Source: Phaeosaccion multiseriatum (taxonomy: Eukaryota; Protista; Ochrophyta, other classes). From it: DNA of 64,000 nt. The position numbers were made by a program, and so were the translations under genes. The notes below the pieces were generated by a model. The model did not search any database and was not told the DNA's origin. It saw only the letters and a list, made by a program, of their open reading frames with translations. Below are positions 1 to 64,000 of this stretch, piece by piece (position 1 is the first letter of the stretch; every line of letters starts with the position of its first letter). The stretch spans positions 496,001 to 560,000 of the forward strand of contig OZ218963.1 of the NCBI GenBank assembly GCA_965112735.1. The letters are read 5' to 3'.

Positions 1-282
1 GTGAGTGGTGTGGTGCCTTTGTAGTTTGCTGCTCCTTTTATTTTGCCTGCGTTGCTAGGTGCTCTTCCCCTTTTGTGGTTGTGGGGCGTATTGGTGTAGG
101 CGGCGCTGTGCTTCATCTAGTCATCTTCTTCCTTGTCTTCTTCTACTACTTTATTCTCCTTCACCCACCTGGGCTCTTCATCTTGTCGTGTTGAGCGATG
201 GAAAGGGGCCTCCGCAGCCTCACTGAGACACGTGTTCGCCTCCTGCTGCCTGTCTTCTGTTGTGCGTCCTTCACGTTTACAG

Positions 283-2793
283 GCTGGCCTCCACTCTGCA
301 GCAGCAGGAGAAGCAGCAGCCTCAGAAGAAGCAGCAAGTGATCAAGAACAAGAAGAAGAGCGCCCGAGAGAGGCTGGAAGAAGAGGCGAAGCTCCTCGGT
401 ACGCAACGGCAGAGGGAGAGCAGAGAGCAGAGACTGCCTGAAGAGGAGGAGCGCTTCACTAGTTGGTTGCACACCTTCGCTGGTTGCATAAAGAACTCTC
501 TCCATCACCACCCGCCCGACGCTGCTGCTACTGTTGCTGCTTCTAAACTCGAATTCTCTCTACGTGCTGTCTCTCATCCCCCTCTTCCTGAGTGATTCCT
601 ATTAAGTCAATAAAGTTGTCCCTCCCCCTCTTCCCCGCCTCTCCCTCCCCCTCTCTGTGCGTTGTGCGTGCCTGTACCTTTGTGTCTGTGCGCGCGTGTG
701 TGTGCGTGCGTGCGCAGAGGACACCCCTTCCGCCGAGCTGCACCTCCTGGCCAATGCTTACTTCGAAGGTGCCGAGGGCGTTGAGCAGGACAAAGACAGG
801 GCAGTCAGGCTGTGGGCCCTCGCGGCGGGCAAGGCAGGGGAGCTAGACCTCACAGGTATGGGCAGCAGGCCGAGGCCGAGGGGGAGGGGGGGGGCGATAG
901 GCAGGCAGGCAGGCAGGCAGATAGGTAGGCAGGCATATGGGCACAGACAGCGAAGGGCAAGAGGGAAGGTGAAGGGGAAAGGGGCAAAGGAGGCCTTCTT
1001 TTCACCCCAGCTGCTCGCACCCCAGAGGGGTATTTCTGTTCTATTCCCATGCTCGCCTGACTGCAGGTCTTTCTGGTACTTTATTGCTATTGCCCTGCCC
1101 CTTTGCTGGCTTTGCTTCCTCTCCCCCCCGCCCCTCCTTCATTGGGAGCAGCCGGCCCCGAAGGCCCCCGACAGGTGGTCAGTGCCCTCACCGGTACGTC
1201 GGGAAAGAGGAAGGAGAAGATGGCGGCTTCACTGTACAGCCTTGCATCGTGTCTCCGATCAGGCGAAGGCGTAGCGGTCCCGCAGCCTGAGAAGGCCGCG
1301 ACGTTCTATAGAGAGCTCGCCCAGGGAGGAGACGGCCCCGCAGCCTACAACCTTGCTGTCATGCTTACAGCAGGGGAGTTGAGCGGCAGTGGCAGCAAGA
1401 AGGGAGGGAGGAAGGAGGAGAAGGCAGGGGGGCGGGTGGAGGAGGGGGATGAGGAGGAGGAAGGGGAGGAGGAGGAGGGGGAGGGGGAGGAGGAGGAGGA
1501 GGAGGAGGAGGAGGAGGAGGAGGAGGAGGAGGAGGAGGAGGCGCTGAAGTGGTATCTCCAAGCTGCGAACAAGGGCGTGCCAGGAGCGGTAAGGAGACCG
1601 CCGACCCCCCGGGGCGCGTGAAAGAGTGGAGGGTGTGAGGAGTGTGAGGAGCCCTGATCGTATGGTTTGGCCTCGCTCTTCTTGTTGTGGTTGTTGTTGT
1701 TCTTGTTCTTGTTGTGGTTGTTGTTGTGGTTGTTGTGGTTGTTGTTGTTGTTGTTGGTGGTGGTGTTGTTGTTGGTGTTGTTGGTGTTGTTGTTGTTGTT
1801 GTTGTTGTTGTCGGGTGTTGTTGTGTTGTGTTGTTGTTGTTGCTGTTATGGTTGTTGTTGTCGTCGTCGTTGTTGTTGTCATTGTTGTTGTTGTTGCTGC
1901 TGCTGCTGTCGTTGTTCTTGTTATTGTTCTTCTTCTCACTCTCCACCTCCCCTCATCCCCACACCCACTAACTGCCTTGCCTTCCCTGCCGACTCGGGCC
2001 GAAGTGGAACAACGCAGCCAATCTCGTGGCCCGGAGCGGTGAAGACGATGCGAAAGCTCGAGACCTCTACGAGAAGGGAGCCCAAGTGTGAGTAGCAAGG
2101 GAGCCCAAGTCTCATTACGTATAGTGATGAAGTGAATCACCACCACCACCTCTTGGCCAACGCCCCCTTCCCTCCCGGGCTGTCTGTCCCCCCCGCGGTC
2201 GTCTGTTATCTGTTGTCTTTGCTCTGCGTTGGCCCCATCCATCCCTTCCCGTCCACCCTCTCTCCACAACGAAACTGAAACCGTCGTAACCGTCGCCCCT
2301 CCTGTCGCGCAGAGGAGACCCCCGAGCCATCTTTACCCTGGCAACGTGGCAGTGCAACGGAAGAGGCGGGGAGGAGGACTGGGAAATGGGCTTTCAGAAC
2401 CACAAGAGGGTGAGCGGCAGGAGAGGGAGGGAGGGAGGGAGGGAGGGAGGGAGGGAGGGAGGGAGGGAGGGAGGGAGGGAGGAAGGGAAGGAGGGAGAGT
2501 GTTGGGAGGGGGCGAGGAGGACTGGGACAGGAACGGGGCTTTCCAAATCACCCATCGAGTGGGGGAGGGTAGTGGGAAGGGTGGGGCTTCAGGGTTCGTC
2601 TTGATACCTCACCCTGACACCCTCTACTTTGCCTGTGGCACATCCTGACACCCGCTACTTCGCCCCGTGGTGCGGCGGCACGCAGGGCGGGTAACAGGCA
2701 CCGCTGACATTCATTCATATGTCTTTCTGTCTCTTTGTGATGTCATGCCTTGTGTCTCCCTTGCCCTGCCCTTCCCCTCCTTCCCTCCCTCCC

Positions 2794-2863
<70 letters not shown>

Positions 2864-3027
2864 TGCGGTTGGGCCTCTCCTTGGGGCCTCCTTAATTGGG
2901 CCTCCCTTTGCTCCTCCACTCACAGGTGGCTGAGTACGGCATGCCGGAGGCGATGTTCAACCTCGCCAACCACTACTTCGCCGGGAAGGGCGTGGAAGAG
3001 GTACGTGTACAAGCACGTCTCTCTCTT

Positions 3028-3073
<46 letters not shown>

Positions 3074-4199
3074 TCTCTCTCTCTTGCCGTGCCCTCTCCT
3101 CACTCTTATCTCTTTCTGTCTCTCTGTCTCTCTCACTCCCCATCCCCGCTCTCCCTCTCCCTCTCTCTGTATACCCGTTCTCCCCCCTCTCTCCCTCCTC
3201 CTCTCTTCCTCAGAGCCCGGAGAAAGCTGTGGAGTGGTTTGAGAAAGCGGCAGAGAAAAACTTTGTGCAGGCCCAGCTCAACCTCGGTGCGTGGACGTGG
3301 CGACTGTCGCGAGGGAGATAAGGAAGAAGGAAGGAAGATGGCTGGCCCTGAAGCTATCTGCGATGCCTAGCGTTCAAGTATGATGTGTGTGGGTTGCTGA
3401 CACCTTCCCTGCCCTTCCCTTTCCCCCTCGCCTCGCCTCGCTTGCCCCCCCCCCTTTCTTCCTCCTCCTCCTCCTCCTGCCCCTGCTCCTCCTCCTGCCC
3501 CTGCTCCTCCTCCTCCTCCTCCTCCTCCTCCTCATCCTCATCCTCCTCCTCCTCCTCCTCCTCCTCCTCCTCCCCACGCCCAAAGGCAAGCTGTACATGG
3601 AGGGGATGGGCGTACCGCAGGACAATGCCTTGGCGCTCTCTTGGCTCACCAAGGCTGCCCACGGAAGCGTAGCGGTAAGTCCACCCAAAGCTGAGCGAAT
3701 GAGAAAGCCCACCCTCTCTCCCCAGAGCGTCAAGGCGGCAGAGCTTCAGAGGGTTAGAGGCACTACACGTCACCCGAGGGGGCACATATGCCCGGCCCTG
3801 CCCATACACCTCTAACCTGCTCAGTTTGGGTGATAGTTTACCCTACCCTACGTACACGTACCCCTCCTCCTTGCCCTGCCCTGCCCATACATCTCTACCC
3901 CTGCTCTGCCCTGCCCATTCCCCTCCTTACACCTGACTCTTACCCACTGCCTGACCGAACTGCAGGCCGGAGAGGCATCTGAGAAGGAGGTGGAGACATC
4001 CATCAAAGAGCTCATTGCCGAGCTGCAGCAGCAGAAGAAGGCCGAGGCCCAGGCGAAGGCACTGGCCAGGCAGGCCCAGGCACAAGCACAGATGCAGGCC
4101 AGGCAGGAGGCGAGTCAAACCAGCAAGGCACAGCAGCAGGGGCAGGGGGGCAAGGCTCAGGCCGGCGGCAGGAGGAAACAGTCCAAGGGGAGGCGGTAG
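283..4199 (+). CDS. SEL1-like (TPR-family) repeat protein, multi-exon, 5' end upstream of window
   Basis: Frame-consistent GT-AG exons at 283-398, 718-855, 1152-1588, 2005-2087, 2313-2409, 2926-3000, 3214-3286, 3586-3674 and 3966-4199. They give SEL1 motifs LANAYFEGAEGVEQDKDRAVRLW, ALKWYLQAANKG, AMFNLANHYFAGKGV, AVEWFEKAAEKNFVQAQLNLG and LYMEGMGVPQDNALALSW. Confidence 0.88.
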
Positions 4200-4477
4200 G
4201 GAAGGGTCGGTAGCAAGGCATGGGGGGCTCGGAGCTAGGAAGGCGGGAAAGTGTTGAAGTATATCTCTTACCATTAGGCGTTGGCCTGGTGATGATACGT
4301 CAGCAGATCAGCGCTTATTATTTTATAGTGTTTGCTTTTGTCGGTTCCTCGGCAAGCATTGAAGGAGGCAAAAACTCTGTTCGATGCATTCATCTCGCTC
4401 TCTCACTCCATCCCCATCTCTCTTCTTTCTCCTACTCTTAAACGTGATTGAAGTAGTTGGATTACTCGCTCTTGTTC

Positions 4478-4536
<59 letters not shown>

Positions 4537-4610
4537 GCCTCTGCAAAGGGTATACCTTCTTGCCTGCTTGCTTGCTTCTCCCCTCTCTCTTGCCCGCTCT
4601 GGGCGTCGCT

Positions 4611-5599
4611 CTAATTGCGGGATGGGTTAAGTGCCTGTCAGAGCGATGATGTAGTTGATGACCGCGTACGGCTGGCGATTTTGAACTTCCTGTCTGCCGC
4701 CCGTGCTACTCGTAGCGCCCCCCCACATTCGTGATGTCGAAGATAATGTCGGTGTCAGCGTCGACGTTCTTGTTAGAAAACAGCCTCTTTTCTCGAAAGG
4801 GTTTCTCGAGTCTCGAGGGGGTTCGATTCGTCGGCGGGACATTCGCAGAGGACCGTCGAGCCTTGGGTCCTTCTTCTCCCCCTGCTGGCTTCATTCAAAA
4901 GCTCGTTGGCCTCATCCACGGTCATACCGGCTGCGGCCGCGGCGGCAGCGAGGGTATCATCCGCCGCATCACAGCTGCTGTGCAGTCCTCTCCTCTCCTC
5001 TGTTGGCCTGCGCTCGTGCCCGTGTTCTCAGATGACAGGATTGCGTTGTTGGGGAACGCTTCAAGAGCCTCGAGGGCTTCAGTTGTCGGATCGGCGTCCG
5101 TCGTGAAGAAGTTAAAGACCCCTGCAACAAATCGGGGAGATTGCGTACGGTAAGGTTGGTCGTCTCATCGCCACCTTCTTGTCCCATGTAGTACGAGGAG
5201 AGACCTGGGCCGCTACCAGCGCGAATAGGGACGCGGCCTCTCAAGTCGGGAAGACCAAAGGTGACTCGTGTATGGCGAGCGAGCAACGAGTGGGTAAAGA
5301 TGGGCAGCAGGCGCGGGAGGTGAGGGGCGGAGGGAGATGTGGCTGACGAAGTATCAGCCAGAAAGCGAGCAGCCACGGGAAGGGGGTGTCCTCGTGCCCC
5401 AGATTCAAGAGCAGGAGAGGGGCTGCGCAAGAGCACAGCAGTCAGGAAGCACACACTCACCGCCGTACTGAGTACCCAGAAGGGAGAAGAGTACCTCATT
5501 AGAGGAGATGTCAAGTAGTTGCCCATCGCAGAGCGCCCATCCACGTGGGGCGAAGTTTCCAGCGAACTGCGCGATCTGGCCTAACAGGGGCTTGGCCAT
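4611..5599 (-). pseudogene. Phage tail-collar domain (MdpB/microcystin-dependent protein-like) pseudogene, paralog of 17454-18503
   Basis: Reads MAKPLLGQIAQFAGNFAPRGWALCDGQLL...FGLPDLRGRVPI...QPYAVINYIIAL. Relative to the intact copy it has a 7-nt deletion before the donor, the intron acceptor CCACAG changed to CCATAC, internal indels, and a +1 insertion creating TAA just before PSRN. Confidence 0.85.
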
Positions 5600-5679
5600 C
5601 CTTGCGTCCTCGTGGTGTAGTTGTTCGAGTAGTTGTTGTCTGGCCTGATTCCTTCCGGCGTTGGCGTTGGTTAGGTCTC

Positions 5680-6561
5680 GCTCGGGGGCTCGAATGCGGG
5701 ATCACAGCAATCATGAGGGGAGTGCGACCCCTCTTATCAGCTGCGTCGAGGCAGCCAGGCGTGGTGGGCAAGGAGTGAAATGAGCACGTTCACTCTGTCC
5801 ACAAGCCCCGTCTAGCTTTCCCAGTGAAGTGGCGCTGCGCCAAACCTGTCGCTAGTGTCGACCTCCAATCCCGCCTTCTTCTTGTTGGGCGACAAGCACG
5901 GGGATACCGGCATGGTCGCCCAAGCCCGCCAGCGAGTGCAGCAGAGAGGAAGCTCGCAGCGCGTCATTCTCCTTTTATGATGATGTGAACATCGGCGCCG
6001 CCGTTGAGCAGCAAAGACAGAGCCTTCGCCCTTTCCAGGCCTCTCTCCTCATCCACCTCCTCCTCCCACTCGGCTACGCACCACTGGGTCGATGTGCTAC
6101 CATCCTTGGCCTTCTCATTCGGGTCAGTCCCATCCGTCATCAGCTGCTCAATGCATCCGCACCTCGCGGAGGCGGGTTTCGCTGCCCTCCCATTTAGCGC
6201 CATGGCTCATCAGGTACTTGACAATATCAGAGTAGCCCGCGTACGCCGCACAGGCGAGAGGCATCAAAGCCGCATCATGGGCATCATGGAGTCTGCTCTC
6301 TAAGTCAACGCCCGCACCCGCCTCCACGAGGCACTTCACCGAGGCGAGACACCTCTTGCGAGCCGCGAGCTGCGCGCCAGCGCCATCGCACTCGCGCTTG
6401 GCGTCGAGGTCGAGCCCGCAGGTCTTTATCAAGCGGACGATGTCCCGCAGCTGTCTGGCGTCTTCTTTCTTTTTATTTATCAAAGTGTCGTGGGCCCTCA
6501 TCGGCCCTCCTGAATGGGTATCACTACCCATTTTTTTGCCTCCCCTGATTCGGTTGATCAA
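5680..6561 (-). pseudogene. Degenerate intronless ankyrin-repeat gene (copy A)
   Basis: Ankyrin fragments in different frames: VKCLVEAGAGVD, PLACAAYAGYSDIVKYLMSHGA, LLLNGGADVH, DAADKRGRTPLMIAV. They are separated by stops and frameshifts, with no intron-like simple repeats between them. Confidence 0.65.
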
Positions 6562-6824
6562 AGGCGGCCCGAGGCTCTCCTTGTGTATACTCGCCCCTGT
6601 CCCTGGACCGCATCTGGGACAGTGCCAGAGTGGAGAGGAGCGCCACAGTCGAAGGAGCGCGCCTTTGGCAAGCCGAGAGACGGTCGGGGGGAAGGGAGAA
6701 GCAATACTGCTTCGTCGCTAAGGTGTTCTGGATCACTTTAATTAATCAAGCAGCAGCGGTAGCGCAGCAGCGGTGGCGGGTGGGGAGAAGCCGGAGGAGG
6801 AAACGGTCAGACGCTCCAGAGGGA

Positions 6825-9800
6825 ATGAATCCAGGGGCGGAGGCTCCTCCGCCTTCACTATCTCCCTTCAACGGCGGGGCGGGGGGGGAACCGCCAGCGC
6901 ATGGGCGGGGTGAGCTTCGCAGGCAGCAGTCGGCTGGGGAGACAACCTACCCCGACCTGCACTGGTACCTCGTCAAGGGCTCGTGGTTGACGGAAAGAAG
7001 AGAGCACGAGGGGGGCTTTGGGCGGCGGGAGAGAGGTGCGAAAGGGCCCGACGGAGAGGGGGGAGCGGAGGCAGGCACGTGGTACCCTGTCTACATTCAG
7101 CCCGTACGAAGTCGCCCCGCATCGCAGCAGGAGCAACCGCAGCAGCAGCGAGACGGAGGTGAGCAGCAGCGTGTGCACAGCCTGGACGTGGTGGACCTGC
7201 AGGACCTTCACCAGCGCTGGGGTTGCTCCTGGGCAGATATGACGCAAAGGCTGGAGGCGTGGTCGGCGGAGACCAGGAACGAGCCTGCGGATGAGGGTCA
7301 GCACAGGCAGCAAGTGACAGCCCCGCCACCGTCGTGCATGAGCCAGGTCCAGACCTACACAATGCAGCAGTCCAGTCTCTTTCGAGTGAGCTCGTCTCGC
7401 GAGTGCGAGCAAGCCACGGTGGCAGCCCGCAGCCACGGTCACGAGGAGGAAAACACCGCGCTGGGCAGCAAGAGTAGCATCGCAACGGGGCTACAGGTGC
7501 AGCTGTATGATAGAAAGCACTCACCGAAAGCTGCGGGGAGGACGCCCGGGCTGCTTGGACAAGCGCGACAAGGTGTGGAGAAGCGGTCAAGAGACGGCAT
7601 TCTCAAGGAGGCAGGGCACGCCGCCGAGGACCCGGATCTTCGAAAAGACGTGGTAGTAAGGCGAGCAGCGTCCACCACCGTAGGAGGATCCGAGGTTGGC
7701 GCCCAAGAAGGAGGTAGCAGGGCAGTGCCCCCTCCGACCCCGCCTCCTCAGGCCCGCCCCTCCCCGCCTCCCGCCCCAGCTCGCGACCCGCCGGGGCTCA
7801 GCGTGCTCAGCAGCGCGCCCGCCCGCGACGCTGACAGGAAGCGGAAAGGTCTTCTAACCACAGCCACTCCTTCTTCTTCTTCTTCTTCTCCTACTTCATC
7901 GCCGGTTAGCAACGCGGCCGAGCATGAGGATGGACGACGGTCTCAGCGAAGACGCCGCCCGAGCATTCGCGCCTGCGACTCGGCTCCCTCAATGGCCGGG
8001 TATGTGCACGAGAGGGCCAGGGACGCGACGACGCTTCTTGCTCCCTCGAGGTCTACGTCTATGTCGCCGCCGCCGCAGCTCGGAGGGTGGGCGGGGGGAG
8101 GAGGAGAAAGAGAAAGAAGAGAAGGAAGACCGACGAATGAGTGGTCAAGCTCGACTGTGCGAAAGACTACAATCACACATGGAGCCGCAGCACCAGCACC
8201 AGCACCAGCACCACCCGCACCAGCAGGAACGACTGGGCAAGCAGCCACTGGAGTACTCCGAGCCGAGAATGGGACCCATGAGGGAGCCCGCGCGCCTACC
8301 CCCCCCCCGCCTCCCACCCCAACGCGTGACCCGCCGGGGCGCAGCGTACTCAGCGGCACCAGCAACGATGGCAAGAAGTGGCAGGAGATAGCCACCACCG
8401 CCCCCGCCACGGCTTCTCCTCCTCTGGCGTCGGGCAGTGGCACAGTGGGAGCGCGGCTGAACAACATACAAACTGAGCCTAGCGCCGATGGCAGCCGTCG
8501 GTCTCAGCGAAGCCGCCGCCCGAGCATTCGCGCCTGCGACTCGGCTCCCTCAATGGCCGGGTATGTGCACGAGAGGGCCAGGGACGCGAGGACGCCGCTT
8601 GATCCCTCGAGGTCTGTGTCTGTGTCGCCGCCGCAGCGAGGAGGACGACGTCGAGGAGGAGCACACGGAGTAGGAGCAAGGCCAGCAGACGATGAAAGCC
8701 CCATCCCTCCTTCGCCGCGGCCGCCGTCCCTCCCCCAGGGCGAGACGGTACCACCATCAATAGCACCATCAACAGCACCCGCAGTATCAGCAGGGGCAGC
8801 AGTAGCACCAGCAGCAGCAGCACCAGTAGCAGCAGCACCAGTACGAGCCGTAGCACCACCAGCACTCCTGACCCCTGCACAGGGAAGTACCGACGCATCT
8901 TCTTCAGCGGCACTGCCAGCAGCACGAGCCCCCGTAGCAGCCTCCGCCGTCGCCAGGCAAAGCCCTTCTCCTAAGAGGGGGACAACGGGCCGCTCCTCTG
9001 CTACGCTGACAGCCACACCCTCCGCCGCGGAGGGGCAGCGACCGCGCAGGCAGACGCGGGTCAGCACCCTCCACGGAGAGTACGAGGGCCGCTCTCTCGC
9101 CGGGTACGTCAAGGAGAGAGCGAGGGATGCACGCACGCCCGCGCCACCATGGCAAGCTCCGCGAGGGCCCAAGCAGCCGCCCGAGGTGATGGTCGGTCCT
9201 CTCCTACCACCTTCCGCCACCTCCATAGCCACAACTACACCCACAGCCGCGGCTACAAGCACGGCTCGAGGAGCAGCGACAGCCACCACCTTCGGACGTC
9301 CCTCTGAGTCTGCAGGCACTCCCGTGTCTGTCGCTTATGGCGGAGCGGTGCCACCCGTAGCGACGCAGCCGGGAAGGCGAACGAAGCCGCCGGAGGCGCA
9401 GCAGCAGCACACGCCAACGGGAGGAAAGCGAGCGACGACCAAGTCCACCGACGTTGCCCCTGCCCCACCACCGCCCCTTCCAACGCCAACGCCGGTGGCG
9501 GCCGTTCCGGCGCAAAGGCCGCTCGAGATTCAGGGGGCAGGGGCTCAGCAGCGGCTCGGAGGGACTGGTCCTGTTGCCCTTCCCCCTGCCGCTGCAACAA
9601 CGCTGGTCCGGAGTGCTCCCCTGATGATCGGGCTCCAGCCTGCTCAGCCTCTTCCGCCCCTGCAGGGGCTCCAGCCGCCGCAAGCTGTCCAGCATCTTCC
9701 GCAGCTTCCGCCACTTGCACGCCGCCAATTCCAGCCTGTCCAATGTCAGCCCCTTCAGCCTCTCCAGTCTCTTCAGCCCATGCAAGGGTTTCAAGCGCTT

Positions 9801-11525
9801 CCACCTCTTCCGTCTCTCCAGCCCTTCCAGCCCTTCCAGCCTTTCCAACCTCTTCAACAACAACCCCCAGGGCAGAGCCTCCACACGACAGCCCGGCCTA
9901 CGGAGAGGGCTCTTACAGTGGCACAAGGGGGTGCACAGCAGGCACCGGGGGCGTCCGAGCAGGCGGCTGCGGCGGCTCCAGCGGCTGCTGCGAGAGTGTC
10001 TCCTGCGGCGTGGGGGAAGGGTGCGACCTCAGGCAGCGGTGCAGGAGGACCCGCGCAGACCGAGACCATCCGGCCAGTGCCGCCACCGCAAGGCAACGCG
10101 TTGACGCCTCCGTGCGGCGCTCAGGCGTGGCAGCGGCAGCCTGTGGGGACTCCGTCGGAAGCGGGAAGAGCGGGTCAGGTAGTGCAGGGGAAGGCAGGAC
10201 AGGGGCTGGCAGTGCAGGCGCAGGCATCCGTCGCGATGGTCGGACGCGCCGCTCCTCAGCTACGCGCTCCGTCCGCTTCTCCCGCTCCTACGGACACTCT
10301 GTATGGTCACGCCAGCAGCGGCACCATCGCAACGGGAGGCGGTTCCGGGACGCCGCAGCGAGGCCCACTTCTCCCCACCGGAGCGGCTTGGGGGCAGACT
10401 TGCGGCAGAGGGGCGGCGGAGGGGGTGAAGAGGAAGTGGCAGCATGAGGAGCGTGCGGCAGAGGCAAACAAGAGGCCGCGGCTGACTCCCGAGAGGGGGG
10501 CCGCCGCCCTGCCAGCAGCGCCCAGCACCGCCCCTTTGCCCTCTACAGTCAGCAGCAAACCCGCAGGGAGCCCCCCTCCCTCTTTGTCGGTCGTGCACAC
10601 GCCTGAGAAGAGGGGCCCGGCGTCGACTCCGGCGGGTGGCGGAGTCGCTCCCCTCTCGACCTCAGCAGTGGCTTACTCTTCGCATGAGCGAGTGAAGCAG
10701 CTCTCCTCGCTGGCGGCGAAGGTCGATTCGAAGAGCCCTTCGCGCGCGGGAGACAATTCCGCTCAGCGACGCCGCCGCCCGAGCATACGCGCTTGCGAGT
10801 TGGCTCCCTCAATGGCCGGGTATGTGCACGAGAGGGCCAGGGACGCGAGGACGCCGCTTGATCCCTCGAGGTCTGTGTCTGTGTCGCCGCCGCAGCGAGG
10901 AGAAGGAGGAGCAGGAGGAGCAGGAGGAGGAGGAGGAGGAGGAGGAGGGGGAGGAGGAGGAGGAGGAGGAAGAGGTGATGGAGCAAGACCGGCAGGTGAC
11001 GAGCGGAGTGGCAGCGATGAGAAGACTTATAAGAGTGTAGAGCAGCCACAGCAGAGGCCGGCCAAGAGACAGGCGAAGAAGAAGCAAGGGGGCACGACGA
11101 GGACAGGAGGAGGGGCCAAAGGAGGAGACAAGGGAGGGGAGAAAGGAGGAGCAGCGAGAAGGGCAGGAGATGGGAGAGAGCGAGGAGGAGGAGAAGGAGG
11201 AGGAGAAGGAGGAGGAGGGGGGGGGAAACGACGAGGAGAAGAAGCGGGGGGAGGCGACAGAGGTGATACGCTGTCCTCGAGTAGCAGCAGCCGCCACGGC
11301 ACGGCCCCGCTGGCCTCGCTTACTACAGCGGTTGGGGCTCTGGCCCTTCTACAGTTGGCGGCGTCGAGCCCTCGTGGACCGAGTGGGGAAAGCATGGCGC
11401 CGCCCGGGGGGGGAGGGAGCCCTTTTGGCGACGTGGGGGAAGGGAGGGGAGAGACGGCAACATCGCACCATATAACGACGCAGGAAAGAGAGGAAGAAGC
11501 ATCGAATGGAGCCCTGGCTGGCTAG
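6825..11525 (+). CDS. Large intronless low-complexity (Pro/Ala/Gly/Gln-rich) protein with internal repeats; possibly nuclear
   Basis: Uninterrupted reading frame of ~4.9 kb (6630-11525; first ATG at 6825). Four copies of S[ML]AGYV[HK]ERARDA. NLS-like KRKW...KRPRL and a C-terminal ALALLQLA motif. Confidence 0.6.
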   Translation: MNPGAEAPPPSLSPFNGGAGGEPPAHGRGELRRQQSAGETTYPDLHWYLVKGSWLTERREHEGGFGRRERGAKGPDGEGGAEAGTWYPVYIQPVRSRPASQQEQPQQQRDGGEQQRVHSLDVVDLQDLHQRWGCSWADMTQRLEAWSAETRNEPADEGQHRQQVTAPPPSCMSQVQTYTMQQSSLFRVSSSRECEQATVAARSHGHEEENTALGSKSSIATGLQVQLYDRKHSPKAAGRTPGLLGQARQGVEKRSRDGILKEAGHAAEDPDLRKDVVVRRAASTTVGGSEVGAQEGGSRAVPPPTPPPQARPSPPPAPARDPPGLSVLSSAPARDADRKRKGLLTTATPSSSSSSPTSSPVSNAAEHEDGRRSQRRRRPSIRACDSAPSMAGYVHERARDATTLLAPSRSTSMSPPPQLGGWAGGGGERERREGRPTNEWSSSTVRKTTITHGAAAPAPAPAPPAPAGTTGQAATGVLRAENGTHEGARAPTPPPPPTPTRDPPGRSVLSGTSNDGKKWQEIATTAPATASPPLASGSGTVGARLNNIQTEPSADGSRRSQRSRRPSIRACDSAPSMAGYVHERARDARTPLDPSRSVSVSPPQRGGRRRGGAHGVGARPADDESPIPPSPRPPSLPQGETVPPSIAPSTAPAVSAGAAVAPAAAAPVAAAPVRAVAPPALLTPAQGSTDASSSAALPAARAPVAASAVARQSPSPKRGTTGRSSATLTATPSAAEGQRPRRQTRVSTLHGEYEGRSLAGYVKERARDARTPAPPWQAPRGPKQPPEVMVGPLLPPSATSIATTTPTAAATSTARGAATATTFGRPSESAGTPVSVAYGGAVPPVATQPGRRTKPPEAQQQHTPTGGKRATTKSTDVAPAPPPPLPTPTPVAAVPAQRPLEIQGAGAQQRLGGTGPVALPPAAATTLVRSAPLMIGLQPAQPLPPLQGLQPPQAVQHLPQLPPLARRQFQPVQCQPLQPLQSLQPMQGFQALPPLPSLQPFQPFQPFQPLQQQPPGQSLHTTARPTERALTVAQGGAQQAPGASEQAAAAAPAAAARVSPAAWGKGATSGSGAGGPAQTETIRPVPPPQGNALTPPCGAQAWQRQPVGTPSEAGRAGQVVQGKAGQGLAVQAQASVAMVGRAAPQLRAPSASPAPTDTLYGHASSGTIATGGGSGTPQRGPLLPTGAAWGQTCGRGAAEGVKRKWQHEERAAEANKRPRLTPERGAAALPAAPSTAPLPSTVSSKPAGSPPPSLSVVHTPEKRGPASTPAGGGVAPLSTSAVAYSSHERVKQLSSLAAKVDSKSPSRAGDNSAQRRRRPSIRACELAPSMAGYVHERARDARTPLDPSRSVSVSPPQRGEGGAGGAGGGGGGGGGGGGGGGGRGDGARPAGDERSGSDEKTYKSVEQPQQRPAKRQAKKKQGGTTRTGGGAKGGDKGGEKGGAARRAGDGRERGGGEGGGEGGGGGGKRRGEEAGGGDRGDTLSSSSSSRHGTAPLASLTTAVGALALLQLAASSPRGPSGESMAPPGGGGSPFGDVGEGRGETATSHHITTQEREEEASNGALAG

Positions 11526-12539
11526 CTTGCGTGCTGGCTGGCTGGCTGGCTGGCTGGTGCGGTGCGGTGCGGGCGCCGTTCATCTGCATATCAGAAGGCG
11601 CGGGCATCATACACACACTGTCGGACGAGGGCGATGTATAACAGAGACACCCCTCGGGACAGACAGGCATACACTGCCGTCTCTGGAAGAGCTCCAGTGG
11701 GAGGGGAGGAGGAAGCGAGCAGTACGCACGCACTCACACGCCAATACACACACGGAAGGTCGAGGCAATTTCACAAGACACGCGCGGCCGTATAACACAC
11801 ACTCACACCCCTGCTTGCTTCCAACCAATTGAGAGGGGGGTAGTTGTGAGTCTAATCATAAATTAAGAGAGTAGGAGAAATGAGGGAGACGGCCGGGGAC
11901 GGAGCGAGAGAGCGAGGTACCTCCCATTTGCCCAGAGCCAAGAAGATTACCAACATGAGCACTGATCTCTCCTCATCCATCACACAAAGCGTGACTTACG
12001 ATGCCTCCCGCCTCCCTCCGACCTCTTGCGCCGATCCTCTCCGCGCCCTCATGTCGCTTCATCCTCCCCGCAGCCCCTCACTTTCCACTCGCCTGCCGCA
12101 CACCGTTCACGTGCGAATCTGCCCGGCCTTGCCCCGGCCTCCTCCACGTGAGTGCCGGCTCCTCATCAAAATGTCCGGCTCCTTCTCTTCCATCATGCTT
12201 CATGCGCCTCCTCTTCCAGCTCGTACAACTGTAGCCGATTATTCTTACTACATGCCGTGACCTCCCTCGCCATGCAGGGCCCCTGCCGTCCTCTCCGCGT
12301 CAAACAGCAGCCTATTGCTGCCCTCCCCTGCTTTTTCTCTGTCGCGGCTACGGTCACAGTCACATGCTGCCATCTGCCCACCTTTCATCCTCCGTCCCGT
12401 CAGCAGCTGCTCCACGCTGCCCGTGGCCTTGTGACGAACCTGACCACTGCCTCGAAGCCCTGCTCCGTGTAGTCATCGCCGTCGCACTCCAGCTCCACCT
12501 CCCGTTGCCCGAGCCTCTCGCGTCCTCCGGGGGAGCTCC

Positions 12540-13918
12540 TCATCCCCCTTGAAGCCGCAACGAGGCAGGGTCAAGCAAGTTGGTGAGAATGCCGACCGAT
12601 GCGGCTCTGGCCGCAGCTGCTGCTGATGGTGCTGCTGATGGTGCTACTGATGGTGCTGAAGGACGAGAACCATTGACGGCCATTCCCGTGCGTCTCTCTG
12701 CGACCTTCTTTAGGAGCTGCTCGACCAAAGGAGGGCTGAGCGAGTACTGCCTCTGTCCCCTCTTCGCCTCTACTCCCGGGCCGCGCTTGTTTACCAGCCG
12801 CACTCGCACAGTGACGGACGGGCTCCCCTCCTCGCCTGCTTCCAGCATGGAGTAGTGATCCGCTGCAGCACAGAACCTTTCGGAGACGGCGTGAAGCTCC
12901 TCCCTGCCCTTGTTGAAGAAGATGATGATCACGTGCCCCATTCCGCTCTTCATGGCAGAATGAATCACTTCTTCGCTCTCAGAGGTACCCCCTGAGCAGA
13001 AGCGTGGCCGCCGTTGTCTTTCGGGCGCACAGCCACACACCTCCAGAGGAGGCTTTCCCGCCTTGCTTCGACATAGCGTCCATCTGCGCCCCAGCCTCCA
13101 CGAGCAGGTAGACCATCTTGATGTCTCCCAAAGCCGCGGCCAAGGGCAGTGCCGTAGACGAGATACGATCAAATTGGATCAGCTCGCCAGGGTGCTCTAG
13201 GCCCCAACCCACAGCGACGAAAAGGGGGGTGCGATCCCTCTTATCCGCTGCGGCGAGGCGGCGGGCATTCGGGGCAACGAGCTCACTCACGGAGCCCACG
13301 CAAGAGCTTTGCGCCCCAGTGAAGGGGGTCGAGCCGTCCCTCATCACCTTACTTTTGACGTCGACCTCCAGTCCCGCCTCGACAGCGCGGGATGCAGGCA
13401 TGGTGGGCTCAAAGTCGTCGCCAAGTGCAGAAGGCCAAAGGCATGTATCTGCACAGAGCCTTCGCCCTCTCCAGCCGTCGCCCCTCCTCCTCTTGCTCCC
13501 TCCCCTGGGGAAAGCACCGCTGGGCCGGTGTCCGTGACCGTCCTTGGCCTTCTCATTCGGGTCGGCCCCATCCTCGACGAGCAGCTCTACACAATTTCCC
13601 GCGTGCAGCAAGGCTTCCCTGCCCTCCCAACTAGCGTTATGCCTCAGCATGCACCTCACCATGTCGGCGCCACCCGCACGGGCCGCACGCGCGAGAGACG
13701 TCAAGACCGTATCGGGTCTAGGTCTCCGAGCGGGCATCCGCATTCGCCTCAACGCGGCCCTCAATGAACTCGCGACGCGCCTTGCAGCTCGTCAAGCAAG
13801 CAGAGCTTCTTCGCTTTTCGGTTGTCGTCGCTCTTGCGAGCTGTGTTGGTGTCCTGGCTCTGTGAGTCAAGCTCTCGACCAAGCCTTGGCCAAGACGTGG
13901 AGGAGAAAGGCGCCTTAG
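12540..13918 (-). pseudogene. Degenerate intronless ankyrin-repeat gene (copy B)
   Basis: Contains VELLVEDGADPNEKAKDG, AAADKRDRTPLFVAV and LAAALGDIKMVYLLVEAGA. Shares DNA blocks with copy A (13541-13573 vs 6103-6135; 13226-13259 vs 5718-5752). The frame shifts near 13000-13170. Confidence 0.6.
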
Positions 13919-14111
13919 AGGGCCCTTTAGGACTCGAGCGGACGAGACGCGGTAAAATCTTACATAATCACTTTATTGTTCTCCTCCCTTTTTCTCTATC
14001 TCTATCAATCTATTCACATGCGCCCTCTGACTTCCTTCCCTCTTAGCTAAGTCTACTGGCGCGTTGCATGTAAAGAAGGAGCTCAACACCCCCCCCGGTC
14101 CTCCTTGCTGT

Positions 14112-17100
14112 TTATCCCTCGTGGTGCACGCGCCAGGCCTCAAAGTCGGTGCCCCATGGGCCCTCTACCTCGTAATCACCGTCGTCTGAGCGGCTCAGCA
14201 CCTGCTCACGGCCCCGCAGGATGGCCTCTCCGGTGACAGGGTCGTGCCGGAGCTGCTTGGTCTCGCCCAACACGCCCTGCCATTCGGTCGGGTCCGTGGC
14301 GGCGCCGGAGGGGGAGCCCACGATGAAGGTGTCCAGGGAGTGCGAGTGGCACCGCTCCACCTCCTGGCGGTCTGTACGGGGCGGAGTGCGTGTGCGTGTG
14401 CGTGTGCGTGTGCGTGTGCGTGTGCGTGTGCGTGTGCGTGTATGTATGTGCGTGAGTATCTTAGTGCGAGTGAGGGCACTGGGGGAAGCCCTGTGGAGGT
14501 CCTTGCTTCCTGCCCCTCCTGGCCGCCGATGTTTCGGTTACAAGGGGCCTTTCGCTCAACAAGCGCCACTGCACCACACCAGTCCTCGCTCACACCACCA
14601 GGGAGTACGGGGCAGTCGCGAACATGCAACACTCACATTCAATGTGGAAGTCGAACGAGTCCGCTGTCTGAATATACACGGACGCCCACCCTCCGTTGGA
14701 TCGATAGAGATCACCCCCCTCCCGCTTGGCCAGGAGCCAGGGTAGGCACGCCTCTCCGTCCTCGAGCTTGGACAGGCGGGAGCCAAGGAGGGACAAGGCC
14801 TGCCGGCCATTGGGGTCCAGATCTCTATCCTCCTTTCTCAAGGACTGTGCGTGTGCGTGTGTGTGAGGGGCGGAGGGTGTCACAGCCGGGGGGGGGGGGG
14901 CAGCCCAGGGTATCATGCACAGGGATCGACATTAGAGGCAGCGCAGAGGAGCAGCAGGAGCAGGGAGAGCTGAGAAGTCCGACTGAGACGGGTTAGTGTA
15001 GTGCTTGTGCGTCGACGACACTTCGCCGTTCGCTGCCACCAGACCGAATGATGCCAATGCTGTGTCTGTCTGCCCCGCCTTGGCTTCCCTCGGGAATCCT
15101 CGGGAATCGCCCCTCAAAGAAGAATCACTTGGGACATGCATGTCACGCAGGTCGAGCAAAGCTCCACGTCCGCAGCCCCCTCTGCAGCACCCTTTGATTA
15201 AAAAGCAAACAAGGATGCTTACTTACCAGCCTACGGCGCACGCGCTCCTCAGCCGTGAGGTCTTTCTTGGCCTTCTCTGCAAGGAGGAAGTCTTGCATAT
15301 GCACGTCTCGCTTGTAGGTGCAGGGTCCGAAGGCGTTGAAGGCGTACACCACTCCGTCATCGCTGAGCGGGTAGGCACCGGGTGTGGTGATGACGTGGTC
15401 GTTGATGGTTAGGCGCAAGTTGCCCTCTCCAAGGCAGGTTTCCACCGGCTCGTCGTCCGGGCAGCCGGGGAAGAAATCGGACGTGTCCAACACCTGAGGC
15501 GGGCGGTTGGGGAGAGGGCGGAAGGCAGTAAATGTCAGGGAATGAATGGCGCAGACGGCCGGGGGGCACTTATTGCGCGGTTGATTGGCAGCATATGGGC
15601 AGGGCACAATCGGTCTACTCGAGCTTAAGAGGCGCGGATGAAGGCAGCATATGGGCAGACACACTCGACTTCGGGGCCGCTCTTCCGCAAGTGGTACACC
15701 AAGCAAACGGGTATTCCCTTACGGCGCCGTCGCAGCCATGGGACTGGGCCAGAACGTACCCATACACCTCACCTCTACCAGCACCCGGTCCGCCACCGAC
15801 CCGTCCGAGTGCTTGAGGGCCATGGCGGTGGCCGTGAAGTAGGTCTGGGGCGAGGCAGGCAGTCACACAATAGGGGAAGGGGGGGGGGCAGCAGGAGGGA
15901 AGAGGGGGAGCGAGACGAAGGAAAGCCCTGAGTTAAAGGTTAGCTTACGTTACGGTATTCCCACCGAGATGAAGCACGTACGTCTCCACCACTCTTCCCT
16001 CTATCTGCTCGGTCTCCTGCCTGGGCAATCACTCACAGGCTCGAGACCGTTCTCACACTCCTCGAAGACCTCCAGTTTCCAGTTCCAGTCCACTCTCGGG
16101 CTGCGAATGGCATTGTACCAGCGCGAGTGCTGCCCCTCGAACAGAAACACCTGCTGCTGAAGGCCGTAGATGATGGGGTCGTTTCCTCCTCCGCCATCCT
16201 GCTGGTCCTGCTCAATGATGATGAGGGGGTGGGCGCCGAGGCAGGAAGACGCACAGTCCACGTAAGGAGGGGCGGAGGGAGGGAGGGAGGGAGGGAGGAA
16301 GGGAGAGGGAACGGGTTTTTTCGGCCTCTTCCCAGGGAGTCTGCATGGCTGGTATCCATCACAGACTGACGACGGCAATGATGGTGCGTAACTTGCGTGT
16401 ACCCTGGCTGCAAGCCGCAGCAAAGCAGCCAACCAGCAAATGCTTCATTCCTCCTGCCTGACCAGCCAGCCAAGGCCAACTCCAATCTGCAGTGCAGTAC
16501 TCACTCACCTTTGGTTCGCATGTGACGCGAGTAGTACGTGCCCCGCCGACACAGATCGCACCTCCACCCGCCGAGGCAGCAGCCTCTACATCTATCACAA
16601 GCTCCATGTCCGAGCTCATGACCACTTGCGTCGCTTCAGTCGTAACACCACCAAACCCACCCCCCACGCTTGCTGCTGCCTGCACTTGGACATGAAAGGT
16701 GATGATCTCGTCTTCAAGGCCAGAGGGATAGGAACAGGAGCCAGGACACGTCAAGGGAGAAAGGTGAGGTGCACGGCACGGGAAAGGCCTTAGCTAACTG
16801 ATGGGAAGAGTTGCTGAAGGAGGGAGGGAGTGAGAGAGAGAGAGCAGTGCAACGTACCTTCACCGCATGTGTTACTCGGCGCAGGGACAAAGGAAAAGGG
16901 AGCCTCTGCCTCAATGGTGAAGGGGCCAGTCCCCAGCAGGGTGCAGCTTGAGTCATAGGAGGTGGTGACCTTCACCGCGAGGGCTTCGTTGAAGGGCACA
17001 GCACCTACCAGCCCTGTGGTCGCTGGGGGAAGGGTGGTCAAGGAACAACTACATCCGCCCACGGGGAGGAATACACTGCTTGCCACCGCTGTTAGGCAGA

Positions 17101-17146
17101 GGAGCAGCGCCCGCGCCCTCTTGGCCAAGGCACAGCAGGCCTTCAT
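14112..17146 (-). CDS. Secreted/surface protein with C-terminal VWD/root-cap-like domain, multi-exon
   Basis: Hydrophobic N-terminus (LLLCLTAVASSVFLPV). Frame-consistent exons give NDPIIYGLQQQVFLFEGQHSRWYN...ECENGLEP|TYFTATAMAL...|VLDTSDFFPGC...CLGEG...|SLRKED...|YRQEVERCHSHSLD...GVLGET...DYEVEGPWGTDF*. The exon structure near 16250-16510 is uncertain. Confidence 0.7.
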
Positions 17147-17453
17147 TCCCCACCTTGCTTGCTTTCTCTCTCTTTGTGAAACAAAATATAAATCGGCGAG
17201 GGATAGTAGCTAAGGCTAGACTTTAAGAGCGGTATCGATCTGCGCCCTTACTGAACCAGTGTGTATCAGTGCGTCAGCTAAGGAGCTACACGCCTCACCT
17301 GTGTGTGTGTTGTATGTGTGGGTGCAAGCCCGGCGAAATTTTCGGAGAAATTGTTTCTCCTTCCCACAGTGCACTTCCCCCCCCCTCCCCCCCCCCTCTT
17401 TTTCTTCAACAAACACACTCACTGAGTAGCTCATACAATAAGAGGAAGCAAGG

Positions 17454-18503
17454 ATGTCCGAGCCCTTCATAGGCCAGATCGCGCAGTTCGCTGGAAACTT
17501 CGCCCCACGTGGATGGGCGCTCTGTGATGGGCAGATACTTGCCATCTCCGATAACCAGGCACTCTTCTCCCTTCTGGGTACTCAGTACGGCGGGGATGGG
17601 TGAGTGTGTGCTTCCTGCCTGCTGTGCTCTTGCGCAGCCCATCTCCTGCTCTTGAATCTGGGGCGCGAGGACACCCCCTTCCCGTGGCTGCTCGCTTTCT
17701 GATACTTGTTCGTCACATCTCGACTCCCTCCGCCCCTAGTACCTCCTAACTCCCCGCTCCTCGCTCCTCATCTATCCCCCGCCCCTCCCGCCCCTGCCTT
17801 TGCATCACGATGCCGTCTGTCCATCTTGACCCACTCGTTTTTGCTCGCTCGCCACAGACGAGTCACCTTTGGCCTTCCCGACTTGAGAGGCCGCGTCCCT
17901 ATTCACGCTGGTTCCGGCCCTGGTCTCTCCTCGTACCGGCTGGGAGAAAAAGATGGCGATGAGACGATCAACCTTACCGTACGCAATCTCCCCGAGCAGG
18001 GGTTTAACTTCCTCACGACGGACGCCGATCCGATAGTTGAAGCCCTCGAGGCTCTAGAAGCGTTCCCCAACAACGCAGTCTTGTCTGAGGACGCCGACGC
18101 TGGTCCATATCCAGTGCCACCGGCAAGGAGGGGACTGCACAGCAGCGGTGATGGGGCGGATGATACCCTCGCTGCCGCCGCGGCCGCAGCCGGTATGACC
18201 GTGGAGGAGGCCAGCGAGCTTTTGAATGAAGCCAGCAGGGGGAGAAGAAGGACCCAAGGCTCGACGGTCCTCTGCGAATGTCCCGCCGACGAGTCGAACC
18301 CCCTCGAGGCCTTCGCGCATCCCCTTCGAGGAGAGACGCTGCTCTCTGTCAAGAACGTCCCCGCCGCCGACGCCAAGTTCGACATCAAGGCTGTGCCCCC
18401 ACGCGACAGCACGGGCGGCGGACAGGCAGTTCCAAATCGCCAGCCGTACGGGGTCATCAACTATATCATCGCTCTTCAAGGCATTTTCCCATCCCGCAGT
18501 TAG
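17454..18503 (+). CDS. Phage tail-collar domain protein (MdpB/microcystin-dependent protein-like), 2 exons, 263 aa
   Basis: Exon 1 (17454-17599) gives MSEPFIGQIAQFAGNFAPRGWALCDGQILAISDNQALFSLLGTQYGGD. The GT-AG intron at 17600-17857 has a branch-like CTTGAC. Exon 2 (17858-18503) gives GRVTFGLPDLRGRVPIHAGSGPGLS...NRQPYGVINYIIALQGIFPSRS*. Confidence 0.92.
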
Positions 18504-18580
18504 AGCGACGCCCAGAGCGGGCAAGAGAGAGGGGAGAAGCAAGCAACAAGTAGGCGAGAAGAGCGAGCAGCAAAAGCAAC

Positions 18581-18686
18581 TCAATTATGTTGATAGTAGT
18601 AATGGGGGGAAGGAAAAAGAAGAGATAAAAACCTCAATTATGTTTATAGTAGTAATGGGGGGAAGGAAAAAGAAGAGATAAAAACC
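18581..18686. repeat. 53-bp tandem duplication between convergent 3' ends
   Basis: TCAATTATGTT(G/T)ATAGTAGTAATGGGGGGAAGGAAAAAGAAGAGATAAAAACC occurs twice. Confidence 0.85.
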
Positions 18687-18905
18687 CAATGTCCTCCCCC
18701 CTTCCCCCTCTTTTCAACGGCAAAGCCGCTACGAGCGCAGTCGGTGCCCCGCTGCTGTCTCGGTATACAATCTCTTCCTCTCCCTCTCTCTCCCTTCATC
18801 TCTTCTCTTCCTCTGTCCTCTGTTCCTCTGTCTCTCTCTCCCTCTCCGTTTCTCTCTCTCGTTTCTCTCTCTCGTCCCTTCCTCCCTCATACGATACCAA
18901 GGGCC

Positions 18906-21337
18906 CTATAAGGGCCAAATCAAGGGCACGAAGAAGCAGGTTCCCACCATGTAGAGAATACTGAGCGGGAAACCGATCTTGGCAAAGTCAGTGAAGGCGT
19001 ACCCACCGGGGCCCCAAACCATAGTGTTGGTCTTGAGGAGGAGAGAGAGCGAGAGAGAGAGAGAGAGGGAGTGAGAGAGAGATGGAGAGAGAGAGAGAGA
19101 GAGAGGGAGTGAGAGAGATGGAGAGAGAGGGACAGAGAGGGAGGAAGAGAGAGAGGGAGAGAGAGAGGGAGAGAGGGGGAGGGAGAGAAGGAGGTGGGAC
19201 GAGAGAGAGAGAGAGAGGGGGAGGGAGGGAGAAGGACAGGGACAGCGCAACCAGAGGGAGAGAGAGAGATAGACGAAGAGAGGGAGAGCGAGAGACAAAT
19301 TGAGGATAAGAGAGGAACGGCGGAGTAAGTCACTTTACTTACTTACTTACTTACTTACTTGCCTCCCACAGCCCACTTACCTATGACCCCTGCCCCCAAC
19401 CCTGTATATCCAATACCCCATACCCTATACCCCGTTTATCCAATACCCTATACCTCACACCCCAACACACCATCCCCCATACCCCATACGTTGCTACTGC
19501 CGCTGCGACCTTCACCACTGCCGCTGACTCCCACTCGACCCCTCCGAGCTGCCCCCTCCCAAGTCTACCCGCTTTAATCTCCACCCCTCCCAAGTCTACC
19601 CGCTTTGATCTCACCCCCTCCCAAGTCTACCCACTTACCTGGTACCCAATAGGTGAGAGGAAGCTCGAGCTGGCAGCGAGCATGATGACCATCGCGAAGG
19701 GGCGGAAGTCCACCTCCACGGCCTCAGCCACCTTCAGTCCAGTGCAGTTCGACAATGAGCTTGAAGTTCAGTTCTTTTGACCTCATCGACAATCTATCGA
19801 TCCGCAATAGCGACAATTGGCTGGACTGAAGTTCAGTTCAGTTACAATGCAGTTCAGTAGTTCAATAGACTTAACCAATATATATATATATATAATATAT
19901 ATATATACATATATTATCTATCGATCCCCCGGCAACCCACATACATACATATCGATCCCCAATATCGACCTACCTTTAGGCCGATGGGCAGGGCGAGGGC
20001 AGCGGCGGCGTTGTTGGTGATGAGCTCTGTCATGCACATGGTGAACAGATAGAGCACAAAGACAATGCCTGGTACGAGGGAGGGGGCGGGGGCGGGTAGG
20101 TGTTGTGAGGAAGGAGGAGGAGGATGGGGGAGAAGGGGGGGTGTATTCATCACTTGGGTGTCCACCATGCACCAGTTGGGTGTGCACTATTCACAGATAG
20201 GTCTACACCATTCACCAGTTGGGTGTACGCTATTCACAGTTGGCATTTGGAGGTGCTCACCTTCTGGGGCAATGCCACTTGATCGGATGCCGCTGCCCAC
20301 ATAGCCCGCCAAACCCGAGTTCTCAATGGCCCTACTGAGGCCCAGAGAGCTACCGATGAGGAGCAGGAGGCCCCAATTCACGTACGTGACGGCTCGCTTG
20401 GCACTCACCCATCCACCCGCCTAGCGGAGGGAGGGAGGGAGGGAGGGAGAGAGGGAGGGAGGGAGGGAGGGAGGGAGGGAGGGAGAGAGGGAGGGAGGGA
20501 GGGAGGGAGAGGGAGGGAGGGAGGGAGGGAGGGAGGGAGGGAGGGAGGGAGGGAGGGAGGGAGGGAGGGACGGACGGAGGGAGGGAGGGAGGGAGGGAGG
20601 GAGGGAGGGAGGGAGGGAGGGAGGGAGGGAGGGAGGGAGGGAGGGAGGGAGGGAGGGAGGGAGGGAGGGAGGGAGGGAGAGAGGGAGGGAGGGAGGGAGG
20701 GAGGGAGGGAGGCAGGGAGGGGCAAGAGAGGGAAGGGAATGAGAGAGGCGACATGAGCAAAGCCGTGCAAGTGTGTGGGGATACCCAAATGCAAGTGTGT
20801 GGGGATACCCAAATACAAGAGCGTGGTTGGGATCCCCCACTCCGCCCCCAGGAGAACGGCCCCTGTTCAGGCCCATATGATTGCATCTGCCAATATGACT
20901 GCACATCTGACCGCCCTGCCCTTGCCCCTCACTCACTCACTCACTCACTCACTCAATCCCTCACCCCCTCACTCCCTCCCTCAATCCCACTCTCACTCAC
21001 GTCCTCCTTCACTCACTCACTCCCTCACTCACTCATTCACTCACTCACTCCCTCACTCACCACGAGTAGGGCCGCGATGGTAAAGGCTGCCCTAACCATA
21101 TCCGCCGACTCAGTGAGGACCCACAACAGCAGCCCCAGGAAGAAGTAGAGCGGGACGAAGTCGAACCAGGTGGTGGGCAGGGGGATGCTGCCCACCTGGG
21201 GACATGGACATGTGCAGGCGTATGGGTATGGGTGTGGGCAGGGGAAGGCAGGCCGGGAGGCAAGCAGGCAGGCAGGCGGCGGAGGGAGAGGGAGGAGAAG
21301 GGCGGGCGGATAGCAGGGAGAGAGGGAGAGAGGGAGC

Positions 21338-21374
<37 letters not shown>

Positions 21375-24300
21375 AGAGAGAGAGTGAGAAAGAGAGAGAG
21401 AGGGAGAGAGAGGGAGGGGGAAGGAGAGGGAGAGAGAGAAAGAGAGAGACAGAGAAATAGAGGGAAGAGAGCGATGAGACGCCTCGGTGAAAGTCTTTAC
21501 ATTCACTGACGTATTAGCTCGGTGAAAGTCTTTACATTCACTGACGTATTAGCTCGGTGAAAGTCTTTACATTCACTGACGTATTAGCTCGGTGAAAGTC
21601 TCTACATTCACTGACGTATTAGCTCGGTGAAAGTCTTTACATTCACTGACGTATATTATTAGCACACTGCCAAACGACATGTAACTCATCAACCATAGCA
21701 CCAACCATAGCACCAACCTGCGTGATGAGGAAGAACTCTTGTGTCTGAGCCCACCTCTTCTCGAAATCGTTCTTGGCCAGCACGAGCACCACATCGCCGG
21801 CCTACAGGGGGAGGAGGGAGGGGGGGAGGGAGGGAGGGAGGGAGGGAGGGAGGGAGGGAGGGAGGGAGGGAGGGAGGGAGGGAGGGAGGGAGGGAGGGAG
21901 GGAGGGAGGGAGGGAGGGAGGGAGGGAGGGAGGGAGGGAGGGAGGGAGGGAGGGAGGGAGGGAGGGAGGGAGGGAGGGAGGGAGGGAGGGAGCGAGGGAG
22001 GGAGGGAGGGAGGGGGAGAGGGAGACAGGGAGGAATGAGAGAGAGAGCGGGGATTCCTCGAGAAGAGAAGAGCGGGCGGGGATATGATTTGAAAGCACCA
22101 CCTCCTGCGACAATGCATGTCTATGTGTGCACATACTGCTACACTTGTCGTGGCATACACACCACACACACACACACACACACACCTTGTAGCAGGATCT
22201 GGTGCCCCCCCCCCCCAAGAGCGAAGTTAGTCTGTGGGAGGGAGACACAGACGAGAAGACGGCGACGGCAAAGGAGGAGACAAACAAGGGGAAGAATTGT
22301 TGGGGGGGGGGGGAAGCCCCAAGTACACTCCTTTAGTTACAATAAAAAACATGGAAAGCGATGCAGAGAGAGAAGATAGAAAGGGGAGGAAGAGAGGGAA
22401 GGAGGGAAGGAGGGAAGGAGGGAAGGAGGGAAGGAGGGAAGGAGGGGAGAGAGGGAGGGAAGCAGGGGAGAGAGGGAGAGAGGGAGGGAAGCAGGGGAGA
22501 GAGGGAGAGAGGGAGGGAAGCAGGGGAGAGAGGGAGAGAGGGAGGGAGGGAAGGAGGGAAGGAGGGAGGGAAGCAGGGGAGAGAGGGAGAGAGGGAGAGA
22601 GGGAGGGAGGGAAGGAACGGGCTGTGTGAGTGGACACACCTGAAGCGAAGGGTTTCTCCAATACCGCCGGCGCCCGCCCCCTCCTCCCCTGCCTCCATCA
22701 TACGGCTGTTATAGTCGTTGGTGTGTAACGCCACGACGGCCTCGTGTGTGCCATTTGTGGTCTTCGCATCATCACCAACGGCTTCACCTCCGAATGCAGC
22801 TTCCCCAACCGCTCCTCTTGCTCCTCCCCTCCTCCAACTCCTCCTCTCTGCCCCAAGGTGTCGTCCTTCTCCTTGAGGAGAGGTGGGCGATGGGGGTGCT
22901 GCGGAAACGCTCGTGGGGCCTCCATCGATGGCTGCTCCCTTCCTCCGCGATGCGACTACGGTACAGCCGTAGTGGTCTCCAAAATCAAAGTCACTGGGGA
23001 TGATACGTGATGATACGTATGTTAGTACACGTAAGGAGGGAGAGGGAGAGGGGGGGGAGGAGGAAGGGAGGGAGGGAAAGAGGGAAGGAGGGAGGGAGGG
23101 AGGGAGGGAGGGAGGGAGGGAGGGAGGGAGGGAGGGAGGGAGGGAGGGAGGGAGGGAGGGAAGGAGGGAAGGAGGCAGGGAGGGAGGGAAGGAGAGAGGG
23201 AGGGAGGGAGGGAGGGAGAGGGAGGGAGGGGGAGAGGGAGGGAGGGGGAGAGAGGGGGAGAGGGAGGCAGAAGGAGAGAGGGGGGGCGAAGGAGGGAGAG
23301 GGAGAGGGAGGGATGGAGAGAGCGAGCGAGAGAGGAGGGAGAGAGGGACAGGGGGGGGAGGGAGGGGGAGGGGAGAAAGAGGGAGGCAGGGAGAGGGAGG
23401 GAGGAGGGGGGGAGAGACATCCAGAGAGCTAAGGGTGGCATTGTGCAAGATATATATAATATATATATATCACTGAAGAAAAGGGCGGGAACCCGCCACC
23501 GCGACACTACTCGAAGCTGCCTGCTGCTCTGCCCACACGGCTTTGATACGCACCAGAAGGTCTGTGTAGCGAAGTAGTTTCTGTCAGATATAACGAGCTC
23601 GAAGAAGTCGCTGCCCTTGCCAGGTAGGTCCAGAGCGCTCACCTGACCGGGGGATAGAATATCGAATATCGAATATCGAATGTAGAGGTCAGCATCGAAT
23701 ATCGAATTTCGAATCGACTCTGTAAAAAAAATATGATAGGGGTCAGCTCTCTCAACGTCGTAGGTATTGGCCAGTAAACTGAAAGTCAATCACACTTAAA
23801 CTGACACTCACATCGAGCAGCTTGAGGCCCTGGAGGTCGGGGTTAATGGAAGCCGCTCCTTGAAGCTCAATCATGGCGTTCCTCCCGCACGACAAGAACA
23901 GTATGTCCCCTGCCATGACTGTCTGCGAGGGGGACACCTGAGGGAGGGAGGGAGGGAGGGAGGGAGGGAGGGAGGGAGGGAGTGAGGCAGGGAGAGAGGG
24001 ACGGAGGGAGGGAGGGAGGGAGGGAGGGAGGGAGGCAGGGAGGGAGGGAGGGAGTGAGGCAGGGAGGCAGGGAGGGACGGAGGGAGGGAGGGAGGGAGGG
24101 AGAGAGGGAGGGAGGGAGGGAGGGAGGGGGGAGGGAGGGAGGGAGGGAGGGAGGGAGGGAGGGAGGGAGGGAGGGAGGGAGGGAGGGAGCGAGGGAGGGA
24201 GGGAGGGAGGGAGGGAGGGAGGGAGGGAGGGAGGGAGGGAGGGAGGGAGGGAGGGAGGGAGGGAGGGAGGGAGGGAGGGAGGGAGGGAGGGAGGGAGGGA

Positions 24301-26596
24301 GGGAGGGAGGGAGGGAGAGAGAGAGGGAGGGAGGGAGGGAGGGAGGGAGGGAGGGAGGGAGGGAGGGAGGGAGGGAGGGAGGGAGAGAGAGACGGAGGGA
24401 GGGAGTGAGGCAGGGAGAGAGGGACGGAGGGATGGAGGGAGGGAGGGAGGGAGGGAGGGAGGGAGGGAGGGAGGGAGGGAGGGAGGGAGGGAGGGAGGGA
24501 GGGAGGGAGGGAGGGAGGGAGGGAGGGAGGGAGGGAGGAGAGGGAGGGAGGCAGGGAGGGAGGGAGGGAGGCAGGCAGGGAGGGAGAGAGGGACGGAGGG
24601 AGGGAGGCAGGGAGGGAGGGGGGGGGAGGGGGAGGGAGAGTGAGTGTGTGTGTGAGAGAAAGAGCAAAGACAAAAAAAAAAAGCAAAACCAACTCACTCT
24701 CACACTCAAACACACGCCACTCACAGGACCAAACACATTTCGGAGTATCAACACGCACAGCGACTACCCGCTCACTCACTCACACACACCACGCACTCAC
24801 ACACAGACACGCACACACTCACACTTACACACTCACATACGCACGCACGATTCACAGGACACTATCTAAACAAACACATCAGAGTACCAAAACGTAGACA
24901 ACTCACTCATTCACCCTCACCCATCCACGCACTCACAAGATATCAGAGTACCAACACGCTCATCACACACTCACAGGATAGATGTCAGAGTACCAACACG
25001 CCTATCACACACTCACAGGATAGATGTCAGAGTACCAACACGCCCATCACACACTCACAGGATAGATGTCAGAGTACCAACACGCCTATCACACACTCAC
25101 AGGATAGATGTCAGAGTACCCCATCAAGCTCCCGCCTTCCGTCCCTCCTTGCCGTGCAGCGGTGCCAGGGGAAGTGCTGGTAGGCGTGGGAGTAGAGGTC
25201 GAAGCGGCATTCCCCGCTTGCTCCGACTGCTTCTTCCCCCTCCCTCCGGCCGGGCTCGAGTCCGACCCCAAGCCCGAGGGCCGAGGCAGCTGTGAGGAGG
25301 TATCACCACCACCGCTACTTGCAACACCGTCCGCAGCACCAGTAGTAGCACCAGCAGCACCAGCAGCAGCGTGGCCCCCCTCCTCCTGCCCCTCCTGCTG
25401 CTGCTGCCTGTGCGGGTGTGAGGAAATCGCACCGTTACCGTTACTCTCTCGTCCGGCGTGGAGATGCGAAGTCGTGGTGGTTGCCGCCGTGGCCGCCGCG
25501 GCCTGCTCGGGGGATTCCGGCCTCCTCCCATCACATCCAACGGCGGCGGCAGATAAGTCTCCCTTAATCCCCCACTTATCGCCCACCCGCTGAGCATAGT
25601 AGTGCAACTCGCAAACCATACTCTTTTGCTTGCTCTTGCTCCTCGGATTGCCGCCATTTGTGGCAGCATTGGCGACGACTGATGGGGTGGAGGTGGAGTG
25701 TGCCCGCACAAGGACCCCGGGGGTGGTGCCGAGGTTCTGCTCCGAGGATATTCCGCGGTCGCTACCAAAACCCGTGATGGTTGCTGCCCGCTCCCTTCCG
25801 TCTTTCAGCAAGTTCTCTTCGCCTCTTGTCTCACCATCTGCCCCCCCCCCCTCTCCTGCAGCTGTATCACCAACTGCTGGGCTGGCGCATCCTTCTCCTA
25901 GAGTATTGAGAGCTGCGGCGGGGACAGGAGAGCCACCTGCTCCTCCCTCTGTTGCTGTATCACCAACTGCTGCCGCTGCTTCTCCTGCTATGGCCATACC
26001 TTCACTGTGGCGGAGAAAAGAACGGGGTTTGATGGTATGGGGGCTGGTTGTCAGGACGGTAAGGATTAGTACGTTGTTGCCTCCCTTTCCTTCCCCCCCT
26101 CCCTCCCCTCCCTCCCTCCTCTCCCTCAGTTTCTCCCCAATCCTCTCTCTCCTCATCCCTCTCCCTCATTTCTCTCTCATCCCTCTTCCCTCTTCTCTCA
26201 TCTTCTCCCTTCTCTCTCTAATTCTGTCCCTGTCCTCGCCTCTCCCCCCCACTCCCTCTCTCCCTCTCTCCGCCGCTCTCCCTCCCTCTCTCTCTATATA
26301 TATGTGTGTGTGTCTCTCTCCCTCTCCCTCTCCCTCTCTCTTCCTCCCTATGTCTCTCTCTCTCTTCCCTCACCGCTTGGAGCGGCGATCTGAAGCAATC
26401 ATGTGCTGCCGAACGGGGCGCCGGATCTTGATCAAAGTCTGCGCACACACACCGGGGGAAACGAAAGACGATCGTTGAGGGGCTGTGAGTAGAGGCATAT
26501 CGAACACGAAGAGAGAGAGAGAGAGAGAGGGCGAGGGAGCGAGACGAGAGAGGTGGGGGGGGGGAGACAGAGGGAGAGAGAGGGAGACAGGAAAAG

Positions 26597-26676
<80 letters not shown>

Positions 26677-26838
26677 AAGTCCACTCGCACACACATGCAC
26701 ACCTAGGCGCTTACCTCTGAAGCCAGACCGAGCTTGTCCAGAACTTTGGAAACCGGGTTTCCGACATACATAAACGAGTCTGACACCTCCACCTCCGTCA
26801 GCAGCTCATCAGCTCGGTCTCTAGGGAGGGAGCAAGGG

Positions 26839-26905
<67 letters not shown>

Positions 26906-27852
26906 CGAGAAGACATGAGGCAGAGAGAGAGCGAGAGGCAGCAAGCGCATACACAACTCAGGTTTTGCTGTGCTACTATACGAGAAAGAACGAGTGCGAG
27001 AAACAAAAAACGGCATTTCACTCCCTCCCTCCCTCTCCCTCCCTCCCTCCTCCCTCCCTCCCTCTATGCCTCCCTCCTTCTACTCACTACCCCGCTGCTC
27101 ACTCACCTCACGAAACGAAACAGTCCCCCTCTTGTGGGGAGCAGCCTCGGGGCCGCAACAACGAGGTAGGCGATGCCGAGCAGGCCCAGAGGGAGCCCTA
27201 CGTAGGCGGGTTCGAAGAAGGAGAAGCCCGGTAAGTTGTTGTCCGACAACAGTCCCTGTGTTTTGTACGGTAAGTCATGATTGTAAGTACGTCATCAATT
27301 ATTCACTGATTGCGATTCAGTATATTGAGGTGCAAGAAGTAGTGTAATTACGGCTCATTGACGTATTATTGACTTGTTGAGTTGTACCTGGATGACGAGG
27401 TTGGTTGATGTGCCGATGATGGTCAGCACGCCCCCCATGATGCAGCTGCGTCCATGTGTGAGAGCGTGTGTGTGTGTGTGTGTGCACGTGTGTGTGAGAG
27501 AGAGAGAGAGAGTGTGTGTGTGTGAGAGAGGGAGAGAGAGAGGGCGTGTGTGTGTGTGTGCACGTGTTTGTGAGTGCGTGAATGAGTGTGTGAGCACGTC
27601 AGAGAGAGAGAGAGGAAGCGCGCCGAGTGCGGTGGGGAGTAGGAAGTGAGTGGGGAGGGGAGGGGGGAGATGATACAAGAAGGGCGTTCACAGGCTGACT
27701 GACTGGCTGACAGACTGATTGACTGAGGTTCTGAGTGAGTGAGTGAGTGAGTGAGTGAGTGACTGGATGACTGAGTGAGTGACGGAGTGACTGACTGGCT
27801 GACTGAGTGACTGAGTGACTGACTCACCGACTGATTGACTGATTGACTGATT

Positions 27853-27884
<32 letters not shown>

Positions 27885-29127
27885 TACTGACTTACTGACT
27901 GACTGACTGACTGCCTGACTGCCTGACTGCCTGACTGCCTGACTGCCTGACTGCCTGACTGCCTGACTGCCTGACTGCCTGACTGACTGACTGACTGACT
28001 GACTGACTGACTGACTGACTGACTGACTGACTGACTGACTGACTGACTGACTGACTGCCTGACTGACCTGTATGACAGGGGGATAAGGAAGTGCGAGGGC
28101 GCGAAGCCTCTGGTGCGAGCCCAGTCCCTCACAATGGGGATGAGTAGGGCCACCACCGGAGTGTCTGCTCGACGCACAAGGGAGTCAAGGGGTCCAAGAC
28201 ACAGGGCACGGTAGGGGTAGTGGCAAAGGTATCGGTCGGGGGGGGTGTGAGGGAGAGCGCGAACAGTGTGCGCAGGTGTGTATGTGTGTGTATGTATGTG
28301 CGTGCTGGCGACAGAGGACCGCTGCTGCCGCTGAGAAAGCTACAGGGGGGGGGGATATGCGCAATAATACCTCCGCTGACGGACAACTTCACCTTCCCCT
28401 CCCTCTCTCCCTTCCTTCCTCCACTCACTGTTGAGGAACGCGCTGAGGAAGAAGACGAGTACACACATTCTCAGCATACCCATGCTTCGACTTGTCTTCA
28501 GCCCGAACACCTTCCGTGCAGCCTGCATGCAAGCAGCGGAGGGGGCGGGAACGGCAGGATGGATCATTCATTCATTCATTCATTCATGAAGGAAGGAAGG
28601 AATTGAAGGTCGAAGGAGGGGAAACTAGAGTAGCGAGGTGAGACTAACATACTCCCCGATATATTCTACTCAAACCAATTGCACGTCGACGAACAATCAG
28701 CCCCCCCCCCCCCCCCCCCCCCTCCCTCCATGATGACAATGACAACTTGCCTTGTCAGCCAACTGTGACCGTTCCACCCCCTTTACCACCACGAACAGGG
28801 CACCCACGGTGAGGCATCCTCTGTTGTTGAAGCCACTCAATGCGTCTTGGGTCGAGATTATACCTTCACGTGTGGATAGAGGTTGGGGCGCACGGAGAGC
28901 GAAAGAGAGCGAGCACATGGTCGGGCGCTATTGGATTTTCCTTCGGGCAATAAATGCGTTGGCAAATCTCTTTTCCCCTGTCGTCTTTACTTACCGACAT
29001 TCCACACTACACAGAGGGCGATGAACACTACTGTTTCCGGCGTCTTAATGCCTTTGAAGAGGCAAACGAACATCACGGAGAGGAGTACCCCCACGAAGAC
29101 TGACTCCCAAACAGAGCCTTCTGCCAT
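18906..29127 (-). CDS. SLC13/DASS-family Na+/sulfate cotransporter with TrkA-C (RCK-C) domains (SLT/SAC1-like), multi-exon
   Basis: Exon motifs: [131 protein letters not shown]|[16 protein letters not shown]. Confidence 0.92.
20426..20710. repeat. (GGGA)n tract, read as (TCCC)n on the transcript next to an acceptor
   Basis: Direct inspection; the tract abuts the CTAG acceptor at ~20421-20424 of the transporter gene. Confidence 0.95.
21483..21653. repeat. Intronic 35-bp minisatellite, ~5 copies
   Basis: CTCGGTGAAAGTCTTTACATTCACTGACGTATTAG repeated head-to-tail with no spacers. Confidence 0.9.
23941..24640. repeat. ~700-bp (GGGA)n tract, (TCCC)n on the transcript, ending at an acceptor
   Basis: Direct inspection; the acceptor CAG lies at ~23938-23940. 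Confidence 0.95.
24940..25120. repeat. 42-bp tandem repeat that includes the exon end and splice donor
   Basis: GATAGATGTCAGAGTACCAACACGCCTATCACACACTCACAG units start at 24977, 25019 and 25061; the last partial unit at 25103 is exon sequence. Confidence 0.9.
27695..28066. repeat. Intronic (GACT)n/(GCCTGACT)n/(GAGT)n microsatellite
   Basis: Direct inspection. Confidence 0.9.
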
Positions 29128-29219
29128 GTTGAGATGGAGGGGTGTGACCTGACCCGGATCACTTCCCTCCTCGCGGCTCTCTCTTTCTCTCGCTCTCTTT
29201 CCGTCTCCCTCTCTCTCTC

Positions 29220-29261
<42 letters not shown>

Positions 29262-29822
29262 TTTCCCTCTCTATCTCTTCTCTCCTAATCTCTCTCTCGC
29301 CTCTCCCAATCTCGGCCTCCCTCCATCCTCCCTCGCACTATACCTCTATATCCCTCCCCCCGCTCTCTCTTTGTTTGCCCCTCTCTCTCGGCGGGGGTTT
29401 GGGGTCTTTTATCGACCTTTATAGGAGTGGACGGGAGAAAGGGATAATCAGAAAGGGGAGGGCAAAGCGCACTTCGAGTCTCTCCTGGGTCCATTGGTTG
29501 TTTCCAATAATCGTCGCCATTTGTCACACTCTGAACTCTCACTTTCACTTTTGATGTTTTCCACTTTTGGTGGATGCCTTTGTTCACTTTTGGTGGAACA
29601 CACGCAGAAAAAGGAAGAAAGGAAGAACTGATGATATTGCTGACGATAGCCACGTCCTATCTGCTGCGGACTTGAGTCAGGGGGGGGGCTACCTTTTCTC
29701 GCAGCGAAGCAGGAGAAGAGGAATTTAAAGTGTCAGTGTTCTCCAAAAAAGGGGGGCGTTGGGTACTTTAATCCACCCAGCCCGCCCAACGTCCGCGTGA
29801 ATCGCACCGCTTTGTGTTCCCC

Positions 29823-32254
29823 ATGGAGGCTGCCGTGCTTCACACAGGGGCCGTGAAGATCAAGCAGCGGGGCTTGGGCGTCCTGCGGGGCAAGTGGCAA
29901 AAAAACTTTGTAGTCCTCATCAACAGCGGCTGGGTGGGCGCAGCGAAGAAAGACGTGCCGCTGTCTCACGTGACCATGAGTAAGAACTTCAAGCATCTAC
30001 TCCAGCTCACCAGCGAGAGCAACGTGGAGGTCTTTGTGGGACCCAAAGGTGAGGAACTACGCTTTGTGGGGGAGGTAGGGGGCTGACAAATGTGGGACGA
30101 AATATAATGGGTCAGGAGCAAGGATGCGGGTGGAGAGGGGGAGGGGGAATGGGGCACGTCTCCCCTCTCCTCGCTAGGACGCGGTGCTGCGGGCTGGTAC
30201 GAGGACGATAGTTCAATGAGAAGAAGAAGGAGGCTGAAAAATATAAAGTCCTCCCCCTCTCCCCTTCTCCCCCCTCCCTCCTTTCGCTTCCAAAGGCGGG
30301 GATCACCGTATCCTGCGCATCTCCTGCCCGGACGATAAGCCGCTGGAGATGGAGGCTGACAGGTATATGAGGGACGGAGGGGAGGGAGAGAGGGGGGGGA
30401 GGGAGGGGAAGGAGGAACAAGGGAGGGGGAGGGAGGGAGGGAGGGAGGGAGGGAGGGAGGGAGGGAGGGAGGGAGGGAGGCTGAAATGTATGTGGGAATG
30501 GGAGTGGGTCTCGCCATGCACTTTGGTTTAGGATACCAATTTCTATATCGTGCATTCCGTCCTCATCTTCCCCCCCTCCTCTCACCTCACCCCAACCCCA
30601 GCGACACAGACACGCACGAGTGGAAAGTGGCAATAGACTCAGTCATCGATCTGCTTCAATTCTCCGACGGCGGACACGGTTTGGCTCCGGCCCTGCCGTC
30701 TCCCCTGCCCGGAGTCAAACTGAACGGAGAGGGTTGGTACATGGATGCCACAGGACGAATGGCCCTCTATGAGGTAGGCAGGGAGGGGGGGAGGGAGAGG
30801 GCGGAAGCGAGAGACGGAGTGAGAAACGAAATCAACGCGGCGTTGGCCTTTGTACCGCCTCATGCGCCGCGCGCCATCTCTTTGTCGTGACCTCCCTCCC
30901 TCCCTCCCTCCCTCCCTCCCTCCCTCCCTCCCTCCCCCCCTCCCTCCCTCCCTCCCTACCTCCGTCCCTACCTCCCTACCTCCCTCCCTCCGTCCCTCCC
31001 TCCCTCCCTCCCTCCCTCCCTCCCTCCCTCCCTCCCTCCCTCCCTCCCTGACGTACGTATATGCGAACATCACAGATCACGCCGTTCCACATGTGGCGCA
31101 TTCGGGAGAAGTGCATGTATGATGTGGAGAGACTGCATCGCTGGAATGAGGCAATGGCCTTGGAGAGGGACCTGCGGCATCACCAACAGCAGCAGCAGCA
31201 GTTGGTGATACACCAGCAAAATCAGCAGCAGCACCAGCAGCGGTCTGAGGGAGGTGAAGGAGGAGGGCCAGGAGCGGGGATGAACGGAGAAGCAGCGGCG
31301 GCAGAAACCGTGTATCGGACTACTGCTACTGCTCCCAATGGCAGTGGTGGTCGTGATTTCCGCCGCGGTGCTGAGAACCATCATGAGTCAGGCTTTGAAT
31401 CAAGGAACCAGCACGGTCACCACCACCAGCACCACCAGCAGCAGGCAGAGGGGGTTGGGGAGCATCCTTCTCTTCTTCGAGGTCAGCAGCAGCAGCAGCA
31501 GCAGCAGCAGTATGAGTATGAGCAATCTCTGCATTATCAGCAAGAGAGAGGACTGTACCAGCAGCAGCACCATCGGCATGGTCATGGGTGTCAGGACGGG
31601 GACGAGCGCGGGGAAACTGAAACTGAGGATGGGTCGCAGCACGTCTCGGATGAAGCAGAGGGATGGTTAGAAGACCTGGAAGGTCAGGAGGAGGAGGAGG
31701 AGGAGGAAGAGGAGGAGGAGGGGGAGGAGGAGGAGGAGGAGGAGGAGGAGGGGGAGGAGGCGGACGACGGAGGAGTAAACGGGGAGGATGAGGAGGAGGA
31801 GGAGGAGGAGGGAGGGGAGGAGGAGGTGCACCAAGAAGAGGAGAAGGAGGGAATAGAGGAGGAGGAGGAGGAGGAGGAGGAGGAGGAGGAGGAGGAGGAG
31901 GATCAAGAAGAGGGGGAGAAGGAGGACGAGGAGGAGGACGAGAAAGAAGAAGGGAAGAACGAGAAGCAGCAGAAGAAGAAACATGAAGAGGGGCAGGTCC
32001 AGGGGAAGGAGGGAGAGGGGGGGGAATCCAAGGACGAAAGCAGGGACGGAAGAAAGCATGGGTCGAGTGGATCACCCCATGCGAACACGGCCGTTCGGCG
32101 GAAGCCAGAGTTGGCGTTACGGCCACCGTCGGAGCAGCGGCCAACGAGGTCGAGAAGAAAGTCGGCGGGTAGCTCTTCGCACCTGGTACTGCATCGCCAG
32201 ACTGTGAACGAGCGGCCACCAGGAGTCATGCTGTTGCAAGGCTTACTCACGTGA
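29823..32254 (+). CDS. PH-domain protein with Gln/His- and Glu-rich tail, multi-exon (3' end uncertain)
   Basis: Exons at 29823-30074, 30178-30196, 30296-30363, 30602-30773 and 31076 onward give LHTGAVKIKQRGLGVLRGKWQKNFVVL...LEMEADSDTDTHEWKVAI, which matches a PH beta-1/2 region and the terminal Trp helix. Confidence 0.72.
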
Positions 32255-33070
32255 TATATGAGAAGGAAGCCGACGGCGCGGAGACCGTGGAGGAGGAGTA
32301 GGTGGTGGTGGTGGTGGTGGTGGTGGTGGTGGTGGAGGAGGAGGAGGAGGAGGAGGAGGAGGAGGAGGAGGAGGAGGAGGAGGAGGAGGAGGAGGAGGAG
32401 GAGGAGGAGGAGGAGGAGGAGGAGACTGGATTGTAAAGACATGCACTAGCTCTGCGCCCCTCTCTCTCTCCCTTGAAGAGGCCGGCCGGTCGTCCAGCAA
32501 TCCGTCAAAAGCTTCGGTGGTGTACAAGTGTAAATAGAACCCAAGATTGGTAAGTAGGTTTCACAGCTGGCTTGCGCACTCACTGTCGGGGGGCATCAGA
32601 TCATGAGTGCTGACCGGCGCATCATTCTGTGGATGTGTAGATCATTCTGTGGATGTGTGGAGCACATCAGAGCAGAGAAGCGCAGTCAGTGCAGATGAAA
32701 GTCGGGCGAGCGGCTCGACGCGGAGAGGGGAGCTTCGGTATGCATGGGCAAGCGACGACAAAATCCATCGAATTAATTGTTATAAAAAACATCAAAAATG
32801 ATTTGATACGACAAAATTGATCTCCCCAAGCTCTGCCACACCCTTCCTTTGCAAAAAGCCCCAAAATTGCTACCTCTGTATCTCTACATACATCGCCATG
32901 TGTGTACCTACTTGATATCGCCATCTGTATCTCTGCTTGGTATCTCTATCGTACATTGCAACGTAGGCTGCCATCCATGGGCCAAAGTCCACACATAAAC
33001 ACCGTTGTACATGGAGGGTCTGAAGCTGAACTCCCCTTCTCCTCCCTCCCTCCCCCCCACCTCGTTCCTT

Positions 33071-33553
33071 CTACACTTCAGTCCTCTCCTCCGTCGGTTC
33101 CATAAAAACCTTACACCTCACCACGTGGCCCTCCTCCCTGAGCAGCACGGGCCTCTCGTCGAGGATCCGGCTCGGTCGAGGCGTCGGAGCCGACCCGCTG
33201 GTTTGGTGTCCGAGGCTGCTTCTTCTGAGGCTGCTGCTTCTTCTGCTGCTGCTGGTGGTGGTGGTGGTGGTGGCGCCGCTGCCCACCGAAGCAGCAGAGG
33301 GCGTGGAGTGCTTGAGAGCGCGTTTCAAGGCGTACTTGGGCTCCGAGCCCGACGCCAATTGGAGTCCAGGTGGACTCGTAGCTCCTCCTCCTCCTCCTCC
33401 TCCTCCTCCTCCTCCTCCTCCTCCTCCCGCAGGCTGGCGAAATGTCGAGGTGTTGGGGGAGTAAACCCCGACGCTTTCCACCATCCGAAGCGAGCTGAAG
33501 GTCGACCCACTTTCTGCTCCTGCTCCCTGCCCCGTCGCCCCGTCGAGGCTAAG

Positions 33554-33595
<42 letters not shown>

Positions 33596-34903
33596 ACGGA
33601 GGCGGTCTCGTTCAACTCTTTTCCTGCCAGGAAAGAGTCTCGCCCACACGGTCCTTCGCTGTCTGCCCCCCTCCCCTGCTGCCCGGGAGCCTCGATGTCC
33701 CACTTGCTGCTGCTTTTGTAGCTGATCCTGCTGCGCTTCTTCCTCCTCCTCCTCCTCCTGCTGCTGCTGCTGCTGCTGCTGGTGATCCTCTTCCTGCTCC
33801 TGCTCGGCCAGCTGAAGCCCGCTCTCCCGGGGATCTGCCCCCGCCATATTGCTACTGAAGCGCATACGCTCAAGGCTGCCGCGCGTCGTAGAAGCGTCGC
33901 TGAGGACGCTGGTGCGAGTAGTGGCGGAGGAGGAGCCCCTCGGCTGCTGCTCCTGCTCGTCGACGAAGTGTGGCGGCCTCACCTTCCTCGACAAGAAGCC
34001 GGCCAAGCTGTTGGTGCTAATGGTGCTGCTCTTGGCGTTCTGCTGCTCATGGACGGGAGAGGACGCGAAGCCTGCTCTTCGGCCCACCGCGGCGGTAACA
34101 ACGGCCCAACGCCTCTCCGCTGCCGCTTGCTCCTGCTCCGTGGTGACGGTTTGCCTGTGGCGGCGCTGGCACACACTGGTGTCGACCGAGGCGGCGCCTG
34201 AAAAGCTGCGCCGTCTCACCAAGCCTGCGTCCCTCTGCTTGTCATGCTCGCCATCACCAATCCGGGTCAAGGGGCCTAAGAAGCTGCGTCTCCTCAGCAA
34301 GCCCAAGTCCCGCTGCCACCACTTGCAGTTGTTGCTGCTGTTGCCACTGCTACTGCTGTGAGTACTGTGGTTACTGCTGCTGTGGCTGGCACTGCTTGAG
34401 CTGCTGGTGTTGCTGACATTGCGGCTCCTGTCCTCATCCACAGGCCCACCCAAACTGCTTTGCCGCCTTTTGTGATCGTTCCGCCTGGCGGCGAGGGCGA
34501 AGAACTCGTTGTTCTCGACGCGGCTGTAGGCAATGTCCAGCCTATAACCAGTAGTGGGGGCGACTGCTCGTCTCCGCCTCCTCCTGCTGCCGCCGCTCCC
34601 GCCGCCGCTGCAGCTGCTGCCGCTGCTGCTTGCTCCACACTCATCGGCCTTGTACTGCTTCAATCTGGCTCTGCGAGTAAGTCTCTCGGCAGGCAAAGGG
34701 GTTGGCGCCGCTTGTGACAACGAACAGACATTCGAATCGCCTGGCTCCTCTCGCCTCGTCCCCATTCCCTCTCCCCTCCTCCCCACTGCTGCCACGTGGA
34801 GAGCTTGACCTGCCCCCTCTCGTGGTGGGTCATCAGACGACTGCTGCTTTTGCTTCCTCTCCAGCCCCAGCTCGCCCAAGAGCGAGTCCAAGCTGTAGCT
34901 CAT
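33071..34903 (-). CDS. Hypothetical low-complexity protein
   Basis: Open frame of ~610 codons with in-frame triplet runs (polyQ/S/G/E) and several RRRS/RRxS motifs. No recognised domain; it may splice at the 3' end. Confidence 0.45.
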
Positions 34904-35373
34904 GCCGGTCCTGTAGCTATACACTTCAGGGGGTGTGGTACCCCCAGAGGAGAGTTATGATTAAGTCAGCCGCCGCGGAAGAAGCTCCTTCTGGACCCAC
35001 GGTCTCATCGTTACGGGTGGGAACCTGTGGGAACCCGCCTCTTTTCTGCTATAATGCGTACTTACACATCGCGACGTGCGGACCAAGGGGAAAGGATTGG
35101 TCCATAAGCTCTCCGGAGAATCTCCCACCTTGAGTTTTTTGTTTTTGCGGAGTGTTTTTCGTCTTCAAGTGAAACCTGGAAAGCTGGAGAGGGACAAAAA
35201 GCTCTAGCCCTACAATTGTAGAGCAGCGAGAGTAGACATTGTGCTTGTCATTGTTCTCCATCTCCGCCGATACAAAGCCACAGTGGGGTTGCGCTGTCTG
35301 GGCACTGAAGCTCCCTCTGTGGCTCCTCTCCCAAGCAACTCGACCAAGTCACTAAAAAACACCTCACTGGCCT

Positions 35374-36747
35374 TCAGTCTTGGCAGTCGCAGGGGTGCCC
35401 GTTGGCATGGACCCATTGCTTGATCTCCTCAAACACGTGGTCCTCGATGGTCCATTCTTCATCGTACTCCCTCTTGATGGTCTCTGGACACGCAGTCCCA
35501 TCCCACGTACAGCCCACCTCGTCTGAGCGGAGCCACTGCAGCATTGCCAGACTCTTGCTGTATTGCACCGCTCCTCTACAGACATAGGGTCCCCAACGAC
35601 AAAACTCACGTGCATTGGCATGCAGCCAGCGCAGCGTATCGGGCTGACTATAAGTCAGTGCGAAGGAAGCTCCTTCCCTCCACAAACTGCCCTCCTCCGC
35701 TTCCTCAAGCTCAGCCCTGACCTTGGGATTGTTGAGCAGGCATGCCAGTACGGAGATGTGCCCCTCTCGAGCAGCAGAGTACCACACATTGGGGTGAAGC
35801 AGGGGTGGTGTGTGCGTGTGCATGTCCTCGGAGAGGAGCCATTCCACCAGGCGCACATCCCCTCGCTCCACAGCAGTTGTGCTGATGGACGTCCAATTCC
35901 AGGGGCATCTCCCCTCCTTGGCGTCATTGGAGTCTTCTGAACGCAACCACTTGAGCACACTCAGACTGTGCCGCTTGTTCTTGGCCCCAGAGGAGCAGAC
36001 CGCCGTATTCCACGGGCAGCCCATGTGATGGAGGGCCTTGCACATGGTCACATCTCGATATTCAGCAGCGGCCCTGAAGGTATTGACGGTAAGCTTGTAT
36101 CCGTTCCTCCTGGCCCAGTACACGCGCTCGATGGAGGCCACTACACTCGCTTGGCTTGTCTTTGCGGCGTGCGCAACGATGTAGTAGCCCCTCCACTCCT
36201 TGCATACCGTCGCGACGAATGCGTACTCCCCCTGCCCCACAAACTCCATCACCACTCCATACACCTCCCTCGTACCCAGGGCTTTTGCACAGCTGCCCGA
36301 GCCAGGAAGGGGGGCTCCCTGAGGGGATGTGGCGCACTGTTGTTGTCTCCATTTCCACCCTCCATCATCATGGTGGTACGGGTTGCGGCTCATGGGGGCT
36401 GCTGATGATTGCACCTCGAGGCGGAGAAGTAGCAGCTCCCTGTCTCTCTCAAAAGCCTCCTTCTTCGTCTTCTCTTCCAATAGTTTGGCCTTCCTCACTC
36501 TCTGATAAGCCTTCTCTCTCCCCCTCTCCTCTCCCAGCTGCTTCTTCTCACCCCTCAATCCTTGGAGGTGCATCAGTAGCTCCTTCCTCACCCCCTCCTT
36601 GTCACCGTCCGCCGCTTCTGTTGGTGCTGCTGCTGCTGCTGATCCTCCCAAGCTCAGGCCCAGGTAGCTGCCCAGTCCACACAACGCCTGCTCCACTGCC
36701 TCCTCCTTCCTGCTTACTGCTACCATGCTCTCCCGAATCTCCTCCAT
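35374..36747 (-). CDS. Intronless ankyrin-repeat protein of the 'CPW'/giant-virus-like type with an F-box-like segment
   Basis: Repeats GCPWNTAVCSSGAK, VLKWLRSE, CPWNW, AVERGDVRLVEWL, AAREGHISVLACL, MLQWLRSDEVGCTWD and WVHANGHP. F-box-like segment REVYGVVMEFVGQGEYAFVATVCKEWR. Confidence 0.8.
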   Translation of the reverse strand: MEEIRESMVAVSRKEEAVEQALCGLGSYLGLSLGGSAAAAAPTEAADGDKEGVRKELLMHLQGLRGEKKQLGEERGREKAYQRVRKAKLLEEKTKKEAFERDRELLLLRLEVQSSAAPMSRNPYHHDDGGWKWRQQQCATSPQGAPLPGSGSCAKALGTREVYGVVMEFVGQGEYAFVATVCKEWRGYYIVAHAAKTSQASVVASIERVYWARRNGYKLTVNTFRAAAEYRDVTMCKALHHMGCPWNTAVCSSGAKNKRHSLSVLKWLRSEDSNDAKEGRCPWNWTSISTTAVERGDVRLVEWLLSEDMHTHTPPLLHPNVWYSAAREGHISVLACLLNNPKVRAELEEAEEGSLWREGASFALTYSQPDTLRWLHANAREFCRWGPYVCRGAVQYSKSLAMLQWLRSDEVGCTWDGTACPETIKREYDEEWTIEDHVFEEIKQWVHANGHPCDCQD

Positions 36748-36964
36748 TCGAGAAGTGGGGGAGAAGCACCAGAGGTGGGAAAGGAAGAGAAGAGAAGGGG
36801 GAGGGGAAGGATGTGGTGATTTGTATTTTTTTGTGGTGCCGTGGTGAGAAACTGTGAGCCTTCGACGATTCGAGTACCAACACGTCATCAATTCTTTTTT
36901 TCTTTCCCCATTCGACCTTTCTCCTTCTCCCCTCAGTCATCTCCCTCACAAGAGGGAGAGGATA

Positions 36965-38629
36965 ATGGAGGGCACTACATATAAGAGAGGCGCGAATGGG
37001 CTCTCCAAACGGCGGGGCAGCAACAGCCTCTCTAGCAGCAGGAGCAGCAGCAGCGGGACGGCGGCACTGAGGATTGTTGCTGGTCATACGTCGAACAAGG
37101 CTCTGTGGGGCGTGTGCAAGGAGGTCGACAAGGTAACCTCCCGCACTTTGGTGATCCATGCCGACATGCCCCAAGCTATCCAGTCCCGTGTGTTAAGTAT
37201 GTTTAAGCAGCAGCAGCAGCGGGGACGGGAGGAGGTTCAACGTCTTACTGCCGCCTCTACCCCTTCTCCCGCCCGGTACCCGGGGAACGGTAAGAAGAAA
37301 GGAGGTGTTGTGGGAGGGCTGCAAAGGTCGGGGAGGATTAGAGCGGACCATGATATGGCGGGCTCCTTTCGGGTCAGAGCGGTGCGCCTCCGCCTCCGCC
37401 ACCTCCACACCGATTCTGCACGAGCTGACCGGACCCGTGCTCTTGCTGACGAGGCTCTCGCTTCCAAAGTATTGGCGAGGCTGCCGCTCTCGGTCAAGTG
37501 TGTGCGTTTCTATGGGTGGTTCACCAGCAAGACAAGCGAAGCTGTGGTGGTACCGGGCACAGTGGAGGAGCTCGAGTTTTCATCCATCGCGGGGTTTAAC
37601 AAGCCAATCGTTTTCCCCGAGGCGCTGAGGAAGGTGACGTTTGGCCACGGATTCGATCAGGCTGATTTGGTGTTGCCAAGCTCGCTGGAGGAGCTCATGT
37701 TTTCATCGAACGCGGGGTTTAACAGGCCAATCGTTCTCCCCGAGGCGCTGAAGAAGGTCACATTTGGCTACGGATTCGATCAGGCTGATTTGGTGTTGCC
37801 AAGCTCTCTGGAGGAGCTAGCTTTTCCATTTTTCGCTGTTTTCAACAGACCCATCGTTTTCCCGCCCTCGCTCAGAAAGATTGTCTTTGGTTATCGCTTC
37901 GACCAGCCTGATGTGGTGCTACCAAGCTCTCTGGAGGAGCTGGAGTTTTCGCGGTTCTCTGTGCTCAACAGACAAATCGCCCTCCCTGTCTCGCTGAAGA
38001 AGGTCACCTTCGGGGAATGGCTGGATCAGGCTGATTTGGTGCTACCAAGCTCTCTGGAGGAGCTGGCGTTTTCGTCCAACTCGACCTTTGACAGGCCAAT
38101 CGTTCTCCCTGCCTCGCTAAAAAAGATCACTTTTGGATATCACTTCGATCAGGCTGGTTTGGTGCTACCAAGCTCTCTGGAGGAGCTCGCGTTTTCGTCC
38201 AACTCGGTGTTTAACCAAAGCATCACCCTCCCTGCCTCGCTCAAGAAGGTTACTATGGGGGGACTTTATGACCAGCCACTGACTGATTTGGTTTCACTGC
38301 ACTCTATAGAGGAGCTTGTGTTTCCGTGTTCCTCGGTGTTCAACGGGCCAATCGCTCTCCCCACCTCGCTCAAGAAGGTCTGTTTTGGCAATGCATTCAA
38401 TCGGCATTTGATCCTTCCCAGTGGTGTAGAGGAGGTGAACATGGGGCATGACTTTAACCTCCCCTTCCTGGCCCTTCCTGCCTCTCTGCGGACTCTTGCG
38501 CTGAGCTCTCAATACTCCTGCCCTCTGGAGAGCCTACCTGCTGGCCTGAAGAAGCTTACGATCGGGGAGGAATACCGGCTGCTGCCTCGACGTCTACCCA
38601 CGTGCCTCCACGTGGAGCGCTGTGTCTAA
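36965..38629 (+). CDS. Intronless FNIP-repeat (LRR-like) protein
   Basis: About 7 tandem 41-aa (123-bp) double FNIP units, LPSSLEELxFxxxxxFNxPIVLPxSLKKVTFGxxFDQxDLV. The N-terminal ALRIVAG...LWGVCKE is F-box-like. Confidence 0.88.
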   Translation: MEGTTYKRGANGLSKRRGSNSLSSSRSSSSGTAALRIVAGHTSNKALWGVCKEVDKVTSRTLVIHADMPQAIQSRVLSMFKQQQQRGREEVQRLTAASTPSPARYPGNGKKKGGVVGGLQRSGRIRADHDMAGSFRVRAVRLRLRHLHTDSARADRTRALADEALASKVLARLPLSVKCVRFYGWFTSKTSEAVVVPGTVEELEFSSIAGFNKPIVFPEALRKVTFGHGFDQADLVLPSSLEELMFSSNAGFNRPIVLPEALKKVTFGYGFDQADLVLPSSLEELAFPFFAVFNRPIVFPPSLRKIVFGYRFDQPDVVLPSSLEELEFSRFSVLNRQIALPVSLKKVTFGEWLDQADLVLPSSLEELAFSSNSTFDRPIVLPASLKKITFGYHFDQAGLVLPSSLEELAFSSNSVFNQSITLPASLKKVTMGGLYDQPLTDLVSLHSIEELVFPCSSVFNGPIALPTSLKKVCFGNAFNRHLILPSGVEEVNMGHDFNLPFLALPASLRTLALSSQYSCPLESLPAGLKKLTIGEEYRLLPRRLPTCLHVERCV

Positions 38630-38944
38630 GGGGCAATGCGACTCAGCTGAGGTTGGGAGTACCATCTCTCTCTCCCTCCCTCACGGGGGGCGATTGCCTG
38701 CTATATAAATATATATAATATACACACAATGTGTGTATATATATATGGCTCTACTCGGAGTGGCGAATGCCTTTGGGCTTGTCCCGTCGTTGTCATGTCC
38801 TTGATTAGTGCTTAAGCTCCATACTCTCTCCTACTCAGTACCTAAAGTGAACAGGGGGGCAGCGTACCACCAACTGGGGTACTCTACCCCTGCTGCTCTT
38901 CCCTCGCACTTCACCATACACCACCAGCGACTACAACCCTCCCT

Positions 38945-50972
<12,028 letters not shown>

Positions 50973-51200
50973 TGCAAAGACTGGCTGAAGCTTTCTCGGT
51001 TCTCTTCCTTCGCGCAAGTCTAGATGCTTGGAATTGGGGTTTCAGTAATTCGTCTCTTTCGTAATAGAGAGAGGTTCATGTTATGGAAGCAGGAGAATAG
51101 CACGGAGCGACTGGTGTGAGCGGAGTCCTGGCCCGTGGGGGAGGGAAGAGGGGCCTTAGTTTTTGAAGGGAAGAGAAGATAGAAACAAAAAGAGAGGGCG

Positions 51201-54200
51201 ATGGCGGGATGGTTTGCAGGCGTCAACCTGAGCGACTTGAAGGCACAGGTGACCAAAATCGGAGCTGATCTGCAGGACGGAGTGACCAAGCTGCAGCAGG
51301 ACCTGCAGCAGGAGGCCAGGGAGGTTGATCATACGCTGAGGGAGGCAGCCGCGGGCGTCAAAGATGGCGGGAAGGACGTCATGGAGGAGGAGTCGAGAAT
51401 ACAGCAGGGTGAGTTGAGGGAGTTTATTCCATGAGTGACGTGTCCCCATCGTGTAGACATGGATACACAGCAGGGTGAGAGAGTCCCTGCGTAAGTATCC
51501 CCATCGTACACGGTAGACCGAGGGGGGGCGCTTGGCCTTCGCTCTCTTCTCCGTGTCTTTTCTCTTTTATGTGTGTATCTCCACTCTCTCTGTCCGTGCT
51601 AATCTACCCACCCCTCCTTTGTGTGCACATTTCCTTCTCCCTCTCGGGCTTTTTATCTCCTCGACGCCACCGCCGAAGCGACTCTATTCAGTACACTACC
51701 CTAAGAGGCCTTGTAGCAGCTCTGCAGTTGTCCATACAACTATCCCTCCCTCTCTCTTACCCTCCCTCCCCCCCCTCTCTATCCCTCCCTCTCTCTTACC
51801 CACCCTCCCCCCTCTCTCTGTGTTTACCGCCCCCCTATCTCTCTCCCTTTCTCTCTCTATCCCTCCCCCTCTCTTCTCTCCTTCCCTCCCTCTCTCTCTC
51901 TCTCTCTCTTCCCCCTCTCTAATGATGATGATGATGATAATGATGATACAGAGACGGTAGCCAATCAATTACGAGAAGTGAAAATTTTGCCCTGGGAGAC
52001 GACCGACGAAAAGAAGAGCATCCTTACTCAGGTACTGCTGATACAGCGGCCGGCAGGAGAGCAGCAGCAGTTGGTGATACGGCAGCCAGCAGCAAGCTAG
52101 TCAGACTAGACTCTCTGACTTCTGTTGTCACTTTGCCGTTCACTCTCTTCTCCTCCCTCCCACCGACCCCATCCACTGCCATCCACCCACACCCTACCCC
52201 ACCCTCACCCACCCACCCACCCCATCCACTACCATCCACCCGCACCCCCCAACATCAGGCATTGATGGAGAAGGTGCTCGGACTCTCTCTGGAGGCCTCA
52301 AACTTCACCACCCCTCCTCCCACCTCTTGCAGTTACACATTCGACCTCTCCCGACACGTCACGGCGTGCGTCAGGGTGCGTTTGTGTTGCTCCACGTTAG
52401 GGGGGGTAGGAGGGGCAAAAAGGCAAACCCTCTACGTACATTTTTTTTCTCCCTCCTCCCCATATATATATATCCTACACCCTATACCCTATACCCCATA
52501 CCTCTTACCCTATACCCCATACCCTATGCCCCATACCCCATACCCTATACCCCATACCCTATACCCTATACCCCATACCCCATACCCCATACCCTATACC
52601 TCATTCATTTTACCTTACATCCCATACCCCATACCCTATCCCTCATTCATTTTAGCCTACATCCCATACCCCATACCCTATACCTCATTCATCTTACCCT
52701 ACATCCCATACCCTATACCCTATACCTCATTCATCTTACCCTACATCCCATACCCCATACCCTATCCCTCATTCATCTTACCCTACATCCCATACCCTGT
52801 ATCCTATAACCCATACCCTATGCCCCATACCCCATACCCTATACCCCATACCCTATACCCCATACCCCATACCCTATACCTCATTCATTTTACCTTACAT
52901 CCCATACCCCATACCCTATCCCTCATTCATCTTACCCTACATCCCATACCCTATCCCTCATTCATCTTACCCTACATCCCATACCCTATACCCCATACCC
53001 TATACCCTATACCCCATACCCCATACCCCATACCCCATACCCTATACCTCATTCATTTTACCTTACATCCCATACCCCATACCCTATCCCTCATTCATCT
53101 TACCCTACATCCCATACCCTATACCCTATGCCTCATTCATCTTACCTTACATCCCATACCCCATACCCTATACCTCATTCATCTTACCCTACATCCCATA
53201 CCCTATACCTCATTCATCTTACCCTACATCCCATACCCCATACCCTATACCTCATTCATTTTACCTTACATCCCATACCCCATACCCTATCCCTCATTCA
53301 TCTTACCCTACATCCCATACCCTATACCCTATACCTCATTCATTTTACCCTACATCCCATACCCTATACCCTATCCCTCATTCATCTTACCCTACATCCC
53401 ATACCCTATACCCTATCCCTCATTCATCTTACCCTACATCCCATACCCTATACCCTATACCTCATTCATTTTACCCTACATCCCATACCCTATACCCTAT
53501 ACCTCATTCATCTTACCCTACATCCCATACCCTATACCCTATCCCTCATTCATCTTACCCTACATCCCATACCCTATACCCTATCCCAGGTGCTGAAGAT
53601 CGACCCAAATCTCGCCAAGACACACGCAGCGATGGTCCTCAGAGTGCCAGAGGAGGACTTTTGGAGGTACTGCTCGCTCACCCACTCACTCACTCACTCA
53701 CTCACTCACTCACCCACCCACCCACCCACCCACCCACCCATTCACTCGCTTCCTCACTCACTCACTCACTCACTCACCCACCCACCCACCCACCCATTCA
53801 CTCGCTTCCTCACTCACTCACTCACTCACTCACTCACTCATTCAACCACTTACTCGCCCACCCAATCGCTCACTCACTCACTCTCTCACCCACCCACTCA
53901 CTCGCTTCCTCACAGCCTCACTCACTCACTCACTCACTCACTCGCCCACTCTCCAGGAATTACTTCTACCGCGTAGCTTTGCTCCGGCTTGAGGCAGGGT
54001 TGGAACCCCTGTCAGGAGGAGACTTCATGGGGGGGAGCGGAGACGATGAGGTGGGTAGACGGGTGGGTGGATGGCAGTGGATGGGTGGGTGGGTGGGTGG
54101 GTGGGTGGGTGGTTGTGAATCTGTTGTTGAGGGGTGGGAAGGTGGGTGTGTGAGAGGGAGGTGGGTGGATGGGTGGAGCAAGAGAGAAGGGGAGGGGAGG

Positions 54201-55871
54201 GGAGGGGAGGGGAGAAGAGAGAAGAGAGCGGGAGGATAGAGGAGGAGGGGGGGGGGGAGGGGAGAAGAGAGAAGAGAGCGGGAGCATAGAGGAGGAGGGG
54301 GGGGGGGAGGGGGGGAGGGGAGAAGAGAGAAGAGAGCGGGAGCATAGAGGAGGAGGGGGGGGGGGAGGGGGGGAGGGGAGAAGAGAGAAGAGAGCGGGAG
54401 GATAGAGGAGGAGGGGGGGGGGGAGGGGAGAAGAGAGAAGAGAGCGGGAGGATAGAGGAGGAGGGGGGGGGGGAGGGGAGAAGAGAGAAGAGAGCGGGAG
54501 GATAGAGGAGGAGGGGGGGGGAGGAGACGGGGTGGCCCTCTCCCACCCTTGTTTGTTCTTCCCCGCATCCCGCCATGCGGGGACACCCATCCAGCCTCGG
54601 AAACCGCAGCGCACCCCGCCTTCACGGGCCCACTCACTTTACACCTCCTTTCGTGCTTCCCTTCCCTTCCCTTCCCTTCCCTTCCCTTCCCTTCCCTTCC
54701 CTGCCCTTCCCTTCCCTTCCCTTCCCTTCCCTTCCCTGTCCTATCCGCGCTGTGCTGTGGCTGTCCTCTGTGTGTGCGTGTGTGTGTGTGTATTTGTGTG
54801 CGTGCGCGTGGTGTGTGTGATGTGTGGCGGCATTGGCCTCACATGGAAACAAACAAACAAAACAAACAAATATACATACATACAACCAAACGAGCAGGAC
54901 AGCAGCGGGAATCCTGACACCAAGGCGGCGGCACCGAGTCCCTCCTACTCCTCCTCCACAAGCAACAGTTACGAGAACATTCCCAGCCCAGACCCAACCC
55001 GCACCCCCCCCGGGACGGCGGAGGAGGAGGAGAAAGGTCGATCAAAAGCCCGGCCATGCACTGCCTTCCCCTCCTCCTCCTCATCATCAGGGGTATTATC
55101 AGGGGCAGGGAAGGTCAACGATGGCAGCAAAAGGTCGACGGAGAGGGGGGGTGATGGTGATGATGATGCTGCGAGTGATGACGCGGCTTTGGAGGCTGCA
55201 GTGGCTGCTGAATTAGGTGAGGTGGGATGGCAGTGGATGGAGGGAGGAGGGAGATGGCAGTGGATGGAGAGGCATGAGGGGATGGGATGGGATGGAATGG
55301 GATGGCAGTGGATGGAGAGAGGAGGGAGATGGCAGTGGATGGAGAGGCATGAGGGGATGGGATGGGATGGGATGGCAGTGGATGGAGAGGCATGAGGGGA
55401 TGGGATGGGATGGGATGGCAGTGGATGGAGAGGCATGAGGGGACGGCAGTGGATGGCGAGGCATGAGGGGATGGGCTGGTGTTGAAGAGGGGGGAGGGGA
55501 TGGAGACGGCAGTGGATGGAGAGGGGACGCCGAATGGCAGTGGATGGACGAGGGGGGGGGATGGCATCTATGCTTTACTAAGATCATCACATCGCTTATC
55601 AACATGTCTACCTGCCTGCCCTGCCCTGCCCTGCTCTGCTCTGCCCTGTCTGCCACTCTTGCCCATATACCTGTGCGTGCCCGTATGCCCGGCGATGGCA
55701 ACAGAAGGCAGCTTGGAGGGAAGCTTTGACGACTTGGGGGACCTCGACCCCTCGGACTTGGGGGGGGGGGCAGATGGCGACGGCTACCTTGGAGCGGATG
55801 GGGAGGACGGGGACGAGGATGACGACGACGAATTGGAGCGGCAAATTGCTGCTGAGCTGGGAGAAGGTTGA
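51201..55871 (+). CDS. BSD-domain protein (SYAP1/DOS2-like), multi-exon
   Basis: Exons give MAGWFAGV..., VKILPWET, ALMEKVLGLSLEASNFTTPPP...FDL, VLKIDPNLAKTHAAMVLRVPEEDFW|RNYFYRV (BSD signature) and an acidic C-terminus ELERQIAAELGEG*. Confidence 0.88.
52480..53585. repeat. ~1.1-kb (ATACCC[CT])n / CTCATTCATCTTACCCTACATCCC minisatellite ending at an acceptor
   Basis: Direct inspection; the acceptor CAG is at 53588-53590. Confidence 0.92.
55225..55560. repeat. GGATGGCAGT-family minisatellite next to a donor
   Basis: The same family occurs at 39235-39320, 40535-40881, 43921-43970, 44840-44875, 52169-52240, 54065 and 63787-63890. Confidence 0.85.
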
Positions 55872-56202
55872 ATTCATTGAATGAATAGTCAAGGAGGAGG
55901 GTGGTCCAACCACGGTTGCTCGATGCAGCTGTTACAGCAGAAGTACTTGTAAAGAGTGAGAGAGGTGCTCTCTCCTGAAAAATGTAAACATGTAAAAGGA
56001 AAGACCCGAAGCCGAGCGACTCCACCCCCCGCCCCCTCCCCCTTGCCCTCTAATGTCATGCACACACCAAGGAGAGTGGATGCTGGGGTGAGTGAGTGAG
56101 TGAGTGTTGGGTGCATATGTGTGGGTGTGTGGGCGTACATGTTGAGCTCTTAAGCAACTCAGTGCATACTTTCACTTGCTTCGCTTCTTTCCCCTTAACA
56201 AT

Positions 56203-56450
56203 CGATTCCAACCACATACACTGAGCGAACGCCTACTACCTGGCAATAGTAGCGGAAGCTCCACAGCAACTACCACGTGCGCTGTTCGATTCCAACCACA
56301 TGCGCTGTTGAGCAAACGCCCTTTTGCTGCTCTCGCCAACTTCCTGGGCTGTTGTAGAGCGGAAGGTCCACGCGTTGTTGTTGTTGTATTCCAACCACAT
56401 AGAATGAGCAAGCGCCCTTGATTGTTGCTGCTCTCGCCAACTTCCTGGGG
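56203..56450. repeat. Degenerate ~85-100-bp intergenic tandem repeat, ~3 units with conserved blocks
   Basis: ATTCCAACCACAT at ~56205, 56289 and 56388, each followed by TGAGCRARCGCC; GCGGAAGSTCCAC occurs twice. Confidence 0.75.
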
Positions 56451-56648
56451 GTGGTTGGGTTGGTGGTGCGATGTTTGGTGTGTGTGCTGCCGACGTGTGT
56501 TCGAAGTGTTGTTTTGTTGTTCTTTTGCCGTTGATTTTGACCCTTGTTGCCGTTACGTTTGGCCCGTCAAAGAGGATTGGCGGGGCCCCCCGCGTTCCTG
56601 GGACGTTTGAATCTAACCACGCCAATACACGCCGCCGCCACCTTGAGA

Positions 56649-56694
<46 letters not shown>

Positions 56695-56846
56695 GGGAGA
56701 GAGAGGGAGAGAGAGAGAGAGAGGGAGGGAGGGAGGGAGGGAGAGAGAGAGGGAGAGAGAGAAGTAAGCACGGAGGACCCATTGGAGGCATCGCAGCGGC
56801 AGCTCCGGTCTAGGTAGCTGTAAGTAGAGAGGTTCCAGGGCTGAGA

Positions 56847-57632
56847 ATGTCACAGGCATCAACAATACCACCCACACCTTTCGACGTCGACGCAACATAC
56901 GAAGAATACTACTTCCCCCGGAAATGCTCAACGAAAAGAGAGAAGCACGAGCTCCTCGAGAATAGACCATGGTTGAAGTGGCTCCAATGGTTCAGGAGGG
57001 GGGGGAGAGTGTGCCACAAGGGGGAGGGGGGAGGACTGCGTGAATGTGGAGAGGCCTCATCCCTAACACCAAGCCAAGCAGGAGGAGCGACGAGTCGCCA
57101 CCGTGCTGGCTGGAAAGCTGCTGCTGCGGCTGTACTCTTTCCGACAGCCCTCACAGCCACAAGAACAACAACGAGAACAACACGAACGCCAACAAGGGCA
57201 ACGCCAACAAGGGCAACGACTGCAGGAAGCAGGAGCGCTCGTCGTTCACCACCACCAGAGCTGCACGGTCAATCGTGCCCAAGGGCGCGGTGTGCCGATG
57301 CAGCTTGTAGCAGTACTCAGCCCCCATCCCGTGCATCGGATCACCGCCCATCGATGGAAGAGGCCCTGCTAGTTGGAGAGCACCGAGGAACGGCCCGTGG
57401 CTGGCGGCAGGAGGAGGGGCAGGTATTTGAGCGGCGGCGCATCCGATCAGATCCCCTCAACAGCAGCAGCAGTCGCCGCAGCGAAATGTTGCCCGAGCGT
57501 CCTTCTCCCCTGCTAAGAAGCAATGCCAGTTGTGGCACCATCAGTGACTACATTCGTCAAAGCCGTAATAACAGCGCCGAGGACTTCGATTCCCAAGCTA
57601 CGGAACTGGACGAGCTATATTACACGGCGTAG
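56847..57632 (+). CDS. Hypothetical intronless protein, 261 aa
   Basis: ATG-initiated ORF in non-repetitive sequence; no domain recognised. Confidence 0.4.
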   Translation: MSQASTIPPTPFDVDATYEEYYFPRKCSTKREKHELLENRPWLKWLQWFRRGGRVCHKGEGGGLRECGEASSLTPSQAGGATSRHRAGWKAAAAAVLFPTALTATRTTTRTTRTPTRATPTRATTAGSRSARRSPPPELHGQSCPRARCADAACSSTQPPSRASDHRPSMEEALLVGEHRGTARGWRQEEGQVFERRRIRSDPLNSSSSRRSEMLPERPSPLLRSNASCGTISDYIRQSRNNSAEDFDSQATELDELYYTA

Positions 57633-58041
57633 CACCAGGAGGAATGCCCGGTGCAATGGTCTGATTAGATGTACATACAACGAGAAAGAGGATGGGAGGG
57701 GAGCAAGTCCGCCTGAAGGGGGGAGGGCAGCAAGCAGTTTTGTGCGCGTTGTGTAAACGTGTGCATGCAATGCTAGTGGTATATAGAGGCAGAGGCGCAG
57801 GTGTGTGTGCCAGATGCAGGACATTATTACGACATACGAATGTGTTTGCGATGGTGATTATAATCCGACTCTCCCTCATCTCCTCCAGTCCTTATTAATA
57901 CAGTGCCAAGGGAAACCGTCGTCCTTTCCCGCGGTGTTAATGAAGAAAAGGGGAGACAGGCAGCACCCAGGAGCGGGGGCGCCTCTCACGAGCGGAGGGG
58001 CAGTGTGATGCCAACAACAACAAAAATCGAAAAGAGAGTTG

Positions 58042-58073
<32 letters not shown>

Positions 58074-58456
58074 CTTCATTCATTACTCGGAATGCCCCTT
58101 CCCTTCCATCCCTCCTTCCTTCCCCTCAGGAAGAGGAGAGAGGGAGGAAGAGAGAGAGAAGAGAGAAAAAAGTATCGAATGGAATGCCTCCAGTCGGTGG
58201 ATGGTACCGCCACCGTAGCACCAAACCCAACAAAAAACCCTTTGCATCAACACACGCTGGTATCACCACACCCGTATCACCAATCCGCCTAGCTATTAGT
58301 ATACTCCTACTGCTTCTCTGGTAGAAGCAGACGCAATGTAGAAGGAAATAAAAAAAGACAACAGGATGAAAATGAAACAGCGAATGAGCGAACCCGTGCA
58401 TCAACACCACCACGTGGCGCATCAAAACACACACACCACATGTAGCACCAACACGC

Positions 58457-60950
58457 CTACTGCTGCTTGGAGGCGAGAGGTCCCATGAACTTGTCCTTCT
58501 CCTCGGCCGTCTGGAAGCGTCCATGGCCGAACTTGGACGAGGTGTCGATGAACTTGAGGTCCACGCTCTCCAGATGGATGCGGCGGGTGTGCGTCAGAAG
58601 GGCCTTTCGGAGGGTGACGCAACGCTTCTTGGTGCCCACGATGCAGCCCTTGAGCATGAGCCAGTCCTCGTTGATCTCACCTGAAGGATGGTGGGTCGAG
58701 GGTTTGCAGTGGGTGGAGTGAGGAGTGAGGAGATGAGCGCGTGAGGTGGAGGGTTTGGAGTGTTTTTGTTGTCTCGCTTCATCCATCATCTCAATCCACA
58801 CACACACACACACACACACGCAAGAGTCACTGAAATGTCATCCATGTATCTATTCTTGGGGAAGATCACAACAACCTCTCCTCTTCCCTTATGCCCTCCC
58901 TATATATAACATGACATCTCCCGCTCTCCATCTCCACCTCCATATCACCAACACGTGTACCCATTTCCTCCTTCGTATCACCAACACGTACCGTAGTGGG
59001 GGAAGCCTCCCATGGGGGTGATGGACTTGACCGTCAGGTCAGCCTCCGTGGAGCATGAGCTGCCATCTCCCTTCTTACCCACACGGTAGATCTTCTTGTT
59101 GATCTCGGTACGGTGATGGTACCCGTGTTGACCGGAGCGCGCCACGCTAAACGCCACACGGGCGGGATGCCACGACCCGATGCAGGCCACCTGAGGGCAA
59201 GAGGAAGGGGGAGGTAGGTACGTGAGTTACGTAGGTTGGTCAGGTTCAGTAACCAACTAGACACTTCGTTCCGTCAGACAGTCAGTCAATCCCACACCCA
59301 CTCCCACTCCCCCCCCCCTCCCCCCAAAGCTACAAGTCAGTGAAGATGAGTCCCACCAAGTCAGTTAAGATGAGTCCCACCCACTCAACCAACTCGACCC
59401 ACCTTTCGCAGACCACGATGCGTCTTTCGCGGCAGACGGGTGACGCCCCAACGGGTCACAACACCCTCGGTTCCATGTCCCTTGGAAGCTCCGAGGACAT
59501 CGATCACCTAAGGCAATGGGCGAGGCCGTGAGAGTGGGTAAGTGAGTGCTTCATTCTAGTGAGCGAGTGAGTGAGTGCGTGAGTGAGGTGAAGGAGTGAG
59601 GACAGTGAGTGTGAGTGAGTGAGGGAGGATGTCAAGCAGTGACGTACCTCGTCCTTGGCGAAGATGGAGTCCACGGAAACCTTCTGCTCGAAAAGGCCCA
59701 CTCCGTAGTCCACCTTGGCGGCCACGTCACCACCGTTGATCTGAGATTACGTAAGGGGGGGAGAGGGTTACGTAAGCGTAGCTTGGCTAGAGGGTATAGG
59801 GTAGGGTAGGGTAGGGTACGAGTAGCAGAGGGTATGGAGAAGGAGAAGGAGACCTTCTCCAAAGTACGTTACATAACTCCAAAGTACGTTACATAACGAA
59901 CCTGGATCTCCATGACGTGAGCCTTCTTCTGGCGAAGCTTGACCAGGCCAATCTGGAATCACAGGGTAGCAGGCGGAGGGGCAGATCATGGACCAGGTGT
60001 AAGAGGGCCAGTTCATGACAATAATACAAATACAATACAATACAAATTCGAATTCTTTCACGAGGAGAGTGTGCTTGTTTACGCATTCATTCATTTCCCC
60101 ATCCATATACCTGTGTATGCCTCAACACAACACTCCTCCCATATGCCTCCATGCCGCCTCTCCCCTCCTCCTCCTCCTCCTCCACCACCTCCTCCCCTTC
60201 TTTACCTGGGTGTGTGCGATGACGCGCACCACCTGGCAGTAGTCCTTCATGCGCTGCAACTCGTGTTGGAAGTCCTTGGGGGACTCGGATACGTTCTTGG
60301 CGTAACGGGTGAAGGCCTGGTTGTGGTTGTGGTGGTGGTGGGGGGGGGGGGGGGGGGGGGGGTGTCAGAGAGGGAGAAGAGGGGGACGGGAGAGTGTCAG
60401 AAAAGCATCAATATATATACATGTATATGTACATATCGACCCTTTGGCTTGCGACTTGTTCTTGTTTTTCCCTCCCCTCCCGGCTGTAGTCTGTCTCTCC
60501 ATCCCAGTTGGTCTACAACAACCCACGTGGTGGGAAAAAGAAAAGTTGCAAGCCACACCCACACACCTTGTGCTTGGCCTTGTACCAGTTCTTGTAGAAG
60601 CGGCGTCGGACCTCGTCGCTCAAGTGTTCGGCCCAGACCGTGGTGAGGGAACGGAGTCCAGCGGGGGTCTCGACGTAGCCCACCAGTCCGACCACCACCA
60701 TGGGGGGCGTCTCGATGATGGTCACGGCCTCGACCGTCTCCTTCTTGTGGAGCTTGGAGCCGGGGCGTTCGACCTCACGGGCGATGTGAGTCATGCCGGC
60801 CTTGTAGCCCATGAAGGCGGTGAGATGAGGGGCCTTGGCGGGGTCATCACGGGGGAAGGAGCGGATCTTTCCGTGGTGCTTCTTGGTTCGCTTCTTGGGC
60901 AGGAACCCAAGGGATCCGGAGCGGGGCTTCTCGAACTTACGGTGGGACAT
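58457..60950 (-). CDS. RPL3: 60S ribosomal protein L3 (uL3), 7 coding exons
   Basis: [75 protein letters not shown] and [17 protein letters not shown]. Confidence 0.98.
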
Positions 60951-60960
60951 GGTGGGTGGC

Positions 60961-61676
60961 TGCCGATGCGATTGATCGATGATCGACGGATGCAATTGAG
61001 AGAAAGGGGGAGGGGCACGGTTGGTAAGAGACCACGCATGTGTTGTTGGGTGTGCTTGCTTCGCTCCCTCACTAAAGGACACGAGACGACGTGAGCTCCG
61101 GGATGAGGTGCACCAGCTACACACGCCCCACCCGCAGCTCCTTTCTTCTCTGCTCCTGCTGCTCTCCTCTCCTCCCTGTTTCCTCCTGTGCCCAATCCTC
61201 TTCCTTTCACACCCGCCCACAGCCTCGACGCATTCCCCGCCCCCCCCAGCAACTCCTGCTCCTCCTCCCGCTGCTGCCCATCCTTCTCCTCCCTCCCTCC
61301 CGCGCATCTCCTGCTCTTCCTGCTGCTCTTCCTGCTGCCCTCACCCTCTCGCCCCTTCCCTCGTCTTTTCCCATCCGCCCACTGCCCCAACACAATCCCA
61401 GTCCCCCCCGTAGCGCCTGCTCCTCCTTCCCCATAGCTCCTGCCCATCCTGCTCCCTTCCTCCCCCCCTTGCGCCTCCCTTACCTAGAGTTCTCTCTCTC
61501 TCTTGATTGAGCAGCCTCCCTGCCATCAAAGGCCAGTATGCACGGGACGGAGGCACGCAAATCAATGCATAAGCTTACGTAAGCCTATGATATGTTCTCA
61601 CCGATCGGGAGGGGTGCCTTCGACCTTCGAGAAATCATTTCTCTTTTTGGGGACGTTGTTGTCTGGTGTGGAAGCG
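60961..61676. promoter_or_regulatory. RPL3 5'-UTR intron (~61483-60961) and short bidirectional RPL3/HSP90 promoter
   Basis: Minus-strand TAG|GTAAGG donor at ~61483 and GGCAG acceptor just upstream of the RPL3 ATG; the HSP90 ATG is at 61677 on the opposite strand. Confidence 0.5.
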
Positions 61677-63111
61677 ATGAAGGCGGGCTTGTTCTTGGCC
61701 AGCTTACTGCTGCTCGGGTATGCTCCCCAGCAGTCCTCGGTCGGGCTCGTTGCGGCTGCGGAAGATGCGGCGGCGAAGGCGGCAGAGGGTGGGGCGGCGG
61801 AAGCATTGAGCGACACACTGAGTCCTGCCTTTGAAGAACAGCTACAGGAGACGGCCGAGGCTTTCGAGTTCCAGGCGGAGGTAAAAAATGGTCCCTATAC
61901 AAGCTGTTTGCTGCTGTTGCTGGAACTACCGTTGAGTTCTCCGTCTGTTGCTTGTCAGGAGCAATCTTCTCTTTGTTCATCGAAATCTCTCTGGATCTAT
62001 GGTGGATCTATGCCTGTTTGTCAGCCCTTCGCGGGCTTGCATCCACAGTGGCCCAACATGTTCTCGTCCAGACCCTCACAGCTCTCAGTCTTGGTGGCTC
62101 TGTCTATGCTCGTGAGCTGTGAGGCGCTGAACATGGCCCAGCGACTGTATACGTGGCACTTTGGTGTATACTCCTCCCTCTGCCCTTCCTCACTCCCTCA
62201 CTCCCTCTCTCCTTCCCTCCCTCCCCTCCCTGTCTCTCCTCCTCCCACCTCTTTCTTCGGCCCCATCCCTACGCCCTCCTCCACCCCCCCACAACCACAC
62301 ACCCCCTCACCCGCTTTACCGAATTCATCTTAACACACCCCACACCCGCTGCGCGCGCCGCACAATTCCCTCTCCCTCTCTATCTATCTATGCCTCTCTC
62401 TCTCTCTCGTTGTCTCTCTCTCCCTCTCTCGTACTACCTCTCGCTCTCTCCGTACCTCCCTCCCTTCCCCCCTCGTTCGCTCTCTCTCTCACTCAGGTGA
62501 ACCGACTGATGGACATCATCATCAACTCCCTCTACAAAAACAAGGAAATCTTCTTGAGGGAACTCATCTCCAACGCCAGCGACGCCCTCGATAAGATCCG
62601 CTTCCTCTCTGTGCAGGACAAAGATCTGCTTGGCGACACACGCGAACTTCGGATTCGAATCAAGGCAGATGCTGCGGCCCGTACCCTCACCATCAGTGAT
62701 ACTGGAGTGGGTATGACGAGGGCCGACCTCATTGCCAACTTGGGAACCGTGGCCAAGTCAGGTAAGGGATGGCGGTGGATGGAAGGGGAGAGGGAGGGAG
62801 GAAAGGGGGGAACTGAGTGGAGTGGAGTGAGTGGGTCAGGAGGAGGAGGAGGAGGAGGAGGAGGAGGAGGAGGAAGAAGAGGAGGATGGCAGGACCATAC
62901 CTTACTGTCCTCACCTACTCACACCCCTCATCACTCCGCTCACGCACCCCTTCAACCCCCCACCTCCCCGCGCCTCCTCCCTCCTCCCTCCTCTTCCTCC
63001 TCCTCCTCCCTCCTCTTCCTCCTCCTCCTCCCTCCTCCTCCTCCTCCTCCTCCTCCTCCCTCCTCCTCCTCCTCCTCCTCCTCCTCCTCCTCCCTCCTCC
63101 TCCTCCTCCTC

Positions 63112-63146
<35 letters not shown>

Positions 63147-63161
63147 CTTCTCCTCCTCCTC

Positions 63162-63196
<35 letters not shown>

Positions 63197-64000
63197 TCCT
63201 CCTCCTCCTCCTCCTCCTCCTCCTCCTCCTCCCCCTCCTCCTCCTCCTCCTCCTACCCCACTTCACAGGGACCTCAAACTTTGTCGAGGCCCTTACCGAG
63301 GGCGGCGACCTCTCCCTCATTGGACAGTTCGGGGTAGGCTTTTACTCCATCTACCTCGTGGCGGACAAGGTTCAGGTCAGTTTCCAGTTTGGATTTGTGC
63401 AGTGCAGGTCAGGTTCTTACTGTGTAAGTTTTTAGTTTCAGTGTCACAGGCTGAAAGCTCTCGCTTGCGGTGTTTACGGCTCACCAGTTATGCCTTGTCA
63501 GCTTACCTTTTTTATTCATTTTTGATTCATTTGTCATCCATCCCGTGTCGAATGTGTCGATCGATCTCAAATGTGTATATTATGTCGATGTATGTCGAAA
63601 TCGATAAAAAAAAAAAAAAAAAAACGATTCCGTGTACGCAGGTTATCTCCAAGAACAACGCTGACGACCAGTATGTTTGGGAGTCCACGGCTGACTCCCA
63701 ATTCACTGTCAGCAAGGACCCCCGGGGAAACACCCTCGGCAGGGGCACAGACATTGTGCTGCACTTGAAGGAGGACGCCGGTGAGGGGATGGCAGTGGAT
63801 GGGGTGAGGGGGGTTGGGAAGTAGTGGATGGCCGTGGATGGCAGTGGATGGGCAGTGGATGGCAGTGGATGGCAGTGGATGGGCAGTTGGCAATGGGTGG
63901 ATGGTCAGGACAGTGGGTGGGTGTCAGGACAGAGGGTGGGTGTCAGGACAGAGGGTGAGGGGAGTGGTTGCGTGCTTGGGAGGGTGGATGGGGAGCACTT
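61677..64000 (+). CDS. HSP90B1: ER-type HSP90 (GRP94/endoplasmin), 3'-truncated by the window
   Basis: Signal peptide [14 protein letters not shown]. Exons at 61677-61880, 62497-62761, 63269-63375 and 63642-63780 give FEFQAE|[45 protein letters not shown]|[15 protein letters not shown] and [11 protein letters not shown]. Confidence 0.95.

Follow-up and report, generated by a model that had tools for sequence, protein, structure and literature searches.

Small tail-collar proteins of bacteria (PF07484; COG4675 'MdpB, microcystin-dependent protein') are about 170 aa long and annotated as 'phage tail protein'; searching the literature for 'microcystin-dependent protein' and COG4675, we found no functional study of the bacterial family. 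Their genes come in groups, with 32 of 77 bacterial loci holding triplets and 52 of the 77 showing two to four Collar ORFs within 2 kb. Genes for DUF6916 (PF21880) adjoin, or are fused with, bacterial Collar genes (L121:94-852, P0051), and may be functionally associated with the bacterial proteins.

In phage long tail fibres, three chains leave the collar, form the tip and return. Fibre tips of known structure (8KEC from Anabaena phage A-1(L); T4 gp37 tip 2XGF; T4 gp12 1OCY) share with the small proteins the order of collar, variable distal part and return strand, and are trimers in which metal ions are held by His-x-His motifs. Collar proteins, again small, also occur in elements that live inside algae and other protists, namely in virophages (DSLV2; OLV18, OLV19) and Organic Lake phycodnavirus (OLPV). 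OLV18 and OLV19, from Organic Lake virophage, carry the domain and resemble an OLPV protein family that also has it (PMC3671162), and 45 aquatic virophages have three consecutive PF07484 genes (PMC12724248). The tripartite tail genes of virophages are predicted to encode heterotrimers, and Collar proteins have been proposed to act in adsorption (PMC12724248, PMC3671162, PMC10385804). Phages, bacteria, virophages and giant viruses are the only places in which the literature we found mentions Collar.

Here we describe a family member (gene A) from the alga Phaeosaccion multiseriatum, which differs from the bacterial family in being eukaryotic, nuclear and intron-bearing, and which is a real, horizontally acquired and probably functional gene. 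It lies in a stretch of 64,000 nucleotides (contig OZ218963.1, positions 496,001 to 560,000; assembly GCA_965112735.1) that was analysed as a whole and is called the window below; all coordinates count from its first letter.

Gene structure and genomic setting

Exon 1 of gene A (17454-17599, plus strand) opens with an ATG and contributes 48 codons plus 2 nt, which code for the N-terminal part of the Collar domain; an in-frame TAA sits at 17439, just 5' of the ATG (17454). Exon 2 (17858-18503, plus strand) includes the TAG stop codon at 18501-18503, and the two exons joined are predicted to encode a product of 263 aa. The intron between them (17600-17857, plus strand; 258 nt), predicted from the DNA, is of the spliceosomal type with a GTGAGT donor and a CACAG acceptor (GG/GTGAGT...CACAG/A), a pyrimidine tract before the acceptor and, about 27 nt 5' of the latter, a TTGAC that resembles a branch site. 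It splits the Gly49 codon after the second base and so is in phase 2. Without splicing, the frame would stay open for 49 codons and then run into a TGA that overlaps the GTGAGT donor at 17600. Within the intron, G occupies the first codon position at a frequency of 0.22 as opposed to 0.31-0.47 in exon segments, a composition that is non-coding.

Pfam Collar (PF07484) matches exon 1 with 72.9 bits (cut-off 24; E 2e-20) over profile positions 1-42, and the first 13 residues past the splice continue the profile at positions 45-57. Since excision of exactly 258 nt restores the Collar domain free of gaps, the intron lies inside the domain. This agrees with the initial annotation, which had assigned the gene to the Collar family and placed a phase-2 GT-AG intron of these coordinates within YGGD/G. 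Apart from the second gene copy described below (copy B), we found no other copy of the intron in the window, and an origin as an introner or through target-site duplication was discarded given that flanking direct repeats are likewise missing. The G-rich end of exon 1 together with the donor (17577-17604) is 72-85% complementary to C-rich intron stretches in 17726-17779; the arms are not collinear and this may be a composition effect.

The surroundings of the gene look eukaryotic. Lon protease domains (Lon_C, Lon lid) occupy separate open frames on the minus strand (39876-41586), an arrangement that would fit a multi-exon eukaryotic gene on the same contig. An FNIP-repeat ORF (36854-38629, plus strand; Pfam E 2e-49) and an ankyrin-repeat ORF (12979-13764, minus strand) belong to repeat families that are also common in giant viruses, and the window is rich in microsatellites. 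Among the ORFs scanned in the window, neither viral hallmark genes near the locus nor fibre or baseplate genes near gene A were seen. Between the two Collar copies runs a 1,631-codon open frame (6630-11525, plus strand) that is rich in Pro, Ala and Gly and has no Pfam match; a motif of about 40 residues (..RRRRPSIRAC..APSMAGYVHERARDA..) recurs in it four times, once diverged.

A search for sequencing runs with this stretch brought up four DNA-like runs of one sample and no RNA run. The unitigs of these four cover gene A, its intron and its flanks, at a depth like that of the flanks, and show no spliced form. One unitig (16800-17499) spans the border between the upstream flank and exon 1. At 18546, a loose end matches the 3' flank of copy B, which therefore is present in the reads, too. 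A variant unitig, of similar depth to the reference path, skips or replaces 17702-17840 within the intron; both splice sites are retained in it, and position 17873 shows a synonymous C>T. We take from this that the interior of the intron occurs in a second form. The unitig was rejected as the other haplotype, its depths not being additive with the flanks and the letters in between not being given. Other letters at 18206 and 18214 are those of copy B, so they may come from this copy rather than from an allele.

That the conserved parts of gene A stay near the bacterial consensus might be taken to indicate bacterial contamination or a chimeric assembly. To our minds, the chance of this is close to nil: the intron has canonical signals and recurs in a second copy 12 kb away, the unitig at 16800-17499 joins the upstream flank to exon 1 with flank-like depth in four runs, GC3 is like that of host ORFs, and eukaryotic genes and microsatellites lie all around. 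The Lon, FNIP and ankyrin ORFs together with the unitig link thus uphold the view in the initial annotation that the gene has a eukaryotic setting and is no contaminant.

Relation to bacterial small tail-collar proteins

A word search with exon 2 gave 5,843 matches, mostly of 160-220 aa; among the best 120, all names given are bacterial ('phage tail protein', 'tail fiber protein', 'microcystin-dependent protein') and most rows are nameless. The best Atlas clusters are 100% bacterial, and the spliced protein matched ORFs of named GTDB genomes with a phmmer E of 1e-53. For hmmsearch, we built a family profile from 64 bacterial MdpB-like Collar proteins. Its positions 2-104 align with residues 3-105 of gene A (181 bits) and its positions 139-171 with residues 231-263 (46 bits, E 4e-16), the latter being the conserved C-terminal segment (TGGGQ...QPY..NYIIALQGIFPSRS; 18402-18500, plus strand). 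Gene A is collinear with bacterial small tail-collar proteins from Met1 (M-x-EPFIG) to the last residue (..NYIIALQGIFPSRS), and it shows the COG4675-type layout from end to end, from the M-x-EPFIG collar to the C-terminal GGGQ...QPY..NYIIALQGIFPSR.

Over residues 1-96, identity with the closest prokaryote-type proteins reaches 74-79%; on the contig of the closest one, genes are packed as tightly as is typical of prokaryotes, and DUF6916 genes are among the neighbours. In 111 bacterial homologues, 71 columns show a conservation of 85% or more, and gene A keeps 66 of them. With 181 and 46 bits at its two ends and 66/71 conserved columns, the termini do follow the bacterial Collar/MdpB consensus, as had been claimed. 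Gp10_C (PF21939) could not be found in the second half of gene A at E up to 1, a signal that is present in only part of the bacterial family, and NCBIfam models match neither gene A nor a bacterial member. Locus scans with the single protein (IMG/VR, GTDB, metagenomes) revealed no close relative; one metagenome match (L116) is an intronless tandem with His-x-His.

One could argue that gene A comes from an old, vertically inherited and already described family of eukaryotic Collar proteins, as our evidence on this point consists of best hits only, which bacteria dominate. We consider this very improbable, however: names and taxa given among the best 120 matches are all bacterial (most rows being nameless), the best Atlas clusters contain nothing but bacteria, the expanded middle of gene A (see below) is absent from 5.8 billion clusters and 1.84 billion representatives, and the literature found places Collar solely in the phages, bacteria and viruses listed above.

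Loss of the His-x-His motif and expansion of the middle

Right after 'LP', 99% of the 111 bacterial homologues have both histidines of a His-x-His motif, presumably a metal site, whereas gene A and copy B read Q-G-F in the alignment with these homologues (Q96-G97-F98; 17997-18005, plus strand). The two histidines account for two of the five departures of gene A from the conserved columns (Q96, F98). Bacterial exceptions to 'P.H.H' nearly all still have H-x-H, behind A, T or G rather than P.

Further on, the family profile skips residues 106-230 (18027-18401, plus strand), an acidic and Ala-rich middle of 125 residues where bacterial members have about 34 variable profile positions. Measured from the His-x-His site to QPY, the distance is 145 residues in gene A versus 43-79 in 172 bacterial ORFs (median 56). 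The composition (25 A and 23 E+D in 140 residues) is accompanied by RRG, GRRR and CEC motifs. In the annotated frame only, 17997-18413 is coding-like, with G at first position at 0.47, GC at third position at 0.71 and zero stops, and GC3 of the middle resembles host ORFs. An in-frame intron hidden here that would remove the expansion was considered and rejected, as candidate GT..AG pairs of length 3n have neither pyrimidine tracts nor good donors. Relatives of the middle were found neither by word search nor by exhaustive phmmer of 1.84 billion representatives nor in Atlas (two phmmer matches were dismissed as tandem-repeat junk), and no protein carrying the expansion turned up among the 5.8 billion clusters or those 1.84 billion representatives.

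In its opening part, the middle still shows the consensus spacing of 14 for P...Y. This sign, weak and judged by eye, suggests an expansion and not a wholesale replacement. The middle of gene A is better described as an expansion, by about 90 residues, of a region that is naturally variable in the family. The confidently modelled part of it is confined to residues ~149-177, predicted to form two short helices (18156-18242, plus strand; AF2 pLDDT 75-90, elsewhere 45-55), and these helices fall in 18130-18305, the stretch best conserved between gene A and copy B (96.6%). The initial annotation had correctly noted the loss of His-x-His (99% of 111 homologues versus Q-G-F in gene A) and the acidic, Ala-rich middle with RRG/RRR sites and a CEC motif. 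Its 'replaced middle domain' holds in that the middle is an orphan without relatives, but not in the sense of a whole replacement, given that 125 residues compare with about 34 in an expanded region.

A decayed paralogue and probable constraint on gene A

What is new here is a paralogue, copy B, which shares the intron of gene A and, like gene A, has lost His-x-His. It was detected by tblastn of the spliced protein against the window, in three frames (4624-5599, minus strand), and has its intron at the same position; the initial annotation had proposed that paralogues be counted and their inserts compared, and within the window this one emerged, sharing the expansion. Unlike in the bacterial tandem sets, there is a single intact gene in the algal window, and the pseudogene lies 12 kb away from it on the other strand. 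The unit shared between the two, intron included, begins some 15 nt 5' of the ATG and ends some 45 nt past the stop, and the flanks beyond it are unrelated (40-48% identity).

Compared with gene A, copy B lacks 7 nt at the end of exon 1, reads CATAC in place of the CACAG acceptor and carries exonic indels of +6, +2, +3, -4, -2, +3, +4 and +1. Even under the most favourable splice model, which takes a nearby AG as acceptor, premature stops persist. Judged by these lesions, copy B is a pseudogene. Because intron, Q-G-F and expansion are common to both copies, the gain of the intron and both other changes predate the duplication, and as the initial annotation had it, the intron is a gained one, which must postdate the acquisition.

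In the conserved parts, A-B differences leave the commoner bacterial residue in gene A 18 times and in copy B 6 times, an asymmetry that is our main evidence and argues for selection, or constraint, on gene A. Copy B lost the invariant G47, D48, G49, A36 and H65, while gene A changed only L28I. Identity between the copies is patchy: the opening 103 nt of the intron and the stretch 18130-18305 reach 96-97%, other parts 72-91%. This suggests gene conversion, which would blur the selection argument.

The order of features shared between the copies underlies the sequence of events that we propose. A prokaryote-type small tail-collar gene (~170 aa) would have entered the algal nuclear genome by horizontal acquisition; thereafter His-x-His would have been lost, one spliceosomal intron gained in the Collar domain and the middle expanded by about 90 residues. 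Duplication would have followed, with one copy decaying and the other staying under purifying selection. As the dead copy preserves an intermediate, four steps can be put in order: loss of the metal site, gain of the intron and expansion of the variable tip, each of them ahead of the duplication with decay of one copy.

A less generous reading sees gene A as a non-functional or dying relic of the transfer, its frame open by chance or because the transfer is recent, and its protein without a role, unexpressed or unable to fold with the His-x-His clamp gone. Both histidines are lost after all, and with a motif of 99% conservation gone, the canonical fold may no longer form; no paralogue other than the dead copy B is present, which may point to a lineage in decay; the middle has no relatives and is mostly of low model confidence; and in this GC-rich DNA other frames across the middle are open as well. 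Still, we think a relic unlikely. Since the A-B split, gene A has changed 1 of the 71 conserved columns and copy B has lost at least 5 in addition to suffering frameshifts, the asymmetry of 18 to 6 points the same way, the splice signals of gene A are intact and the strong first-position G excess of the middle is seen in the annotated frame alone.

Past the 3' end of copy B, near 4500-4550, there is a (CAA)n microsatellite. At gene A, a unit of about 54 nt, present twice in tandem (18580-18687), directly follows the 3' end common to both gene copies, and CT-rich simple repeats that start at ~18770 recur throughout the window.

Structural relatives and likely mechanism

When the 64-sequence profile was compared with solved fibres, it matched the long tail fibre of Anabaena phage A-1(L) (8KEC; E 1.6e-10, positions 26-157) and T4 gp12 (E 2e-5). 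The family profile was needed for this; a PDB sequence search with exon 2 alone gave no match. In 8KEC, the matched part is the 'arm' domain, described as gp37-like by its authors (PMC10966104). The profile covers the whole arm of this protein (A-1(L) gp34), i.e. the collar, LPSHQH, a long variable part and GNGQ...QPY. By this comparison of profile and structure, the small tail-collar family is homologous to the fibre tip, with collar, distal variable part and return segment. There are differences, too: gene A has no N-terminal shaft or baseplate-attachment domain, its ORF starting at the collar with a stop upstream, and in contrast to the trimeric tips with their metal ions held by His-x-His, it is without the histidine motifs. 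In cultured phages, matches are confined to the collar core, with identities of 52% or less, and exon 2 has none.

Homology of the family to the distal arm and tip of fibres makes a trimer the likely mechanism, and with one intact gene this would be a homotrimer rather than the product of the three-gene set that is usual in bacteria and virophages. We envisage that trimer assembly still depends on two conserved parts, the collar at the N-terminus and the closing segment at the C-terminus, that the histidine metal clamp is gone and that the distal end would be a flexible acidic module with a short helical pair. As a monomer, exon 2 alone was modelled by AF2 with pLDDT 55, and so was a genuine bacterial member (P0011; 64 sequences in the alignment, pLDDT 55). 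Since the bacterial member models equally poorly, low confidence for the algal protein is not evidence of disorder, and the poor monomer model of the bacterial protein would fit an obligate, intertwined trimer.

Gene A has no leader peptide, as is the case for most bacterial tail-collar members; those with a signal peptide have an extra 20-45 residues before EPFIG. Its N-terminus aligns with the first residues of leaderless bacterial members, so a secretion signal is not apparent, and absence of a signal peptide makes it most likely that the protein is both produced and retained in the cytosol. All in all, we regard it as rather likely that gene A is a functional, horizontally acquired nuclear gene for a trimer-forming collar with a flexible acidic distal module.

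A more far-reaching idea is that the alga has reused a receptor-binding scaffold of the phage, virophage or giant-virus type as a host factor: a homotrimer with a new acidic, metal-free tip for binding a partner from a virus or bacterium. It might, for instance, serve as decoy or sensor for giant viruses and virophages that use the same fold for adsorption. To us, this seems quite improbable. In a similar vein, the initial annotation had proposed the display of a new tip domain, possibly in microbe or virus interaction, for which we find no support: the signal peptide is absent and most of the expansion is of low model confidence (the bacterial control being no better). If the functional trimer-forming gene that we favour is expressed, it would offer a clean and datable case of a structural gene of the prokaryote or virus type that was remodelled inside a eukaryotic genome, and place the fibre-tip fold in a cell-biological setting in which tagging or knock-out could show its job off the virus; if unexpressed, it would be an ordinary transfer relic.

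Source of the gene

In a tree of 110 family members, a phylogeny of the kind that had been proposed with the initial annotation, the algal protein falls among rows from bacterial genomes, albeit without a supported sister group. Its nearest rows are from Balneolota, Pseudomonadota and Acidobacteriota (path lengths 0.96-1.2), bacterial phyla are intermixed throughout, and IMG/VR rows lie at longer paths, of 1.39 or more. On balance, we favour a donor of the prokaryote type.

Arrival by way of a giant virus of algae, or of a virophage or polinton-like element integrated in the genome, instead of directly from a bacterium is nonetheless a scenario with some points to its credit. Collar is carried by OLV18, OLV19 and OLPV proteins (PMC3671162), 45 aquatic virophages have their three consecutive PF07484 genes (PMC12724248), and the FNIP and ankyrin ORFs in the window are of a kind common in giant viruses. 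Moreover, an IMG/VR contig of 391 kb (L102) encodes a Collar protein of 163 aa beside a DXD-motif glycosyltransferase and an ABA4-like gene. This protein, however, keeps its His-x-His (SHTH), and its identity over the N-terminal 97 residues is only 44%, compared to 74-79% for prokaryote-type proteins; the nearest tree rows are all bacterial, with IMG/VR rows starting at 1.39; and no viral hallmark gene was seen near the locus among the ORFs scanned. So a viral route strikes us as doubtful, and we prefer the prokaryote-type donor. The bacterial or phage origin stated by the initial annotation accordingly stands as far as homology to the bacterial small tail-collar family goes, and is not narrowed further, given that giant viruses and virophages carry Collar as well.

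Elsewhere in IMG/VR, the short contigs L083 (5.5 kb), L087, L081 and L082 consist largely of tandem arrays with three to nine small Collar genes.
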